Source: Patescibacteria group bacterium
GTDB taxonomy: Bacteria > Patescibacteriota > Minisyncoccia > Phycocordibacterales > Phycocordibacteraceae
NCBI GenBank assembly: GCA_038064495.1
Contig: JBBTSZ010000002.1
Coordinates: forward strand, 16,717-80,716
DNA: 64,000 nt
Direction: 5' to 3'
Shown: piece by piece, positions 1-64,000 of the stretch
How the letters are laid out: every line of letters begins with the position of its first letter
Position numbering within the stretch: the first letter of the stretch is position 1
The notes under the pieces: model-generated
What the model was told of the DNA's origin: nothing
What the model saw: only the letters and a program-made list of their open reading frames with translations
Databases searched by the model: none
Translations under genes and position numbers: made by a program

Positions 1-534
1 AGTTGACTCGGTACAGGTGCTTGCACCAGGAACATTCTGGGCAGAAGTCCCTGAACTAGAAGCCCCGTTCTGAATATTTAACTGATTAAGATTACCAATC
101 TGCAAGCTCAAAATCTTCGGATTTATAAGTCCGAATACAATTGCAGGCGAGAGTACAAGCAGCAGGCCATAGAGTGTCTGCACAATAAGATGCCGAGCAT
201 CTTTCTTTTCTGTGATGCTGTCACCGCCCATGTACATAAGCCCTGCACGCATAAGTTGGAGCACTGCAATCACGGCCGCAAGACCAATACAAATTTTATA
301 AATATTATTAAGTACATTCGGAAGACTCTGTGAGTTACCAAACTGCTCAAAAATAGCTAAGTCAGTAAGGGGCTTAAACCCAGTTGAAGTGTCGGTGGGT
401 GCTGCCACGGGAGTAGGAGCTGCCGTGGCTGCATACACGAGGAGACTAAATGAACAGACTAGTATTCCTACAAAAAAAGGAACGACAAAAAGGGTCTTAA
501 CTATGGAAAGGTGTTTTTTAGACATAATGTTCAT
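1..534 (-). CDS. partial (3' end off-window) membrane protein: N-terminal signal/TM plus two further hydrophobic helices; last visible gene of the T4SS-like cluster
   Basis: Open frame on minus strand from ATG at 532-534 (second in-frame ATG at 523-525) to window edge; translation MNIMSKKHLSIVKTLFVVPFFVGILVCSFSLLVYAA... with hydrophobic segments; start is 1 nt after stop of upstream gene (536). Confidence 0.4.
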   Translation of the reverse strand, partial: MNIMSKKHLSIVKTLFVVPFFVGILVCSFSLLVYAATAAPTPVAAPTDTSTGFKPLTDLAIFEQFGNSQSLPNVLNNIYKICIGLAAVIAVLQLMRAGLMYMGGDSITEKKDARHLIVQTLYGLLLVLSPAIVFGLINPKILSLQIGNLNQLNIQNGASSSGTSAQNVPGASTCTEST

Positions 535-535
535 A

Positions 536-1513
536 TCAGAATCCGAATATACCTGAGCGAGGAGCTCCAAAAAGCACTGACAATAACGCAGAAGCACTTT
601 GATGAGTATCGCTGGTTTTTGCCCCGACGCCAACCGTAGCTGAACCAGCACCGCTACCCGTGCTTCTAATCGTAATACTCCTCGTTCCCCCACTACTCTG
701 ACCGTTCACGGTCCAGGTAATGGTTGGGTCTGCGCCAAAGAAGTACGGAACCACCGTCAGACTTTCTTCTGAATCAGTAAGGGTGTACGGACTCTTTAAT
801 GCATGACTAAAAAGTGTTCCAAGAAGCGCATCGGTTTTATAGATCCGAACAATAGGATCTACGGGAGCCACAAGCGTGCTTGCTTGCGCGACGATGGAGC
901 TGTCCAAATTTGTAACCGTGACTGTTATTTTGGCATCTCGATAGCGAACGGGAGCGGTGACTGAAAGCACCGAGCGACCAATACCTGATTGTTCCTGCAG
1001 TATCTGATCACCTGCTTTCCAGCTATAGACCAGGCTTGATTCCGGGATGCGAGTCCCAGCAGCGGTGCGCATATCTGCGATGGCTACAATATGTACCCTT
1101 CCTTCAGGTGCGATAAGGCCACCGCCTTCATAAAAGTAATGTGTGGTAGAAAGAGGTTCTTTCACGAGCGCAACATCTGCCGGACGCACACTAAGCGATT
1201 TGGTATATGTCTTCCCGCCGGTTGTTGCAGTCACCGTTATGGTCGTCGTTTGTCCCGGACCCCCAATGCCAATAGGCACACGCTCCACTCCACTCCCTTT
1301 TTGAACCACCTTCCCATTTACAGAAACAGTGACAACGCTTGCAGACAGGTCAATAACTGTGCTGTCGGCCGTTACAGTTACGGTTTCGTACGGACGAGGA
1401 TAGCCCGGGTTAATAGTGACGTTGAGGGGAGTGACGCCAGTAAATTGCGCGTGAGCTGGAAGCGCGCTGCATAAAAACACCAAGACGATAAGAGGACGAA
1501 AATGCCTCAGCAT
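536..1513 (-). CDS. secreted hypothetical protein (cleavable signal peptide, Thr/Val-rich beta-type)
   Basis: ORF 325 aa; N-terminus MLRHFRPLIVLVFLCSALPAHA^Q fits a Sec signal peptide; tightly packed in operon. Confidence 0.55.
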   Translation of the reverse strand: MLRHFRPLIVLVFLCSALPAHAQFTGVTPLNVTINPGYPRPYETVTVTADSTVIDLSASVVTVSVNGKVVQKGSGVERVPIGIGGPGQTTTITVTATTGGKTYTKSLSVRPADVALVKEPLSTTHYFYEGGGLIAPEGRVHIVAIADMRTAAGTRIPESSLVYSWKAGDQILQEQSGIGRSVLSVTAPVRYRDAKITVTVTNLDSSIVAQASTLVAPVDPIVRIYKTDALLGTLFSHALKSPYTLTDSEESLTVVPYFFGADPTITWTVNGQSSGGTRSITIRSTGSGAGSATVGVGAKTSDTHQSASALLSVLFGAPRSGIFGF

Positions 1514-1550
1514 GGCTACAGTATACCGTGAGAGACCCCTCGGGGTTTAG

Positions 1551-2096
1551 TTAACTGGGTATTGGTTGTTGCTCACTACGAGCACGTCGTGCTTGTCGCG
1601 CCTCAAGGTCCTTTTGTTGTTTCTCAACTCGGGCCTGTCGTATTTGATCTCGAGCACCTGCCCCAGCAGCACGAAGATTTGCAGCACGTAGTGCAATTTT
1701 TGCTTCAGGAGCCATTGCCCCGAGTGTTTTTCCGGCAAGGTGAGAGCCCGTACCTTTTGCGTTTTTCGCTGAATCTTCGTAACGAGTAATCATAATGAGT
1801 ACAATAGTTCCAAGTGTCAGCTCGGGGAGCATATCAAGGAACGGAATGAAGGTAATAACCGAAGTCGCCAGAATGGTTCCAAATTTAAGGAGTACATTTT
1901 TATTGAAATACTGAATACCCAGGAGCCGAAACCAAACCAAAAGACCAATCTCAACGGTTGCTCCGAGCATCATTGCGACAATGGCCCCGAAACCAGTTAA
2001 GTCAGCGAAGAACTGAATGATATCGGTAATACCAGCAAGGCTGACGAGAAGGATTGCACTGAGGCCCGATATTCGTTGCCTCGTTTGCTCACTCAT
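1551..2096 (-). CDS. small polytopic membrane protein with charged Ala/Arg-rich C-terminal tail
   Basis: ORF 181 aa, 3-4 hydrophobic helices; starts 4 nt after VirB4 stop (coupled). Confidence 0.5.
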   Translation of the reverse strand: MSEQTRQRISGLSAILLVSLAGITDIIQFFADLTGFGAIVAMMLGATVEIGLLVWFRLLGIQYFNKNVLLKFGTILATSVITFIPFLDMLPELTLGTIVLIMITRYEDSAKNAKGTGSHLAGKTLGAMAPEAKIALRAANLRAAGAGARDQIRQARVEKQQKDLEARQARRARSEQQPIPS

Positions 2097-2099
2097 AGG

Positions 2100-3929
2100 C
2101 TACGTGCCAGCGGGAGCACTCTCGGCACCCAATCGGTCCTTTTCTCGCTTAATGGCAAGGAGTTGCGATGGGTCTGAGGTGATGATCTGGTCCTCGGTGT
2201 AGGACGCCACTACCTTTATGGCGACATGCTTGAGACCAGCAAAGAACAATCCCTCTCCCACCCCACTTTCAAGAAGTAAGAACTTCTCTTGGTCAGTCAG
2301 GTTAAATGTATCTTTGAGCACATCAATCGTTGTTGGAGATTGCTTTAGGAGAAGTTGGATACTGGAGTTGGTGAGAATCGGCCTACCGTAGGGGCTCTTT
2401 AAGAAGTCTTCGACATCTTGGGTGATGGTTGCGAGCCCGAGGAAATACTTACGACCACGCTTCGCCATACTGAAAAGGAAGGATGCTGTGTCCTCAGACT
2501 TCATCATCCACCAGGCCTCATCAATAACGAGCAAACGTTTCTTAAGCTCATGGCGAACTGCGTTCCATATATAGTGCGTGATGATATACATCGCGATAGG
2601 TTTCAATTCATCCTCCATGTCACGGACCGAGAACACGACAAACTGTTTTTTTATATCTATATTTGACGGACGATTAATAAATCCAGCCCAGGTTCCCTTC
2701 GTGTATTTAGAAAGTCGCTGTACCAAGGACTCGCTCCCTGACATACCTGACAACACAGTCTCAAAATCTGAAAGGAGCGGCGGTTCAACACCGGTAAAGT
2801 CCACATCTCCCGTAATATCCTTCAGGGCATAGGTTTCCGTGATGGCACGGTCCACAATCGCATCCTCTTCAGGCGTAAGTCCCCCAAGCATAAGTCGGAA
2901 GAGCCCGACGAGATTAATGATGTTTGAGCGAAGAATATCTCCCGGTTCCTCATCTTCTTTTACGGGTGGGAGGTCAAACGGATTAATATGATGCTCTGAC
3001 GAGAGAGAAATGTTGAAGGTACGACCGCCGGTAGCTTCTGCAAGGTATTCGTATTCTTGCTCGGGGTCTATCACGATGACATCCGTATCAAACATGAGGG
3101 AGCGAAGAATTTCCAACTTAACTGCGTAGGACTTTCCAGAACCGGATTTTGCAAATACGACTGAGTTGTAGTTCTCAAGTGAGAAACGGTCAAAGAGTAT
3201 GAGGGACGCATTGTGGCGGTTAATACCGTAGAGAATGCCGCGGTCACTTGTGAGGTCAAACGAGACAAACGGAAAAATAGACGAAAGGGGAGACGAATTC
3301 AACTTGCTGTTGACGGCTAGCTCATCAAGAGCAAGGGGAAGTGTGGAGCGGAAGCCCTGCTCTTGTTGGAAGAGTGCAGGCTTGGTGTACACAAGCTTCG
3401 CATCAAGAATGCCTCTGACTTCCCCTTCCACCGTATCAAGTTCTTCTTTGGTGTTTCCATAGAGTGTAAGATACAGCCCCACATCAAAAAGTTTTTCCTC
3501 TGCTTGCTGGAGACGGTCACGAAGACTTTCAAGGTCCTGATAGGCCGTATCAAGAAGCGGGTCACGAACAAGCCCTTTCTCCTCTCGCTCTGAAATCTGG
3601 CTTTGTACTTCAGCCACCTTCTTTTGGAAGTTACGAAGAGCTGCTGCAGTCTCTACGGGATGCACAAAAAGCCCGATATCAAGCTCACGTGCAAGGTTAA
3701 TGATTTGCACGAACCACTCGTCCGTAAGGAAGCGCGGATAGGAGATGGTGTAAAAGGAACGAGAAAACTTTTCACCGAGCTCTATCTCCTTGGCCCCTAC
3801 CTTGAGCGCTGCTGGCGCAATAGCATCAGCCAAATCAAGTGCACCTTGCGCATAGATATCTTTCGGTAAGACCGGCGTGACGCTCGGAGCTTCTTTTTTA
3901 TTACGGTTGATGAAATCAAGAAGTGCCAT
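2100..3929 (-). CDS. virB4: VirB4/TrbE/CagE-family conjugal-transfer ATPase, C-terminal 609-aa portion (Walker A GSGKS, Walker B LLVIDEAWW)
   Basis: Motifs FAKSGSGKSYAVK and RLLVIDEAWWMM in translation; family assignment from established VirB4 signatures. Confidence 0.8.
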   Translation of the reverse strand: MALLDFINRNKKEAPSVTPVLPKDIYAQGALDLADAIAPAALKVGAKEIELGEKFSRSFYTISYPRFLTDEWFVQIINLARELDIGLFVHPVETAAALRNFQKKVAEVQSQISEREEKGLVRDPLLDTAYQDLESLRDRLQQAEEKLFDVGLYLTLYGNTKEELDTVEGEVRGILDAKLVYTKPALFQQEQGFRSTLPLALDELAVNSKLNSSPLSSIFPFVSFDLTSDRGILYGINRHNASLILFDRFSLENYNSVVFAKSGSGKSYAVKLEILRSLMFDTDVIVIDPEQEYEYLAEATGGRTFNISLSSEHHINPFDLPPVKEDEEPGDILRSNIINLVGLFRLMLGGLTPEEDAIVDRAITETYALKDITGDVDFTGVEPPLLSDFETVLSGMSGSESLVQRLSKYTKGTWAGFINRPSNIDIKKQFVVFSVRDMEDELKPIAMYIITHYIWNAVRHELKKRLLVIDEAWWMMKSEDTASFLFSMAKRGRKYFLGLATITQDVEDFLKSPYGRPILTNSSIQLLLKQSPTTIDVLKDTFNLTDQEKFLLLESGVGEGLFFAGLKHVAIKVVASYTEDQIITSDPSQLLAIKREKDRLGAESAPAGT

Positions 3930-3937
3930 ATAAAGAA

Positions 3938-4585
3938 TTAACGACTCGGGGCACCCCCCTCTCCAAAACGGATAGGACTTTCCATTTGGCCAATATTAAA
4001 CGAGCGATACATAAGTTCAATGGTCTCTTCCGTGTTGAGTGGCACGGCACGTATGCCCGCAGACGCGAGTCCTGCGGCAACAAGGGACATGCGCTGCTCT
4101 AACTGCACGCGATCTTCTTGGAACGAGTCACGCTCCCCTCCCCCGGTCCCTTTTTTCATACCCGGAAGAGAGAATGACTGAACCACCTTTGAGGTTCCTG
4201 ACGGGGTGTACGGAACAACGATATAAAACATCTTTGACATAATATCGGTTGAGTCGGTGAAGCCTCGCACAAACTGCATATATTCGCGCACCTGAATACG
4301 CATCAACTCACTCTGTTGTTTCTCCAAGCGCTCACTAAGGAGTGCGAGGTAGGGACGAATATCCATTTTCCGTGAGTGCACCACAATTTCAACGGTAAAA
4401 TCAAGTGTATTCAAAAACGATTGGAATCCACCAATGATTGCTTGCTGCTCGTCTTGAGATTTGAGCGAAAAGTTCAAGGATGAGCACATCATAATGCTCC
4501 GGTACCCATCATCTTTTAAAATAACGATACCGTTACGTACTTCCTTAACGGGTACAAAATCTTGAGTTGCTTGAGGTACAGCCAT
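3938..4585 (-). CDS. VirB4 N-terminal domain-like protein (215 aa); probably the N-terminal part of the same VirB4, separated by a frameshift in a G6 run
   Basis: N-terminus VPVKEVRNGIVILKDDGYRSIMM resembles VirB4/TrbE N-terminal domain; only 8 nt to next start with no RBS; adding one G to the GGGGGG run (minus strand, ~3954-3959) fuses frames to ~830 aa. Confidence 0.5.
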   Translation of the reverse strand: MAVPQATQDFVPVKEVRNGIVILKDDGYRSIMMCSSLNFSLKSQDEQQAIIGGFQSFLNTLDFTVEIVVHSRKMDIRPYLALLSERLEKQQSELMRIQVREYMQFVRGFTDSTDIMSKMFYIVVPYTPSGTSKVVQSFSLPGMKKGTGGGERDSFQEDRVQLEQRMSLVAAGLASAGIRAVPLNTEETIELMYRSFNIGQMESPIRFGEGGAPSR

Positions 4586-4588
4586 ACG

Positions 4589-5002
4589 TTATTTGGGAGC
4601 ATCCTGCTGATCTTTAATATCCAGTGACCAGGCCAATTCACGAAGCTTGTTCTGTGAAAGGCCGAGCTTCTGTCTTGTTTCAACAGGTGGAGCAACAGGA
4701 GCAACCTCCTCTACCTTCGGACTCGCGTCCTTCTTCCAAAGATAGAGCTTTCCCTTTGAATAGTAGGCAACGCCTGCCTCAATGATTTCTATAAAGCTTT
4801 TATTATTTATCTTATAGAACGCGAGTGCGGCAGAAAGAGCCGCAACGGGGATTGAAAGCGCTATACCAAGAAAGAGCGGTAGGTATAGAACGAAAATGGT
4901 GCACAAACCAGCACCCCCAGCGAGGTAGATGAATTGTTTGAGGGTAAACGGACCAAAAATCTTGTCCTCGACTTCAATAAATTGAGGTACCTGATACTCC
5001 AT
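4589..5002 (-). CDS. PrgI/VirB3-like small membrane protein
   Basis: 137 aa, N-terminus MEYQVPQFIEVEDKIFGPFT followed by two hydrophobic helices, positioned immediately upstream of VirB4 as in Gram-positive-type T4SS. Confidence 0.5.
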   Translation of the reverse strand: MEYQVPQFIEVEDKIFGPFTLKQFIYLAGGAGLCTIFVLYLPLFLGIALSIPVAALSAALAFYKINNKSFIEIIEAGVAYYSKGKLYLWKKDASPKVEEVAPVAPPVETRQKLGLSQNKLRELAWSLDIKDQQDAPK

Positions 5003-5050
5003 TACTCCCTAGTATATCAGGAGTTATAAGGTGCTTTGTATAAAACTACT

Positions 5051-5557
5051 CTAGTGATGGCCTCCTCCGTGCGACTTATCTTCTTTTTGACCCCCATGAC
5101 TACTACCTCCACCACCCATTTCCTTTGCTCTACCCCATGCTTGCCAAAAAAAGTGCCATAAAACACCAAAGACTCCACGACCAACACCAATCATTCGACT
5201 AAAAATACCACTATGCTCTCCGTGACTTTCATGAGATGAATGATTACTGACTTCCTCCCCACCTCTCTTACTTGTACTGCTTTCAACTACGTGATTTGGT
5301 TGTTCAGCTGATTCTGGAGTATCTGAGTCAGTAGCTTCTTCACCTCCAGCCGGACCCTCCTCTACTACTGTATATTCCCCATCGACTATTTGGTCACGAG
5401 CATCGAGGTTTCCTCGAATTTCATCGAGCCGCTCCTTTGGAGCCTCAGTATTTGCAGGTACGGGCGGCTGATACGGCACTACATCACGAGACTCACCTTC
5501 CTCAGGGTTCTGTGGTGGCTCCTCGTGGCTACCATTTCCTGGTGGGTTTTCAGACAT
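5051..5557 (-). CDS. acidic Gly/His/Glu-rich low-complexity protein with hydrophobic C-terminal segment
   Basis: ORF 168 aa, compositionally biased; within operon. Confidence 0.35.
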   Translation of the reverse strand: MSENPPGNGSHEEPPQNPEEGESRDVVPYQPPVPANTEAPKERLDEIRGNLDARDQIVDGEYTVVEEGPAGGEEATDSDTPESAEQPNHVVESSTSKRGGEEVSNHSSHESHGEHSGIFSRMIGVGRGVFGVLWHFFWQAWGRAKEMGGGGSSHGGQKEDKSHGGGHH

Positions 5558-5594
5558 GGTTCTAGCCTAGCAAGTAGTCTGCCTGATTGCACAC

Positions 5595-6686
5595 CTAGTG
5601 GAGGGGCTCACGGTACGGGTCTGCACCATAGCTTTCCACAGGATTACTAGGAGAAGCTGCTGAAACTTGCTGCGCAGGAAGAGGTGGAGCGGTAACCGCT
5701 GAGTGTGCAGCAGGTGCTTGAGGACCACCAAACCACGAAGAAGTGCTTTGTTCATGTGGATGAAGCTTTTCTTCCTCCATATCATGAGCCATCGTCCGCA
5801 TTCTTGGCTGTGAAGATTGTGGATTTGGAACGTAGGTATCCGCAGGTGGATTCGGCCTTAGGACAGCTACTTCAGGAGGGACGGGTGCTTGTAGCGGAGG
5901 GGTGACGACCGGCGGTGGTACTGACTGAGCTTGTACCGAAGGCCGAGCAGGAGGTGCCGGAACTACAGGAGGGATAGGTGCTGGAGTCACGGCCGGGGAG
6001 GAGTTCTTCAACATGGAAGGTATTTCAAGGTCATGCATTGGGACGCTAAATCTCTCCGCAAGTGACTTTGCGGAAGAAGCCGTTCCAGTAGGGGTCGAGT
6101 TAGGTGTAATTAAATTAATAGAACGTGGAGGAGTTGTCTCAGCGGGAGCTGAAGGAGCGACAGGAGCAGGGCTCGGTGGAACTATTGCCGGCGCGGGAGG
6201 AGGCGCTGCTGAAATGGCTGGAGGATATGGTGGAGTGCCGGTCGGTAAATTTTGCGGAACTTGCGGCCTCAGTGGAGGCGGAGTAACAGCTATAGGAGTA
6301 ACTACAGGCATTTTCTGAGTAATAGTTACAGGAGGTATCTCAACTGCAGGTGCCCCACTCACTGCTCCAGCCTCTTTCACTTTCTTATTAAGTGGCACGA
6401 ACACCTTCTCATTCAAATCCTTTACGAGATGTTCTGCTACGTCAGCGGGAAGTCCAAGTTCAAGTAGCCCACCATAAAACTCTGTAGGACTTACTAAACC
6501 AAGTAAAGTATTTCGAATTAGTCCCGTTACATTACCAACTATATCTACATGTAGTTGGTAGTTCTTCTGAAGATTAATAACAAAATCAAGCACAGTTTCA
6601 CCACTTAATTCTCCTTGCACAGCCAGCGGAGCCTTGCTGTAGGCTTCTAAAACTTCTTGCTCAGTGAATTGTTTCATATCAAACAC
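5595..6686 (-). CDS. proline-rich protein (N-terminal globular domain + ~250 aa P/A/V-rich region)
   Basis: ORF 363 aa; stop/start abutting neighbours. Confidence 0.5.
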   Translation of the reverse strand: MFDMKQFTEQEVLEAYSKAPLAVQGELSGETVLDFVINLQKNYQLHVDIVGNVTGLIRNTLLGLVSPTEFYGGLLELGLPADVAEHLVKDLNEKVFVPLNKKVKEAGAVSGAPAVEIPPVTITQKMPVVTPIAVTPPPLRPQVPQNLPTGTPPYPPAISAAPPPAPAIVPPSPAPVAPSAPAETTPPRSINLITPNSTPTGTASSAKSLAERFSVPMHDLEIPSMLKNSSPAVTPAPIPPVVPAPPARPSVQAQSVPPPVVTPPLQAPVPPEVAVLRPNPPADTYVPNPQSSQPRMRTMAHDMEEEKLHPHEQSTSSWFGGPQAPAAHSAVTAPPLPAQQVSAASPSNPVESYGADPYREPLH

Positions 6687-9374
6687 CTAAATAATTCCAC
6701 CCCAGCGCCTCCCTGCATCTGGATTCAAAGCTACCCCGCTGGTCATTCCAGTAAGAGCATCAAACCTAACAACTTCAGGTGAAGGTGCACCCGGTGCGGT
6801 GATGAGATTACGTATGTTGGTGATCGCAGTTCCGCTTAATTTATTTGGATCAAGAGCTGCAAGCTGTTCGCCTCGCATAGACCGAATAACATGATTCTGC
6901 TCAATAACAGAAGTAGGAAGCTTACTCACGCTCTCGTTTGTCAAAATGTTCAGTGTGTTCGGTGCATTCGCAACCGAGAAAAGATGGTTCCGGACATCGT
7001 TCATCGTGTTTGCACTCAATTTTCCAAAATCAATATTGTTAATTCGACCCGATGCAGTTAGAGCGTTCAGAGTATCTGTCTTCTTTAAGTTGTATTCAGG
7101 TATTTTCTTGAGAGCATCATCCGACATCGCATCAATGGTTACCCGAGCTCGTACCGGGTCATTGAAACGGTCATCACGAGCCTGTTGGAAGCCGTCTCGA
7201 ACGGACTGAGCGATATTTTTATTACTACCCACTTTATCGGCTTGGTCTTCCCGAACTACTGAGACAAAGTCGTAATCGCTTAATAACGAAGCACTTGCCT
7301 TCGATTGTGCAATTTGCTCAAAGCCTCGTTCACCCAATTTCTTAATCGCTGCATTAGCAGCATCACGAGCAGCAGTCCGTATCGGTGGAGCTTTCGTTGC
7401 ATCATTTGCTATGGCGAGACTCTCGCGAATCCCAACGTGGCGATTATCAAGCAGTCTTGCCTTCAGGTCCTCTGGCGTATCCTTGTACTTTAGAAGACTG
7501 CCAATTTTCTCATCAGAGAAAGCTTCAGCAACAGCTCTCCCTCCTTCTTGTACGGCATGTGATTTAAGTAGTTGTTCTTCTGAAAGCCCGTTAAGGAAAG
7601 TGGTTGTCTCTGCACTAAGAGCTCCTGCACGCGCTTCATCCTCAAGTTTTTGGAACGCCACTTCGTCGTCATACTTTTTCTTTAGCCCCTTGCCATACGT
7701 CCCGCTCTTAGCATCTGCAAAGACATGTCTAGTATCACTAAAGGTCGCGCCCTTGGATGGAATTGCTCCCGCCTTTATATCAGCGAGACCGAGTGCAGTC
7801 TGTGCAAGAGGGAGCCGTCGCGCATCAAGATTAGCACTTTGAAGCGGGCGCAGGATACGATTTACGGCAACTTGCCCGACCTTACCCCCGAACCCAGTTT
7901 TTTGCTGGAAACGTTGGAGTCCATACGCGTATCCTCCTACAGCCAGATTTGTTCCACGCGTCATGGTTCCAAACACAAGCGCACTCGCCGAGTTAACTGC
8001 AAAGTTTGAACCAAGCACACCCATACGACGTGAGGCGATGAGAGACATCATCATGAATCCGATAACAATGAAGAACAACACAAACGCTTGAAGATTTTGC
8101 GAAGCTCCAGCTACTGCCCCACCTGCGACAGCCTGCCCCAGATCACCCGTGGTACCAAGTCCAGAGCCAATCTTGATACTAATAAGAATGAGTAGCAGGT
8201 ATACCGGAGCAAAAAATGATTCGTTAAGAAGAAGACTCCACCAACGTTCAGCAAGTTTATGAAGTAAAGGCACTGCCATACCCGCAAAACCTATAGGAGA
8301 CGTCACAATTAAGAACACGAGAACAACCGCACGGCTGATAAGCATAATAGTCCCTGCGAGCAAGACAATCGCCACAATAGTGATGAGCAAAGAGTAAATC
8401 AACAAAAGAGTGATTTTCTCAAGAGGAGAACTACCTGTGGTAGAAGGGTCCGATCTAAAACCAAGAAACGTAGAACCACCGGTTAATTGCATAATCTGCC
8501 CCGAAATACCTTCATTAGCGCACGTCGTTGAGTCAGCACCAGTACAATTTGTACCAGCCTGTTCCGCAAGGACTGATGAGAAACCGTTAGCCACGTCAAT
8601 CACTGCTTCTGCAGCAAACAAACTAAAGTTAAGCAGTATCGCAAAGATAATAAGAGCAGGCAGCGCTCGCTTTGCCGTGAACTCCGACCGTTCAAGATTT
8701 AAAATAGTACTGACGCCCATGAAGATGAATCCGAATAAGAGAACTATATTGCCAACGTCTCGGAGTACTCCCCATGCAATCAAAAGACCTTCCGAGTTAC
8801 CAAAGTACTGAGCAAACTCAAATACCGTTTTGATAATGGTCCAGTTAAAAACGACACCGACAATCGTAAGAATCCATCCCGCAAGCGTAAACACTGCATA
8901 GCTAAGTGGGTAGAGTGTGACAGCAAGAAAACTATCTGCCAACCATCCAAACACGTCCGGGAATACTGAACTTGTTTCACTCGTACAACTTCCGTTCGCT
9001 GCACAGTTCGTGGTCGTACTCGCGAAATAGTTATTTTGAGAACCGGTTGAACCTAACAGTTTTCCAGAGGCATCTTTTGCAGTACACCCCTCATCCGAGA
9101 CGGCTGCTTCAGCACCACCACCAGCGGTACAGGTTGCGGTGCTACCAGCAGGATTTGTACAAGTATAGACCGTACTACCGAAACTGATCTCTGAAGTACA
9201 CGTCCAACCAGTACCGTACTTACCGGGGTTATTTGTGAGTGCCTCGGGCACGGTAGCTGCAAGGGTAATAGGGGCAACGCCAAATAAAACAAACAAGAAA
9301 GCAGTCCCCAGAAGAGCTCTACCCATCTTTTTTTGTATTAGGAAAGTGTTCACGGCAAGTGAAGCTATATACAA
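6687..9374 (-). CDS. VirB6/TrbL-like polytopic membrane protein with signal peptide and long soluble C-terminal extension
   Basis: 895 aa; N-terminal signal, Cys/Thr-rich ectodomain, then >=6 hydrophobic helices, then ~400 aa charged/alpha-helical tail; topology typical of VirB6-family channel proteins (inference). Confidence 0.5.
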   Translation of the reverse strand: MYIASLAVNTFLIQKKMGRALLGTAFLFVLFGVAPITLAATVPEALTNNPGKYGTGWTCTSEISFGSTVYTCTNPAGSTATCTAGGGAEAAVSDEGCTAKDASGKLLGSTGSQNNYFASTTTNCAANGSCTSETSSVFPDVFGWLADSFLAVTLYPLSYAVFTLAGWILTIVGVVFNWTIIKTVFEFAQYFGNSEGLLIAWGVLRDVGNIVLLFGFIFMGVSTILNLERSEFTAKRALPALIIFAILLNFSLFAAEAVIDVANGFSSVLAEQAGTNCTGADSTTCANEGISGQIMQLTGGSTFLGFRSDPSTTGSSPLEKITLLLIYSLLITIVAIVLLAGTIMLISRAVVLVFLIVTSPIGFAGMAVPLLHKLAERWWSLLLNESFFAPVYLLLILISIKIGSGLGTTGDLGQAVAGGAVAGASQNLQAFVLFFIVIGFMMMSLIASRRMGVLGSNFAVNSASALVFGTMTRGTNLAVGGYAYGLQRFQQKTGFGGKVGQVAVNRILRPLQSANLDARRLPLAQTALGLADIKAGAIPSKGATFSDTRHVFADAKSGTYGKGLKKKYDDEVAFQKLEDEARAGALSAETTTFLNGLSEEQLLKSHAVQEGGRAVAEAFSDEKIGSLLKYKDTPEDLKARLLDNRHVGIRESLAIANDATKAPPIRTAARDAANAAIKKLGERGFEQIAQSKASASLLSDYDFVSVVREDQADKVGSNKNIAQSVRDGFQQARDDRFNDPVRARVTIDAMSDDALKKIPEYNLKKTDTLNALTASGRINNIDFGKLSANTMNDVRNHLFSVANAPNTLNILTNESVSKLPTSVIEQNHVIRSMRGEQLAALDPNKLSGTAITNIRNLITAPGAPSPEVVRFDALTGMTSGVALNPDAGRRWGGII

Positions 9375-10891
9375 GGGCTAGCAGCAACAGTAAGCATTTT
9401 TGTGAAGAGCGATGGGGTTGTCTCAGAATCAGTAGCTACACTTTGTTCTTGGGCATACGTAATGTCGCTAATACTTGGCATAGAATTACTACCCAAAAGT
9501 GTCTGATAGGCTGCAGATGCTGTTGCAACTGCGCTTGTCTGGGTCTTTGCACTACCTCCAGACGCCCCGAGGTCAGCAATGATTTGATCAATAGTGTTAA
9601 TTGCAGCCCCAGCATTTGCGATTGCTGTTGTACCTTGCGTAATAATCGTCTGAACTTGAGACGCATTTGGACTATTCTGTGCACAGCTTGAGTTTTGGAT
9701 AGCAGTTTTTGCAGAATTTGCCGCGTCAGCTATCTTTGTCCAGTTTGTTTGGTACGCTTGCAACTGTACTTTTTGCTGCCCAAGCGTCGTAACAAAGTTG
9801 GTGCTTAAGTTCGAGTTGGCCGAGGCGTTACTATACTGAGTAGAATCAGCAGCCTGGTCTATAAAGGAACGTCCTCCTCCTGAACTTGGTTGAGAAAGGC
9901 CTCCAAGACCTGTTCCCCCAACTACGTTACTAACTAATTGTCCGATAAGCGCACCCACAATCTCGTTTAGTTCATCAGAAGAAGTAAGCTGGTCTACCGA
10001 ACTACCCAGGGTTTTGGTGAGTTGATCGTGAATGATAGCTCCTGGAGTGACAATATTTTGATGCAGACACGGAACAGTTCCTGATAGTTTTACCGACGGA
10101 GTTAATACTACTGGTGAAGTAGGTGTTGTAGGAGTGCCGTTGAAATTAAGAATTCCACCAGCCTGATTTACAGTTGTAGATGTATTTGAGGAGGCACAAT
10201 CACCCTGCCATGAGAGGAAACCATTTCCCCAACTCAGTTTTGTTTTCTCAGTATCTACCTGATTCGCTATTTGTTGTTTGAGGGCGTCGCGCTGAAGTAA
10301 ATCAGCACCAAATGGATTGTTTGCCGGGTTTGCTATTGCTGAAAAGAAAGCATCCCAACCACCCCCTTCTACAAATCGACCTTCATAGAGTGCATTCGGA
10401 TCATTGCTTACCTGATTTAGCGTATACGGATTTTGAAGGAAGAAACCATCACGTGTTGTTGAGATGAAGTAATCTCTACGGAGGGCAGCTGTTAAAACAT
10501 CTTGAAACGGTGACGTGATTGCTGTGTTTGTTTCAAGCTGATTCAAGAAATCATTAGCAACGGTGTCCCCCACCTTTAGGAGTCGCGTATCAAGATCAGT
10601 AATAAAAGCGGGAGAACCTTTAAAGCCAGAGTTAATCCAGTTAACGACACTCTTTGTTACCGACTGAAGTGCCACCTTACTTACGATGTAGGCAAGCGGA
10701 TCAAGAGCAAATTCCTTAACGTTCAAGGTAGTGTTTTGAACTGCTGAAAGTGAGTTAACAACATGGTTAGCTGGGTCGTACACAATGAACGCCCGTGTCG
10801 TACGAGGAAATGAGAGTACACCAATAAAGACAATACTGATAAGTCCTACACAAGTACGAAGCAAAAACTGATTTAAAGTAGTGGAACTCAT
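9365..10891 (-). CDS. membrane-anchored extracellular protein (N-terminal TM anchor), unknown function
   Basis: ORF 508 aa; overlaps neighbours by 10 and 4 nt. Confidence 0.5.
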   Translation of the reverse strand: MSSTTLNQFLLRTCVGLISIVFIGVLSFPRTTRAFIVYDPANHVVNSLSAVQNTTLNVKEFALDPLAYIVSKVALQSVTKSVVNWINSGFKGSPAFITDLDTRLLKVGDTVANDFLNQLETNTAITSPFQDVLTAALRRDYFISTTRDGFFLQNPYTLNQVSNDPNALYEGRFVEGGGWDAFFSAIANPANNPFGADLLQRDALKQQIANQVDTEKTKLSWGNGFLSWQGDCASSNTSTTVNQAGGILNFNGTPTTPTSPVVLTPSVKLSGTVPCLHQNIVTPGAIIHDQLTKTLGSSVDQLTSSDELNEIVGALIGQLVSNVVGGTGLGGLSQPSSGGGRSFIDQAADSTQYSNASANSNLSTNFVTTLGQQKVQLQAYQTNWTKIADAANSAKTAIQNSSCAQNSPNASQVQTIITQGTTAIANAGAAINTIDQIIADLGASGGSAKTQTSAVATASAAYQTLLGSNSMPSISDITYAQEQSVATDSETTPSLFTKMLTVAASPCI

Positions 10892-11889
10892 GGTTTCGTG
10901 TTTTGTGTTACCGCAGCAGTTTTAAAAGCGGCTCTCATAGCGGAACCAGTTGCTCCATCCGGAATCACAACTGCTTCAGAATCAAAAACGGTATTAAGTA
11001 GGCTAAGACTCCTCGCCATTTGTTGAAGCGTATTTTCATACGAACTAAGACCAATCATCGCGCGAAGCGGGTCCACTTTAATGCTCGCAAGGTCCAAAAT
11101 AACGTCGCTCATGTGCATGAGTGAGTTTGCAAGTCCAAGGTGTGCCGCCGCGGCTTCTTTCGGTACTGATATTTTCATCATCGCCTGTGCAATCTTCTGA
11201 TAATCCGTACCAATAAGAGTTACTTTTGCTAATGATGCAGCATCCCCTTTATTTACTGCGTCTGAAAAGTATTCAACTTCAGACTTCGTAGTCGGTGTGG
11301 TGTTAGCAGCAAAGGTTTTTTCTAGATCAGCCGCATAACGCGTAAGTGCTTCAGGACCCTCACCGGACACGCGTATCTGCCCCTGATTAAAGGCGTCCGG
11401 AACGACCTGGCTCGCCTTCAAATCTCCAACCCCAGCTTCCACAAACTTCACAATATCAGCCTGGGTAGGAGGAGTCGCGCCTCGCGTGCTGAGGTACTGC
11501 TCAAATAATTTGCGAGAAAACTGGTCGGTAACGGTAGTTGCTCCAGCAGTAACGCCAGGAATAGAGCTTATGTTTACCGGTGTGGTTGTTGCAGTTGCAA
11601 ACTTTGGCTTCACGAGGCCTTGGTTTACTGCTTCCCCATCGGTTACTTGTGCGTTTACGGAGTGAGCATTGTCCGGGTCGGTGCCATAGAGCGCTTCCTC
11701 CCAGTCCGGAAGGCCATCAGTGTCAGTGTCTTTTGCAGCATAGGTAACCAGGAGGTCGTGGGTTGATTCTGCGTCAACGGTTTTCGTGAAAAAAGGAACC
11801 GGACCGGAGACGACATAGGCCGAACCAATGAGCACTATGGAGATAGCTGATGCTGAAATGATGAGGGTGGTACGGGTAGAATAAGCCAC
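10888..11889 (-). CDS. membrane-anchored protein with Asp-rich (DTDxDGxPDWEE) calcium-binding-like motif; first gene of cluster
   Basis: ORF 333 aa; N-terminal hydrophobic helix; motif DTDTDGLPDWEEALYGTDPD. Confidence 0.5.
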   Translation of the reverse strand: MAYSTRTTLIISASAISIVLIGSAYVVSGPVPFFTKTVDAESTHDLLVTYAAKDTDTDGLPDWEEALYGTDPDNAHSVNAQVTDGEAVNQGLVKPKFATATTTPVNISSIPGVTAGATTVTDQFSRKLFEQYLSTRGATPPTQADIVKFVEAGVGDLKASQVVPDAFNQGQIRVSGEGPEALTRYAADLEKTFAANTTPTTKSEVEYFSDAVNKGDAASLAKVTLIGTDYQKIAQAMMKISVPKEAAAAHLGLANSLMHMSDVILDLASIKVDPLRAMIGLSSYENTLQQMARSLSLLNTVFDSEAVVIPDGATGSAMRAAFKTAAVTQNTKP

Positions 11890-11970
11890 AGTATGTACTC
11901 AAAATAGTAGCACGTAGAACACAACAAAAACGTGGACGGTTGTGTGGATGTGCACGAAAACAAAGGATTT

Positions 11971-12816
11971 TTACAAAAGTGAGGAAAGTTTTTTCCAAAC
12001 AGCGACCGGTACATCTTCTGCACGTACTTTTGGGTTAAGCCCGCACTCAGAAAAGGCCTGCGTTATCTCCCCTGCAGTCGCAATGGCCTCAAGATTCTTG
12101 ATAAGGAGCTTACGTTTGTGCGCAAAACCTGCATGGAGGACCGCGAAGAATCGCTCTTCTTCGGCGGGTGACGAAAAGGGCTGAGTAATGTTTCCGATAT
12201 ACAATACCGCTGAATCCACCTTCGGAGCGGGACGAAAGGCACCGCGTGGCACTGTAAAGCGATACTTTGGGGTACCAAATACCTTCACCGAAAGCGACAA
12301 AAGGCTCTCTTTTTTACTTCGAGTAATGCGCACCGCGACCTCTTTCTGCACGAGAAAGGTTATGTGGTTTGGTTTATAAGGTCCTGAAAGGAGGAAACGT
12401 AACAATTCTCCTGTGATGTAGTAGGGAATATTTGCGACCGCGACGTAGTCGCGAGGGAGTGTAGAGAGGTCAAACGTACGAACATCTCCCTGAACAAGGG
12501 TGAGTTTTCCGGACGCGATCTCTGTTTGGAACGTTTCCGTCAGTCTGGGAATGAGTTCTGCATCAGCCTCAACGGCAACAACATGCCCAGCCTCTGCTAG
12601 AAGTGACTTCGTGAGCATTCCCGTTCCGGGCCCGATTTCAAGCACCGTGCTGAGAGCAAAAAGATCGGCCGACTTTGCAATACGGTTTGCCGTAGCCTGG
12701 TGCATCAAAAAATTTTGTCCGAGTGATTGTTTCGCCACCACACCAATTTCTCTTGGATTATTTTTACCTCTTCCACCGGGTGTGTTTGAAGAATTGGTGT
12801 GATGGTTCGCGCGCAT
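11971..12816 (-). CDS. rsmA: 16S rRNA (adenine1518/1519-N6)-dimethyltransferase
   Basis: GQNFL motif and SAM-binding LEIGPGTGMLT in translation. Confidence 0.85.
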   Translation of the reverse strand: MRANHHTNSSNTPGGRGKNNPREIGVVAKQSLGQNFLMHQATANRIAKSADLFALSTVLEIGPGTGMLTKSLLAEAGHVVAVEADAELIPRLTETFQTEIASGKLTLVQGDVRTFDLSTLPRDYVAVANIPYYITGELLRFLLSGPYKPNHITFLVQKEVAVRITRSKKESLLSLSVKVFGTPKYRFTVPRGAFRPAPKVDSAVLYIGNITQPFSSPAEEERFFAVLHAGFAHKRKLLIKNLEAIATAGEITQAFSECGLNPKVRAEDVPVAVWKKLSSLL

Positions 12817-12820
12817 ACCT

Positions 12821-14743
12821 TTATATATGTATCACCCCCTCATCCTCCCGATCACCATACGTTACTTGCATAAGACCCGGATCAATATCATGTAAAAAAC
12901 TAGATGGTTCAGACATGTAGTCGGTGCCGTAAATACGCCTGACGCGCGCCATCGTGAGAATGAGGTGCGCTTTCGCTCGCGTCATTGCGACATAAAAGAG
13001 CCGGCGCTCTTCTTCTTCGTCTCGCTCCTCCTCTTGACCCATTCCTTCGTGCGGGAAGAGTCCCTCTTCCATACCCGAGACAAACACCACTTCAAACTCA
13101 AGACCCTTCGCAGCGTGCACCGTCATCAACGTCACACCCTTTGCATTTTTCTCATTCGTTTGCGGTCGGTCCAGTTCGTCTTGGTCACCTGCAAGCGCAG
13201 TATCGGCAAGGAAGGCATCAATACCTTCGGTGCCCGGGCGTGCGTCGTAGCGACTTGCGAGAGTCGCAAGTTCCTTTGCGTTCTCTAGTCGCTCGCGGTC
13301 CTCTTCCCCACCCTTAGCAAGCGTGTCTTCAATCCCAGAGAGCTGAATCACGCGACGCACGAACGCGGACGGCGCTGCGGCCCTACTTTCTTCATGGAGT
13401 GTTTGCACAAGTGATTCAAATGCTTCCACTTTCGCACGCACTGCAGGCGTCAAACCATCTTTCTTTCCTGCGGCAATTTTAGCGACCGTTACTTTTCCGA
13501 TGCCGCGCGGCGGAGATTGCACTGCTCGTACACGGTCGCTTTCGCGGGTAGGCTCTAGCGCAAGCCTGACCCATGCAAGTACATCCTTCACCTCTTTGCG
13601 GTCGAGAAAGCGCGTACCAAGAAGCCGGTACGGGATGCCCGCAGCGAGAAACGCTTCTTCAAGTGCACGCGACTGAAAGTTCGTACGGTACAGGACCGCA
13701 ATCTCTTCGGGAGGAATACCCTGACCCATAAACTCTCGCACGCTCATAGTGACACCTCGTGCTTCAAGTTCAGCCGAGTCCGATACATCAAGTCGAATAG
13801 GGTGTCCATCCGCATTGTCTGTGACGGAGCGCTTCTCTTTCCTATTCCTATTCTTCTCGATGATGGCATTACTCGCAGTCACAATAGTCTTCGTTGAGCG
13901 GTAATTGTGTTCAAGCACAATCGTTTTTGCTTCAGGGTAGGTTTCTTCAAATGCGAGTAAGTTTTCAATGGTTGCACCGCGCCAGGTGTAAATTGTTTGA
14001 TCTATATCTCCCACGACAAACAAATTTTTATGTGGAGCGGCAAGCAAGTTAGAAAGACGACCCTGTAGTTCGTTGGTGTCTTGGTACTCATCCACATGAA
14101 TGTAGGAGAAACGGTCCTGTGCACGTTTGCGGACTTCGGGATACTCTTCAAGCAGACGAACTGGTTTGACGATGAGGTCGTCGAAATCAAGAGCCTTCTC
14201 TTTTTTCAAAACATTTTCATAGTGACGCCACGCTTCGCTTGTGATGCGAGAACGAAAACTGTCCCGTCCAAATTTCGCTCGGTACTCTTCTTCGGTGTGC
14301 CCCTCCCCTTTTGCTTTGCTGATACGCGAGAGTATAAATCGTGGTGAGATTTCTTTCGGGTCTATTTCTAGAATCTTGAGCGCCTCTTTGATGGCGCGTT
14401 CTGAATCATCCCGGTCGTACACGCTGAAGTATCGCGGCACGCCCATCACTGAGCCGTAGTTCTGAAGCAGGTCGCGCCCGAGCCCATGGAAGGTGGCGAC
14501 GAACGGAAGCGGGCCGTCCTGAAGCAAGTTTCGAAGGCGCTCTTTCATCTCCCGGGCAGCTTTGTTTGTGAAGGTGACGGCAAGAATCCGCTCCGGAGGC
14601 GTCCCCTCCCGGATAAGGTGAAGGATGCGAGTGGTGAGGACTCGGGTTTTACCTGAGCCAGCTCCCGCCAGAATAGAAATAGGTCCCTCCGTCGTAAGGA
14701 CCGCTTCTTTTTGTCTGTCGTTGAGTCCTTGGAGGTAATTCAC
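12821..14743 (-). CDS. pcrA: UvrD/PcrA-family ATP-dependent DNA helicase
   Basis: Motifs AGAGSGKTRVLT, AVTFTNKAAREM; ORF extends to 14890 but conserved N-terminus begins near an in-frame GTG at 14743 (start uncertain). Confidence 0.8.
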   Translation of the reverse strand: MNYLQGLNDRQKEAVLTTEGPISILAGAGSGKTRVLTTRILHLIREGTPPERILAVTFTNKAAREMKERLRNLLQDGPLPFVATFHGLGRDLLQNYGSVMGVPRYFSVYDRDDSERAIKEALKILEIDPKEISPRFILSRISKAKGEGHTEEEYRAKFGRDSFRSRITSEAWRHYENVLKKEKALDFDDLIVKPVRLLEEYPEVRKRAQDRFSYIHVDEYQDTNELQGRLSNLLAAPHKNLFVVGDIDQTIYTWRGATIENLLAFEETYPEAKTIVLEHNYRSTKTIVTASNAIIEKNRNRKEKRSVTDNADGHPIRLDVSDSAELEARGVTMSVREFMGQGIPPEEIAVLYRTNFQSRALEEAFLAAGIPYRLLGTRFLDRKEVKDVLAWVRLALEPTRESDRVRAVQSPPRGIGKVTVAKIAAGKKDGLTPAVRAKVEAFESLVQTLHEESRAAAPSAFVRRVIQLSGIEDTLAKGGEEDRERLENAKELATLASRYDARPGTEGIDAFLADTALAGDQDELDRPQTNEKNAKGVTLMTVHAAKGLEFEVVFVSGMEEGLFPHEGMGQEEERDEEEERRLFYVAMTRAKAHLILTMARVRRIYGTDYMSEPSSFLHDIDPGLMQVTYGDREDEGVIHI

Positions 14744-14873
14744 TTGCCAACTATACCGTAAAATTGTTCTCAACAGGTGCTTTTTTAGGCGGTTGACCCT
14801 CCCTCCTCGGACGGTATACTGGCCAAGTTGATAGCTACGACTGAACGGTAGATACGGCTTATATAAGCCATAT

Positions 14874-16073
14874 TTGATTACAGACGACACTCCAGAGTTC
14901 CCCTTCTTCCTTATATTGTCTTTCTATAAAACTTTCGCTTCGGTGCTTTGCCGATTGAATCGAAATGCATATCTCGCAAGCACCCTTACCACCCTTGTGG
15001 GAGCTCTCTCGCTAGCCTCATCGCTAGCGTTTCCTATTACAACCAACGCCTATTGGTTGCCTTGGACTATATCCTTTGCCGGAAATCCAGGGGGTGAACC
15101 ACCTATCATTCACGATAGCAGCATTCCCCTCCTTCAGGCAGCAGTGAACTCGGACCCAAATCCAGAAAAGGGTGGGAGTGATATTCAACTCACCGAGGGC
15201 TCGGCGCTCATGGCCAACTCAGGCCCAGAAGGCACCCTTGCCGACATTGATATGACCTCATCTGCCGGACAAATTACCACCTACGTGGTACGTCCGGGCG
15301 ACACCATTTCCAACATCGCGAGGAATTTTGGTGTCTCCGCAAACACCATTTTGTGGGCTAACAACCTCACAACGAAGAGCAAGGTAACGCCAGGCACGAC
15401 TCTCGTTATTCTTCCGGTCTCCGGTCTTCAACACAAAGTAACAAAGGGCGAAACCCTTGCTGGTATTGCGAAGAAATTTAAAGCAGACGCAGGCGACGTT
15501 GCTTCCTATAACGGCCTCTCTGTCGGAGACGGCCTTACCGTTGGTGACATTCTCATAATTCCTGGAGGCGAACTCTCCGTTGCTTCAAGTAAAACGGCAA
15601 CGAGCGGTAAGACCAAAACCAACATTAAACAAGGTGGTGGGCTCGTCAGTATTTTGAAGAATCCCTACCGTGGTGGAAGTGGTGCTGAAATAGATGGTTA
15701 CTACACGAACCCCGTACCGGGCGGACTCCTCACCCAAGGCATCCATGGCTGGAACGGTGTTGATCTCGGTGCGCCTGCAGGTACACCGGTGTACGCAGCG
15801 GCAGGCGGAACGGTTATCGTCTCACGCGTCGGCGGATGGAACGGTGGTTACGGTAACTACATTGTTATCGATCATGGCAATGGAACCCAGACACTCTACT
15901 CCCATCTTTCAAGTGATAATGTTTCGGTAGGACAAACGGTTTCTCGTGCCGCAGCTATTGGTGCCGTAGGACACACCGGTGAAGCGACCGGAAACCATCT
16001 CCACTTTGAGGTTCGTGGTGCGCGGAATCCATTTGCGGGATGTACGGCCATGACCCACTGCTCTCCGAAGTAA
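14874..16073 (+). CDS. LysM-domain M23 family metallopeptidase (cell-wall endopeptidase)
   Basis: Two LysM-like repeats (YVVRPGDTISNIARNFG..., HKVTKGETLAGIAKKF...) and M23 motifs HxxxD/HLHFE; signal-like segment; start may be an in-frame TTG at 14955. Confidence 0.85.
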   Translation: MITDDTPEFPFFLILSFYKTFASVLCRLNRNAYLASTLTTLVGALSLASSLAFPITTNAYWLPWTISFAGNPGGEPPIIHDSSIPLLQAAVNSDPNPEKGGSDIQLTEGSALMANSGPEGTLADIDMTSSAGQITTYVVRPGDTISNIARNFGVSANTILWANNLTTKSKVTPGTTLVILPVSGLQHKVTKGETLAGIAKKFKADAGDVASYNGLSVGDGLTVGDILIIPGGELSVASSKTATSGKTKTNIKQGGGLVSILKNPYRGGSGAEIDGYYTNPVPGGLLTQGIHGWNGVDLGAPAGTPVYAAAGGTVIVSRVGGWNGGYGNYIVIDHGNGTQTLYSHLSSDNVSVGQTVSRAAAIGAVGHTGEATGNHLHFEVRGARNPFAGCTAMTHCSPK

Positions 16074-16101
16074 AAATCCCCTCGCATGAGGGGATTTTTA
16101 T
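16072..16101. terminator. bidirectional intrinsic terminator between convergent genes
   Basis: AAAAATCCCCTCGCATGAGGGGATTTTTA. Confidence 0.6.
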
Positions 16102-17642
16102 TCAAACCCAAACAACCCACGTGGCCGATACTGCAACGCTTCAAGAATATGAGATGGCTCAACCTTCTCGCTACCCGCGAGGTCCGCAATTGTGCGGGCG
16201 ACCCGCATCACTCGGTGATACGCACGCGGAGAAAGCTGTAATTTTGTTGCCGCAGATAGAAGCGTACTCCGGGCTCCGTCCGTAAATGCTCCAACTTTGT
16301 CTAATTCTTTTGCTGAAAGCAATGCGTTGCTCATGGAGTCACTTCCATGACGCTTTCGCGCAAGCTTTCGTGCGGAAAGCACCCGCTTACGTACGGTAAC
16401 GGAGGATTCTCCTTCAGTTAAGCTCGCCAAATCTTCATGTGCTACGTGTGGCACCTCAACCCACAAATCAAGACGGTCAGCGATAGGTCGTGAAATCTTT
16501 CGTGCTTGCTTGCGGGCAGCCCTCACCGCAACGTCACTATCAGCTGAAAGCGTGTCTGCAGGATTCATCGCCGCAACGAGCATACTGTCTGCCGGAAAGG
16601 TGATGGTTGCACGTGCGCGCGACACGGTGACCACCTTGTCTTCCAGTGGCTGACGCAGTGCCTCAAGGGTGCGCGCATCAAATTCCGGAAACTCATCGAG
16701 AAATAAAACCCCTTTGTGTGCGAGGGTTACTTCACCGGCACGTGGATACGCTCCCCCACCCACCATCGCCGTATGGGAAATCGTGTGATGCGGCGAACGA
16801 AACGGCGGATGGCGCACGGGCCCATCTGAAAGGGTGCCTGCTGTTGAATGGATAGCAGTAACCTCAAGCACCTCGTCCTCGGTTAAGGGTGGCAAGATAC
16901 CGGAAAGTGCACGCGCAAGCATCGTCTTTCCGGTTCCAGGTGGTCCATACAACACGAGGTTATGCCGTCCGGCTGCTGCTATTTCAAGCGCACGCTTCGC
17001 ACTCTCCTGCCCTTTTATCTCAGCAAGGTTCAGTACAATCGGTGCCTCTTCAGTTACCACAGTACGCTCTTTTTCTTCCAAAAGCTTATCGCCTTTCAAA
17101 TGGGCAACGAGCGCGCTAAGGGTCTCTGGCGCGTACACGCGAATGCCCTGTGCAAGAAGTGCTTCGTGTACATTTCCAGGCGGTACAAAGACACTCGTAT
17201 AACCGGCACCTTTCGCTGCAACCACTTGAGGTAATACACCGCGCACCGTGCGTAGCTTTCCATCAAGAGAGAGTTCTCCACAAAACAAAACGGGTTCTTT
17301 CGGAATAGATAGTTCCCCGGCAGCGGCAAGGTAGCAAAGCGCGAGCGCGACATCATAGTGCGAACCCTCTTTTTTCAAGTCCGCAGGAGAAAGCGAGAGT
17401 ACAATACGCCGGTTCTCTGCTTTCGGAGATTTAAATCCACTGTGACGAATCGCAGCTGCAATACGGTCCCGAGCTTCTTCAACAGCTTTATCTGCAAGAC
17501 CGACTATGGAAAAGGAGTGAAGACCCCGCGTAAGGTCAGCCTCTATCGTTACGAGCTCCGCCTTCGCGCCAACAGGCTGGGCCGCGTACAAGGAACCATA
17601 CCCATGGGTTTCAATCTTGCGAGCGGTGGGAGAAGCGGCCAC
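16098..17642 (-). CDS. comM: YifB/ComM family Mg-chelatase-like AAA+ ATPase
   Basis: Walker [11 protein letters not shown], ChlI-type motifs, N-terminal Lon-like domain. Confidence 0.85.
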
Positions 17643-17665
17643 GGCTCAATTGTACACCGGGACGG

Positions 17666-18016
17666 TTACAGGTGTGCCTTACACGTTGTGGCAGCAGGGT
17701 CTGCGTTAAGGCGCTCCCCTTCAATCTTTTCACCACAAACACTACACGTTCCGTAGGTCCCTTCTTCAATACGTACAAGCGCAGCGAGTACGTTGTTGTA
17801 GCGAATCTCCAGATCCTTCAGAATTGCGGTATTTTCTTCAAATCCTTCAATCAAGTCGGCCGCATCATTTGGGTCAGCCTCCTTCCCGGTTTCGCTTGGC
17901 ACTGCTTCCCAGTCAGTTGGGTTAGAGGGATTTCGTCTGCCAATACTCGCAAGCTCTGTTTCCAGTCTAGTCTTCTCTTCGGTCAGCACGGTTTTGAAAT
18001 GTGACGTGTCGTTCAT
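17666..18016 (-). CDS. DksA/TraR-family C4-type zinc-finger protein
   Basis: C-terminal CSVCGEKIEGERLNADPAATTCKAH. Confidence 0.65.
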   Translation of the reverse strand: MNDTSHFKTVLTEEKTRLETELASIGRRNPSNPTDWEAVPSETGKEADPNDAADLIEGFEENTAILKDLEIRYNNVLAALVRIEEGTYGTCSVCGEKIEGERLNADPAATTCKAHL

Positions 18017-18050
18017 GAGGGCTACTGTAGCATTCCTAGAAACAAAAATC

Positions 18051-19418
18051 CTACTGTTGCTTTGTGGCAGACAGGCGGTTTATGAGTTCAGCGAATGCAG
18101 ATTCGTCTCGCGCAACGATAAGGGTGGATTTATCACGATATCCGTACAAGAAAATGGTGCGTCCCTGACTATCCTTGAGTGCTCGTACATCATGGTTGCT
18201 TGCGACTTCGTCTACGAACTGTGGAGGGCGAATAATCTGCACGGGTGCGGGAATAGTTTGTACGGTCGTTACCAGTTTTCCTTTTACAAAAGTTGTTGAG
18301 GTAGCGTAGGTAGGAAGCAGAGCCGCAGGAGGGTCATACGCTGGATAGAGTTGAGCGAGTTCTGTCTCCATCAGCCCCTCCCACGTGAGCATGCCGGCAA
18401 AGGTTCGTTCATAGGAAAGCACACGAAGGATGAAGAAAGGCCTGGTCTCAGCTCCTGCATGCACAATACCGACAGTACTCTCTGGAGCGATGTTACGAAG
18501 AAGGATGTCGGGTGCCGCAAGCTGGAGCGCACCAAAGAGTCTTCCTCCAGGAAGTGCAATATCCATAACTGGGTTACCTGCGCTTGTGGATGCCTGACTC
18601 AGGTAAAGTACTCGCACTTGTCCCACGCTAAGTGGCTGGCGAGCAGATTCATTCAAGGCTGCGATAAGCGTATCCCCCTCTCCTTTCACGGGTTGGCGGT
18701 CATCAGCAAAGACAAGCGATGAGACCACCGGACCAGCAAGCGGTACGCTAGCGTGGCTACGTACATAGGTGTAGGCGGCATAGGCTCCCCCACCGGCAAG
18801 CAGAATAAGCACAAAACTAAAAGCGACAAGGAGCGCATTCTTATGCTGTTTCACCGCTTGCGCGGGTTGTGTAGCAAGTTTTCCCGCATCTCCTTCAGCA
18901 GCTAGTACAGAGAAGGTAGAAGCTTGTTTAGTATCAATACGGTCTGAGAAATCAGAACTATAGGTATGTATCGGCGAGACGTTTTCGAGTGATACCGGAG
19001 TGGGAGCTGGCGCGGGTGGGACGAACTCTTGCGGAGCAACAGGAACCGGGACCGGTGGAGGTGGTGGTAAGTTAGGAAGCGGTGCTGGAGGCGGCGCAGG
19101 CTGCGGAACAACAGGCGGAGCAGGAACTGGTTCAGGAGTCACGGGAAGTGCACTGTTCGGGATAGAAGCAGCTAGTGGCGTGGGGGTGGGCATGGTCCCT
19201 GGCAAGAAGTCACCCTCTTGTACCGGATCATACTTCGCACGCGCGCGAAGCCGCTCAAGTACCTCGTCCCGTTCCACAGGCGCCGGTCCTCCTGCAATCG
19301 GCGTGCCAGGAATTACCGGAGCTTTTCCAGAAAGCGCCGCAACGTCCTTCGCGTAGGTACGAATATATGACTGGGTCGAATCATCGGCCATAGTATTCCT
19401 TAAAGTATAACCGCTCAC
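18051..19418 (-). CDS. bitopic membrane protein with proline-rich N-terminal region
   Basis: ORF 455 aa; PxP-rich stretch then single TM (LLVAFSFVLILLAGGGAYAAYTYV) then ~240-aa domain. Confidence 0.5.
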   Translation of the reverse strand: MSGYTLRNTMADDSTQSYIRTYAKDVAALSGKAPVIPGTPIAGGPAPVERDEVLERLRARAKYDPVQEGDFLPGTMPTPTPLAASIPNSALPVTPEPVPAPPVVPQPAPPPAPLPNLPPPPPVPVPVAPQEFVPPAPAPTPVSLENVSPIHTYSSDFSDRIDTKQASTFSVLAAEGDAGKLATQPAQAVKQHKNALLVAFSFVLILLAGGGAYAAYTYVRSHASVPLAGPVVSSLVFADDRQPVKGEGDTLIAALNESARQPLSVGQVRVLYLSQASTSAGNPVMDIALPGGRLFGALQLAAPDILLRNIAPESTVGIVHAGAETRPFFILRVLSYERTFAGMLTWEGLMETELAQLYPAYDPPAALLPTYATSTTFVKGKLVTTVQTIPAPVQIIRPPQFVDEVASNHDVRALKDSQGRTIFLYGYRDKSTLIVARDESAFAELINRLSATKQQ

Positions 19419-19430
19419 TGCCGAGTAAAA

Positions 19431-19466
19431 GAAAAAACGCTACGCAAAACTGCGTAGCGTTTTTTC
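19431..19466. terminator. bidirectional intrinsic terminator
   Basis: AAAAAACGCTACGCAAAACTGCGTAGCGTTTTTT (perfect 11-bp stem, A-tract/T-tract). Confidence 0.7.
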
Positions 19467-19474
19467 AAACAGTC

Positions 19475-19990
19475 CTACCCGCGATAGCCGATAAGAAATT
19501 TCTTGGGTTCATCACACATGTCGGTGAACGCATGAGCAGCCTCCTTCAGTTTTGCTGAAGAGGACTTTCCAAACGAAATGACCTCCACCTGACACCCTTC
19601 GTTCATATCTAAGTACTCAATAAGCGGAACAAAGTCGCCGTCGCCGGTTGCAAGAATAATGGTATCGAGCTTCGGCGCGAGCTTCACTGCGTCAATCGCG
19701 AGGCCGACGTCCCAGTCGGCTTTTTTTGCACCGTCAGAAAAGACCTGGAGGCCTTTTACTTTGGTTTCGATGCCGATTTTCGTGAGCGCTTCAAAGAAGG
19801 CACTCTCTTCCCCACTGTCGGTTGAGATAACGTAGGCAATAGAACGAACGAGTACGCGGTCACCGACTGCTTCCTCGAGCACCTTCTGGAAATTAACGCG
19901 TGACTTATAGAGATGCTTTGCACTGTGATAGAGATTCTGTGTGTCTATGAAAACCCCAACGCGTTGCGCCGGATGCTTAATAACTGCCAT
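19475..19990 (-). CDS. NYN/LabA-like (PIN-fold) domain protein
   Basis: VGVFIDTQNLYHS... pattern typical of NYN domain. Confidence 0.7.
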   Translation of the reverse strand: MAVIKHPAQRVGVFIDTQNLYHSAKHLYKSRVNFQKVLEEAVGDRVLVRSIAYVISTDSGEESAFFEALTKIGIETKVKGLQVFSDGAKKADWDVGLAIDAVKLAPKLDTIILATGDGDFVPLIEYLDMNEGCQVEVISFGKSSSAKLKEAAHAFTDMCDEPKKFLIGYRG

Positions 19991-20187
19991 AAAAATAAAA
20001 AACTAATGTAATAAAATGGTAGCCCTTGCTACATGGTAGCACCTGCTTACAAAAACTTTAGAAACTAAGAGTTTTCAGAAAAGACTTAGATACAAGGCAC
20101 TGAAGAAATAAATCTAGAGGCGTACTTGAAGTACGACGGAAGATTTATTTTGAACAGCAACTAAGTAGATGAGCTTTCTTAGAAGCT

Positions 20188-20457
20188 CTACTTCTTAAGG
20201 CCGAGTTTCTTGATAAGTGCGTTATACCCGCGCTTATCATTCTTCTCCAAATAACGGAGATGAGCACGTCGGTCTGCAACCATCTGAAGAAGACCACGGC
20301 GACTATGAAAATCTTTCTGGTTTTTCTTAAGATGCTTGGCTAGTTCATCAATTTTACGTGACAAAATACCAACCTGGACCTCAGGGGATCCAGTATCTGA
20401 CTCGTGGCGCGCTGCATCCTTGATAACAGCGGTCTTTACTCGTTTTGTAAGCATTGG
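20188..20457 (-). CDS. rpsO: 30S ribosomal protein S15
   Basis: MLTKRVKTAVIKDAARHESDTGSPEVQVGILSRKIDELAKHL...; likely start at Met 12 of the ORF. Confidence 0.85.
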   Translation of the reverse strand, partial: PMLTKRVKTAVIKDAARHESDTGSPEVQVGILSRKIDELAKHLKKNQKDFHSRRGLLQMVADRRAHLRYLEKNDKRGYNALIKKLGLKK

Positions 20458-20571
20458 CAATACGTTACCACACCTTGATAAAAAGCGCAAGTGTTGCCTG
20501 GTCTACTCCCCCACCTGCCATTTACAAGTTGGTGAGCGTTTTGCGCACAATATCAGTGCTAAAATGAGACT

Positions 20572-21489
20572 ATGGATGCCGAAACGCTTAAGCGACAATT
20601 CCTTGAACACACAGAAATCGAGCGCGGACGTGCCGTAAAGACGATTCAAAACTACGACCACTACCTCACGGTGTTGTTTCGGGAAATGAAGATAGCCAGT
20701 GTTATTGATATTACTGAGGAGAAGATTCGCGAATTCCGCTTGTGGTTGAATCGACAACCCGGAACAGGGAGCGACACCATGAAGCGCCGCACGCAAAACT
20801 ACTATCTCATTGCACTACGTGCTTTTCTGAAATATCTCCGAAAACGAGGCATAGATGGCCTGAACCCTGAGCGTATTGAGCTTGCCAAAGTACCTGAACG
20901 CTCGCTTGACCTTATTACCGCGACCGAGCTTGAGCGCCTGATGGAAGCCCCAAAGAACGCTATGGAAAAGGAACAGAATCCTGAGAAGGCGCTTCGGTAT
21001 GCCCGCGATACAGCCATTTTAGAGCTCCTTTTCTCCACGGGACTTCGTGTTTCTGAGCTCTGTGCACTTAATACCGACATAGATTTATCTCGAGACGAAA
21101 TCTCGGTTCGCGGAAAAGGAGACAAAGTTCGGGTGGTATTCCTATCCCCTGCTTCAAAAGACGCAGTTCGTGCGTATCAGAAACTCCGCAAGGATATGGA
21201 GGAGGCCCTCTTTCTTGAGGGTAGACCTGATAAGCTCCATCGCATTACGCCCCGTGATATACAGCGCCACATTAAGACGTATGCGGCGCAGGCAGGCATC
21301 ACCAGCAAGGTTACGCCCCACACGCTTCGGCACGTGTTCGCCACTGACTTGCTCAGTAATGGAGCTGATATTCGCTCAGTCCAGGCACTTCTGGGCCATG
21401 CCTCCATCACGACTACCCAGATTTATACGCACGTGACCGATGTGCACCTCCGAGAGGTACACAAACGTTTCCACTCACGACAAAAATAA
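20572..21489 (+). CDS. tyrosine site-specific recombinase, XerC/XerD-like
   Basis: Catalytic motifs HTLRHVFAT and LLGHASITTTQIYTHV. Confidence 0.85.
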   Translation: MDAETLKRQFLEHTEIERGRAVKTIQNYDHYLTVLFREMKIASVIDITEEKIREFRLWLNRQPGTGSDTMKRRTQNYYLIALRAFLKYLRKRGIDGLNPERIELAKVPERSLDLITATELERLMEAPKNAMEKEQNPEKALRYARDTAILELLFSTGLRVSELCALNTDIDLSRDEISVRGKGDKVRVVFLSPASKDAVRAYQKLRKDMEEALFLEGRPDKLHRITPRDIQRHIKTYAAQAGITSKVTPHTLRHVFATDLLSNGADIRSVQALLGHASITTTQIYTHVTDVHLREVHKRFHSRQK

Positions 21490-21522
21490 CCGCCGATCCA
21501 AGGACCGGCGGTAGAGAACAAT

Positions 21523-21822
21523 CTATTTCTTTGATGATTTTGTTGCTTTCCTTCTCCATGTGGCTGAACCCGGTGCGAGTTCCTTTTGACAGTATTCAAT
21601 GACAAATTTCGGACAATCACGAACGTTCTTCAGGAATTCACCATGGAGAGCAGTCGCGGCTGCCGTAAAAACTGCAAGAGAACTCATGCCGAACTCGCTT
21701 TGAAAACTGTCAAACAGAGCGTTTATCTCAGATGCCCGCCTTTTCTGGCTCCGGACAAGTCGTTTAGGAGGTTCTATTCCGAATACCTCTCGATATTGTC
21801 GTTTCGTCATTTTTCTTGCCAT
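21523..21822 (-). CDS. small basic hypothetical protein
   Basis: ORF only; convergent with recombinase; low confidence it is expressed. Confidence 0.3.
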   Translation of the reverse strand: MARKMTKRQYREVFGIEPPKRLVRSQKRRASEINALFDSFQSEFGMSSLAVFTAAATALHGEFLKNVRDCPKFVIEYCQKELAPGSATWRRKATKSSKK

Positions 21823-21899
21823 TTTTAATCTCCCGGCAACTCGCCGCATACTACATCTTCTTATATTCGTGTCTAGGCACCGTCTGTTAGAATGCGCTC

Positions 21900-22694
21900 A
21901 TGCGTATTATGTCGTGGAATGTGAACGGTATTCGTGCCGCCCATAATAAAGGCAACTTCATGCCATTCATCAGGAAGTACAAGCCGGATATATTGTGTCT
22001 TCAAGAAACAAAAGCAGAGCAAGACCAATCCCCTCTTGACCTGCCTGACTACGAAGAATTCTGGAGTTCCTCTAAAAATAAAAAAGGCTATAGCGGAACG
22101 GCAATTTTCACAAAGATGACCCCGAACGATGTGTTCTACGGCATGCCGGAGGATCTTGCTACGAAGTTCGGACTCGCAAACGACGGCTATGGGGACCCGA
22201 ATCAAGAAGGAAGAATTGTTGCCCTCGATATGTTTGATTTCTACGTTGTCTCCGTATATACGCCAAACGCGAAGGACGATTTATCCAGACTCACGCTTCG
22301 CCATGAGCACTGGGACCCTGCATTTCTTGCGTACATGAAGCGGCTTGAAGAGGAAAAACCCGTTATTTTCTGCGGCGACTTGAATGTAGCGCATACCGAA
22401 GACGACCTCGCCCGCCCAAAAGAAAACAAAGGATTAAAGGGATTTACTGATGAAGAACGCGAAGGAATTGATAACATCACGAATGCTGGTTTTGTTGATA
22501 CTTTTCGGCTGTTTAAAAAAGGTAACGGCTTCTATACCTGGTGGAGTCATTGGGGTGGAGCACGAGAAAGAAATGTTGGCTGGCGGATTGACTATATCTT
22601 TGTATCAAAGAAATATGCAAAACATGTGAAGACCGCGGAGATATTTCCAGAAGCCCTCGGCTCTGACCACTGCCCCACCTCCATAACTCTTTAA
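21900..22694 (+). CDS. xth: exodeoxyribonuclease III (AP endonuclease)
   Basis: MRIMSWNVNGIRAA...CLQETK...SDHCP. Confidence 0.9.
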   Translation: MRIMSWNVNGIRAAHNKGNFMPFIRKYKPDILCLQETKAEQDQSPLDLPDYEEFWSSSKNKKGYSGTAIFTKMTPNDVFYGMPEDLATKFGLANDGYGDPNQEGRIVALDMFDFYVVSVYTPNAKDDLSRLTLRHEHWDPAFLAYMKRLEEEKPVIFCGDLNVAHTEDDLARPKENKGLKGFTDEEREGIDNITNAGFVDTFRLFKKGNGFYTWWSHWGGARERNVGWRIDYIFVSKKYAKHVKTAEIFPEALGSDHCPTSITL

Positions 22695-22700
22695 GGACAT

Positions 22701-22733
22701 TGTTATACACAGTATGTCCTTTACATTGTCCTA
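22701..22733 (+). terminator. putative terminator hairpin after xth
   Basis: GGACATTGTTATACACAGTATGTCC followed by TTTACATT. Confidence 0.4.
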
Positions 22734-22744
22734 TAAGATACTAT

Positions 22745-22990
22745 GCTATCTCTTAGCGGGGGACAGTGTGCATACCGAGAGGCAGTCACACCGCTCCCGG
22801 ACTTGAATGATCTTTGCGAGCTCTTTATATCAGGCGTATAGCGTGTAGGTAGGTCGTCCAACGTAATCGGGGCGTATCCCCTACTCATTCACTGGGTCCA
22901 ATCTACCGTTCCACGTGAAAGCGCAAACCCTTTGATACCGATCCGATTTCACTCCTGAGTGTCACCCAATAAGCCCCAGCTCCTTTTAGA
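22745..22990 (+). ncRNA. candidate structured ncRNA in 390-nt gap between convergent xth and cca (partial resemblance to tmRNA PK1 and 3' acceptor strand; unconfirmed)
   Basis: GTGTGCATACCGAGAGGCAG resembles tmRNA GGUGCAUGCCGAGGGGCGG (E. coli) / GCCGAGAGGCG (B. subtilis); AAGCCCCAGCTCC-TTTT near 22970-22987 resembles tmRNA 3' CCAGCUCC; but no recognisable GGGG..UUCGAC 5' tRNA-like half or GGTTCGA T-loop. Confidence 0.25.
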
Positions 22991-23085
22991 CACTCAACCT
23001 GGATCGGTAGTCAAAAAAGAGGCCAGAAATAAGGACCATCCCTTGATGATCTTTATCTCTGGCCTCTTTCTATTTCACATAAAAC

Positions 23086-24549
23086 CTAGGATACGTTGTG
23101 TTTACTGAGTATTTCCTTGATTTCTTGCTCCTCTTCTTGCTCCTTCCTCTTTTTTCCTGAATCACCAAGTTCTTTCAACTCCTCATCTCCCAGTTTTAAT
23201 AGTTCCAGAACTCGATTTCCTAAGTAATCCTTAGTGTTGCTTTTAGGATTCTCAAGTACATCCTCTAGGAGTGTATGCAGGATATAGCCTATCTTTGGAC
23301 CTGGTTCCACGTGAAAGGTCCCCATAAGGTCATTTCCGTCTAGTTTGAGCATTCCCACTGATATAGGGTCTCGTAGTGCCTGGTCTACCATTGCCTTGTA
23401 CTTTCTGAATCTGAATGGCTGCTCCTTCGGTCGACCCGTACCAATTCGGTCACAAATCCTAAGATTGAGCAAATCTTCTATATTTTCATCACCAACGTTC
23501 TGAATCATGCGGCGAACGGCCGAAAGGGTGATTTGGTCAGGATCTGAAAAAAACATGTGCCAACGGACCAATTTACTCACCTTTTCAATAGTTTCACGTG
23601 AAAATTTAAGGTCTTCTAGTGCTTTTCGGGTTACACGTGAACCCACAACCTCATGGCCGTGAAAGGTCCAATCGTTCTTTTCGTCAGACCAGCGTCTTGT
23701 TTCCGGCTTAGATACATCATGGAAGAGGGCGGCGAGACGTATATCAAAAGGCCAGTCTTTGTCCGCTGCGTGCTGAAGCGAGCGCATAAGGTGGCCAAAA
23801 ACGTCGTAACTATGGGCTTGATTTTGATCTATCCCGATACCGCGCACCAGGTCAGCAGATATATATTTCAGAATATCCAGCTGTTGTGCCAGTACGAGGG
23901 CCATCATGGGGTTCTTTGACTCCAGGATACGCACAAGCTCATCGCGAATCCTTTCACGTGAAATGTGCGAGAGATTCGGACCCTTCTCCAGAATCGCTGC
24001 TGCCGTATCCGTATCAAGCGCGAAGTTCAATTCCGCGACAAGTCGTACTGCACGCATAACGCGTAGAGCATCTTCTTCAAAACGCTCCGTAGCAATGCCC
24101 ACGGTACGCAGTACTTTGGCCGAAATGTCCTTTTGTCCTTGATACGGGTCAACAATATGTCCTTTATCTTCATCAAGGGCGATAGCGTTTATGGTGAAGT
24201 CGCGGCGTGCAAGGTCACCCTCAAGACTGGTACCAAACTCAACAGCATCCGGACGACGCTTATCTGAGTATCCCGTTTCGGTACGATACGGTGTGACCTC
24301 TATAATTGAGAGGGTAGGGTCTTCGCTCTCTGTCTTCACGCCAACCGTACCAAAATCATTTTCGTAAAAAGAATCGGGGAATATTCGTTGAATATCTTCA
24401 GGCAATGCATTTGTCGTTATATCCCAGTCTTTAGGGGCTCGTTTGAGGAGAAGATCACGAACGCAACCACCCACTAAATAGGCCTCGAACCCTTCCTTAC
24501 GGAGACCATCTGCTACAGTCTTCACTTCAACCGGAACGTCCATCTTCAT
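23086..24549 (-). CDS. cca: CCA-adding tRNA nucleotidyltransferase / poly(A) polymerase family with HD domain
   Basis: GGCVRDLLL...DxD nucleotidyltransferase head and HD motif LFHDVSK. Confidence 0.8.
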   Translation of the reverse strand: MKMDVPVEVKTVADGLRKEGFEAYLVGGCVRDLLLKRAPKDWDITTNALPEDIQRIFPDSFYENDFGTVGVKTESEDPTLSIIEVTPYRTETGYSDKRRPDAVEFGTSLEGDLARRDFTINAIALDEDKGHIVDPYQGQKDISAKVLRTVGIATERFEEDALRVMRAVRLVAELNFALDTDTAAAILEKGPNLSHISRERIRDELVRILESKNPMMALVLAQQLDILKYISADLVRGIGIDQNQAHSYDVFGHLMRSLQHAADKDWPFDIRLAALFHDVSKPETRRWSDEKNDWTFHGHEVVGSRVTRKALEDLKFSRETIEKVSKLVRWHMFFSDPDQITLSAVRRMIQNVGDENIEDLLNLRICDRIGTGRPKEQPFRFRKYKAMVDQALRDPISVGMLKLDGNDLMGTFHVEPGPKIGYILHTLLEDVLENPKSNTKDYLGNRVLELLKLGDEELKELGDSGKKRKEQEEEQEIKEILSKHNVS

Positions 24550-24608
24550 GCTGAGAATACTATCATAATAAACAAGATATATGGACGTAATGATGGTATG
24601 CTAGTAAC

Positions 24609-25292
24609 ATGAATTCTAAGGTTCGAGAAAAGGAACTCGCTATCGCCTTGAGAAGGAAAGGCCTTACGTACAGAGAAATTCTCGAGCGAGTACCTGTTGC
24701 AAAGAGCTCAATCTCGCTTTGGCTTAAAGACTTTCCATTGACAACAAAAGAGAAGGAAATACTTAAGAAACGGAAAAATACGGACATGACAAGGTGGAGA
24801 GCCATGGCGGGAGCCGCGCTTAGTCAGAGAAGAGTTGAGAGAGACAAAGCACTTTTCCTCGTTGCTCGCGAAGAGTTCCAGACGGCAATTAGAGAGCCTT
24901 TATTTCAGGTTGGTATAGCCTTGTATTGGGCGGAGGGAGCAAAGAGAGCTAGTACGTTTAGTTTCATTAATTCTGATGTAGATATGACAATTCTTATGCT
25001 TGACTGGGTAAGAAAATATCTAGTTCTCGCAGACGAAAACCAAATACGAATGAGGGTCTTCACACACAAGGCATTCGAGCATGAGCACCATGAGGTATGG
25101 TGGTCGAAGCAATGCGGTATTCCACTCGATAGGTTTGGAAAGACTATCTTTAAATCACAAAACGGACTTATAGTTAAGAAAAGACCGAATTATAAGGGCT
25201 GCGTTCGAATAGAACTTGGCAAAGTAGCTCATATACGGAAAATGGCCTACTGGCAACAGATGCTCATTGAATACTACAAGAAACAAAGGTAA
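24609..25292 (+). CDS. HTH-domain protein, possible LAGLIDADG-type homing-endonuclease-like fold
   Basis: N-terminal HTH (GLTYREILERVPVAKSSISLWLKDF); motif GIALYWAEGAK resembles LAGLIDADG block; adjacent to tRNA cluster. Confidence 0.4.
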   Translation: MNSKVREKELAIALRRKGLTYREILERVPVAKSSISLWLKDFPLTTKEKEILKKRKNTDMTRWRAMAGAALSQRRVERDKALFLVAREEFQTAIREPLFQVGIALYWAEGAKRASTFSFINSDVDMTILMLDWVRKYLVLADENQIRMRVFTHKAFEHEHHEVWWSKQCGIPLDRFGKTIFKSQNGLIVKKRPNYKGCVRIELGKVAHIRKMAYWQQMLIEYYKKQR

Positions 25293-25304
25293 TGTGTGCT
25301 AACT

Positions 25305-25378
25305 GCACCCGTAGCTCAGCGGATTAGAGCATCTCGCTTCGGACGAGAGGGTCGGGGGTTCGAGTCCCTCCGGGTGCA
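25305..25378 (+). tRNA. tRNA-Arg (anticodon UCG)
   Basis: Cloverleaf: acceptor GCACCCG/CGGGUGC, D-arm GCUC-AGCGGAUUA-GAGC, anticodon loop CUUCGGA, T-arm GGGGG-UUCGAGU-CCCUC. Confidence 0.9.
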
Positions 25379-25419
25379 CTAGAAAAAGGGCGAGTCCCTG
25401 TGATATAGTTCAGCGCGAA

Positions 25420-25490
25420 GCGGATATGGTTTAGTGGTAGAACGCGTCCTTGCCAAGGACGAGGCGGGAGTCCGATTCTCCCTATCCGCA
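25420..25490 (+). tRNA. tRNA-Gly (anticodon GCC)
   Basis: Acceptor GCGGAUA/UAUCCGC, anticodon arm CGUCC-UUGCCAA-GGACG, T-arm GGGAG-UCCGAUU-CUCCC. Confidence 0.9.
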
Positions 25491-25499
25491 CTGTCGAGC

Positions 25500-25524
25500 A
25501 AAAGCACCCATGAGGGTGCTTTTG
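25500..25524 (+). terminator. hairpin + T-tract after tRNA-Gly
   Basis: GCACCCATGAGGGTGCTTTT. Confidence 0.5.
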
Positions 25525-25526
25525 CG

Positions 25527-25700
25527 TTAAGGACAGTGCGGATAGAGTACGACGTCCAACGTCGTACGTGGAGAATCGGAAGGCGGAACGGGGTACCCAT
25601 CCAACAGGATGGGTCGCGAGCCGGGGTCGCGGAATCTGCGAGTGACGACGAGCTCGTATCTGTGGCCGATAGTGTACTCACGGTCTCCCTGACATTTCTC
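25527..25700 (+). ncRNA. candidate structured RNA (~175 nt) closed by long-range helix GUGCGG...CCGCAC with >=4 internal hairpins; identity unknown
   Basis: Hairpins GUACGACG-UCCAA-CGUCGUAC, ACCCAUCC-AACA-GGAUGGGU, CGCGA-GCCGGGG-UCGCG, palindromic ACGAGCUCGU; terminal pairing GTGCGG(25527)/CCGCAC(25691); region otherwise only covered by mutually overlapping spurious ORFs. Confidence 0.3.
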
Positions 25701-25828
25701 CCGCACACCTAAAAATCCAAAAATATAGGTTTTTCAAGCCCACAACAGACATTTTCCTTTACTAAAAACAGGGGATAAAGCTGTTAACATGTGGATAAAG
25801 GACAATGGACAAAAAGAGCGATTTTGTG

Positions 25829-25860
25829 ACCTGTTCGTAAACGAATAAGTAAATACAATG
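25829..25860 (+). promoter_or_regulatory. putative sigma70-like promoter upstream of yraN-like gene
   Basis: TTGACC ...15-16 nt... TATACT. Confidence 0.3.
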
Positions 25861-25868
25861 TATTTCTC

Positions 25869-26297
25869 TTGACCTCCACTAACGTCCTCTATACTTTAGC
25901 TATGGACATCTCTGGATTCAGTCGAAAAGAGATCGGAGCACTCGGAGAAAAGGTTGCCTGTGAGTATTTAAGGCGCAATGGTATGAAAATAGTGGCAAAA
26001 AATGTTGCTCGTAAAACGGGCGAGATTGATGTAATAGGAAAAGAGCACGACACGCTGCATTTCGTTGAAGTTAAAACAATTGTCTGTGAGGTGTTTCCGT
26101 CTGAAAGAAGTACTGACGACAGCTACGACCCATCAGCGAATTTACATGAGGCCAAAATACGGCGTGTGGCGCGCACGAGTGAATGGTACGTTGCATCTAT
26201 TGATTGGGAGGGGGAATGGCAGGTGGACGGGGTCTTGGTATGGCTCCGAAAGGCCGATGGGAGGGCGCTTGTTCGGTATCTGCCGCAAATCCTATAA
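25869..26297 (+). CDS. YraN/UPF0102 family endonuclease-like protein
   Basis: GE(K)xAxxYLxxxG...EIDVIGKE...HFVEVKT pattern; true start may be Met at 25902. Confidence 0.7.
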   Translation: MTSTNVLYTLAMDISGFSRKEIGALGEKVACEYLRRNGMKIVAKNVARKTGEIDVIGKEHDTLHFVEVKTIVCEVFPSERSTDDSYDPSANLHEAKIRRVARTSEWYVASIDWEGEWQVDGVLVWLRKADGRALVRYLPQIL

Positions 26298-26377
26298 ACC
26301 TGGTAGGATGCGTATAAGCGAGGTCGCTGTGCCCCTCGGGGCATGAGGCCTCGTTTGTTCGGTGCTTGCTGAGGGAA

Positions 26378-26528
26378 TCCGGTCATGAAGTAGCTCATTT
26401 GTTTTCGAATACTGTGTCGGGGTGTCGTATACCGGTAGTACGCTTGCTTTGGGAGCAAGATGACGGAGTTCGATTCTCCGCACCCCGACAGAGTATTTGA
26501 ATGAGTTCATGACCGGATCGACTCTTCG
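26378..26528 (+). repeat. imperfect inverted repeat (~35-40 nt arms) bracketing tRNA-Pro, plus a second 9-bp hairpin downstream
   Basis: 5' arm CCGGTCATGAAGTAGCTCATTTGTTTTCGAATACTGTG; 3' arm CAGAGTATTTGAATGAGTTCATGACCGG (reverse-complementary with indels); then CGACTCTTCGGGGAAGAGTCG. Confidence 0.55.
26418..26488 (+). tRNA. tRNA-Pro (anticodon UGG)
   Basis: Acceptor CGGGGUG/CACCCCG, anticodon arm CUUGC-UUUGGGA-GCAAG, T-arm CGGAG-UUCGAUU-CUCCG. Confidence 0.85.
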
Positions 26529-26585
26529 GGGAAGAGTCGGGTGACGAGTTCGATATTCAACCGCAAAGGCACTAATTGAAAGTAT

Positions 26586-27782
26586 CTATTTAAACCCAAT
26601 CGCCTTTGCGAGGAAGTTTCCGAGTTCTTGTATTTTCGTGCTGTACGAGTCGGTAGCATTCACCAGGCTCCCAGAGTCGTAGTACGTATCAAAGTCTCCA
26701 CCCGTGGCAGCTTTGAAGCTTCTACGCATATGCGTCGGCGTGATGACTCGTAGTTCACGCGTACTTTCGTCACCCGACAATTCGCTTGTGGTGATAAGTC
26801 CGATAAGCGCTCCTGAAGTGCTTACCGCTGCACCACCAGACGAACCTTCCTGAGCTGCCTTACCTCCATATATCGCAAGCACATCTGAACTCGTGGTAGT
26901 GAATGTGTAGACGTCTTTAATCTTTCCATACACGAGTGTTGGGGCGAGATGCGACGTTACTTCACTTGTCGTGAGGTACTGCGCACCATAGGAACCGAGT
27001 GCAACCTTTTGTCCGACGATGCCAGGCGATGTAGAAACATGAATAGCAGGATAGCTTCCTGGAAGGGGAGCACCGGTCGCACTACTTGTTATCGCAAGGA
27101 GCGCAAAATCATTTTCTCCCGTTCCGGTAGGTTGCGAACTAATGAGCGTGGTTGAGTTACTGCGCACCCAGGGTTCAGAGATATACAGCAGCTTACCTTT
27201 GTAGGCATTTTTTGCTGGGTTACCGGTACGAATAGCGCAGGAGATAACATTCTTGCCGAGAGTCTGTTCAAGCAGCACTGCCTGAGCAACGTGCGCAACA
27301 GTGAGTACGATTCCCCTGGAATCAATAATCACCCCGGTACCGGACACTCCGCGAAGTTGACTTGTGTGCGAGGTGCAAAGAATATTCACGACTGAAAGAG
27401 AAACAGTATCAAGAAGCGCGTCACCGGTTGAGCTCGCGGGGACGGGTGTTGTGGTTGCTACTGGAGCAGACCCGTTAGGAGTTGGAGGCTTTTGCAGGGG
27501 AGTCGGTTTGGTTGGTGTTGCTACCTCTGGCTTCGCTTTCGTGACTATCGCCTCAAGCCCAGGAACGAGAGACTCTACGGTTGTGGTCGGTACCGTAAAC
27601 ACAGGTGTTGTGGTCGGTACAAACGAACGGCTCACCCCTCCGACAGGGGTGAGCTTACCTTGGTTCGTGAGGGTTGAAACCGTTACTGCATTTGCTCCGG
27701 TATTGAAGTAGGAAATGAAGAGGGCAAGAGCAAGGGCTCCAAACGCAGCCAAAACATGCTCAACGTGCTGTCGCATTCCCAC
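26586..27782 (-). CDS. secreted/membrane-anchored trypsin-like (S1 family) serine protease
   Basis: His (LTVAHVA), Asp (NDFALLAI), Ser (GSSGGAAVS) catalytic-motif regions; N-terminal hydrophobic anchor. Confidence 0.75.
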   Translation of the reverse strand: MGMRQHVEHVLAAFGALALALFISYFNTGANAVTVSTLTNQGKLTPVGGVSRSFVPTTTPVFTVPTTTVESLVPGLEAIVTKAKPEVATPTKPTPLQKPPTPNGSAPVATTTPVPASSTGDALLDTVSLSVVNILCTSHTSQLRGVSGTGVIIDSRGIVLTVAHVAQAVLLEQTLGKNVISCAIRTGNPAKNAYKGKLLYISEPWVRSNSTTLISSQPTGTGENDFALLAITSSATGAPLPGSYPAIHVSTSPGIVGQKVALGSYGAQYLTTSEVTSHLAPTLVYGKIKDVYTFTTTSSDVLAIYGGKAAQEGSSGGAAVSTSGALIGLITTSELSGDESTRELRVITPTHMRRSFKAATGGDFDTYYDSGSLVNATDSYSTKIQELGNFLAKAIGFK

Positions 27783-27862
27783 ATGCTACCGCGGGCGCTC
27801 TAAAAAGCCATTGGCTCGGGACTGGGCAGTAGCTGCCCTGATATGGTATTCTCCCTCCTAAC

Positions 27863-27933
27863 GCGGGATTAGTTTAATGGTAGAACATCAGTTTTCCAAA
27901 CTGAGAGCAGGAGTTCGATTCTCCTATCCCGCA
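27863..27933 (+). tRNA. tRNA-Gly (anticodon UCC)
   Basis: Acceptor GCGGGAU/AUCCCGC, anticodon arm UCAGU-UUUCCAA-ACUGA, T-arm AGGAG-UUCGAUU-CUCCU. Confidence 0.9.
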
Positions 27934-28203
27934 CATGTCAGTCTGACGGACATTTTGCCCTCTTGCGAAAAACACCCTTTTGTTGAGCCGTCCTCTGCGA
28001 TCTCGTCCTTCAGGCCTCTCTTATTGAGACGTATGGAGAATAGGACTTTTTTTCTTGTCCAATCATCAAGAGGTTATTCGAATTTGTAGATTCTAACCCT
28101 ACCAACCCACAAATATTCACCGATGGAACTAATACCTCAGTGACAGGGCCAACACAATAAATCAAGGATTTGAAAAAAATCACTTTGTGTTGTCATTTGA
28201 GTT

Positions 28204-28797
28204 TTGGCTATGGGTTTAACTTTAGACACATTGGTGTATCATTTCCACAGGATTCATGATTTTGGGGAGGATCTTATGCAAGCACCGATTATTGCTGCCA
28301 TTGTTGGTGGATTGTTCGCCCTATTTGTAACTTTATTTGGCCATGCATATCTTACCTTTCTGCAGCTAAAGAAGGAGAAACACCTATCTTTGACGCTAGA
28401 AAGAAGACGTATATACAGTGAGCTGTGTGCAAGTCTAATGATTTCTTCATTCGACATGATTACAACTGACGAGGAGGGACCTGAGAACACAAGATTTCAG
28501 CGTCACGCGTGGGTTGCAGCAAATACAAAACAATTAAGTGATCTACAAGCAAAGATCAACGCTGCTTCGTTCTATGCAAGTGATTGTCTTAGAAAGGAGT
28601 TTGCTTTTTTGTCTGAGTTCCTGCACGTACTCATTATTGGAGGATCATATTCACGTGGCACGAAGGGAGACACAAGTGACGAGTTCCTGGAGAAACACTT
28701 GTATATTGAACATGACAAAACGATGGAGGATATATTTCAGGAGCCTTGGCAGCGTGCATTAAAATTAATGAAAAAAGAAGTTGGCCTCATTGATTGA
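28204..28797 (+). CDS. hypothetical single-pass membrane protein
   Basis: ORF 197 aa with one hydrophobic helix (IIAAIVGGLFALFVTLFGHAYL); AT-richer context. Confidence 0.4.
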   Translation: MAMGLTLDTLVYHFHRIHDFGEDLMQAPIIAAIVGGLFALFVTLFGHAYLTFLQLKKEKHLSLTLERRRIYSELCASLMISSFDMITTDEEGPENTRFQRHAWVAANTKQLSDLQAKINAASFYASDCLRKEFAFLSEFLHVLIIGGSYSRGTKGDTSDEFLEKHLYIEHDKTMEDIFQEPWQRALKLMKKEVGLID

Positions 28798-28806
28798 GTA
28801 ATATTA

Positions 28807-28831
28807 GGGGGCACCTTCGGGTGCCTCTTTC
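28807..28831 (+). terminator. intrinsic terminator
   Basis: GGGGCACCTTCGGGTGCCTCTTTCTT. Confidence 0.55.
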
Positions 28832-28840
28832 TTATGTCGA

Positions 28841-28870
28841 GGGACTTAGGGACTACAGGTACGTAATTCA
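28841..28870 (+). repeat. 30-bp direct repeat, copy 1 (GGGACTTAGGGACTACAGGTACGTAATTCA)
   Basis: 27/30 identical to copy at 30445-30474; both intergenic. Confidence 0.6.
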
Positions 28871-28972
28871 AGTTTTTTGCTTTGGTTTACGCCCTTCCTT
28901 AGCTCCATTCTTATACTTGGTCTACGCAACGCTCACGATTGCTTTTTGTTCCCACAGGAGTATCGTTAAACC

Positions 28973-29614
28973 ATGAGAGCTCGTACTTCACTCCTAGTAA
29001 TAGCCAATGTTTTCTTCCTATTTCTTGCAGTCTTCTGTGCAGTTCCAACGGACGTTCAGGCGTATGTTTCGGTTAAAGGATATTACAAAGCCAACGGCAC
29101 TTATGTAGCGCCCTATGTTCGCAGTAATCCAAATGGTCTGAAATACGATAATTACGGGTATAAACCTAGCCAAGGACTATATAATTCAACATATGGAACA
29201 AAAGGTGCAGCATGGGACACTCCGACCTACGTAACTGATCCCAACTATTACCAAGGTAAAGCTCTCTATGAACAGAGCAAAACAGTAGTAGGAAGCTCTT
29301 ACTCAACATATTCGAAGATACCTGCAATTCACCCCGCAAGAAACGTGTCGTACGTGACAAGTGCCTGGGTATCGAACAACCCAAACACACCCTGCAACCA
29401 GGCAACACTGAGAGCAGCTGAACGTGCTGAATGCATCACGTACAGGGCGCTATTTAATTCATATAAGTGGAATGTCACAACAACTGAATTTGATAACATT
29501 CATTATCGATGGGATCCGGAATTAAATATGTCGTATATGTGTTCCGATGGATATTCGTTCCGCTATGACACTGCTACTGGGAAACCAAAAGAGCTGTGTT
29601 ATCCAGATTTATAG
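28973..29614 (+). CDS. small secreted Tyr/Asn-rich protein
   Basis: Signal peptide MRARTSLLVIANVFFLFLAVFCAVPTDVQA. Confidence 0.5.
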   Translation: MRARTSLLVIANVFFLFLAVFCAVPTDVQAYVSVKGYYKANGTYVAPYVRSNPNGLKYDNYGYKPSQGLYNSTYGTKGAAWDTPTYVTDPNYYQGKALYEQSKTVVGSSYSTYSKIPAIHPARNVSYVTSAWVSNNPNTPCNQATLRAAERAECITYRALFNSYKWNVTTTEFDNIHYRWDPELNMSYMCSDGYSFRYDTATGKPKELCYPDL

Positions 29615-29699
29615 TACTGACAAGGTCCTAAGAGCTACTTAGATAGTACTGTCTTCTAGGGATCTAGATTCAATAACGCTCATAATCTTCTCTATCACC

Positions 29700-30044
29700 T
29701 TAGTAGTCGGTAGATTCTTGTTCCTCGTATGAGTCTCGTTGATCTACATACTCCTGACAACCCTCTATGAACGAATTTGAGTTACCGTCGCAATCGCTGA
29801 CGTCATTCTCTTCAGCCCATTCGTATCCAGCGGAATGTCCAGTTCCGTCGTCATATGGGTTTTCCGGCTCAGGAGCGTAATTTTCATTGACGTACGAGTC
29901 TTCGTATACGCCGTAATGATCACCAGAGACACTACCTCCTGAGGAATCGTCAGAGAATAAGGAATATGTGCCCCAGACAACTAGGCTCCAAAATGCCACC
30001 CCGACTATTATTTCCCAAGCCCCTTCTCCTCGTAGAGGTCTCAT
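29700..30044 (-). CDS. small acidic protein with N-terminal TM helix
   Basis: ORF; likely start MRPLRGEG...; coupled 3 nt downstream of preceding minus-strand gene. Confidence 0.4.
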   Translation of the reverse strand: MRPLRGEGAWEIIVGVAFWSLVVWGTYSLFSDDSSGGSVSGDHYGVYEDSYVNENYAPEPENPYDDGTGHSAGYEWAEENDVSDCDGNSNSFIEGCQEYVDQRDSYEEQESTDY

Positions 30045-30046
30045 AT

Positions 30047-30385
30047 TTATTTGAATAGCCAACTAAAGACTGACGCCCAGCGATTTTGGGATAGCCCATT
30101 TGACATGTTAGCTGGCAAGACTTTCGTCACTGCCGGAACTCTTTGTGTTTGATGATACTCAGCGCACTTCACCATAGAGGAATACCTAACGGAGCTGTTT
30201 CTCCAGCCATCATTACAGATGGCGCTCCCATCAGAGTCTGGACCAGCTGAACAGCTGACCCCACCATGACCAGAGCAAGCCCCGCTCGTGGCTAGTGCTA
30301 AAAGTGGAGAGGTAAGAAAGAGAACTGCAAGTAGACCTGCGCGGCGGACTGTGGGGTATACGCTACTTTGGAGGTTCCTGGACAT
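30047..30385 (-). CDS. small secreted Cys-containing protein
   Basis: Start chosen at Met giving signal peptide MSRNLQSSVYPTVRRAGLLAVLFLTSPLLALA; the longer ORF to 30610 would run through the direct repeat. Confidence 0.4.
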   Translation of the reverse strand: MSRNLQSSVYPTVRRAGLLAVLFLTSPLLALATSGACSGHGGVSCSAGPDSDGSAICNDGWRNSSVRYSSMVKCAEYHQTQRVPAVTKVLPANMSNGLSQNRWASVFSWLFK

Positions 30386-30444
30386 ACCAAAAGCATATAC
30401 CTCAGGAGAGATTAAACAAATGAATCCCAGATGGGCGCTGAACA

Positions 30445-30474
30445 GGGACTTAGGGACTACAGGGACGTGATCCA
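30445..30474 (+). repeat. 30-bp direct repeat, copy 2 (GGGACTTAGGGACTACAGGGACGTGATCCA)
   Basis: See copy 1. Confidence 0.6.
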
Positions 30475-30798
30475 CTGCACATACACTCACCTTAATACCC
30501 AGAGTACTTCTTCCGCTTCGGCTTCTGCACTTCCTCCACCTCAGGCTCAAACATCTTCCGTATGCTCCTGAAGTCAGCCAGAATGACAGAGTAGCCTGGA
30601 CTGAACCCAATGTCTTGAATGTCCTTTACGAGACGTTCCACCTCGGATCTGGTATCTTTATCCTCATTAGAAAAAGTTCTAACGTCCTCTACGAACCTGC
30701 ACACTCTAGTGCTAGTTCAGGTGACCGAGGTGCCTAGCCCTTAACTGCTCGCTGCAGGTGTAAACTGAAGGCAGACATTACCAATAGCGACATTCGAT

Positions 30799-31311
30799 AT
30801 GGCAACGAAAAAACAAATCGGGACAGCAAAAAAGAATGTTCGCAAAGCGCAAGCGGCATGGAAAGGTATGACTAAACGCCAGCACGCGCTCGCACAGCCT
30901 GAAGGTCGCAATCGCAAAAAGCCGGGAACGACCGGCAAAGGCAAGTTTTATCATATCGAAATTCGTCCGAAGTCGGACTTTACCTCGTTTCGCACCCAGG
31001 ATGTCGGAAAGAAAGGCGGGCTTGAGCGCATCGCGGGCCGCCGATCAAGCGGAAGCTGGGCGACCGCTACGTGGCTCATTTCGAAGGATAAGGCGCACTT
31101 AAGCGCGAAGGGAAAGCTTGTCGTTACCGACAAGAAAGATAAGGCATCGCTCGCCAAGGCAATCCGAGGAAGGGTTGTACATGTGAAGGGCGACATCTTT
31201 ACTGCGCATCCGGCGAAGAATGTGCCGGAAGCATCTAAGCCGACGTCCGCGATGAGACGGGCACAGGCGGCGAATATCAAGAAGGCGCAAGCGGCGCGTA
31301 ATAAAAAATAA
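30799..31311 (+). CDS. lysine/arginine-rich basic protein, unknown function
   Basis: ORF 170 aa, highly basic termini. Confidence 0.45.
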   Translation: MATKKQIGTAKKNVRKAQAAWKGMTKRQHALAQPEGRNRKKPGTTGKGKFYHIEIRPKSDFTSFRTQDVGKKGGLERIAGRRSSGSWATATWLISKDKAHLSAKGKLVVTDKKDKASLAKAIRGRVVHVKGDIFTAHPAKNVPEASKPTSAMRRAQAANIKKAQAARNKK

Positions 31312-31312
31312 T

Positions 31313-31723
31313 ATGAAAGGATTTGTAACCAACATCGAGCAGGTCACTCTTGAGAACGAGGACTTCCGCCGCGTCATCTATACCGCAAAGAACTGCCAAC
31401 TCGTGCTCATGTCACTTCCTGCCGGAACGGATATCGGAGAAGAGGTGCACACCGTCGATCAGTTCCTACGTATTGAAGAGGGCGAGGGCCAAAGCATTCT
31501 CGATGGTGTTGATCGTTATCTAACGGACGGGTCCGTCATTGTGGTTCCCGCGGGCGTTCGCCATAACATCATCAATACCTCCAAGAGCGAAGCGCTCAAA
31601 CTTTATTCCCTCTATGCGCCGCCGCACCACAAGGACGGCACCGTCCATGCGACGAAGGCCGACGCGGGAAAAGATAACGAGCACTTCGACGGCATCGTTA
31701 CTGACGACATTGGGCAAGCATAG
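31313..31723 (+). CDS. cupin-domain protein
   Basis: G(x)5HxH...E / PxGxxHxxxN cupin motifs (VHTVDQ..., VVPAGVRHNIIN). Confidence 0.65.
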   Translation: MKGFVTNIEQVTLENEDFRRVIYTAKNCQLVLMSLPAGTDIGEEVHTVDQFLRIEEGEGQSILDGVDRYLTDGSVIVVPAGVRHNIINTSKSEALKLYSLYAPPHHKDGTVHATKADAGKDNEHFDGIVTDDIGQA

Positions 31724-31868
31724 AACGCGGTCAAGTGTGTCGCATTTCTCGCTTTTCCGTTTTGGAGCCTAGACCGAGATGCCTCGACTTTGGTCTGGGG
31801 AATTTTCGCCAAGGAATCCTTGAAGTGCCTCACTCTACCCAGTTCGAGACTGAGGTGGGGTACAAAAA

Positions 31869-31899
31869 GAAAAGCCCCGCTCTAGAGCGGGGCTTTTCA
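31869..31899. terminator. bidirectional intrinsic terminator
   Basis: AAAAGCCCCGCTCTAGAGCGGGGCTTTT. Confidence 0.7.
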
Positions 31900-31911
31900 G
31901 AGGAGACTGAA

Positions 31912-32184
31912 TTACTTAACAGCGTCTTTAAGTGCCTTTGCAGCGCGGAACTTAGGAGTTCGGGTTGCGGCAATCTTAATGGTCTCTCCGGTGCGAGGGT
32001 TGCGTCCGGTGCGAGCTGGACGAGCCTTTGCCTGGAAAATACCAAGACCTGCGATTGATACTTCATCACCTGACTTAAGACCAGATGTGATTGATTCAAT
32101 TACCGTCTCAACTGCACGATCAGCATCTGCCTTCGTGCCGCCAAGTACTTCCTGAACCTTCATTACGATATCTGCTTTGTTCAT
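31912..32184 (-). CDS. hup: DNA-binding protein HU
   Basis: MNKADIV...GLGIFQAKARPARTGRNPRTGE... Confidence 0.9.
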   Translation of the reverse strand: MNKADIVMKVQEVLGGTKADADRAVETVIESITSGLKSGDEVSIAGLGIFQAKARPARTGRNPRTGETIKIAATRTPKFRAAKALKDAVK

Positions 32185-32354
32185 ACGAGATAATTAGGGC
32201 TAATCCCTTTCGGGGCTTATACGAGCCCCGATTGAGGGCTACGCCAAAAAGTATAGGAAATGAGCCATTTTATGCAATAGGGCCAAAAAAACCTGTGGAT
32301 AGTGGATTTTCTGAGTCCTCGCGAAAACTGATTTAACGGCCTACTTACTAGCTT

Positions 32355-33905
32355 TTAGCGAGCAAACTCAACAACGCGGTTTTCCCGAATCACATTCACT
32401 TTAATTTCTCCGGGGTATTTCAACTCCTTTTGTACGCGCTCCGCAATATCGCGCGCGAGTTTGTGCATAGCGAGGTCTGAGACCTTACCCGGGTTCACAA
32501 AGATACGAATTTCGCGCCCTGCTTGTATCGCATACGACTTTTCAACACCAGGGAAGCCAACTGCAATGCGCTCGAGATCACCGAGTCTCTCTAGATATCG
32601 CTCTACGGTGTCGCGTCTGGCACCCGGGCGGCCCGCAGAGATGGCATCTGCCACCTGCACAATGATGGACTCCGGTGTTTCGTACGGATACTCCTCATGA
32701 TGTGACTGCATTGCCTGAATCACTTCCTTGGACACAGCAAATTTCTCAAGAATACGCCGCCCGATTTCTACATGGGTACCCTGCACTTCGTGGTCAACCG
32801 CCTTGCCAATGTCATGAAGCAAAGCACCGGCGCGTGCAACGTCAGCATCAGCACCGAGCTGGTCTGCGAGCATGCCGGCGATGTGCGCCATCTCTACCGA
32901 GTGCTGAAGTACGTTTTGTCCGTAGCTCGTGCGGAAGTAGAGGCGACCAAGGAGCGTCACGAGACGCGCATCAAGACCCACCACACCTACCTCGTACGCC
33001 GCTTCCTCACCTTTTTGCTTCACTATCTCGGCTACATCCTGACGGGCCTTCTCCACAATCTCCTCAATCTTCGTCGGTTGGATGCGTCCATCAGCAATGA
33101 GTTGCTCAAGCGCGATCTTTGCAATGTGACGACGCAGTGGATCAAACGAAGAAAGCGTGATCTTGTCGGGTGCGTCATCAATGAGCACATCCACACCCGT
33201 GGCGCGCTCAAATGCCTTAATGTTTCGGCCCTCTTTTCCAATAACCTTACCTTTCACCTCTTCTGAGGGGATGGCGACTGAAAGGGTAGTAACCTCACTG
33301 TTCACATTTGTTGCCATGCGGTGGATGGTGGAGAGGAGAATGGAGCGTGCCTTCTCTTCTAGCTGTGAGCGCCCGTGTGCCTCAAGTTTCTGCAGACGTG
33401 CGAGCAAGGATTCAGACTGGCTTTCTTCCAAATCTTTCATAAGTGCTTCGCGAGCCTCTTGCTCAGAAAGACGTCCAAGACGAACGAGTTCAAGCCTCCG
33501 CTCCTCACGGAGCTTCTCTGCTTCACGCTTCACATTTGCCGCTTCGTTCTCGCGATTACGCACATCTTCCGATTCTTCTGCCAGATTTCGCTCACGTTCA
33601 TCGAGAAATTCCTCACGCTTTTCAAGACGTTCGGTAGCTTTCTTGAGGAGCTCAGCCTGTTCTTTGAGTGGCTGCTCCATTTCGTCTTCAAGACGTTCAG
33701 CACGCTCTTCGGCTTCCGCGAGAATCTTTGCAGCACGCTCTTTGGCATCAAGCATCTGCTGCTTGATTTCAAGTTCAAGTGACCCGCGTTGACCAAGTGC
33801 AATCAACAGTCGGAGCACATAGCCGACGGCAATTCCTGCGAGCCCTGAGAGGGCGAGAAGGCTTAATATTAATTTTATAGACATACGTTTTGTGCGTGAG
33901 TCCAA
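32355..33905 (-). CDS. rny: ribonuclease Y (N-terminal TM, KH and HD domains)
   Basis: KH motif GKEGRNIKAFERATGVD; HD motif HSVEMAHIAGMLA...LLHDIGK. Confidence 0.9.
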   Translation of the reverse strand: MDSRTKRMSIKLILSLLALSGLAGIAVGYVLRLLIALGQRGSLELEIKQQMLDAKERAAKILAEAEERAERLEDEMEQPLKEQAELLKKATERLEKREEFLDERERNLAEESEDVRNRENEAANVKREAEKLREERRLELVRLGRLSEQEAREALMKDLEESQSESLLARLQKLEAHGRSQLEEKARSILLSTIHRMATNVNSEVTTLSVAIPSEEVKGKVIGKEGRNIKAFERATGVDVLIDDAPDKITLSSFDPLRRHIAKIALEQLIADGRIQPTKIEEIVEKARQDVAEIVKQKGEEAAYEVGVVGLDARLVTLLGRLYFRTSYGQNVLQHSVEMAHIAGMLADQLGADADVARAGALLHDIGKAVDHEVQGTHVEIGRRILEKFAVSKEVIQAMQSHHEEYPYETPESIIVQVADAISAGRPGARRDTVERYLERLGDLERIAVGFPGVEKSYAIQAGREIRIFVNPGKVSDLAMHKLARDIAERVQKELKYPGEIKVNVIRENRVVEFAR

Positions 33906-33908
33906 AGA

Positions 33909-34023
33909 CCCCAGCTACTTTGTTGTTCGCTCCGGTACTCATTCACCGTATACGCACATACGGCTCATTTCGTTCCTCACTCACGCCTCGTATCTGAGGG
34001 CTTTTGAGCACACGCATTTAAAT
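33909..34023 (+). repeat. intergenic repeat family, copy A
   Basis: CCCCAGCTACTTTGTTGTTCGCTCCGGTACTCATTCACCGTATACGCACATACGG...TTCCTCACTCACGCCTCG...GCATTTAAA; ~85% identical to copy B over ~80 nt. Confidence 0.65.
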
Positions 34024-34102
34024 CAAATAGTGAAAAGAAGACCTGAAATCCATCGTAACTATCAGTCAGCCGTCTCGGTACGGACTCACAGTACCACAAA
34101 GG

Positions 34103-34133
34103 AAAAACGCCCGCTTGGCAGGCGTTTTTCGCT
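34103..34133. terminator. bidirectional intrinsic terminator (downstream of clpP on minus; also closes a possible short plus-strand transcript)
   Basis: AAAAACGCCCGCTTGGCAGGCGTTTTTC. Confidence 0.65.
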
Positions 34134-34144
34134 GTTTACGAGAT

Positions 34145-34753
34145 CTACTTTACTTTGTAGACGACGTCCACAATCCCATACTTCTTCGCCTCCTCAGCCG
34201 TTAGGAAGAAATCACGGTCCACATCGCGTTCAATTTTCTCAAGTGGCTGGCCGGACTGCTTTGCGAGAATTTTATTCAAGCGATCGCGTAGCGAGAGGAT
34301 GCGCTTCGCACTGATTTCAATATCAGCTGCCTGTCCTTCGGCACCACCATGTGGCTGATGAATCATGATGTCCGCGTTCGGAAGCGCAAAACGCTTTCCC
34401 TTAGCACCGGACGCAAGAATGATGGAGCCCATGGATGCCGCCATACCAACAGCAACCGTCGCGACGTCCGGCTTGATGTGATTCATGGCGTCAACAATGG
34501 CGAGCCCTGAGTGTACGTGCCCGCCGGGAGAATTCACGTAGAGGAAGATATCTTTCTTCGGGTCTTCGGCTTCAAGGAAGAGGAGTTGAGAAATGATGAG
34601 GTTGGCTACATCGTCATCAATACCACCGCCAAGAAACACAATGCGCTCACGAAGAAGGCGTGAGTAGATATCGTAGGCTCGCTCGCCGAACTGCGATTTC
34701 TCGATAACCATAGGAACAAGCATGGACGCGCTCGGAAGGGTAGTTTTTTTCAT
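34145..34753 (-). CDS. clpP: ATP-dependent Clp protease proteolytic subunit
   Basis: Catalytic Ser (GMAASMG) and His (MIHQP) motifs. Confidence 0.9.
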
Positions 34754-34825
34754 ACGTAAGCAGTTAGTGAAGGCATAGTACCAAAAAAGCTAGGTTTGTG
34801 AAAAACACGCCTTGGTCCCAGGAAT

Positions 34826-34981
34826 TTATTGCACTGCTGTCGGCACGGTGTTTCGGGCCTGTTGTTCAGCAAGGCGTTGGCCCCACACATAAAACGCACC
34901 AACGATAAGGAGAAAAACGATAAGCAGAATCGCGAGCACGCTGCCGGTAGAACTCTTTGGCGCAAAGTCTTCTTCATCCAT
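34826..34981 (-). CDS. possible 51-aa single-pass membrane peptide (MDEEDFAPKSSTGSVLAILLIVFLLIVGAFYVWGQRLAEQQARNTVPTAVQ)
   Basis: Read by eye; not in the ORF track (<60 aa); alternative to the compositionally odd 75-aa ORF 34750..34977 in another frame. Confidence 0.3.
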   Translation of the reverse strand: MDEEDFAPKSSTGSVLAILLIVFLLIVGAFYVWGQRLAEQQARNTVPTAVQ

Positions 34982-35074
34982 AGGGAAAGTATATGCCTAC
35001 CCTACGCACACGCGAAATGGTGGATATGAAAAAGCGCCAGCAAGGGTACTGTCGCTTTTTCAGAGAAGCAGGAC

Positions 35075-35593
35075 TTACTTCTTAGTGCTATAGAGCTCGC
35101 ACGCACGTGCAAAAGCCTGTTTCGCTACGTCCTTACCTTCAAATCCGTTAATCACTACTTCCTTATTTTGTAGTTGCTTGTAGGTACTGTAGAAATGTTC
35201 AACTTCTTTTAGAGTGTGCTTGTTCACATCAGCAAGGTCGTTCACTTCCTTCCAGCGTGGGTCGTCTACTGGTACCGCAATAACTTTATCGTCAGCATCT
35301 CCAGCATCAATCATGTGCATGATGGCGACCGGACGGGCACGTACCAAAATACCGGGCGCAAGCGGATAGCTGGTGAGCAAGATGACATCAAGCGCGTCCC
35401 CGTCATCCCAGAGTGTCTGAGGCACAAAGCCATAATCTACCGGGAACGCTTGAGTGGTATAGGAAACACGATCAAGCGCAATAAGACCTGTTTCCTTATC
35501 CACCTCGTACTTATTCATAGAGCCCTTGTTGATTTCAATGATGACGTTCATTTCGTCAGCGGTTCCCGGAGCAATATCGTGTAGCAAGTTCAT
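35075..35593 (-). CDS. ppa: inorganic pyrophosphatase
   Basis: Family I PPase motifs (DGDALDVILL, DxxDxK). Confidence 0.9.
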   Translation of the reverse strand: MNLLHDIAPGTADEMNVIIEINKGSMNKYEVDKETGLIALDRVSYTTQAFPVDYGFVPQTLWDDGDALDVILLTSYPLAPGILVRARPVAIMHMIDAGDADDKVIAVPVDDPRWKEVNDLADVNKHTLKEVEHFYSTYKQLQNKEVVINGFEGKDVAKQAFARACELYSTKK

Positions 35594-35616
35594 GATAGGT
35601 GTATGTAAGCGATTAG

Positions 35617-37026
35617 TTAGGCTTCGTCGCGCGCGTCGTCCGCGTCAGCAATAGAGGCGTTGTCTTCATCTGATTTAGTGGATTCTGCTTCAGCAGAAAG
35701 GGTATTGTTTTCACTATCATCCTCGGTGACGATTGAATCTGACTCACCAGTGTCCACGCCAGCTTCCTTTGCAGGATCTGATTCCTCCGCTGCTTCAGCG
35801 ATTTCAATTGCTATTTCGGCGTCCGCAATAGCCGCACCTGCAGCAGCAACGCGGGCTGATGCGGAAGACTCCTCAGGAGCAGCTTCAGCAACGTTACTTC
35901 CACCAACTGAATTAATATCAATATTCCAGCCGGTCAGTTTTGCAGAAAGGCGTACATTCTGTCCTCCACGACCAATCGCAAGAGATTGCTGGTCCTCAGA
36001 CACGGTTACCTTTGCACGGTGGTCTGCTTCATCAAGCTCAACAGAGAGCACGGACGCAGGTGAAAGCGACTCCTTAATAAAGGAGGTAGGATCCTCAGAC
36101 CATTCAATGATATCAATGCGCTCACCACCGAGCTCACTCATAACGGTAGATACACGTACACCACGCTGGCCCACAAGAGAACCAACCGGGTCCACATGTG
36201 CTTCAACGGATGCAATCGCAATTTTGGTGCGACTTCCTGGCTCACGCGCGAGACCCTTTACCTCGATTGCTCCCGAAGCAAGTTCCGGTGCCTCCATCTC
36301 AAAGAGTTTAATCACAAAGCGAGGATGACTACGAGAAAGGCGAAGATACACGCCACGGAATCCCTCATCTACGGCGTAGAGGTAGGCACGAATACGCTCA
36401 CCGGGACGGTACCGCTCACCGGGAATCTGTTCCTCGTACGGGATGATACCGGTTGCACGTCCGAGGTCGATGAAGATGGCACCACGCTCAACGCGCTGTA
36501 CGACACCGGAGACAATCTCACCCTTCTTGTGACCAAACTCATCAAGAATAGAAATCTTTTCTGCCTCGCGAATCTTTTGAATTACTACCTGCTTTGCGGT
36601 TTGGGCAGCAATGCGACCGAAGTCGTCCTGTGGTTCAAGAGGGAAGACAATCTCATCCCCAAGTGCAACATCGCGCTTAATGCGACGAGCGTCATCAATC
36701 AGCATGTGCTTCTCAGCGTCGTAGCGCGGAAGTTCACCTTCAGCTACTTCCTCTTCGCGGTCGTGGTGCGGATGAACGATTTCCTCCTCCTCACCTTCCT
36801 CCGGGAAGCGAACCATAGTGTCATCAACGACGGTCTTCACCTGCTCAAAGGTAACGGTACCGGAATTCATATCCAGTTTTCCACGAACAATTTGTCCGCG
36901 CTTTCCGTACTCCTTCTTATAGGCAGTCGCCATAGCGCTTTCAATAGCGTCTACCATGACTTCTTTTGTGATACCGCGCTCTTCAAACTCACCGAGCACT
37001 GAATTGATTGTCTTGAGGTCCAACAT
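35617..37026 (-). CDS. nusA: transcription termination/antitermination factor NusA with acidic C-terminal tail
   Basis: Conserved N-terminus MLDLKTINSVLGEFEERGITKEVMVDAIESAMATAYKK, S1 and KH regions; start taken at Met 9 of ORF. Confidence 0.9.
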   Translation of the reverse strand: MLDLKTINSVLGEFEERGITKEVMVDAIESAMATAYKKEYGKRGQIVRGKLDMNSGTVTFEQVKTVVDDTMVRFPEEGEEEEIVHPHHDREEEVAEGELPRYDAEKHMLIDDARRIKRDVALGDEIVFPLEPQDDFGRIAAQTAKQVVIQKIREAEKISILDEFGHKKGEIVSGVVQRVERGAIFIDLGRATGIIPYEEQIPGERYRPGERIRAYLYAVDEGFRGVYLRLSRSHPRFVIKLFEMEAPELASGAIEVKGLAREPGSRTKIAIASVEAHVDPVGSLVGQRGVRVSTVMSELGGERIDIIEWSEDPTSFIKESLSPASVLSVELDEADHRAKVTVSEDQQSLAIGRGGQNVRLSAKLTGWNIDINSVGGSNVAEAAPEESSASARVAAAGAAIADAEIAIEIAEAAEESDPAKEAGVDTGESDSIVTEDDSENNTLSAEAESTKSDEDNASIADADDARDEA

Positions 37027-37186
37027 ATGTCTGTATTTAATTGTTCGCACCAGGGATTGATTGCTCGCCCTTTAATAAGAAATGCCCGCTTCGCGGACAT
37101 CTCGGATACCCATAACGTACCATATATAGGAGCACTTCGTCAATAAACACCAATGTGGTAGGGTGGCTCCAGAAAGGAGAGCACTC

Positions 37187-37387
37187 ATGCCGAGGCTTTT
37201 TGTGAGCTGGGTGGACCGCTGTCCATCAAAACCTATCGAGTTTGGAAACACTACGCTCGACTATCACGATCCGAGTTCTGATAAAGATATCAAACTACTC
37301 CAGCTCACTATTGGGAATAGGCTGGAGAAGGAAGTAGGAGGGATTCATATTGTTACCATCCTGTGGTTTAAGCTATTGACTGAATAA
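37187..37387 (+). CDS. small hypothetical protein (66 aa) upstream of pilB
   Basis: Strong SD AAAGGAG 7 nt before ATG at 37187. Confidence 0.4.
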   Translation: MPRLFVSWVDRCPSKPIEFGNTTLDYHDPSSDKDIKLLQLTIGNRLEKEVGGIHIVTILWFKLLTE

Positions 37388-37460
37388 TTCTCCACGATTG
37401 CACCATATACGCGCCGCATCTTCTCGTGCGGCGCGTTATACTTTTAGCAAGCATCTTTCT

Positions 37461-39215
37461 ATGCAAGTTTCAGAGACCGAACTAAAAACTTTTATTCTCG
37501 ATTCCGGGCTTGTTCCACGCAAAGATGTGGAAGCGGCAGACGAGGAAGCCAAGAAACGAAATCAATCCATCGGTGACATTCTGGTGTCATCCGGCGCACT
37601 CACTCCAGACGCACTTCGTCGCATCAAGGCGTACGTGCTCGGTATCCCTTTCGTGAATCTAAAAGATAAGAAGATTGAGCTCGATGTGCTCTCCCTTATC
37701 CCGGAGCCAATCGCACGCACGCACAGCATTGTCGCGTTTCGTAAGGACGGCACGAACCTTGAAGTGGCGATGCTTGATACCCAGGACCTCCAAGCCATCG
37801 ATTCAGTCAGAAAGAAGACCGGACTCAAGATTTTGCCTCGTCTTACGGACGACGACTCTCTCAAACACTCACTCCTTCAGTATCAAAAATCCCTTAAAGA
37901 GGAGTTTGGTGACCTCATTGCGACCGAGGCTGGCAGGATTAACCTAATAAAGGACGCGGACGGAGATGATGTCTCCGGTGAGGACCTAAAGAAAATGGCA
38001 GAAGACCTGCCAATTGTGCGTATTGTAGACACCCTCCTTCGTCACGCCATCATCCAGGATGCTTCCGATATTCATATTGAACCTATAGAGGAGGCAACGC
38101 TCGTGCGGTACCGCATCGACGGCATTCTCCACGACGCGATGACGCTCCCGAAGAATGCAGGTCCCGGCATCACCGCTCGTATTAAGGTGCTTGCAAACTT
38201 AAAGCTCGACGAGAAGCGTCTTCCCCAGGACGGACGTTTCAAGATGGAAACCGAGACCGACAAAGTGTCCTTCCGTGTCTCACTTCTCCCAACCTACTAC
38301 GGAGAAAAAATCGTGATGCGTCTTTTGCGTGAGACCGGCGACGGGTTCTCCCTTGAAGGGCTCGGGTTCCACGGAGAAACTCTTGAGCGCATCCACTCCG
38401 CAACCAAACAAACGACGGGCATCATCCTCATCTCAGGACCAACGGGTTCCGGTAAAACCACGACCTTGTACACGGTGCTCGATATCTTGAATCGTCCGGA
38501 CGTGAACATCTCCACGATTGAAGACCCGATTGAATATCAGATGAAGCGCGTGAACCAAACGCAGGTGAACCCAGCCATCGGCTTCACGTTTGCAAACGGA
38601 CTACGCGCACTCCTTCGCCAGGACCCGAACGTCATCATGGTGGGAGAAATTCGTGATGGTGAGACTGCCTCGCTCGCGATTAATGCAGCACTCACCGGAC
38701 ATGTCGTACTTTCTACTATTCACACCAACTCCGCGAGTGGCGCCATTCCGCGTTTGATGGATATGGGCGTGGAACCCTTCCTCCTCGTGTCCACCCTGAA
38801 GCTGATTGTGGGACAGCGTCTCGTCCGTAGACTCTGTGACGACAAAGAAGCCTATACGCTTGATGATACGGAGCGTGCAAAAGTCGCAGCTGACGAGCAT
38901 TTTGAAGCGGCGTTCGGTGCACTTAAAGAAGAAAAGCTCACCAAGGACGACATGAAGCTCGGAGCACTTCCGTTCTATCATCCCAAACCGTCTGCAGAGT
39001 GTGAGGACGGGTACAAGAGCCGACTCGGTATTCATGAAATCCTTGCCGTTTCTCCAACCATCAAGGATTTAATTCTCCACGGCGCGTCTCCCGACGATAT
39101 TGAAAAGCAGGCACGCAAAGAAGGAATGCTCACGATGCTTGAAGACGGCATCTTCAAAGCCGCACGTGGCGTGACCTCACTTGAAGAAGTGCTTCGCGCC
39201 GTCAACGACGGGTAG
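37461..39215 (+). CDS. pilB: type IV pilus assembly ATPase PilB (GspE family)
   Basis: N-terminal GSPII_E_N-like region, Walker A GPTGSGKTTT, Asp box, His box; start taken at MQVSETEL. Confidence 0.85.
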   Translation: MQVSETELKTFILDSGLVPRKDVEAADEEAKKRNQSIGDILVSSGALTPDALRRIKAYVLGIPFVNLKDKKIELDVLSLIPEPIARTHSIVAFRKDGTNLEVAMLDTQDLQAIDSVRKKTGLKILPRLTDDDSLKHSLLQYQKSLKEEFGDLIATEAGRINLIKDADGDDVSGEDLKKMAEDLPIVRIVDTLLRHAIIQDASDIHIEPIEEATLVRYRIDGILHDAMTLPKNAGPGITARIKVLANLKLDEKRLPQDGRFKMETETDKVSFRVSLLPTYYGEKIVMRLLRETGDGFSLEGLGFHGETLERIHSATKQTTGIILISGPTGSGKTTTLYTVLDILNRPDVNISTIEDPIEYQMKRVNQTQVNPAIGFTFANGLRALLRQDPNVIMVGEIRDGETASLAINAALTGHVVLSTIHTNSASGAIPRLMDMGVEPFLLVSTLKLIVGQRLVRRLCDDKEAYTLDDTERAKVAADEHFEAAFGALKEEKLTKDDMKLGALPFYHPKPSAECEDGYKSRLGIHEILAVSPTIKDLILHGASPDDIEKQARKEGMLTMLEDGIFKAARGVTSLEEVLRAVNDG

Positions 39216-39232
39216 GAGGACATCCTCACATT

Positions 39233-39330
39233 CCCAACTGCTTTGTTGTTCGCTCAGGTACTCGTTCACCGTATATGAATACGACTCACTTCATTCCTCA
39301 CTCACGTCTCGCATTTAAAAACGTGAGAAC
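39233..39330 (+). repeat. intergenic repeat family, copy B (directly upstream of pilC)
   Basis: CCCAACTGCTTTGTTGTTCGCTCAGGTACTCGTTCACCGTATATGAATACGACTCACTTCATTCCTCACTCACGTCTCGCATTTAAAAA. Confidence 0.65.
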
Positions 39331-39354
39331 GTCCTCATGCTACGATATTTGTAA

Positions 39355-40572
39355 ATGAAATTCCGAGTCACGCTCAAGAGTGAGAATGGTTCTGAAGAGA
39401 AGCGGGTAATAGAGGCCGCGTCACGTTTCGCAGTATATGGAGAAGTAGAGAAAGAGGGTGCCACAGTGGTCTCTATTGAAGACGGAGAGGGGAGCACGAT
39501 TGATTTTAAGAAACTCACCACCTTTAATATCGGCACCGGAGTGAAGTTTGAAGAGCGTATTGTCTTTACGAAAAACCTTTCAGCCATGCTTTCAGCAGGG
39601 CTTTCACTTTCTCGTGCACTCTCTGTTATTGAGCGTCAAACGCGCAACAAACGCTTGAAGGAGATTGTCGTGAGTCTCTCAGAAGAGGTGAAGAAAGGCT
39701 CTGCGTTCCACGAGGCGCTTGCCATGCATCCAAAGATCTTCACCAAGCTCTTTATTGCGATGACAAAAGCAGGAGATGAGTCCGGCACCGTTGCCGATGC
39801 ACTGAAGATTGTGGCTCGACAGATGGAACGTTCCAACAACCTCAGCAAGAAGATCCGCGGCGCGATGATTTATCCGTGCATTATTCTCTCCGCCATCGTT
39901 ATTATCGGTGTGCTGATGCTTATGTACGTGGTCCCAACGCTCTCCAATACCTTTAAGGAACTCGGTGTTGCACTTCCATTTGCGACACAGGTCATTGTGA
40001 ATGCGTCCGACTTCATGGCCTCGCACGTGATTCTGGTGTTCATTATGCTCGGAGCATTCTTCGGCATCATTCTCCTCTTCACACGCTCAAAGGTTGGCTC
40101 ACGCTTGATACTTGCCGCATCGCTCCACATGCCGGTGATTGGAGACCTCGTGCGCGAAACCATGAGCGCTCGCGCCGCTCGAACCATGTCCTCACTCCTT
40201 ACGTCCGGAGTTGAAATGCTTACGGCTATTTCCATTACGGAAGAAGTGGTTGGAGACAATATCTTCGGAAAGGTAGTCGGAGAAGCTGCCGTACGTGTAA
40301 AAAAGGGTGAGGCACTTTCAGCTGCCTTCATGGCCTATCCAGATCTCTATCCCGTCTTTATCTCAGACATGATTGCCGTGGGTGAAGAAACCGGAAATGT
40401 CTCTAACATGCTTCTGCAGGTGGCTGAATACTACGAAACGGACGTGGAAGACCGCACGAAAGATTTATCCACAATCATTGAACCCATTCTCATGCTCGTC
40501 ATCGGTGTTGCGGTCGGTATTTTTGCGGTTGCGATGATTACGCCGATTTACTCCCTCTCTTCAAAGATCTAA
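39355..40572 (+). CDS. pilC: type IV pilus inner-membrane platform protein PilC (GspF family)
   Basis: Two T2SSF-type repeats with 3 TM helices. Confidence 0.85.
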   Translation: MKFRVTLKSENGSEEKRVIEAASRFAVYGEVEKEGATVVSIEDGEGSTIDFKKLTTFNIGTGVKFEERIVFTKNLSAMLSAGLSLSRALSVIERQTRNKRLKEIVVSLSEEVKKGSAFHEALAMHPKIFTKLFIAMTKAGDESGTVADALKIVARQMERSNNLSKKIRGAMIYPCIILSAIVIIGVLMLMYVVPTLSNTFKELGVALPFATQVIVNASDFMASHVILVFIMLGAFFGIILLFTRSKVGSRLILAASLHMPVIGDLVRETMSARAARTMSSLLTSGVEMLTAISITEEVVGDNIFGKVVGEAAVRVKKGEALSAAFMAYPDLYPVFISDMIAVGEETGNVSNMLLQVAEYYETDVEDRTKDLSTIIEPILMLVIGVAVGIFAVAMITPIYSLSSKI

Positions 40573-40589
40573 GGAGTGTGTTTAAAAAT

Positions 40590-40700
40590 CCCAACTCCTT
40601 CGTTATCCACTGCTCTCAAAGATTCACCGTACTAAAGAGTAGGACTCGTCTTTTCCTTTGTGGGCGTCTCGGATTTGCGAATTTTTTAGCTCACACTCCA
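40590..40700 (+). repeat. intergenic repeat family, copy D (diverged; upstream of pilin gene)
   Basis: TCCCAACTCCTTCGTTATCCACTGCTCTCAAAGATTCACCGTACTAAAGAGTAGGACTCGTCTTTTCC...GCGTCTCGGATTT; shares blocks CCCAACT, CTT.GTT, TTCACCGTA, GACTC, CGTCTCG.ATTT with A/B. Confidence 0.5.
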
Positions 40701-40725
40701 CGTTTGCGTGCGGTATCATACGTGC

Positions 40726-42450
40726 ATGGTTCCTTCTCGTTCCATTCGCGGTGTCACACTCGTAGATGCGATTGTTGGTTCTGCACTCGTTCTCGTTATT
40801 TTCCTTGCACTTGTGGGCCTCATGCGTGCCTCACTCCTCGTTGCTTCTCTCGCAAAAGTAAAAGCCGGCGCAACTGCCGTTGCAAACACGCAACTGGAGT
40901 ATATTCGCTCACTTCCGTACGACTCAGTCGGAACCGTTGGTGGTATTCCTGCCGGCGAGATTGCTCAGTATTCAACTACTACCCAAAACTCCGTCGCCTA
41001 CGGCCTAAAAACATTCATTGAGTATGTAGACGACCCTGCTGACGGAACTGATGCGGCTGACACAAACACCATCACCACGGACTACAAACAGGTAAAAGTC
41101 ACGGTGAGTTATCTGGTGAAGGGACAACTCCGACAGGTTTCAATGGTCTCAAATTATGCTCCCCCTTCTATCGAAACGGCAACGAACGGAGGAACACTCA
41201 AGGTAATTGTAGTAAACGCAACCGGAGCGCCTGTCGCAGGTGCGCAGGTGCGCGTGGTAAATGCAAGTACGTCACCCACCATTGATGTCACGACGTTCTC
41301 TGACGTGCTTGGAGAAGTCTTGCTCGGGGGTGCCGCGACGTCCACACAGTATCAAGTATATGTCTCTAAAACTGGCTACTCCAGCGCTCAAACATATGCG
41401 CGGGATGGAACGAATCAGAATCCTAACCCGGGATATCTTACGGTAGTAAAGAACGCTACGACCGCGGGAACCTTTGCCATTGACGCGCTAGCCTCCTTTA
41501 CGATGAATACTTATTTCCCAATTGCAGCAACCACCACACTTGACGCATTTAACGATACTTCACTACTCGCGAGTCAGACAAATACGCAGATAAATGCAAG
41601 TGAGCTAACCTTGTTGGATAACGGCGCAACGGGGTACTCCTTAAGTGGTTCAGCTGATTCTGTTGCTATTTCGCCTCCACTTCTTGTGTCTTGGGTCGTT
41701 GCTTCAACCACCACTTCTTCGCCATCTGGGACACAAGCTCGCGTGAGAGTCTATGACGGAAGCGGATACCTCCTCCCCGATGCAGAAGTCCCGGGGAACA
41801 GCTCCGGTTTTGACGGACCGTCTATTGACCTGACACAGGTATCAACGACCTCCTATCCAACGTTGTCACTTCACGCTGACCTTTCCACAAACGCAACAAC
41901 GACAACTCCCACAATTGCTTATTGGAGTATCACAGCTCTTGTAGGACCTACCCCTGCACCGAACGTCCCGTTCACGTTTACGGGAGCAAAAACCATTGGA
42001 ACAACTGGAGCTGGAGCAGCCATTTACAAAACCGTCATCTCATCACTCACTTCTGGTCTGGGCACAATCACACTTTCTCCGGAATGGGATTCCTATCTAC
42101 TTTCCGTTACAGGCTATGACGTAGTGGATGCCTGCTACGCGCCATCGTATGCGCTCTCGCCTGCGAGCGTGACCACAGCTTCTCTGTATATAGATACACA
42201 AACAGCTAACTCAATGCTTGTTGCGGTGCGCGACACCACGGGTGCGTATGTGAGTGGGGCATCAGTCACTCTGTCTCGCACTGGTTACTCAAGTACCGTC
42301 CAAACCTCATCCTGCGGTGCGGCGTACTTTGGAAGTATTACGGCAGATAATGCATACAGCGTACAAATTCAAAAGACAGGCTACACAACTACCACGTACA
42401 CGAACGTAACGGTTGGCGGCCAGACGTTTTATTCAGCTTCTTTCCCGTAA
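40726..42450 (+). CDS. large prepilin-type (pseudopilin) protein, Thr/Ser-rich with two carboxypeptidase-regulatory-like beta-sandwich segments
   Basis: N-terminus MVPSRSIRG^VTLVDAIVGSALVLVIFLAL (type IV pilin-like, acidic residue at +5); segments LKVIVVNATGAPVAGAQVRVV... and SVTLSRTGYSSTVQ... resemble CarbopepD_reg-like folds (inference). Confidence 0.6.
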   Translation: MVPSRSIRGVTLVDAIVGSALVLVIFLALVGLMRASLLVASLAKVKAGATAVANTQLEYIRSLPYDSVGTVGGIPAGEIAQYSTTTQNSVAYGLKTFIEYVDDPADGTDAADTNTITTDYKQVKVTVSYLVKGQLRQVSMVSNYAPPSIETATNGGTLKVIVVNATGAPVAGAQVRVVNASTSPTIDVTTFSDVLGEVLLGGAATSTQYQVYVSKTGYSSAQTYARDGTNQNPNPGYLTVVKNATTAGTFAIDALASFTMNTYFPIAATTTLDAFNDTSLLASQTNTQINASELTLLDNGATGYSLSGSADSVAISPPLLVSWVVASTTTSSPSGTQARVRVYDGSGYLLPDAEVPGNSSGFDGPSIDLTQVSTTSYPTLSLHADLSTNATTTTPTIAYWSITALVGPTPAPNVPFTFTGAKTIGTTGAGAAIYKTVISSLTSGLGTITLSPEWDSYLLSVTGYDVVDACYAPSYALSPASVTTASLYIDTQTANSMLVAVRDTTGAYVSGASVTLSRTGYSSTVQTSSCGAAYFGSITADNAYSVQIQKTGYTTTTYTNVTVGGQTFYSASFP

Positions 42451-42490
42451 TATGCGTGACTCCACTCCGTCAGAGAACAAATCGCGAGGA

Positions 42491-43099
42491 ATGCTAAAAA
42501 AACAAAAGCATTGTCTACCAGGATTCACTCTAGTTGAAATGATTGTCGTAATTTTTGTTACGGGTATTGTAGGGATTGCACTAAACTCTCTCATTGTAAA
42601 TTTTTATCGCTCAAATGCGTACTTGCTTCAGCAAACTTCAGCAATTGACAGTGCTCATCGCGGACTTGAGACTTCCTTTGTTGATTTGCGTGAGGCATCG
42701 TATGGCGACGATGGTTCGTATCCAATTCTGTCAGCAGCAACCTCCTCAGTCATCTTTTTCAGCGACATTAACGGAGATGGTTCGGTTGAGAAAGTTCGCT
42801 TGTATCTACAAAGTGGTACTTTCTATCGCGGTGTTACTAACTCCACCTCGAGCCCACCGGTCTACACTGGGCAATCTGAAGCAACAACGACCATTGCGAC
42901 GTACGTACGAAACGCCTCCAGCACACCACTCTTCAGGTATTACGGTGTAGATGGTATAGAACTCTCCGCGACAAGTACGGTAGATGTTTCAAAGATTAGT
43001 TCAGTATCAACCTCTGTCATGGTGGACCTCAATCCGCTTCGCGCACCTGATATCCTTACGCTACAAGCAACTGCCACTCTCAGAAACCTTCGACAATAA
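42491..43099 (+). CDS. prepilin-type minor pilin/pseudopilin
   Basis: Canonical class III signal MLKKQKHCLPG^FTLVEMIVVIFVTGIVGIAL. Confidence 0.7.
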   Translation: MLKKQKHCLPGFTLVEMIVVIFVTGIVGIALNSLIVNFYRSNAYLLQQTSAIDSAHRGLETSFVDLREASYGDDGSYPILSAATSSVIFFSDINGDGSVEKVRLYLQSGTFYRGVTNSTSSPPVYTGQSEATTTIATYVRNASSTPLFRYYGVDGIELSATSTVDVSKISSVSTSVMVDLNPLRAPDILTLQATATLRNLRQ

Positions 43100-43101
43100 T
43101 T

Positions 43102-44526
43102 ATGCACACCTCACCCCGCGGATACCTTATGCTTATGGCCATTGTATTCGGCTCCATTTTTCTTGGTGTTGTTGGGGCTCTCAGTAGCTTTGTACTGACG
43201 GAAAATAAACTGCAAAGCAGTAACACTGATAAAAACAAAGGATTTGCAATTGCGGAAGCTGGTATTGAATACTACAAATGGCATCTCGCACACTTTCCAG
43301 CTGACTTACAGAATGGAACAGGGGTACCGGGACCGTACACTATTCCATATTACGACCCAGAAACGGGTGCGCAGACAGGAACAGTTACTCTTACCGTCAC
43401 CGGGAACAGTTTGTGTGGGGGAGTAACTTCCATAGATCTAGAATCAAAAGGACAGTCTGTTGGGAGTACGAAAACGGCTACTATTTTTGCCCGTTATGCC
43501 AGGCCCACTGTTGCCGAATACGCATATGTCTTAAACAATACGGTCTGGGCAGGCGCAGATCGCATTATTAACGGCAAATACCACAGTAATGGAGGAATTC
43601 GCATGGACGGGACCGCAAACGCACCCGTGACCAGTTCACTTTCAAGCTGGTCGTGTACGTCGTCCTACGGTTGTAGTCCAACTGCGACAAAAGACGGTGT
43701 TTGGGGAGCGGGACCAAACCAAAATCTCTGGAGCTTTCCTGTACCACAGATAGACTTCTCAGCAATTGCAGCGAATTTTACGACACTCCAAGCAACGGCA
43801 CAGGCACAGGGTATTTATTATTCACGGTTTAGTTCTGGGAATGGGGGGGTCTCCTTCTACAAGGGCTACCACTTAGTCTTTAATAATGGTGGAACCGTAA
43901 CGGTCTATAAAGTAACAAGCCAAAATATTCTTCAGGCTTGGCCAATTAACAATCCAAGCGCCTCAAGCCAGATTTCTGACTATACGAGCATCAAGAATGA
44001 AACCCTCGTTGGTACGTACACCATCCCTGCTGCTTGCCCACTTATTTATATTGAGGACCATGTGTGGATTGAAGGAGTCGTAAGTCAAAAAGTGACCGTG
44101 GTGGCAGCTGACGCGGTGCACTCTGGTGTCGTGCCCTACGTCGTGATTAAAGGAAATATCACCTATGCAACCAATAACGGAAGCTCAGGACTTACGGTAA
44201 TTTCTCAGGGAGACGTGCTCATCAGTCCAAACTCACCGCAAAATATGAATCTGAACGGCATCTTTATTGCGCAGACCGGGGCGTTTGGTAGGAATCTGTA
44301 CGCCTGTCCAAGTAGTTACGAGCCGAGAGGAACACTCACCATTCAAGGAACAACCGTTTCGTATAAACGAACAGGTACTCGTTGGGTGAACGGCTGTGGT
44401 TCGGGTAGTGATGCAGGGTACCAAAGTCGTATTGACTCCTATGACCGAAAACTAGCGACCGACCCACCTCCGTTTACTCCGTATACCTCAACCGACTTTA
44501 AATTCGTTGACTGGCGCCAAAAGTAA
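43102..44526 (+). CDS. PilX-like minor pilin / pilus-associated protein with N-terminal hydrophobic anchor
   Basis: MLMAIVFGSIFLGVVGALSSFVLTE N-terminus; follows pilin genes with 2-nt spacing. Confidence 0.5.
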   Translation: MHTSPRGYLMLMAIVFGSIFLGVVGALSSFVLTENKLQSSNTDKNKGFAIAEAGIEYYKWHLAHFPADLQNGTGVPGPYTIPYYDPETGAQTGTVTLTVTGNSLCGGVTSIDLESKGQSVGSTKTATIFARYARPTVAEYAYVLNNTVWAGADRIINGKYHSNGGIRMDGTANAPVTSSLSSWSCTSSYGCSPTATKDGVWGAGPNQNLWSFPVPQIDFSAIAANFTTLQATAQAQGIYYSRFSSGNGGVSFYKGYHLVFNNGGTVTVYKVTSQNILQAWPINNPSASSQISDYTSIKNETLVGTYTIPAACPLIYIEDHVWIEGVVSQKVTVVAADAVHSGVVPYVVIKGNITYATNNGSSGLTVISQGDVLISPNSPQNMNLNGIFIAQTGAFGRNLYACPSSYEPRGTLTIQGTTVSYKRTGTRWVNGCGSGSDAGYQSRIDSYDRKLATDPPPFTPYTSTDFKFVDWRQK

Positions 44527-44538
44527 GAGTGGTATCAT

Positions 44539-45288
44539 GTGCGCATGCTCATCGTCGCCAACTGGAAGGCCTTTGTAGAGACTAAAGACAAGGCGGGACG
44601 CCTTCTTGTGAGTGCAAAACGCATCAGCGCACAGCACCATCATGACATTGTGCTCGCGCCACCAGCACCCTTTCTCGGTCTCCTTGCGGGCACGAATCGT
44701 TCCAAAGTTGCATTTGCTGCGCAGGATGTTTCAGCTACGCTTGGCGGAGCGGAAACGGGTGAGGTTACGGCTCCCGTTCTCGCCGGATTCAAAGTAAGTC
44801 ATGTCATTATTGGTCACTCGGAGCGTCGTGCACGTGGAGACACTGATGTAACTGTTCTTGAAAAAGTGCGACGAGCACTTGCACACGGCCTCACTCCAAT
44901 CTTGTGCATTGGTGAAAAAACACGTGACGACGACGGGGCGTATCTGCAATTCCTACGGTCACAGCTCTCCGCCATCTACGAACCGCTGACTCTGAAAGAA
45001 CGTCTCAAAATTATTGTTGCCTATGAACCTATTTGGGCTATCAATCATGATGCTGGCGAAGCCATCGGGCACGCTGACTTAACAGAAATGGTGCTCTATA
45101 TCCGAAAGCTTCTAAGCGAGTATCTTCCTGGGAAGGGCTCAACTTCGGCGAAGATTTTGTATGGTGGTTCGGTTGAGACGGGGAATGCACGAGACCTTGC
45201 GGCAAGTTCCGGCATTGATGGGTTTCTTGTCGGCCACGCAAGTACTGATACCACGACGTTCACTGCCTTGTGTAAGGCAGTGTCCTAA
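44539..45288 (+). CDS. tpiA: triosephosphate isomerase
   Basis: ANWK, IGHSERR, active-site E region. Confidence 0.9.
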   Translation: MRMLIVANWKAFVETKDKAGRLLVSAKRISAQHHHDIVLAPPAPFLGLLAGTNRSKVAFAAQDVSATLGGAETGEVTAPVLAGFKVSHVIIGHSERRARGDTDVTVLEKVRRALAHGLTPILCIGEKTRDDDGAYLQFLRSQLSAIYEPLTLKERLKIIVAYEPIWAINHDAGEAIGHADLTEMVLYIRKLLSEYLPGKGSTSAKILYGGSVETGNARDLAASSGIDGFLVGHASTDTTTFTALCKAVS

Positions 45289-45293
45289 GCGCT

Positions 45294-46430
45294 ATGCGGA
45301 GCGTCCGCGACATACCTGAATATAAAAATGTACCTATCTTGGTACGTGCAGCACTGAACGTACCGGTCGCGGATGGCGTGGTCGTTGATACGTTCAGACT
45401 TCGTCAGGCACTGCCGACCATAGCGTATTTACAAGAGCGTGGAGCCAAAGTAATTTTACTCGGTCACGTTACCGGCACAGGAGCAGAATCTCTGAAGCCT
45501 ATGTACGAAGTACTGAAGAAAATGCTTCCTGCTGTTGAGTTCTCACCAACCACTATTGGGAAAGAAGTGCGCGCGCTCGTGCGCGCCATGCGACCGGGAG
45601 ATGTCCTCATGCTTGAGAATCTCCGCCGCTTTAAAGGAGAGGAATCAAATGACCTTGATTTTACAGCGTCACTTGCGGAACTTGCTGACGTATTTGTACA
45701 GGACGCCTTTGATGTATGTCATCGAGCACACGCATCCGTGGTAGGCCTTCCGAAGTTGCTTCCGTCGTACCTCGGACTGTTGGTAGAGAAAGAAGTTGAA
45801 GAATTATCAAAAGCGCTTTCTCCTAAACATCCCGCACTCGCGATAATTGCTGGCGCAAAATTCAGTACCAAGGAGCCAGTGCTCCATACACTTCTGTCGT
45901 CCTACGACCAGGTCTTCGTTGGCGGCGCGCTTGCGAATGACTTTCTTGAGGCTAAAGGATTTTTCGTTGCAGATTCACTCGTCTCGGGAGGAAATGAAAC
46001 CGAGATGAAGAAATTGGCAGCACTACCAGAACTTCTGTTGCCAGAAGATGTCTATGTGGCAGAAAAGGAAGCTGCGCGCTCCGAGAGCAAAATTGTGAGT
46101 GTTTCTGACATCTCTGACCACACCGCGATTCTTGATGTGGGACCGAACAGTATTACATCACTCCTTCCGTATATTAAAAAAGCGAAAACCATACTATGGA
46201 ACGGAACGCTCGGGCGGTACGAACATGGCTTTACCGAAGGAACGCGCCTTCTGGCTGAAGCCATTACCGAGAGTAACGCACACAGTATTCTTGGTGGGGG
46301 AGACACGGTAGCAGCACTTGATGCACTAGGGCTCACCAAAAAGTTCTCCTTTGTTTCTACCGGAGGTGGAGCGATGCTGGACTTCCTCGCTGAAGGAACC
46401 CTCCCTGGGCTTGAGGCGCTTACAAACTAA
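45294..46430 (+). CDS. pgk: phosphoglycerate kinase
   Basis: Global PGK similarity (N-terminal R/D basic patch, ATP-binding C-domain). Confidence 0.9.
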   Translation: MRSVRDIPEYKNVPILVRAALNVPVADGVVVDTFRLRQALPTIAYLQERGAKVILLGHVTGTGAESLKPMYEVLKKMLPAVEFSPTTIGKEVRALVRAMRPGDVLMLENLRRFKGEESNDLDFTASLAELADVFVQDAFDVCHRAHASVVGLPKLLPSYLGLLVEKEVEELSKALSPKHPALAIIAGAKFSTKEPVLHTLLSSYDQVFVGGALANDFLEAKGFFVADSLVSGGNETEMKKLAALPELLLPEDVYVAEKEAARSESKIVSVSDISDHTAILDVGPNSITSLLPYIKKAKTILWNGTLGRYEHGFTEGTRLLAEAITESNAHSILGGGDTVAALDALGLTKKFSFVSTGGGAMLDFLAEGTLPGLEALTN

Positions 46431-46833
46431 GAGCTCTCTTAATCCTTTCAGCAACACGCTCACGTTCTTCAAGACTTACCTCGGACCTCGGTTCAAAGGT
46501 AACTGGATCAGCATCAAAGAAGGGAATAAGGTGCACATGCAAATGGAATACCTTCTGACCCCCGGCAGGTTCATTGTTAATGATGATACGCATGCCTTCT
46601 GCCCCAACTCCTTCTCGTATAGCCGGAGCAATGCGTCGTGACGTCTCCATAGTCGCTCGCAAAGCTTCTGGGTCCGCATCAAAAAAGTTTCGCATGTGTT
46701 TCTTCGGAATCACAAGTGCGTGACCCGTACTATCTGGTGCGTTATTCAAAAAGGCATACGTATTCACGTCTTCAAAGAGTGGAACTGAAGGCACTTCGCG
46801 ACTGATTATTTTGCAGAAGATGCAGTCATCCAT
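46420..46833 (-). CDS. HIT-family (histidine triad) hydrolase
   Basis: HVHxHxH-type motif HLHVHLIP. Confidence 0.85.
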   Translation of the reverse strand: MDDCIFCKIISREVPSVPLFEDVNTYAFLNNAPDSTGHALVIPKKHMRNFFDADPEALRATMETSRRIAPAIREGVGAEGMRIIINNEPAGGQKVFHLHVHLIPFFDADPVTFEPRSEVSLEERERVAERIKRALSL

Positions 46834-46882
46834 ATAGGCAAAGGATACTCTATTTTCTCATTCTGTTACAATTCTCTCCACC

Positions 46883-48616
46883 ATGTACCCCCTCCACGAC
46901 GCACTTACCGATGAACTTCGTCAAGAACTGAAAGCACACGACGACTTCACAGCAGGATTGCTCGCCCGTCGCGGTATACGAACAGGCGCCGAAGCGGAAA
47001 CATTCCTCTCACCTTCCTACGAGGCGCACATCCATGACCCACTGCTCATCCTCAACCTGGAGAAGGCAGCGAAGCGTGTTGCGAGCGCACTTGATACGAA
47101 CGAGAAAATTGCAGTGTGGAGTGACTACGACTGCGACGGAATACCGGGTGGCGTCATTCTGCATGATTTTCTTAAAAAGGTCGGCGCAAATTTTTGTAAC
47201 TACATTCCGCATCGCCATAACGAAGGCTATGGTGTGAACATTCCAGGAATTGAACAATTGGCACGTGACGGGGTACAGCTCGTCATCACCGTAGATTCCG
47301 GCATCACCGACCTTGAAGCAGTTGCCCGCGCGAAAGAACTCGGCATGGATGTGATTGTGACTGACCACCATCTTCCGGGAGACATCCTACCGGACGCGTT
47401 TGCGGTCATTGATCCGAAACAACATGGTGAAACTTATCCGTTTCGTGAACTCTGCGGAGCAGGACTCGCCTGGAAGCTCGTATGCGCAGTACTCACCGTT
47501 GGTTTTACTGGGAGGGAAGCGATACCCGAAGGATGGGAAAAGTGGCTCCTTGATATGGCAGGGCTCGCAACGATTGCCGACATGGTGCCTCTTACGGGAG
47601 AGAACCGTGTTATCGCAAAGTACGGACTTCTCGTCATGCGCAAGTCTCCACGACTCGGTTTGAATAGACTCTGCAAAGTTGCCCGCGTAGACCAGCGAAA
47701 GATTACCGAGGATGACGTCGCGTTCATGATTGCTCCACGCGTGAACGCGGCGTCACGCATGGGTGACCCACGTGATGCGTTCACACTCCTCACTACTACA
47801 GACGAAACCATTGCCGATACACTCGCCAAGAAACTTGAGGCGGTGAATCGAAGTCGCAGGGCGGCAAGCGGTGCTATTACGCGCGCAGTGCATGAAAAAC
47901 TCGCGCATCGAAAAGAAACAGAAGAAATACCGGAAGTCATTGTACTTGGGGATCCCGATTGGCGACCCGGTCTTCTCGGTCTGGTTGCAAGCGGTATCGC
48001 TGACGAATACGAACGGCCGGTATTCTTGTGGGGACGGGAAGGTTCACAAGTGTTGAAGGGATCGTGCCGTGGAGGCCCGGGCGGCCTACATGTGGTTGAC
48101 CTCATGACGGCAGCGGGAGATGTCCTTTCTGAGTTTGGTGGTCATGCTGCCGCAGGAGGTTTCAGTCTACTTCCCGAAAACGTGTTTCAGCTTGAAGAAA
48201 GATTTATTCAAGCGTTCCACACACTCCCACCACCCGGGGGTGATGACCGCTTCAGTCGTGCAGACGCACATATCACCCCAAGTGAAGCGACTCGCGAACT
48301 TCTTTCGCGACTGACGCGCATGGCACCCTTTGGTATGAGCAATCCAAAACCGACCTTTGTGATGCGCGGGGTGCTACTACAGAAAGTCTCGTGGTTTGGA
48401 AAGTCTGAAGAACATCTGCGCATCACCATTACAAATGCCGTGGACGACTTTGATGAACATGCCATCGAGGCAATCGCATTTTATGCGACCCGGGAACTGG
48501 GCTCATCAGTTAAGTTGCTCACGGCAGGTTCCACAGCAACTATTTTGGCAACACTGGAGCAGGATTTGTTTACGAGGGGACAGCCGGTAAGGCTTCGCCT
48601 TGTCGCGATCACGTAG
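46883..48616 (+). CDS. recJ: single-stranded-DNA-specific exonuclease RecJ
   Basis: DHH (VITDHH) and DHHA1 motifs. Confidence 0.85.
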   Translation: MYPLHDALTDELRQELKAHDDFTAGLLARRGIRTGAEAETFLSPSYEAHIHDPLLILNLEKAAKRVASALDTNEKIAVWSDYDCDGIPGGVILHDFLKKVGANFCNYIPHRHNEGYGVNIPGIEQLARDGVQLVITVDSGITDLEAVARAKELGMDVIVTDHHLPGDILPDAFAVIDPKQHGETYPFRELCGAGLAWKLVCAVLTVGFTGREAIPEGWEKWLLDMAGLATIADMVPLTGENRVIAKYGLLVMRKSPRLGLNRLCKVARVDQRKITEDDVAFMIAPRVNAASRMGDPRDAFTLLTTTDETIADTLAKKLEAVNRSRRAASGAITRAVHEKLAHRKETEEIPEVIVLGDPDWRPGLLGLVASGIADEYERPVFLWGREGSQVLKGSCRGGPGGLHVVDLMTAAGDVLSEFGGHAAAGGFSLLPENVFQLEERFIQAFHTLPPPGGDDRFSRADAHITPSEATRELLSRLTRMAPFGMSNPKPTFVMRGVLLQKVSWFGKSEEHLRITITNAVDDFDEHAIEAIAFYATRELGSSVKLLTAGSTATILATLEQDLFTRGQPVRLRLVAIT

Positions 48617-48632
48617 AGGCCCCTGAAAAGCG

Positions 48633-48750
48633 CCCATCTGGGTTGTTACTCGCTTCGCTCAAAGCTTCACTGTACCAGCGTGTACACCTCAGCTTTTCGC
48701 TCGCTCGTGTCTAGCATCTGAACACTTTTCAGCGACCTCTTACAAGCAAG
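48633..48750 (+). repeat. intergenic repeat family, copy C (diverged; directly upstream of rnhA, ends in GTTATACT 9 nt before ATG)
   Basis: CCCATCTGGGTTGTTACTCGCTTCGCTCAAAGCTTCACTGTACCAGCGTGTACACCTCAGCTTTTCGCTCGCTCGTGTCTAGCATCTGAACACTTTTCAGC. Confidence 0.4.
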
Positions 48751-48764
48751 GTTATACTGCACAC

Positions 48765-49187
48765 ATGCATTTCACACTCTACGCAGACGGAGGAGCGCGC
48801 GGTAACCCAGGGCCAGCGGGTGCAGGCGCCGTTGTGTTTGATTCCCTCGGTAAGCGCGTGGTTGAGGTAGCTGATTACCTCGGTGTTGCAACAAATAACA
48901 TCGCCGAGTACGAAGCGATTCTGCGCGGACTTACCAAGCTCCAAGCGTCGTTTTCACAAGAACACCTCACCACTATGGAACTGACGATTCGTATGGATAG
49001 CAAACTCGTGATTGAACAGTTGAAAGGTAACTACAAAGTGAAGCATCCAAACCTCGTGCCACGGTATCTTGAGGTGAAGAATCTCATTGCACGAAATTTT
49101 ACGAAGGTGCACTTTGAGCACGTTCCACGCGAAAAGAATAAGGACGCTGATGCGCTTGCCAACGAAGCGATGGACAAGGGTCGCTGA
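48765..49187 (+). CDS. rnhA: ribonuclease HI
   Basis: YADGGARGNPGPAG...E...D...H...D RNase H fold motifs. Confidence 0.85.
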   Translation: MHFTLYADGGARGNPGPAGAGAVVFDSLGKRVVEVADYLGVATNNIAEYEAILRGLTKLQASFSQEHLTTMELTIRMDSKLVIEQLKGNYKVKHPNLVPRYLEVKNLIARNFTKVHFEHVPREKNKDADALANEAMDKGR

Positions 49188-49198
49188 CCCTCCGATTC

Positions 49199-50683
49199 AT
49201 GCAGGACCTGCTCGCACTCCTTGCACTCATCAGTTTTGCACTCGGCGTTGCGTGCGCGTCAATAGTTATAGTTCCGCACGTGGGACTGTATTTTTTGCTT
49301 CTTCTTGCCCTCGTCTGCTTTGGGGCGTGGTTCTTTGCGCGAAAAGATTGGTATCTGATTCCTTCCCTCTTTCTCTTATTCCTTGCGTTTGGCATAGGGA
49401 GAGTCATGCTTACTCCACAAGAACTACCGCATACGTTTGAAGAACGAGTCGGAACAAAGGTAACGCTTGTTGGTACGATTGCGAGTGATCCTGATATTCG
49501 CGAGACGACCCAACGGATTACAGTCCGAATACAGGAGGGGAGTGAACACACCAAGGTCCTTGTCGTCACTGACCGATACACAGCGTTTTCCTATGGCGAT
49601 CAGATTTCAGTTGAAGGTATGCTGACGCGACCGAAACCCTTTGAAACTGACGGAGGTCGGGAGTTTGCGTATGACCAGTTTCTCGCAAAGGACGGAATCT
49701 TTTCCATGATTAATTTCGCACGCGTTGAAAAGACGGGCATGACAGACTCACTGCTCATGCGCGGACAGCAACTTCTCTACGAGGGTAAACATCAGTTTGC
49801 TAAAGGACTTGAAGCGAGTCTTTCAGAACCACACGCAAGCCTTGCTGAGGGACTCCTTGCAGGAGGGAAACAAGGTCTCGGCAAATCTCTCCTTGATGCG
49901 TTCACCATAACGGGATTACTTCCCATCATCGTTCTTTCTGGCTACAACGTCATGATTGTCGCCGAAGCTATACTTATCGGCTTCTCGTTTTTGAGAAAGC
50001 GCCATGCGCTCGTCCTCGCAACGCTCACCATTATTTTGTTTATTCTCGCAGCCGGTGGAGGCTCGTCTGCAGTACGGGCAGGACTCATGGCTGGACTCGC
50101 ACTCTTTGCACGCATGACCGGTCGCACCTACGACGCACTGCGAGCCCTCGCTGCCACGTTCGTCATCCTGCTTCTGTACAATCCACTTCTGCTTATCTAC
50201 GATCCTGGATTTCAATTCTCATTTGCGGCAACTCTCGGTCTCATTGTCGCGTCCCCACTGTTTGGAAAAAGACTGCTCCGCATTCGCATGAAAAGTATTC
50301 GTGAAGTGCTTTCGACCACGCTTGCCGCACAACTCTTCGTGCTTCCGCTCCTTTTGTATCAAACGGGGAATCTTTCGCTCGTCGCGATTCCTGCAAACAT
50401 ACTCGTACTTCCGGTTATTCCCTTTGCCATGGCGTTCGCTGCAATCGCCGGCGTGGTCGGAATTCTCGTTCCACTAGCAGCTCCTTTCTTTGGACTACCA
50501 GCGTACGCACTCCTTTCATATGTCATCGGTGTTGCCGAGAGCGCCTCTCATATTCCATTTGCGCACGTCATCATCCCGCTCTTTTCTGCAGTTTTCCTGC
50601 TGGTCGCCTACAGCTTGATTGCTGTGCTCGTTGTTCGGTTACAAAAAAGCGCAGCCTCTACGGCTGCGCTCCCTACACCGTAA
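49199..50683 (+). CDS. comEC: ComEC/Rec2-family competence channel protein (OB/DUF4131 + polytopic competence domain, no beta-lactamase domain)
   Basis: N-terminal TMs, OB-like VTLVGTIASDPDIRETTQRITVRI, then ~8 TM helices. Confidence 0.75.
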   Translation: MQDLLALLALISFALGVACASIVIVPHVGLYFLLLLALVCFGAWFFARKDWYLIPSLFLLFLAFGIGRVMLTPQELPHTFEERVGTKVTLVGTIASDPDIRETTQRITVRIQEGSEHTKVLVVTDRYTAFSYGDQISVEGMLTRPKPFETDGGREFAYDQFLAKDGIFSMINFARVEKTGMTDSLLMRGQQLLYEGKHQFAKGLEASLSEPHASLAEGLLAGGKQGLGKSLLDAFTITGLLPIIVLSGYNVMIVAEAILIGFSFLRKRHALVLATLTIILFILAAGGGSSAVRAGLMAGLALFARMTGRTYDALRALAATFVILLLYNPLLLIYDPGFQFSFAATLGLIVASPLFGKRLLRIRMKSIREVLSTTLAAQLFVLPLLLYQTGNLSLVAIPANILVLPVIPFAMAFAAIAGVVGILVPLAAPFFGLPAYALLSYVIGVAESASHIPFAHVIIPLFSAVFLLVAYSLIAVLVVRLQKSAASTAALPTP

Positions 50684-50691
50684 GCGCGCTC

Positions 50692-51288
50692 CTACGAGAT
50701 TGCTTTTGTGTAGCGATTTTCAACTACAGACCAGTTTACATTTGAGAGAAATGCATCAACGTAGGTCATTTTTTCTGCTGGCACATAGTCCACCATGTAG
50801 GCGTGTTCCCACAAATCAACCGCAAGCAGAATAGGAAGTCCTGATAGTTGCCCAAGCTCGTGGTCGTTCACAAAAGCAGTGTGAAGGGTGCTTGCTGAAG
50901 GGTCACTGTAGACCACTACCCAGCCGATGCCGCGAGTGCCGGCAACCTCCTTACTATGTGCGAGAAAACCATCCCAGCTTCCATACTTCTCGTTCACGGC
51001 AGTTTGGAATGCATGGGTCGCTGTCGGCGGAGTATTGCCGCCCTCAAGCTGCTCAAAGTAGTACTCATGCATGCGCATACCATCAAACTCAAAGCCCAGA
51101 CGACGTCTGAGTTCGTTAATGGCGTACGCATTTCCCTCAGCATCCATTTCTTTATACGAAGCAATTTTCTCCATAATCAGATTTACGTGCTTTACGTAGC
51201 CAGCATACAAAGCCAAATGAACTTCAATTTGCTTTGGTGAGAGTCCTTTGAGTTCAGGGAAGGTAAAGGTTCGCGTTGCGTAGATCAT
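50692..51288 (-). CDS. sodA: Fe/Mn superoxide dismutase
   Basis: DxWEHAYY-type motif DLWEHAYM, His ligands. Confidence 0.85.
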   Translation of the reverse strand: MIYATRTFTFPELKGLSPKQIEVHLALYAGYVKHVNLIMEKIASYKEMDAEGNAYAINELRRRLGFEFDGMRMHEYYFEQLEGGNTPPTATHAFQTAVNEKYGSWDGFLAHSKEVAGTRGIGWVVVYSDPSASTLHTAFVNDHELGQLSGLPILLAVDLWEHAYMVDYVPAEKMTYVDAFLSNVNWSVVENRYTKAIS

Positions 51289-51384
51289 ATAGAGATATCG
51301 TTATGTCACTACTATACTCCTTTTCGATAGAGGTTGTCGGACAAGCAAAAGAGGAGTATGAAAAGAGAGGAAAGGAGACGTGTC

Positions 51385-51861
51385 ATGAAGTTAGCCACGT
51401 TAGTTCTTATTCGAACAAACAACGCGGTCCTACTTGGTAGGAAAAAGACCGGAGAAGTAGGGCGCGGACTCTTGAATGCGCCGGGTGGAAAACAGGAACC
51501 TGGTGAAACTCTCCGGGCATGTGCCGCTCGTGAGGTGAAAGAGGAGACAGGTCTCACCATTTCTTCCGCCCTCTTGAACGAAGCAGCAATACTTACCTGC
51601 TACACGAAGGACATTCCTGATTTCAGGGTCTATGTATACATGACGTTTGCGTATCGTGGTGAGCCAATTGAGACTTCGTCCATGGAACCTGCCTGGTATT
51701 CAACCCTGGCACTTCCCGTAGACGAGATGCATGAAGCCGACCGACACTGGTTCGTTCGTGCGTTGTCCGGTAAACGCTTTAATGCTCACATCATGTACAA
51801 CGAACGAGGGAGCGGGTTCCGCAAAATCAAATTTGCTGCGTTTACTCCGTTTCCTCAATGA
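51385..51861 (+). CDS. NUDIX hydrolase
   Basis: Nudix box GGKQEPGETLRACAAREVKEETGL; SD AAAGGAG 7 nt upstream of ATG 51385. Confidence 0.8.
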   Translation: MKLATLVLIRTNNAVLLGRKKTGEVGRGLLNAPGGKQEPGETLRACAAREVKEETGLTISSALLNEAAILTCYTKDIPDFRVYVYMTFAYRGEPIETSSMEPAWYSTLALPVDEMHEADRHWFVRALSGKRFNAHIMYNERGSGFRKIKFAAFTPFPQ

Positions 51862-51900
51862 GCTTCGCTTCGGCGGAGCTCATTTGCGTATACTGAAGGC

Positions 51901-52776
51901 ATGAGCGAGAGGAACGGAAGAGAAGGATTGTACTGGCTGTTTCTTATCGTGTTAGTTGTCTGTAACGTGTACGTATTTTTGGTCCTCTACACGCCTCCTA
52001 CGCATACTCTCCGGGTTTCATTTTTGGATGTGGGCCAAGGCGACTCTATTTTGATACAGGGACCAACCGGCATACAAATGCTCGTGGATGGGGGTCCGGA
52101 CCGCTCCGTACTGCGCGAGCTTTCGCACGAACTCCCACCGTGGGATAGGACTATCGATGTACTTGTGGAAACGCATCCTGACAAAGATCATATTGCTGGG
52201 CTGGGTGATGTGCTTGAGCGTTACCGCGTGAAGTACTTTCTCGAGTCGGGGATTCCAGACCGAACCAGTGTATCGCTTCATGTGAAGGACGACGTCACAA
52301 AAGAAAAAGGAATACAGCACATAACGGTAAAGCGAGGTATGCGCCTCAACCTTGGTGGGGGAGCCTACGCATATGTGCTCTTTCCGGACCGTGATGAATC
52401 CACTCAAACAGAAACCAACGACGGCTCAATCGTACTCCACGTGGTGTATGGAGCCACTTCATTCCTACTTACTGGAGATTTACCGAGCACGTACGAGGAC
52501 TACCTGGTAGGACTCGATAGCCACGACGGGAATCTCACCAGTACGGTACTCAAGGCAGGTCATCACGGCTCAAAATATTCAACCGATAGTCTGTGGCTCG
52601 CTGCGGTCACCCCAAGCTACGTAGTCATTTCCGCAGGGAAAGATAATTCGTATGGGCATCCTGCACCGGAGACGCTCGCGCGAATTACCGATTACGGGAA
52701 AGCACAAATACTTTCAACGATTGATGTGGGCCGGATTGATTTTACGAGTAACGGCACAACGCTTATCTACAAGTAA
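51901..52776 (+). CDS. membrane-anchored metallo-beta-lactamase-fold protein, ComEC C-terminal-domain-like (stand-alone)
   Basis: N-terminal TM; LDVGQGDSILIQ...DGG...HPDKDHIAG motifs match ComEC beta-lactamase-like domain. Confidence 0.7.
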   Translation: MSERNGREGLYWLFLIVLVVCNVYVFLVLYTPPTHTLRVSFLDVGQGDSILIQGPTGIQMLVDGGPDRSVLRELSHELPPWDRTIDVLVETHPDKDHIAGLGDVLERYRVKYFLESGIPDRTSVSLHVKDDVTKEKGIQHITVKRGMRLNLGGGAYAYVLFPDRDESTQTETNDGSIVLHVVYGATSFLLTGDLPSTYEDYLVGLDSHDGNLTSTVLKAGHHGSKYSTDSLWLAAVTPSYVVISAGKDNSYGHPAPETLARITDYGKAQILSTIDVGRIDFTSNGTTLIYK

Positions 52777-52842
52777 TTGACAGAGCGAGGCTTTGTTGTG
52801 TATTATTACAGGCGATTCGGTCTTTGGATAAGAGGAAATAGC

Positions 52843-53124
52843 ATGAAGATACATGGCTTTGGACGGGTGCAGCCGGTAGCTCCGGTAGTGGCACCAGTGC
52901 GTCGGATATATGCAGGAGCTCCCGTTCGTCTGGCAAAAGAATATATTCTTGAGCGGCGGGACAGTCGGCGCGAGACGTTCCATGCACCACATGACGAGGG
53001 GGCAATAAAGACGGGGAAGCGAATTCTCGGGGTAGCCCAGAACGCCTCACCGGCAGCATTCCGTGCTGCCGGTGGAAAGTACATTCGTCTTTCCGACGAT
53101 ACGATCTTGTATCCAGCACACTAG
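52843..53124 (+). CDS. small hypothetical protein (93 aa)
   Basis: SD AAGAGGAAA before ATG; followed by terminator; competing antisense ORF rejected. Confidence 0.45.
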   Translation: MKIHGFGRVQPVAPVVAPVRRIYAGAPVRLAKEYILERRDSRRETFHAPHDEGAIKTGKRILGVAQNASPAAFRAAGGKYIRLSDDTILYPAH

Positions 53125-53127
53125 AAA

Positions 53128-53187
53128 AAGGGCCGGCGGATGCGCCGGCCCTCAAACAAAAACGGCCCCGAGGGGCCGTTTTCTTTT
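53128..53187. terminator. tandem hairpins forming bidirectional terminator
   Basis: GGGCCGGCGGATGCGCCGGCCC and AACGGCCCCGAGGGGCCGTTTTCTTTT. Confidence 0.65.
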
Positions 53188-53189
53188 CG

Positions 53190-53432
53190 CTAGATGATGC
53201 CGGCTTTCTTCAAAGTCGCGTGCGCCCCATTTTTCTTCAGGGTGCGCATACCAGCGGTGGAGACATCAATAAGGACGGTCGTACCGAGTTCAGCCACAAA
53301 AATACGCCGCTTCTGTAGATTGGCCTTCCGGCGGACTTTGCCCGTTGGGTTGAACTGCGTTGCACGGGTACGGTTAGAGTACCGCCCACCGATTTGGGTC
53401 GTCTTTCCAGTGATTGCGCATTCGCGAGCCAT
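53190..53432 (-). CDS. rpmB: 50S ribosomal protein L28
   Basis: MARECAITGKTTQIGGRYSNRTRATQ... Confidence 0.85.
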   Translation of the reverse strand: MARECAITGKTTQIGGRYSNRTRATQFNPTGKVRRKANLQKRRIFVAELGTTVLIDVSTAGMRTLKKNGAHATLKKAGII

Positions 53433-53465
53433 AGTGGGGCCATGCTAGCATGAGGCAGTCAGCTT

Positions 53466-54107
53466 ATGCAACCCGATACCGCTCTCCAGATTCTCTATTT
53501 CGTTGTGCTCATTATTTCCATCATCATTCATGAGGTGGCTCATGGATATGCCGCAAACTCGCTTGGAGACCCAACGGCCAAACTCCTTGGACGGTTAACA
53601 TTGAATCCGCTTCCGCATATTGATCCTATTGGCTCCATCATTGTGCCCTTGCTGTGTGTTATTTCTCCCGGGCACTTCTTTTTTGGCTGGGCAAAGCCGG
53701 TTCCGTACAACCCTCACAATTTACGTAATAAGCGGTGGGGTGAGGCAATTGTTGGTATTGCTGGCGTTGCCACGAACCTCATTATTGCGGTAGCGTTCGG
53801 ACTCCTTGCGCGCTATGCGTACGCTTCAGGCATGGACACCTTTGGACAGGCAGCAAGCGTGATTGCACTCGTGAATCTATTCCTCGGCATGTTTAACTTG
53901 ATTCCGATTCCACCCCTGGACGGGTTTACCGTACTGCGCGGCATATTGCCGTATCGCTATGCAATCGCCTTCCGTTCGTTTGAAGAGAAACTCCAGCAAG
54001 GAGGCCTCCTCATGCTCATTGGCTTTTTGTTCCTGTTCAGCTACGTCTTTGCCGGACCCTTCTCGCTGTTTGTTGAGTACCTCTTCCGGATTCTTATTGG
54101 TGTGTAA
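53466..54107 (+). CDS. site-2 protease (M50) family membrane metalloprotease
   Basis: HEVAHG (HExxH) within TM helix, second motif region NLFLGMFNLIPIPPLDG. Confidence 0.75.
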   Translation: MQPDTALQILYFVVLIISIIIHEVAHGYAANSLGDPTAKLLGRLTLNPLPHIDPIGSIIVPLLCVISPGHFFFGWAKPVPYNPHNLRNKRWGEAIVGIAGVATNLIIAVAFGLLARYAYASGMDTFGQAASVIALVNLFLGMFNLIPIPPLDGFTVLRGILPYRYAIAFRSFEEKLQQGGLLMLIGFLFLFSYVFAGPFSLFVEYLFRILIGV

Positions 54108-54114
54108 TGAAAAT

Positions 54115-54759
54115 ATGAAAGTAACAAAGTATGGGCACGCCTGTGTATTGATTGAGCAGGGTACTGTTCGAATACTTATTGACCCAGGAATGTGGAGCTC
54201 AGTCCCTGCCCTTACAGAACTCGACGTAGTTCTGATTACGCACGAACATTTTGATCATATTGATATCGAGACCATTGAAACTCTTGTCGAACAAAACCCA
54301 AATGTAGTCATCTTTACCAATGACCAGGTAGGGAAAATCCTGAAAGAAAAGAAGCTCTCGTATACTCGATTACAAGACGGCGACACTACTGAGGTACAAG
54401 GTATCGTAGTACAGGGCATTGGTACCAAACACGATATTGTGTATGGTCCCTCATCTCCTTGTGAAAATACTGGCTACCTCATTAACAACGAATTCTTTTT
54501 TCCAGGCGACGCACTCTCAGTTGTTCCAACCACACAAGTCCGCGTTCTAGCACTACCGACAGGGGGGCCTTGGATGAAGTTCTCTGAAGCAATCGACTAT
54601 GCGAAGAAACTCAAACCAGCCCTTGTCTTTCCCGTCCACGATGCCCTTTACACGGAAGAAGTGCGACGAGGACTCGTCCCAAGAGTTATCGGTACGCATT
54701 TGGAGTCAGCAGGGATTGTTTTCAAAGACTTGAAAGATACTGAGACAATAGAGGTATGA
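54115..54759 (+). CDS. MBL-fold metallo-hydrolase
   Basis: HxHxDH motif ITHEHFDHID; start at MKVTKYGHAC. Confidence 0.7.
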   Translation: MKVTKYGHACVLIEQGTVRILIDPGMWSSVPALTELDVVLITHEHFDHIDIETIETLVEQNPNVVIFTNDQVGKILKEKKLSYTRLQDGDTTEVQGIVVQGIGTKHDIVYGPSSPCENTGYLINNEFFFPGDALSVVPTTQVRVLALPTGGPWMKFSEAIDYAKKLKPALVFPVHDALYTEEVRRGLVPRVIGTHLESAGIVFKDLKDTETIEV

Positions 54760-55322
54760 GAGAAGTGGAAGTAAAGGCGCATCTACGAAACAAAGAAGAG
54801 CTTCTAGGAAAGCTCACGGAGTCTGGGGCTGTGTTTGCAAAGTCCGTCACCCAGAACGATACGGTCTTTGTTCGAGACGCCTCCACAATGGAGAAGTTTC
54901 TCGGTAATGATTGCTTTCTTCGTATACGAGAAACACCAGAAAGCATTATCTTCACACTGAAATACCACCCGAACCGGACAGGAAATGGCAACGCGCTTGC
55001 CATGCCGCTTGAGCATGAACTAACCGTAAGTAACAAGAAAGAACTTGAGGAAATGCTTCGTCTCATGGGCTTTGTGCCGGCACTTGTCATCAACAAGACA
55101 CGAGAGAGTTGTCACGTGGGAGATTTTGAAATCTGTGTTGATGAAGTGGAAGACCTAGGCTCATTTATTGAGGTGGAGCGACTCACTGAACATGAAGAAG
55201 AGGTTGAGCCTGTTATTAAGGACATGAAAGAATTTCTATGCTCACTCGGAGTTGCAGAAAGCGACATGGGTGTAAAACGGTACGATATTCAACTTCTTGA
55301 GAAACAATTCGGTACGAACTAA
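54756..55322 (+). CDS. CYTH-domain protein (class IV adenylyl cyclase / triphosphatase fold)
   Basis: N-terminal EVEVKAHL...EFLRIRE pattern; 4-nt overlap with upstream gene. Confidence 0.65.
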   Translation: MREVEVKAHLRNKEELLGKLTESGAVFAKSVTQNDTVFVRDASTMEKFLGNDCFLRIRETPESIIFTLKYHPNRTGNGNALAMPLEHELTVSNKKELEEMLRLMGFVPALVINKTRESCHVGDFEICVDEVEDLGSFIEVERLTEHEEEVEPVIKDMKEFLCSLGVAESDMGVKRYDIQLLEKQFGTN

Positions 55323-55390
55323 GTGCAGTTTTTAGAAAGAGGAGTACTATTGCCGACGGACCAGATTTCAAAAAAGGGGGAGAGAATAGG

Positions 55391-55738
55391 ATGCAGTACC
55401 TCAGTAAGTTGCTCGTGCTCGTTGTTGCACTTGAGCCCTATGCACTCGCTCGTGGAGAGCCGGCAATATATCCGACCATGTCTGAAACGTCTGAATTGAA
55501 GACATTCCGCTTGAAGCCACGCGCTCCTCGTTCCGAGATGCCCGATACACGCGAGGCAGACGTCTCCGTTCCAACACCACGATTGAGTCGGGACCTGAAG
55601 AGTAAGGGTACAAAAGTGGTGGTTCTCTGGTACGACGAGTCAGAATGGGCTGACCCAGAGCACCCCTCCACGCTTTCAGCTGGAAGTGGCAAAGGCGGAC
55701 TCCGCTTACGTCTCACGATTCCGCTTGAAGATAAATAG
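55391..55738 (+). CDS. small secreted hypothetical protein
   Basis: Signal peptide [20 protein letters not shown]. Confidence 0.5.
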
Positions 55739-55752
55739 GCCAAAAAGCCAAG

Positions 55753-55782
55753 AAGGCCCGGAGCATGCTCCGGGCCTTTCAT
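55753..55782 (+). terminator. intrinsic terminator
   Basis: AAGGCCCGGAGCATGCTCCGGGCCTTTCAT. Confidence 0.55.
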
Positions 55783-55856
55783 GTAGGCCCTGGTTGCTTT
55801 TCTTAAGGCATTCCTCTATAGTGAGCCAATCCCGCGGTGCGGGTTTTCATTTACGA

Positions 55857-56267
55857 ATGGCAACAATTCAACAGCTTACAAAAAAGGCACGCAGCAATAA
55901 AACTCGAAAGAGTAAGGTTGTGGCTCTTGGTCGTGGCTTCAATGCGCTTAAAAACCGTCCGGAATACTATCCGGCTCCCTTTAAGCGCGGTGTGTGTGTC
56001 AAAGTAACCACGAAAACCCCCCGCAAACCAAACTCCGCTATTCGTAAGATTGCTCGTGTACGCCTCACGAACGGTATGGAAGTAACGGCCTACATTCCCG
56101 GAGAGGGACACAACCTCCAGGAGCACTCCGTGGTTCTTCTTCGCGGTGGTCGCGTGAAGGATATTGGTGTGCAATACACCGTAGTGCGCGGAAAGCTTGA
56201 TACTGCTGGTATTGATAAGCGCCGTCGCGGTCGCTCTAAGTACGGTGCGAAAAAGCCTAAAGCGTAG
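55857..56267 (+). CDS. rpsL: 30S ribosomal protein S12
   Basis: ...[19 protein letters not shown]...GGRVKD...; start at [10 protein letters not shown]. Confidence 0.9.
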
Positions 56268-56275
56268 TTTTTGAT

Positions 56276-56746
56276 ATGCGACATCCCGTAAAAAATAAAT
56301 ATCCTCGCCGCCCTGACTCTAAATACCAGTCAGATGCTATTTCTCGTTTCATCAACACGGTTATGTGGGATGGAAAGAAAGACACGGCAACCAAGGTGGT
56401 TTACGACGCACTCGAACTTTTGAAAAAAGGTGAGACTGAGCAGGACCCAATTGAACTCTTTGAGACCGCTATTCGTAACGTATCTCCACTTATGGAAGTG
56501 CGTTCTCGTCGTGTGGGTGGAGCTAACTATCAGGTGCCTCGTGAAGTCCCACAACAGCGCCGTACCTCGCTCGCGTACCGTTGGCTCATCAACGCAGCTC
56601 GCGCAAAGAAGGGGAAGCCTATGGCTGAGAAGCTTGCTGAGGAGATTCTCCTTGCAGTAAAGAACGAAGGTTCTGCTATCAAAAAGAAGGACGACATGCA
56701 CCGCATGGCTGATGCCAATAAGGCATTTGCGCACTTCGCCTGGTAA
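56276..56746 (+). CDS. rpsG: 30S ribosomal protein S7
   Basis: Global S7 similarity. Confidence 0.9.
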   Translation: MRHPVKNKYPRRPDSKYQSDAISRFINTVMWDGKKDTATKVVYDALELLKKGETEQDPIELFETAIRNVSPLMEVRSRRVGGANYQVPREVPQQRRTSLAYRWLINAARAKKGKPMAEKLAEEILLAVKNEGSAIKKKDDMHRMADANKAFAHFAW

Positions 56747-56768
56747 TCAAAGCTCGCCCTTACAAGGT

Positions 56769-56800
56769 AAAAGGCGCCACAGGGCGCCTTTTACATTTTC
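56769..56800 (+). terminator. intrinsic terminator after rpsG
   Basis: AAAAGGCGCCACAGGGCGCCTTTTACATTTTC. Confidence 0.65.
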
Positions 56801-56868
56801 TGAATTATGTGTTAATATAATTACGGAAGAGCATCCTGCTCGAACGAATCATTGAAAGGGAGAATAGA

Positions 56869-57732
56869 ATGTTACCTAGAAATCGTCGCCTAGCACTGGC
56901 TGAACCAAAGGTTAAGCCAACCGTGCTCCATTGCGGAGTTAGTGCAACAACTCTGTACGACATGAATGATGAACCAGACTCTGAGCTCCTTCTTGGAGAG
57001 GAGTTCCATGTTGTGAGTATCGAAGGTGACAAATGTTGGGGATTTGCTCCGACAACACTCATGCCGGGATATGTGATGGTTGCATCTTTGACCGACACTC
57101 ACGTGGTGCATTCGCACCGCATCATCACGCCGTCAGCCATTGTTCGAGAACAACCACTGGCGAGAAGCAAGGAACTCGATTTGCTCGGTATGAATTCGCT
57201 CATCACGGTCATTAACCACAAGGGAGACTTCCGCCAGATGATAGGTGGCGGTTGGGTTCGGGTGGCAGATACCCGTGAAGTCATGCGTGGCAAATACGAC
57301 TGGGTTGCTCTTGCTGAGCAGCTTGTTGGGCTGGCCTATAAATGGGCCGGCCGGAATACGTCGCGCGCGAAAGAGGGTGGCATCGACTGTTCTGGACTCG
57401 TGAACATTGTTCGGCTTGCTGCGCATCGGGACCCGGTACCGCACAATGCTGGCCGTATGTTCACCGAACTCCTCGAGAAGAAACAAGCACAACTTGTTCT
57501 ACCTGAAGGAGAAGCCTACATGCCGAGCATTCATGTCATCCAACGCGGTGACTTGGTGTTCTGGAAAGGGCATGTGGGAATCATGACGTCCGAATACGAC
57601 ATGATTCATGCGACCGTTGACTTCGGCAAGGTGGTGGCTGAACCGCTCAGGGAAGTCATCGGCCGTCGTCGTGAAAAGGGCAAGGGCGATGTCACCGGCA
57701 TTCTCCGCTTCAAACGAAACAATGTTCTCTAA
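56869..57732 (+). CDS. NlpC/P60 (C40) family cysteine peptidase with N-terminal SH3-like region
   Basis: Catalytic Cys motif GIDCSGLV, downstream His (GHVGIM). Confidence 0.8.
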   Translation: MLPRNRRLALAEPKVKPTVLHCGVSATTLYDMNDEPDSELLLGEEFHVVSIEGDKCWGFAPTTLMPGYVMVASLTDTHVVHSHRIITPSAIVREQPLARSKELDLLGMNSLITVINHKGDFRQMIGGGWVRVADTREVMRGKYDWVALAEQLVGLAYKWAGRNTSRAKEGGIDCSGLVNIVRLAAHRDPVPHNAGRMFTELLEKKQAQLVLPEGEAYMPSIHVIQRGDLVFWKGHVGIMTSEYDMIHATVDFGKVVAEPLREVIGRRREKGKGDVTGILRFKRNNVL

Positions 57733-57735
57733 CCT

Positions 57736-57774
57736 CGGGGCGCAGACAGAATGTCTGCGCCCTTTGCTTTTTCC
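57736..57774 (+). terminator. intrinsic terminator
   Basis: GGGGCGCAGACAGAATGTCTGCGCCCTTTGCTTTTT. Confidence 0.7.
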
Positions 57775-57863
57775 TGACTTTTTCCGTATCTTGTACCTAA
57801 CGCCTCGGCGGGCTTTTTAATTTACCAACGCCTCAAACAAGCATTTCGCTTACCAGTATCCTT

Positions 57864-60011
<2,148 letters not shown>

Positions 60012-60035
60012 AGATCCTCTCTACTCTAGTGAACA

Positions 60036-60060
60036 AAAGCGCCTAACGGCGCTTTTGTTG
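60036..60060 (+). terminator. intrinsic terminator after fusA
   Basis: AAAAGCGCCTAACGGCGCTTTTGTTG. Confidence 0.7.
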
Positions 60061-60134
60061 TAGGTGTAGAAGTCACCTGCTTGACGATAGCGAAAGAGAC
60101 TTGATAATAAGCGCATAGCTATAAGAAATCTCGC

Positions 60135-60404
60135 ATGTTTGAAACCCCTTTTAAGAAAAGTGTCCCTACAGAAGAGGCCCCAGCACCTTGGGAACCATCG
60201 AACACGGAACTCGCGGTGATGTGCCAGCTTACTGGTACGGACGTACACGCAACTCTCCCTGAGATTCGACAGGCTCTCCGGAAGTCTATTGAAATGGACA
60301 AGCAACACTGGGAGAATGCTGAGGGTAAGAGCGCTTTCGACGGACTCGCACGTACCTTTCCAGACAATGCCACCGTAATTGAATGGGCTAGCAGGGAAGA
60401 CTAA
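60135..60404 (+). CDS. small hypothetical protein (89 aa) inserted between fusA and tuf
   Basis: ORF flanked by terminators on both sides; no obvious SD. Confidence 0.4.
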   Translation: MFETPFKKSVPTEEAPAPWEPSNTELAVMCQLTGTDVHATLPEIRQALRKSIEMDKQHWENAEGKSAFDGLARTFPDNATVIEWASRED

Positions 60405-60423
60405 GAGATTCCTGACCGACGTT

Positions 60424-60451
60424 AAAAATAGCTACCGAAGGTAGCTATTTT
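60424..60451 (+). terminator. intrinsic terminator
   Basis: AAAATAGCTACCGAAGGTAGCTATTTTGCTTG. Confidence 0.7.
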
Positions 60452-60662
60452 GCTTGACCTTTCATTCTACGCCGTGTAACTTTACTTCTAACGCGAGTAC
60501 GGCGCTCTTTTCAATGTTTTTCGGCCATAGGGACGAACAACTGCTGGAAAGGCGCTGCGCGGGGAACGCTTAGCGCCTTGGTCGTCTAGCCTCAGCTTCA
60601 CAGCTGGAGCCGGACAGGCGCGGCAAAAGTTATTACTTTTAGCTACCAGTAATTTTACGCTT

Positions 60663-61862
60663 ATGGCAGATGCATTTGATCGCAGCAAGCCGCACATGAA
60701 CGTAGGAACCATCGGTCACGTGGACCATGGTAAGACCACGCTCACGGCTTCTATCCTCAATGTGCTCAATCTTAACTCCGCAGCAGGCTACAAGGCCCGC
60801 GCTGAGAAGGTTGAGAACATCGACAACGCTCCAGAAGAGAAAGCTCGTGGAATCACGATCGCTCTTCACCACTCTGAGTACGAGACACCGAATCGTCACT
60901 ACGCTCACATTGACGCTCCGGGTCACGCTGACTACATCAAGAACATGATTACGGGTGCTGCCCAGATGGATGGTGCAGTACTTGTAGTCGCCGCGACCGA
61001 CGGCGCAATGCCCCAGACGCGCGAGCACATCCTTCTTGCAAAGCAGGTGGGTGTACCTCGTCTCATTGTTTTCCTTAACAAAGTGGACATGGTTGATGAT
61101 AAGGACATGGTGGATCTCGTTGAAGAGGAAATCCGCGACCTTCTCGCCAAGCAGGGCTTCGATAAGGACACTCCTGTCGTGAAGGGTTCTGGTCTCAAGG
61201 CGCTTGAGGCTACTGACGCTTCTGACGAATGGGCTCTTAAGGTAAAGGAACTCGTCGACACGATGGATTCTTACTTCCCAGACCCAGTTCGTGAGACGGA
61301 CAAGCCGTTCCTTATGCCAATCGAGGACATCTTCTCAATTGAAGGACGCGGAACCGTCGTTACCGGCCGTATCGAACGAGGTATGGTCAAGGTAGGTGAA
61401 GAAGTTGAAATTGTCGGCCTTCAGCCAACAACCAAGACGACCATCACCGGTATTGAAATGTTCAACAAGCAGCTTCAGGAAGGACAGGCTGGCGACAACG
61501 CAGGTATCCTTCTTCGTGGAACGAAGAAGGAGGACGTGCATCGCGGTCAGGTGCTTGCGAAGACCGGTACGGTTACTCCGCACACTGACTTTGAAGCAGA
61601 GGTCTACATCCTTTCTAAGGATGAGGGTGGTCGTCACACACCATTCTTCTCTGGCTACAAGCCACAATTCTACATCCGAACAACGGACGTTACTGGAGAG
61701 GTAACGCTCGCTGAAGGAAAGGAAATGGTTATGCCAGGAGACACGGTTACCTTCAAGGTAAAGCTCACGGCACCTATCGCACTTGAGGACAATACCCGCT
61801 TCGCTATTCGCGAAGGAGGTAAGACCGTTGGTGCTGGTGTGGTGACGAAGATCACTGCGTAA
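60663..61862 (+). CDS. tuf: elongation factor Tu
   Basis: [19 protein letters not shown] motifs. Confidence 0.95.
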
Positions 61863-61885
61863 AATAGCCTGCTACTATTACTCGT

Positions 61886-62248
61886 ATGGCTACCACCGCG
61901 AAGAAAACAACGAAGAAAGCAGCAGCCGCTGAGGCTGCGGCTGAGCCCAAGCTTCGCATCCGTGTCCGAGCCTATGAGCATAAAATCCTCGATCTTTCGG
62001 TGAAGCAGATTATGGATACTGCGAATCGCTTTGATGCGAAAATCGTAGGACCCGTACCGCTTCCAACTGAGATAAAGCGATGGACCGTGAATCGCTCAAC
62101 GTTCGTCCACAAAGACGCGCGCGAGCAGTTTGAGATGCGCATTCACAAGCGACTCATTGATATTCTTTCTCCAAACCCAAAGGTTATTGAGGCTCTTACG
62201 AATCTCAATCTACCGTCGGGCGTCACGATTGATGTGAAGATGGTGTAA
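61886..62248 (+). CDS. rpsJ: 30S ribosomal protein S10 (with Ala/Lys-rich N-terminal extension)
   Basis: LRIRVRAYEHKILD... core. Confidence 0.9.
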   Translation: MATTAKKTTKKAAAAEAAAEPKLRIRVRAYEHKILDLSVKQIMDTANRFDAKIVGPVPLPTEIKRWTVNRSTFVHKDAREQFEMRIHKRLIDILSPNPKVIEALTNLNLPSGVTIDVKMV

Positions 62249-62395
62249 GGAAGTGCTTCCAAAAGTTCTCCACTGACTTTGTTATCGTTCGGAAAATATC
62301 TTTCACCGTACCAGCACGTACGACTCAAGATATTTTCCTCCGACGCCTCGTCATTGAAGTTTTTTGAAAACACTTAGTAAAGAAGAAACAAAAGC

Positions 62396-62427
62396 AAAAC
62401 CGCCCGAAAGGGCGGTTTTGCTTTTGA
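62396..62427 (+). terminator. intrinsic terminator after rpsJ
   Basis: AAAACCGCCCGAAAGGGCGGTTTTGCTTTTG. Confidence 0.7.
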
Positions 62428-62488
62428 CTTTTGTAATACCTTGTTGTATAAAGCCGTTGTGCAGCCAGGTCTGCAGAAAGGGTTTGAG

Positions 62489-62938
62489 ATGTCTAATTTT
62501 TTGAAGTGGAGCACCAGCTTCACCATTCTGTACCTTATCGCTGTCGTGTTCGGATACCTCACCGGAGATCTCCTTCGTGGCATCGTTTTAGCTGTTCTCA
62601 CAATCATCGGGTTAGCACTCACTGGTGCACTTGCGTGGCCGGAATTACACATCGGCTTCGCAAGCTGTTGCGGGGTGCTCGTCGCCAGATCGGCAACAGC
62701 TGCATTGAATCCTGTGCTGTCGCCGACTTCTCTCGAGATCGGTATTGGGGTCGCGTGCGCAATTGTGGGAAGCGTTTGTGGTTTTGTGGCGCTCTACCTT
62801 GCCTCGTTCAATCCTGTGAAGGCTGAAGACGAGAAGGGCTGGGACTGCTTTGCCGCGTCCTTGCCGTTCGGTGTCGGCACCATCCTCGGCGGGGCAATCC
62901 TTCTCTATCGGCGCTGGTACAAGCCGGCTACGGTCTGA
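62489..62938 (+). CDS. hypothetical polytopic membrane protein (4 TM) inserted between rpsJ and rplC
   Basis: ORF (track start 62441; Met at 62489 precedes first TM). Confidence 0.5.
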   Translation: MSNFLKWSTSFTILYLIAVVFGYLTGDLLRGIVLAVLTIIGLALTGALAWPELHIGFASCCGVLVARSATAALNPVLSPTSLEIGIGVACAIVGSVCGFVALYLASFNPVKAEDEKGWDCFAASLPFGVGTILGGAILLYRRWYKPATV

Positions 62939-62955
62939 TCCAAGCAATCGAACTC

Positions 62956-62995
62956 AAACGGGCGCGGAGAAATCCGCGCCCGTTTTATTTTCCTC
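62956..62995 (+). terminator. intrinsic terminator
   Basis: AAACGGGCGCGGAGAAATCCGCGCCCGTTTTATTTT. Confidence 0.7.
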
Positions 62996-63023
62996 CGTCT
63001 AAAAGGCCGGCTTTACGTTATAT

Positions 63024-63051
63024 AAAAGGCGGGACTTGCGTCCCGCCTTCG
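63024..63051 (-). terminator. intrinsic terminator for the minus-strand small gene
   Basis: On minus strand AAGGCGGGACGCAAGTCCCGCCTTTTATAT. Confidence 0.6.
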
Positions 63052-63073
63052 TCTTTGCGACGACCGCGTGTCG

Positions 63074-63265
63074 TCAGAGTGTTTCGGTGCTGAGCCAGCA
63101 TTCGGAGCGAATGTCTGCCCAACCCTCGGATTGAATGTCACCACCCCATCCTTCGCGGATTCCGCCATGACCTTCGCTGATGCCGGCGCTTCCTCCATCT
63201 CCGATGAAAACACTACCACCGTCGGATCTTGTGGGACGCTTGGTCCCACCCCATCCTTCGCGCAT
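63074..63265 (-). CDS. Gly/Trp-rich repeat-containing small protein (63 aa; REGWGG x2, SEGHGG, SEGWAD)
   Basis: Strong SD GAAAGGAG 7 nt upstream of ATG (63263-63265, minus); own terminator; nucleotide-level repeats CCACCCCATCCTTCGCG. Confidence 0.5.
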   Translation of the reverse strand: MREGWGGTKRPTRSDGGSVFIGDGGSAGISEGHGGIREGWGGDIQSEGWADIRSECWLSTETL

Positions 63266-63416
63266 GATTTTCTCCTTTCTGACCGCACAATCGGGTCTGT
63301 TCGAAGCATAGCACCAGAATTTGCATTTGGGAGGCACCACCTGTATAGTCCCTAAGTCGCTATGTACGAGCTTTTGGCTCGGACCAATGGCCGGGAGAGC
63401 TCTCTGGAGCTCCTAA

Positions 63417-63450
63417 CCGCGCTGTTGTACAGCGCGATTTCTATTTTTAC
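63417..63450 (+). promoter_or_regulatory. hairpin + U-tract ending 3 nt before rplC start codon (attenuator/leader structure)
   Basis: CCGCGCTGTTGTACAGCGCGATTTCTATTTTTAC then TGC ATG. Confidence 0.4.
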
Positions 63451-63453
63451 TGC

Positions 63454-64000
63454 ATGAAATTTATCCTCGCCCGAAAAGGTCGCATGACTCAAGTCTTCGA
63501 AGAAGATGGTCGTGTTAATGCTGGAACCGTTCTTACGGTAGGCCAGAACATTGTCACGCAGGTGAAGAGTGCGACCACGGATGGCTACGGAGCGGTTCAG
63601 ATTGGCTACGAGGTTCAGAAACTCGCGCGCGTGAACAAGCCTCAGGCAACGAAGGCATTTAAAGTACTCAAGGAATTCCGTACGGATACCCCAGAAGCGT
63701 TTACTGTCGGCAGTGAACTCACGATTGATACCTTCGCTGAAGGCGAGACCATTCAGGTTGCCGGTACCTCAAAGGGTAAGGGCTTCCAGGGTGTCGTGAA
63801 GCGTCATGGTTTCAAGGGAGGTCGACGTTCTCACGGCCAGAAGCACTCAGAGCGTGAGGCTGGTTCTATCGGCGGTGGTCCTGGACGTGCTGGTGGTCGC
63901 GTGACCCTCGGCATGAAGATGGCTGGGCGTATGGGTGGCGACCGTGTTACGGTAACGAATCTCAGGGTGCTCCGCGTTGACCCGGCAAACAGCCAGATAA
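63454..64000 (+). CDS. rplC: 50S ribosomal protein L3 (3'-truncated by window edge)
   Basis: MKFILARKGRMTQVFEEDGRV...VAGTSKGKGFQGVVKRH... Confidence 0.9.
   Translation, partial: MKFILARKGRMTQVFEEDGRVNAGTVLTVGQNIVTQVKSATTDGYGAVQIGYEVQKLARVNKPQATKAFKVLKEFRTDTPEAFTVGSELTIDTFAEGETIQVAGTSKGKGFQGVVKRHGFKGGRRSHGQKHSEREAGSIGGGPGRAGGRVTLGMKMAGRMGGDRVTVTNLRVLRVDPANSQI

Follow-up and report, generated by a model that had tools for sequence, protein, structure and literature searches.

Probable self-contained gene cassettes at the predicted terminator/promoter joints of a modular str-S10 ribosomal cluster in a groundwater member of the Paceibacteria

The str-S10 cluster, in most bacteria an unbroken run of ribosomal-protein and elongation-factor genes, of an ultra-small groundwater bacterium of the Paceibacteria (Candidate Phyla Radiation) raises the question of how genes foreign to this block came to lie within it, and whether they have broken it up. 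The locus occupies the end of the 64,000-nt stretch of DNA analysed here (the window), taken from a 321-kb contig of a metagenome assembly. Open reading frame (ORF) and Pfam assignments bore out the gene order of an earlier, sequence-only reading: rpsL-rpsG, an NlpC/P60 peptidase, fusA, an 89-aa ORF (orf89), tuf-rpsJ, a membrane ORF, a minus-strand Gly/Trp-rich ORF and rplC (Table 1), followed beyond the window, according to the public gene calls on the contig, by rplD-rplW-rplB. Eight transcription units are predicted across the locus, where the earlier reading had put at least five.

Table 1. Features of the locus (window positions; H, hairpin and U-tract site; dG in kcal/mol)
Feature	Positions	Strand	Details
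orf115, extra ORF between CYTH gene and rpsL	55391-55738	+	codon score 17.8; gene in public assembly
Bidirectional intrinsic terminator after orf115 (H)	55753-55778	.	11-bp GC-rich stem, T-tract; dG -26.7 in context
Predicted rpsL promoter and short leader	55794-55856	+	TTGCTT 55794-55799, 17-nt spacer, TATAGT 55817-55822
rpsL leader hairpin, then U-rich tract	55831-55843 (hairpin)	+	alignment
Module 1: rpsL, rpsG	55857-56746 (55857-56267; 56276-56746)	+	Pfam S12, S7
rpsG terminator (H)	56767-56794	+	dG -21.3; overlaps -35 of predicted NlpC promoter
Predicted NlpC promoter	56790-56818	+	TTTACA-17-TAATAT
Insert 1: NlpC/P60 (C40) peptidase	56869-57732	+	PF00877, 37.9 bits (cut-off 23)
NlpC terminator (H)	57737-57763	+	dG -23.0; U-tract extends into fusA -35
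Predicted fusA promoter and leader	57764-57863	+	TTGCTT 57764-57769, 17-nt spacer, TATCTT 57787-57792
Module 2: fusA (EF-G)	57864-60011	+	Pfam
fusA terminator (H)	60032-60059	+	12-bp stem; dG -26.3 in context
Insert 2: 395-bp cassette (promoter, orf89, terminator)	60058-60452	+	absent from L002
Predicted orf89 promoter	60081-60108	+	TTGACG-16-GATAAT; sequence
orf89 (89 aa)	60135-60404	+	codon score 15.5
orf89 terminator (H)	60428-60448	+	hairpin, U-tract
Predicted tuf promoter and leader	60454-60662	+	TTGACC 60454-60459, 17-nt spacer, TAACTT 60477-60482
Module 3: tuf, rpsJ	60663-62248 (60663-61862; 61886-62248)	+	Pfam
Long imperfect hairpin (125 nt), rpsJ stop to rpsJ terminator	62251-62375	+	fold z-score -8.2, terminator included
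rpsJ terminator, bidirectional (H)	62389-62426	.	17-bp perfect stem; dG -32.9; 3' end overlapped by predicted membrane-ORF -35
Insert 3: predicted promoter and membrane ORF	62424-62938	+	sequence
Predicted membrane-ORF promoter	62424-62452	+	TTGACT 62424-62429, 17-nt spacer, TATAAA 62447-62452; read from sequence
Membrane ORF, polytopic, 149 aa	62489-62938	+	codon score 12.9
Membrane-ORF terminator (H)	62956-62985	+	13-bp stem; dG -26.2 in context
Insert 4 (tentative): Gly/Trp-rich ORF (63 aa) and terminator	63028-63265 (ORF 63074-63265)	-	sequence
Gly/Trp ORF terminator (H)	63028-63047	-	dG -25.9
Predicted rplC promoter and structured leader	63321-63453	+	TTGCAT 63321-63326, 17-nt spacer, TATAGT 63344-63349
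rplC leader hairpins P1, P2, P3 (P3: H)	63367-63381; 63397-63412; 63418-63436	+	alignments; P3 terminator-like, then U-tract
Module 4 start: rplC	63454-64000, runs off window	+	translation

The locus was compared with those of 80 related Paceibacteria species, whose EF-G is 71-93% identical to that of the window. With gaps taken from tblastn hit ends and junction genes from a codon-score caller, both approximate, length variation (8 bp to about 8.4 kb) was confined to four junctions: rpsG/fusA (median gap 536 bp, maximum 7388 bp, above 300 bp in 41 of 66 species), fusA/tuf (1300 and 8456 bp; 49 of 58), rpsJ/rplC (207 and 5995 bp; 20 of 45) and rplB/rpsS (900 and 3383 bp; 20 of 27). Gaps above 300 bp were nearly absent from eleven tight junctions: no species had one at rpsL-rpsG, rplC-rplD, rplD-rplW, rplW-rplB, rplV-rpsC, rpsC-rplP, rpsQ-rplN or rplN-rplX, nor at rplP-rpsQ, which spans rpmC, the exceptions being tuf-rpsJ (2 of 52 species) and rpsS-rplV (1 of 26). 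The spacing of rpsL and rpsG (8 nt in the window) is tight in 66/66 species having both genes (median 22 nt, maximum 226), and tuf and rpsJ are 23 nt apart in the window. The modules of the cluster are rpsL-rpsG; fusA; tuf-rpsJ; rplC-rplD-rplW-rplB; and rpsS onwards.

A terminator was found within 110 nt of the gene end after rpsG in 41%, fusA in 61%, rpsJ in 56% and rplB in 79% of species, and after the other nine genes in 0-10% (rpsL, 3%). Terminators are also present at insert-free junctions, for example rpsG/fusA in L004, L010, L018, L022 and L023, fusA/tuf in L002 and L010, and rpsJ/rplC in L012, L016, L019, L022 and L024. As insert-free close relatives keep their terminators, the division into units is a trait of the lineage and not caused by insertion; the earlier view of a block broken up by unrelated genes thus holds for the presence of such genes between the units, but not for their being the cause. 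Among more distant Paceibacteria, many rpsG/fusA and rpsJ/rplC gaps are shorter than 80 bp and lack a terminator, and the modular state is therefore a trait of a sub-clade rather than of the whole class.

The hairpin and U-tract sites of the locus have dG values of -14 to -33 kcal/mol. Terminator-like sites exceed chance: a scan gave 22, where shuffles gave 8.9 +/- 3.0, and a second scanner counted 2.5/kb, compared with 0.92/kb over the remaining 55.7 kb of the window. Such strong structures had been described at each junction, and they do occur throughout, but those directly before rpsL and rplC are parts of conserved 5' leaders and were consequently rejected as terminators of inserted genes. 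Alignments revealed a conserved promoter and leader immediately 5' of rpsL, fusA, tuf and rplC regardless of what precedes them, those of fusA, tuf and rplC including close relatives with and without an insert. In 11 species the rpsL promoter hexamers are near-invariant and the leader hairpin covaries; likewise in 11 species, TTGC..TTTT and TATCTT..TAACG of the fusA promoter are invariant irrespective of the upstream gene. L001-L004, L006 and L009 share the conserved tuf leader (~175 nt), several of whose base pairs are compensatory. A covariance model (R1) placed the three-hairpin rplC leader in 14 sequences (the window and 13 relatives), directly upstream of rplC every time, even with inserts ranging from 162 to 5995 bp in length; covariation was seen at 15 of its 21 pairs, with 94% of cells paired. 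Rfam searches returned no match for the tuf or the rplC leader. Promoters and terminators are here consensus-level predictions, the promoters of this phylum being uncharacterised; from their sequences we infer that transcription in vivo starts from the hexamers and stops at the hairpins.

We consider it likely that the cluster is built as a series of short autonomous modules whose joints accumulate and exchange self-contained cassettes. Each module would have its own promoter of the TTGCaT-17-TAtagT type and a 5' leader, and would close with an intrinsic terminator, the U-tract of which adjoins or overlaps the following -35. These joints would be the only sites of the cluster tolerating added DNA without polar effects on essential genes and, over evolution, would gain and swap cassettes, each made up of a promoter, a gene and a terminator. 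The window would hold four such cassettes at three joints: NlpC/P60, the 89-aa helical orphan, the 149-aa membrane orphan and, less certainly, the 63-aa Gly/Trp peptide. At each of the three junctions the sister species L002 departs from the window, and it has none of these inserts: its fusA terminator, homologous to that of the window, abuts the tuf -35, and the orf89 cassette is missing exactly, its position being precisely the overlap of fusA terminator and tuf promoter. A hairpin homologous to the rpsJ terminator also follows rpsJ in L004 and L021, there no more than ~20 nt beyond where the rpsJ match stops, whereas in the window the long imperfect hairpin, which recurs neither elsewhere in the window nor at the 80 loci, intervenes. 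The probable direction of each event, gain here or loss elsewhere, was read from how frequent the short form is and from a single-gene neighbour-joining tree. At the upstream end, orf115, for which Pfam gave no match, carries a signal-peptide-like N-terminus; the CYTH gene of L007 is separated from rpsL by 78 nt. The M50/rpsL boundary is variable too, so that "hotspot" may mean no more than "operon boundary".

The NlpC/P60 protein (codon score 43.4) has an N-terminal SH3b-like region and conserved catalytic Cys174/His235/His247, and its family profile matches PDB entries 3npf, 3pvq and 3h41 along most of its length. No signal peptide was found; the protein is a leaderless enzyme of the YkfC/dipeptidyl-peptidase-VI type and not a secreted autolysin. 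Its placement had seemed particularly odd; it is indeed unrelated to the block, but looks less odd beside the many other unrelated genes carried at the junctions. The 257 junction genes of the window and its relatives fall into 209 clusters, including 179 singletons.

It is doubtful that NlpC/P60 is the only real cargo, with orf89, the membrane ORF and the Gly/Trp ORF being non-coding or decaying filler at permissive junctions. The many genes without a counterpart in other species' junctions would agree with this, as would the isolation of the three orphans: none has a Pfam match or a homologue at the 80 species loci, orf89 has only self-matches in a library of 1.84 billion representative proteins and, in a 5.8-billion-cluster protein collection, the membrane ORF has only a 100% self-match and the Gly/Trp ORF no homologue. 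The AF2 model of orf89 found no match in a fold search of the PDB, and the model of the membrane ORF, with five predicted helices, is of low confidence. However, codon scores are positive for the inserted ORFs of the window, while spurious ORFs average -10.9 +/- 10.2, with 1.7% reaching 10 and 6.9% reaching 4. Each orphan also comes with a promoter-like site and a strong terminator of its own, two have Shine-Dalgarno-like sites, and the orf89 model, built from a single sequence, is compact, with four helices (pLDDT 72.5). The membrane protein noted after rpsJ is present, although its 165-aa form begins at TTG and the public protein has 149 aa. The antisense Gly/Trp-rich peptide is likewise there as an ORF with a GGAG ribosome-binding site, an internal 20-nt repeat and its own terminator, but it is the weakest element: the public call is a different, 98-aa frame reading through the terminator, and the codon score, 8.9 versus -0.3 for that frame, is reached by roughly 5% of spurious ORFs. 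We infer that the orphans are expressed.

That the inserts are mobile genetic elements (insertion sequences, integrative elements or homing cassettes) specifically targeting the joints appears improbable. Several families occupy different junctions in different species, toxin-antitoxin pairs occur among the relatives' cargo, fusA 3' fragments are duplicated downstream of fusA in L011, L013, L045 and L068, over 28 nt the terminator/-35 joint shows 100% identity between different junctions of the window and L001 (near-identity to ~31 nt), and TTTTG bounds the orf89 cassette on both sides (60053-60057 and 60448-60452). Yet Pfam searches of the window's inserts found no domain of an integrase, transposase or homing endonuclease, nor was there one among the 25 most frequent families listed per set of relatives' cargo; no terminal inverted or long direct repeats surround any insert; and the cargo is extremely heterogeneous in Pfam content, including housekeeping genes (for example S2/EF-Ts, L10/L12, purine synthesis).

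An extended str/S10 operon specific to the lineage, to which the extra genes would belong as conserved and co-transcribed members, is very improbable. Relatives' junction genes are co-oriented with the cluster in 190 of 256 cases (74%), some families recur at one junction in related species (for example a DUF3298 protein at rplB/rpsS in 7 species), and the non-sister species L009 has an NlpC/P60 homologue at the same junction as the window. This is, however, the only counterpart among the 80 species, and is 30-32% identical to the window protein versus 88% for EF-G. The synteny comparison revealed no relatives with the same inserted genes as conserved members; the three orphans are missing from all 80 loci and from large protein libraries, L002 lacks every insert of the window, and terminators bracket each insert, which has its own promoter-like site. 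Finally, despite the metagenomic origin of the sequence, an assembly or binning chimera can be practically dismissed, as the length of the contig, the seamless joining of homologous terminators and promoters and the same modular pattern in 80 independent genomes argue against it, and the arrangement is not an assembly artefact because fusA-orf89-tuf recurs on contigs that were assembled separately, from further samples of the same groundwater well (L082, L083).

As to how the cassettes were inserted, the favoured route is recombination, illegitimate or anchored by homology, between the flanking genes, which are highly conserved; neither a recombinase nor long repeats are present at the inserts, where only the TTTTG microhomology of the orf89 cassette was found. 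The final terminator of each insert would rebuild the terminator/-35 joint, so that the ribosomal modules would stay insulated and collinear. The split into units is common in the lineage, while the genes in the gaps are specific to the species, and the pattern is a variant of the known "insertions between core operons" that is common to the relatives of this bacterium.

The str/S10 block of the window had been described from its sequence as an operon broken up by terminator-insulated, unrelated genes, and the gene order then proposed was borne out by ORF listing and Pfam scans (see table), with gaps of 8, 1117, 651, 23 and 1205 bp between the successive conserved genes from rpsL to rplC. By its EF-G relatives, the organism belongs among the Patescibacteria to the class Paceibacteria, near genomes labelled Kaiserbacteria or Parcubacteria. 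The window's contig (321 kb) comes from the Hainich groundwater well H41, and the fusA-orf89-tuf arrangement is repeated on small, independently assembled contigs from other samples of the same well; assembly chimerism at the locus is therefore very unlikely. The stretch holding the membrane ORF and the Gly/Trp-rich ORF (62400-63400) has a G+C content of 0.55-0.58 and a negative AT skew, the flanking ribosomal genes being at about 0.50, and this composition is compatible with a foreign or recent origin. No tRNA genes were found before tuf in the region.

Positions of the genes, terminator/promoter joints, leader helices and fusA fragments (window numbering unless a relative's locus, L, is named)
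Feature	Position	Strand	Remark
rpsL	55857-56267	+	ORF listing and Pfam
rpsG	56276-56746	+	ORF listing and Pfam
Joint, terminator	56767-56794		-35 at 56790; U-tract/-35 overlap
NlpC/P60, 287 aa	56869-57732	+	ORF listing and Pfam
Joint, terminator	57737-57763		-35 at 57764; U-tract abuts -35
fusA	57864-60011	+	ORF listing and Pfam
orf89, 89 aa	60135-60404	+	ORF listing
Joint, terminator	60428-60452		-35 at 60454; U-tract abuts -35
tuf	60663-61862	+	ORF listing and Pfam
rpsJ	61886-62248	+	ORF listing and Pfam
Joint, terminator	62389-62426		-35 at 62424; U-tract/-35 overlap
Hydrophobic (membrane) ORF	ends 62938	+	ORF listing
Overlapping ORFs, both strands	63013-63355		minus-strand one Gly/Trp-rich; ORF listing
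rplC leader helix P1	63367-63381	+	
rplC leader helix P2	63397-63412	+	
rplC leader helix P3	63418-63436	+	
rplC	from 63454	+	ORF listing and Pfam
fusA 3' fragment copy	L011:12752-12817		
fusA 3' fragment copy	L013:12630-12743		
fusA 3' fragment copy	L045:15261-15371		
fusA 3' fragment copy	L068:3437-3568		

The conserved genes were placed by tblastn in 80 species-level Paceibacteria loci with 10-kb flanks (each given an L number, L002 being the sister species of the window's organism), and all junctions were measured, the gap sizes being approximate since they are taken from tblastn match ends. Junction lengths are sharply bimodal, and the gaps of the window match the pattern of the 80 species. 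Long gaps occur at rpsG/fusA (median 536 bp, range 8-7388 bp, above 300 bp in 41 of 66 species), fusA/tuf (median 1300 bp, range 125-8456 bp, 49 of 58), rpsJ/rplC (median 207 bp, range 12-5995 bp, 20 of 45) and rplB/rpsS (median 900 bp, range 97-3383 bp, 20 of 27). The remaining 11 junctions are essentially always tight: 300 bp is exceeded by no species at rpsL-rpsG, rplC-rplD, rplD-rplW, rplW-rplB, rplV-rpsC, rpsC-rplP, rplP-rpsQ (which spans rpmC), rpsQ-rplN or rplN-rplX, by 2 of 52 at tuf-rpsJ and by 1 of 26 at rpsS-rplV. In distant Paceibacteria many rpsG/fusA and rpsJ/rplC gaps are shorter than 80 bp and carry no terminators, which is the classical contiguous state. The fourth variable junction, rplB/rpsS, is internal to the S10 operon. 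Past the end of the window, the same genome has there a 275-aa gene without a Pfam match (L081:12143-12270). Long match spans in fusA of relatives, considered as possible inteins or introns, proved to be the EF-Tu GTPase domain cross-matching EF-G.

The same four positions are marked by transcription signals, the promoters and terminators being consensus-level predictions. Between 55.0 and 64.0 kb a consensus scan returned 22 terminator-like sites, where shuffled sequence gave 8.9 +/- 3.0. With a second, home-made scanner, sites stand at 2.5/kb over 55.7-64 kb and at 0.92/kb over the remainder of the window, so that strong terminators are a common feature of this genome but are clearly concentrated here. 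Predicted intrinsic-terminator features (GC-rich stem-loops and U-tracts) follow the stop codons, and the junction hairpins fold with dG of -14 to -33 kcal/mol and stems of 8-17 bp before their U-tracts. The sequence-only reading, which saw a strong terminator at each junction, holds in the hairpin and U-tract scan except before rplC, where the hairpin is the third helix (P3) of a conserved leader (63350-63453). Within 110 nt past the stop codon, a terminator is predicted for rpsG in 41% of species, for fusA in 61%, for rpsJ in 56% and for rplB in 79%, against 0-10% for nine other genes tested. In the clade nearest the window, terminators are still present at short, empty junctions: rpsG/fusA (L004, L010, L018, L020, L022, L023), fusA/tuf (L002, L010) and rpsJ/rplC (L012, L016, L019, L022, L024). 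When the 100-250 nt preceding rpsL, fusA, tuf and rplC are aligned among close relatives, all four genes have near-invariant -35/-10-like hexamers (TTGCaT, 17 nt, TAtagT or variants) and, after these, conserved leaders, whichever gene stands upstream; the terminator before each promoter always runs with its U-tract into the -35. Since each module has its own predicted promoter and terminator, the cluster of this sub-clade can be described as a chain of modules. Judged from these comparisons, the fragmentation is lineage-typical, and both it and the modular state are older than the particular insertions found in the window. Which way gain and loss went at the junctions is suggested by a single-gene tree and the frequency of short forms.

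Two further observations concern the rpsJ terminator. The joint formed by this terminator and the following -35 (AAACCGCCCGAAAGGGCGGTTTTGCTTTGAC, about 31 nt) is nearly identical at window 62396-62428 and L001:1885-1918 (28 nt at 100% identity by blastn), standing at rpsJ/rplC in the window and at rpsG/fusA in L001, its closest EF-G relative. In both it precedes a small membrane ORF, the membrane ORFs of L001 beside the joint being unrelated to that of the window. Between the rpsJ stop codon and its terminator, the window also carries an extra, long imperfect hairpin of 125 nt (62251-62375) that is missing from relatives, where the terminator lies about 15-20 nt past rpsJ; a repeated MITE-like element was considered and rejected, as neither the window nor any of the 80 loci has a second copy.

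The genes occupying the variable junctions were called with a per-locus codon log-odds score, a home-made and approximate caller adopted because a longest-ORF heuristic picked antisense ORFs (for instance, 95 aa opposite orf89). The relatives yielded 256 gap genes, 190 of them co-oriented with the cluster, and these together with the window inserts (257 proteins) fall into 209 clusters, 179 of which are singletons. The synteny comparison over 80 species agrees with the idea that unrelated genes interrupt the block, as relatives do not carry the same inserts as conserved members. A few families repeat at one junction in related species, such as the DUF3298 protein found at rplB/rpsS in seven species (on the minus strand in L002, L006, L012, L015, L021, L022 and L030). 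Others stand at differing junctions according to species, namely a two-gene pair (rpsG/fusA in L033, fusA/tuf in L055) and a PaaX_M protein (rpsJ/rplC in L011 and L013, rpsG/fusA in L051), and this pattern speaks for families that have truly relocated or been inserted, rather than for differential loss alone. The Pfam content of the cargo is heterogeneous, including surface or secreted domains (Laminin_G_3, PKD, PG_binding_1, DUF3298, subtilase, pilin-like N_methyl), toxin-antitoxin pairs (PemK; HepT/MNT), NUDIX, assorted enzymes and other translation genes (S2/EF-Ts, L10/L12). An integrative mobile element, insertion sequence or genomic island does not fit what the sequences hold: the window's inserts contain no integrase or transposase Pfam domain, neither type is among the 25 most frequent cargo families of each of two relatives' sets, and flanking direct or inverted repeats of at least 14 nt around the inserts are limited to chance-level 14-16-mers and an internal repeat of the Gly/Trp ORF. 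Downstream of an intact fusA, four relatives carry duplicated fusA 3'-end fragments (about aa 670-715; see table), which resemble scars left by insertions into the fusA 3' end or by recombination that used this end as its anchor.

The clearest case of a self-contained insert is orf89. By blastn and pairwise alignment, the sister species lacks exactly window 60058-60452, its fusA terminator (homologous to 60032-60059) being fused directly to the tuf -35. Between these two elements the window has a 395-bp unit made of a promoter (TTGACG-16-GATAAT), orf89 and a terminator, flanked on both sides by TTTTG as its sole repeat, and the terminator of the unit recreates the ...TTTTGCTTGAC joint. The orf89 product (codon score 15.5) matched only itself among 1.84 billion representative proteins; it was modelled in silico as four helices (pLDDT 72.5), a fold search against the PDB gave no match below E = 4.5, and it may be a small helical protein. 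The membrane ORF, in its 149-aa form (62489-62938), likewise matched only itself, among 5.8 billion proteins. It has a codon score of 12.9, a predicted near-consensus promoter (TTGACT-17-TATAAA) overlapping the rpsJ terminator, and a low-confidence model of five helices, suggestive of a small polytopic membrane protein. The 63-aa Gly/Trp ORF (63074-63265, minus strand), for which no homologue was found, can be taken as a gene only tentatively. It has a GGAG ribosome-binding site (63266-63283) and a strong predicted minus-strand terminator about 27 nt past its stop codon, and strong GGAG-type Shine-Dalgarno sequences also precede the NlpC gene (56850-56868) and orf115 (55368-55390). The public gene call at 63013-63309 (minus strand) is a 98-aa frame that would read through this terminator and scores -0.3, against 8.9 for the 63-aa frame; probably the latter, or non-coding DNA, was mis-called here. 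None of the three orphan ORFs has a tblastn match in the 80 loci, and protein searches with them returned self-hits or nothing. Just upstream of rpsL there is a fifth extra ORF, orf115 (55391-55738), with a terminator. It closes an upstream stretch (53466-55738) of M50 protease, MBL-fold hydrolase, CYTH and orf115; in L007 (840-2121), M50 and CYTH genes immediately precede rpsL, the CYTH gene standing directly before it, and the M50/rpsL boundary is variable too among the 80 species.

The remaining insert, the NlpC/P60 protein, scores 37.9 bits for this domain (Pfam cut-off 23), retains the catalytic Cys174/His235/His247 and has no signal peptide. The best homologues come from Alphaproteobacteria and are C40 peptidases that include an SH3_16 domain, yet they share only about 35% identity with it; all close homologues carry this SH3b domain (PF18348), which in the window protein reaches 18.1 bits, below the cut-off of 25.8. 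A single-sequence PDB search gave no match, and the family profile matches 3npf, 3pvq (Bacteroides dipeptidyl-peptidase VI) and 3h41 (B. cereus YkfC) with E-values of 1e-28 to 1e-23 over most of the length, from the N-terminal region onward. YkfC and dipeptidyl-peptidase VI are gamma-D-glutamyl-L-diamino-acid endopeptidases. The window protein resembles them in its probable SH3b plus NlpC/P60 architecture and its Cys-His-His triad, differing in the SH3_16 match under the Pfam cut-off and in nearest sequences only about 35% identical. Because of these profile matches, family membership makes it most likely an endopeptidase acting on free murein peptides rather than a wall-lytic autolysin. At rpsG/fusA, a homologue (30-32% identity) is present in just one of the 80 species, L009, which is not the sister of the window in an EF-G neighbour-joining tree.

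The modules themselves begin with conserved leaders. A covariance model of the rplC leader, built from seven sequences and searched in the window and the 80 loci, found 14 instances (the window and 13 relatives: L001, L002, L006, L009-L012, L014-L016, L019, L021, L025), all immediately 5' of rplC, beside which the leader stays even when 2-6 kb are inserted after rpsJ. Both sides have changed in 15 of 21 pairs, paired cells make up 94% (33-53% in slid controls), and none of 500 shuffles reaches the observed values, figures that lean towards structure because the alignment was fitted to the model. RNAalifold indicates that conserved upstream segments may pair with both halves of P3, with some compensatory changes, and these alternative pairings are reminiscent of an attenuator. 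Fixed position and covarying helices fit a generic structured cis-regulatory leader, and we regard this element as a candidate new ribosomal-protein attenuator accompanying the rpsJ/rplC split. Rfam 15 gave no family at gathering score in the region, the matches with E up to 5 being terminator look-alikes (such as NrrF and ohsC). Downstream of its promoter, tuf has a leader of about 175 nt (60454-60662 with the promoter), conserved in the window and L001-L004, L006 and L009 and without an Rfam match; its conservation is roughly at coding-sequence level, with a long-range helix of ACGCG..GGCGCUCUUUU with AAAGGCGCUGCGCG. A hairpin before rpsL (55831-55843) covaries among species, and the fusA leader has a weak GC hairpin and U-tract. 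Coding sequences of rpsL, fusA, tuf and rplC start after U-rich leaders devoid of a Shine-Dalgarno sequence (55817-55856, 57787-57863, 60640-60662, 63437-63453), with ACCAGTA just before the ATG in the window fusA and in tuf of all relatives. The promoters of fusA, tuf and rplC also share CTAACGC or TAAGTCGC a few nt past the -10 (57793-57806, 60483-60500, 63350-63362), perhaps an initial-transcribed or regulatory element that translation genes have in common.

Compared with E. coli, the order and orientation of the conserved genes are the same, rpsL-rpsG-fusA-tuf is collinear and rpsL-rpsG is tight. Nonetheless, the arrangement departs from a contiguous str operon with a single promoter in its 1117- and 651-bp gaps with unrelated genes, its strong predicted terminators after rpsG and fusA (and also after rpsJ and, in relatives, rplB) and its conserved promoters before fusA and tuf. 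Unrelated genes stand within what in E. coli are single operons. Unlike in E. coli, rpsJ is not the head of an S10 operon, being joined to tuf (23 nt) and lying 1205 bp before rplC, and the structured leader precedes rplC instead of rpsJ. The E. coli S10 leader is an L4-mediated attenuator, reportedly of narrow distribution according to one study. The rplC leader shares with it a structured 5' region with a terminator-like hairpin and U-tract shortly before the L3-L4-L23-L2 block, and possible alternative pairings; it differs in lying upstream of rplC, not rpsJ, and resembles no Rfam family by sequence or covariance model. In cyanobacterial and plastid str clusters rps10 follows tufA, so that rpsJ is linked to tuf and not to rplC, as here; in this case, rplC and the remaining S10 genes are still collinear, after a variable spacer and their own leader. 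The closest published precedent found is in Gammaproteobacteria, where terminator-promoter overlaps link translation operons that are collinear ("operon concatenation") and in some lineages neighbouring translation operons are parted by multigene insertions, still collinear (Brandis, Cao and Hughes 2019, PMC6735719). The terminator U-tract overlapping or abutting the next -35 recurs here at four joints. In contrast to that system, the breakpoints here are internal to the canonical str and S10 operons, almost every species has different cargo, and functional coupling across the overlaps, demonstrated there, is something we only infer. Open-access text was searched for the pattern in Patescibacteria and no paper was found. 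Horizontal-transfer hotspots flanked by core genes, reportedly exemplified by Oliveira et al. in 2017, are alike in that a few fixed intervals concentrate variable, strain- or species-specific genes, many without recognisable mobility genes. They differ in that our intervals are junctions of one cluster, the most conserved of bacteria, and are compared between species or genera, not within a species.

The feature is real and its earlier interpretation holds for the most part; a known phenomenon takes a lineage-wide variant form here, and no new molecular system is revealed. The best-supported reading of the sequence data is a modular ribosomal cluster with permissive joints, in which the terminator/promoter joints would be the sites where self-contained cassettes accumulate and turn over, the essential modules staying collinear and insulated. 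A bolder version, which we consider improbable as a whole, would make the joints of the insulated modules preferred landing pads, perhaps birthplaces, for new genes in this Paceibacteria sub-clade. Recombination would then be anchored, and new genes exposed to transcription, by the ultra-conserved, highly transcribed genes on either side; orphans such as orf89, the 149-aa membrane protein and the Gly/Trp peptide would arise or settle there faster than elsewhere in the genome; and newly evolved leaders (the attenuator before rplC, the leader of about 175 nt before tuf) would accompany the split.

The str-S10-spc cluster is a textbook case of gene order conserved across bacteria, and this order underlies ribosomal-protein marker sets and contig-linkage assumptions for Candidate Phyla Radiation MAGs. 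For annotation, it matters that these junctions contain orphan ORFs and mis-called frames. Of the by-products, the candidate leaders of rplC and tuf are the most useful, as putative new ribosomal-protein leaders in a phylum with hardly any regulation described. That a whole sub-clade splits the cluster at four fixed points, occupied by species-specific genes, is relevant to operon evolution and to the way in which insulation may allow gene gain beside essential genes.

Follow-up and report, generated by a model that had tools for sequence, protein, structure and literature searches.

A putative gene for a glycine- and tryptophan-repeat micro-protein in the rpsJ–rplC spacer of a Paceibacteria-like bacterium

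The spacer between the ribosomal protein genes rpsJ and rplC of an uncultured groundwater bacterium contains a 63-codon open reading frame (ORF), which raises the question of whether this ORF is a genuine gene and, if so, what kind of product it makes. The DNA that we analyzed (the window) is a 64-kb stretch of a genome that is Paceibacteria-like (CPR); exact matches to it occur in a contig of a Hainich groundwater metagenome and in an NCBI MAG, and the closest relatives of its S10 protein are from Paceibacteria, Parcubacteria, and Kaiserbacteria MAGs. A sequence-only reading had described the ORF as encoding a Gly/Trp-rich repeat peptide with a strong ribosome-binding site and had speculated that the peptide and a neighboring four-transmembrane (4-TM) protein resemble a bacteriocin/immunity pair. 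With modest confidence, we favor the view that the ORF is a genuine gene, monocistronic and lineage-restricted, and that its product is a soluble, disordered micro-protein with Gly/Trp repeats that works intracellularly.

Architecture of the small gene

The gap between rpsJ and rplC in the window is 1.2 kb long (62249-63453) and holds five features: the terminator after rpsJ, the 149-aa membrane ORF with its terminator, the small unit, the rplC promoter, and a structured leader before rplC. The small unit with the 63-aa ORF is monocistronic and on the minus strand (Table 1). The translated ORF, with the TGA counted in its coordinates, is exactly the peptide quoted in the sequence-only reading. 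Its placement antisense to the ribosomal operon is true only loosely, since the spacer that holds the ORF is bounded by terminators and no ribosomal gene lies opposite the ORF. The 4-TM gene, said to lie opposite, is a membrane ORF next door on the plus strand, convergent with the small gene and not overlapping it.

Table 1. Features of the rpsJ–rplC region and of the viral candidate (window positions unless another contig is named)
Feature	Position	Strand	Remarks
tuf	60663-61862		gene at window end
rpsJ/S10	61886-62248		gene at window end
Bidirectional terminator after rpsJ	62389-62426
Terminator half-copies flanking the 4-TM cassette, GAAAGGGCGGTTTT and AAAAGGCCGGCTTT	62405-62420 and 63001-63019
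149-aa membrane ORF (4-TM gene)	62489-62938	plus	4-5 hydrophobic segments
Terminator of the 149-aa membrane ORF	62956-62985
Intrinsic terminator GGCGGGAC-GCAA-GTCCCGCC (3' arm also given as GUCCCGCC), then UUUUAUAU	63018-63049	minus	inverted-repeat search and fold
Hairpin GACGAC-ACGCG-GUCGUC	63059-63075	minus	5' arm starts within the UGA stop; identical in L004
63-codon ORF plus TGA, MREGWGGTKRPTRSDGGSVFIGDGGSAGISEGHGGIREGWGGDIQSEGWADIRSECWLSTETL	63074-63265	minus	translation identical to the quoted peptide
Four tandem 21-24-nt repeat units, ISEGHGG / IREGWGG / DIQSEGWA / DIRSECWL	63095-63181	minus	repeat analysis
Repeat unit IGDGGSAG, codons 21-28, 24 nt (placement ambiguous by 3 nt)	63179-63205	minus	missing in L004
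Fifth repeat copy, MREGWGG, first codons of the ORF	63246-63265	minus	95% nucleotide identity to the IREGWGG unit
Shine-Dalgarno GAAAGGAG	63272-63279	minus	6 nt (AAAATC) before ATG; identical in L004
Putative extended -10 promoter element of the small gene, TGCTATGCT	63305-63313	minus	read from the sequence
rplC promoter, sigma-70-like	TTTGCA 63320-63325, 18-nt spacer, TATAGT 63344-63349		back to back with the putative promoter of the small gene
rplC/L3	starts 63454
Predicted tryptic peptides of the putative 63-aa product, e.g., SDGGSVFIGDGGSAGISEGHGGIR and EGWGGDIQSEGWADIR
Viral 42-aa ORF, MREGWGGHIMPIKDDIDSGTLFIEGWGGMREGHGGIDGGSAF	L105 10001-10129		SD-led, preceded by GAAAGGGA

The Shine-Dalgarno (SD) sequence is present as claimed, with a spacer of 6 nt rather than 7. 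The claims of an intrinsic terminator belonging to the gene (a GC-rich hairpin with a U-run) and of internal nucleotide repeats were also borne out: the 20-21-nt repeat units recur at intervals of 21, 24, and 84 nt, all divisible by three. The putative extended -10 element of the small gene was not reported by a promoter consensus scan; it lies 34 bp from the -10 element of rplC, so that the -35 regions of the two genes overlap. A terminator consensus scan did not list the hairpin at 63018-63049, we think because extension of the stem into A-T pairs consumes the T-run. The stem of this terminator is palindromic and could act on plus-strand transcripts too.

The 64-kb window contains 85 instances of AGGAG followed by a start codon, and the upstream regions of tuf, rpsJ, and rplC (60633-60662, 61856-61885, and 63424-63453) lack an SD, so the SD alone is weak evidence for a gene. 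It is in combination that the features exceed chance: the ORF is intergenic, has an SD with an ATG and a terminator, and is retained in a diverged relative. Among the 48 long ORFs of the window, only 7-14 have an SD-like motif near a possible start; strong SDs are found on the accessory spacer ORFs of the window and of two related contigs, L015 and L034. The 63-aa ORF was called by a gene caller in one assembly (ENA contig). Its codon-usage score is 0.18 per codon, with a mean of 0.27 (sd 0.14) for real genes and -0.55 for off-frames, and codon usage leaves the three open frames at this place unseparated.

Comparison with a diverged relative

The sole informative comparator was one diverged relative, L004, a 973-bp contig of the NCBI assembly GCA_041643195.1. 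The S10 proteins of L004 and the window are identical, with 17 synonymous differences between the genes (pS 0.197), and the tuf fragment has a pS of 0.164. The SD, ATG, stop, and both hairpin stems of the small gene are identical in L004, where the ORF is open at 55 aa. The only indel inside the ORF is the 24-nt unit IGDGGSAG; such a frame-preserving indel is weaker evidence than it appears, since it amounts to one repeat unit.

Within the ORF, the window and L004 differ by 13 substitutions. Read in the 63-aa minus-strand frame, 7 are synonymous and 6 non-synonymous, giving a pN/pS of 0.24 (pS 0.19, pN 0.047), and this pS matches the neutral benchmark of S10 and tuf. In both other open frames, the 98-aa frame on the minus strand and the 95-aa frame on the plus strand, 3 substitutions are synonymous and 10 non-synonymous, with pN/pS values of 1.14 and 1.18, respectively. 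Because 11 of the 13 substitutions are transitions, the binomial test of the synonymous excess, whose naive P of 0.013 is too optimistic for ignoring the transition bias, was replaced by a Monte Carlo test that kept the transition/transversion mix; this gave P ~0.05 for the pre-specified 63-aa frame and 0.13-0.16 when any frame was allowed. The comparison of synonymous and non-synonymous changes, which had been proposed as a check of the reading frame, thus favors the 63-aa frame over its rivals moderately, as far as one pair of sequences can indicate, and agrees with the earlier view that the opposite-strand 95-aa ORF, which has no SD, is the less likely of the two.

All 13 substitutions fall between codons 6 and 35. 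Relative to L004, and at a neutral divergence of ~0.19, no substitution is seen in the 5' UTR, in the last 28 codons, or in the 3' hairpins except for the inverted terminator loop. This clustering could reflect constraint at the nucleotide or RNA level or a recombination mosaic, and together with the strong minus-strand fold it keeps a non-coding or dual-function explanation alive.

L004 keeps the small ORF region but lacks the membrane gene, and its rpsJ terminator abuts the post-cassette sequence. On either side of the 4-TM cassette of the window (~62421-63000) lies an imperfect repeat, in direct orientation, of the 3' half of the rpsJ terminator, and L004 has one such half-copy and no cassette, which suggests that the cassette may have been inserted at, or deleted between, terminator hairpins. 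The terminator loop of the small gene reads TTGC in the window (63036-63039) and GCAA in L004 (731-734) on identical stems, so the palindromic hairpin is inverted between the two; in the window, the small-gene transcript bears the GNRA-type loop, and in L004 the rpsJ strand bears it.

Variability of the rpsJ–rplC spacer

In 66 of 80 related GTDB species, S10 and L3 are both present on the fetched stretch, and none of these 66 encodes the 63-aa peptide or the membrane protein there. The length of their rpsJ–rplC spacers ranges from 13 to 3556 nt, and the ORFs inside are unrelated. Because length and ORF content vary in this way, the spacer is an insertion hotspot and both the small gene and the membrane gene are accessory; in this clade, accessory cassettes land at the rpsJ–rplC junction. 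In L015-L094, products encoded in the spacer include an SDR-like 231-aa protein and a sugar-transferase-like protein, along with membrane proteins and many orphans. As rplC has its own promoter, the S10 cluster is divided between rpsJ and rplC. The ribosomal-protein cluster of the same organism (L002) is broken up at more points (4984-5847, 8250-8519, and 14392-16551): an NlpC/P60 gene is inserted between rpsG and fusA, an 89-aa orphan between fusA and tuf, and a 275-aa orphan with NUDIX and DUF3298 genes between rplB and rpsS.

Homology searches and positional analogues

A homology search for GWGG-repeat peptides had also been proposed; the protein searches yielded no homologue, and one borderline viral ORF was found. 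A word-indexed search of 5.8 billion proteins gave no homologue of the 63-aa peptide, and exhaustive phmmer against 1.84 billion representatives gave no genuine one; three phmmer matches to tandem-repeat proteins of ~700 aa were rejected, as their scores were repeat-inflated. The peptide had no match in Pfam, NCBIfam, PADLOC, PHROGs, or PDB, tblastn against GenBank phages and plasmids and a genome-collection scan both found nothing, and the exact 63-aa sequence is absent from a 15-billion-protein collection. ORFs this short are often missed by gene callers. Nine human-gut loci from a metagenome scan lie inside an unrelated 316-aa protein and were discarded as artefacts of the seed ISEGHGGI. 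The 149-aa membrane protein has no homologue either.

At the equivalent place, L015 and L034 carry a small SD-led ORF on the minus strand (43 and 46 aa, respectively) with its own terminator. In L015 (TGCTATAGT) and L034 (TGCTACGAT), as in the window, the ATG is preceded at 39-40 nt by an extended -10-like element, TGCTA.., and both peptides are likewise acidic and hydrophilic. Shuffling gave P 0.005 for window and L015, which rests on one 9-aa motif, IGDGGS(A/S)GI, that is deleted in L004, and P 0.35 for window and L034. With no significant similarity beyond the 9-aa motif, the two are treated as positional analogues rather than as established homologues. In species of the L034 type (region 2467-2765 of L034, equal to L095 3001-3699), the 46-aa ORF is divergent and has its own terminator, and a separately promoted 142-aa gene is next on the same strand. 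Nine contigs from several samples share exactly the same DNA for the 46-aa protein.

Through a seeded scan of IMG/VR, we found one contig with a candidate relative, IMGVR_UViG_3300020119_000042 (L105; 63% GC). Its 42-aa ORF (MREGWGG..EGWGG.REGHGG) is collinear with the window and L004 peptides at ~50% identity, and the conserved residues use different codons, which suggests a protein-level similarity. The contig is phage-like and has a tail-fibre-like gene, and the ORF sits just downstream of a lysis cassette that we read as a GH108-type endolysin, holins, and a spanin. With the seeded heptapeptide left out, composition-preserving shuffles gave P 0.0004-0.0013 per candidate, which over the 77 seeded candidates becomes ~0.03-0.1; by our own estimate, a plain BLAST E-value in a database of that size would not be significant. 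Seven related viral contigs lack the ORF, and GenBank contains no phage related to this contig. Other viral contigs that match the DNA pattern EG[WH]GGxREG[WH]GG do so off-frame within large GC-rich genes and were rejected. The match is borderline, and judged by sequence we give true homology of the viral ORF to the 63-aa peptide about an even chance.

Predicted product and the favored explanation

The 63-aa peptide has a pI of 4.68, a GRAVY of -0.68, and 10 acidic against 6 basic residues; 16 of its 63 codons specify Gly and 4 specify Trp. We found no double-glycine (LSxxELxxIxGG-type) or Sec leader and no hydrophobic h-region at its N-terminus (MREGWGGTKRPTRS), and no membrane, hydrophobic, or cationic segment in the whole peptide. 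Its AlphaFold model has a pLDDT of 55 and contains no secondary structure.

Under the explanation that we favor, transcription would start from the extended -10 promoter that lies back to back with that of rplC, a 5' UTR of ~30 nt bearing the canonical SD would direct translation of the 63-aa peptide, and the transcript would end at the gene's own hairpin terminator. The predicted product would be acidic, hydrophilic, Gly/Trp-rich, and unstructured, built of 7-8-residue (R/S)EG(W/H)GG repeats. It would most likely act intracellularly as a disordered binding peptide. The small gene is independent of the neighboring 4-TM gene, which is a cassette of its own, and is most likely accessory, lodged in the hypervariable hotspot between rpsJ and rplC.

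Alternative explanations

That the unit is transcribed but works as an RNA, or through transcription itself, with the ORF incidental, is possible and is the alternative that we take most seriously. It could be a structured small RNA, or a module of divergent promoter and bidirectional terminator that would shield the promoter and leader of rplC against transcription reading through from rpsJ or the cassette, or that would compete with the rplC promoter. The minus-strand fold is much stronger than that of shuffled sequences (z = -4.8 for the full unit, -2.4 for the ORF taken alone, and -0.7 for the plus strand), and the substitution-free 5' UTR, 3' third of the ORF, and hairpins, the close -10 elements with overlapping -35 regions, and an architecture kept across L015, L034, and the window when the peptide sequence is not all fit this explanation. 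Against it, the substitutions favor third codon positions of the ORF frame (7/13), the repeat periods are all multiples of three, the possible viral relative is alike in amino acids but not in codons, and the outer pairs of a hairpin at 63224-63256 are broken in L004 by changes that are not compensated. Rfam offers no family for the unit either: only tRNAs reached the gathering score in the window, and with E up to 10 the matches in 62250-63470 were far below it and centered on terminator and stop-codon hairpins (62390-62430, 62956-62985, and 63016-63105), with nothing in 63106-63470. A coding but different use of the same DNA is unlikely. The 98-aa minus frame (63013-63309) and the 95-aa plus frame (63068-63355) are both stop-free in the window and L004, their codon-usage scores (0.18 and 0.12) are coding-like, and gene finders chose the 98-aa frame on long contigs in two to three assemblies. 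The pN/pS values above speak against both, and neither has a homologue or a Pfam match; the 98-aa frame must read through the stop-proximal hairpin and the terminator, and in L004 its C-terminus is replaced by read-through into the end of rpsJ, while the 95-aa frame starts at a GTG without SD and crosses the rplC promoter.

The bacteriocin/immunity pair, which the sequence-only reading had itself flagged as speculative, did not hold up, and we consider a Gly-rich bacteriocin with an adjacent 4-TM immunity protein very unlikely. A small Gly-rich peptide does adjoin a small polytopic membrane protein, and both are orphans in an accessory region. However, L004 has the peptide gene without the membrane gene, the two genes are convergent with two terminators between them, and the acidic, leaderless peptide has none of the hydrophobic or cationic segments expected of such a product. 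No C39-peptidase/ABC exporter or modification enzyme is encoded within 10 kb; the genes within that distance on each side encode ribosomal proteins, EF-G, EF-Tu, NlpC/P60, NUDIX, DUF3298, and metallo-beta-lactamase-fold proteins. No bacteriocin model in Pfam or NCBIfam was matched, nor was anything in PADLOC or PHROGs. The least probable of the explanations considered is that the ORF encodes the leader peptide of a transcription attenuator responsive to the supply of Gly or Trp. Its Gly and Trp codons and the two hairpins, one of them the terminator, directly after the stop recall such a leader, but no co-oriented gene follows on the minus strand, where only the antisense of the membrane gene or rpsJ lies downstream, inspection of sequence and fold revealed no pairing in competition with the terminator stem, and 63 codons are long for a leader peptide.

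Relation to known systems

What is novel about the favored micro-protein is its sequence family; orphan small ORFs in variable hotspots are a familiar kind of object. Orphan small proteins of ~50 aa, found as accessory genes or phage "morons", share with it a location in a variable hotspot, a short monocistronic unit that has a promoter, SD, and terminator of its own, the lack of a family assignment, and the tendency to be missed or mis-framed by gene callers, and the possible relative here lies directly after the lysis cassette of a phage-like contig. They form a descriptive class rather than a family, so no function can be transferred from them to the small gene, which is known from sequence. 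Colicin V-type Gly-rich bacteriocins and microcins are similar in small size, high Gly content, and a neighboring small polytopic membrane protein. They differ in having a double-glycine leader; the peptide here is leaderless, acidic, and hydrophilic, with no exporter nearby and with genes that are convergent and separately terminated.

Some small RNAs have a dual function and also encode a peptide, such as SgrS/SgrT, RNAIII/delta-haemolysin, and SR1/SR1P. The unit here resembles them in its ~280-nt transcript with its own promoter and terminator, its structure (z = -4.8), its short ORF, and its parts that are more conserved in nucleotides than synonymous sites are; it differs in that no target complementarity or RNA family was identified and the ORF takes up ~70% of the transcript. 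In eukaryotes, GW/WG repeats serve as the "Argonaute hook" of the GW182/TNRC6 family. The peptide likewise has Gly-flanked Trp in a disordered, repeat-rich, acidic context, with three GW motifs (two EGWGG and one EGWAD). The likeness is compositional only, as the peptide is bacterial and 63 aa long, shows no homology, and no Argonaute gene was seen in the window.

If translated, the gene adds a small protein mis-framed by annotation pipelines to the inventory of the poorly understood CPR/Patescibacteria. As a hypothetical small protein without inferable function, it is of modest importance alone. A Gly-rich peptide next to a membrane protein is here no functional pair, and one related contig sufficed to separate the two genes. 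It is a speculative and rather improbable extension that the peptide would be the first recognized member of a mobile family of (R/S)EG(W/H)GG-repeat micro-proteins, shared by CPR bacteria and phages of unrelated GC-rich hosts and missed by standard gene calling, whose disordered Gly/Trp "hook" may play a role in phage–host conflict, e.g., through binding to and blocking a host or defence protein.

A structured RNA leader upstream of rplC

Directly upstream of rplC, on the plus strand, lies a conserved structured RNA leader (63350-63452, with its promoter at 63320-63349), which is also found in L015 (5112-5212), L022, L035, L016, L018, L034, L030, and others. It consists of an enclosing helix, a hairpin of variable sequence, an invariant core (GGACCAATGGCC), and a hairpin resembling a terminator, with a U-run that ends ~15 nt before the ATG. 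Rfam yielded nothing for it, even with E-values of up to 10 allowed. We built a covariance model from 12 sequences; besides the window, it hit 27 of the loci from the 80 related species, each time directly next to rplC. In these matches, 95% of cells are paired, against 30-46% in slid controls, and compensatory changes occur in 11 of 17 pairs. On this sequence evidence, the leader is a candidate for a new autoregulatory attenuator of the ribosomal-protein (L4/L3) type in Paceibacteria, and it is probably more interesting than the 63-aa peptide.
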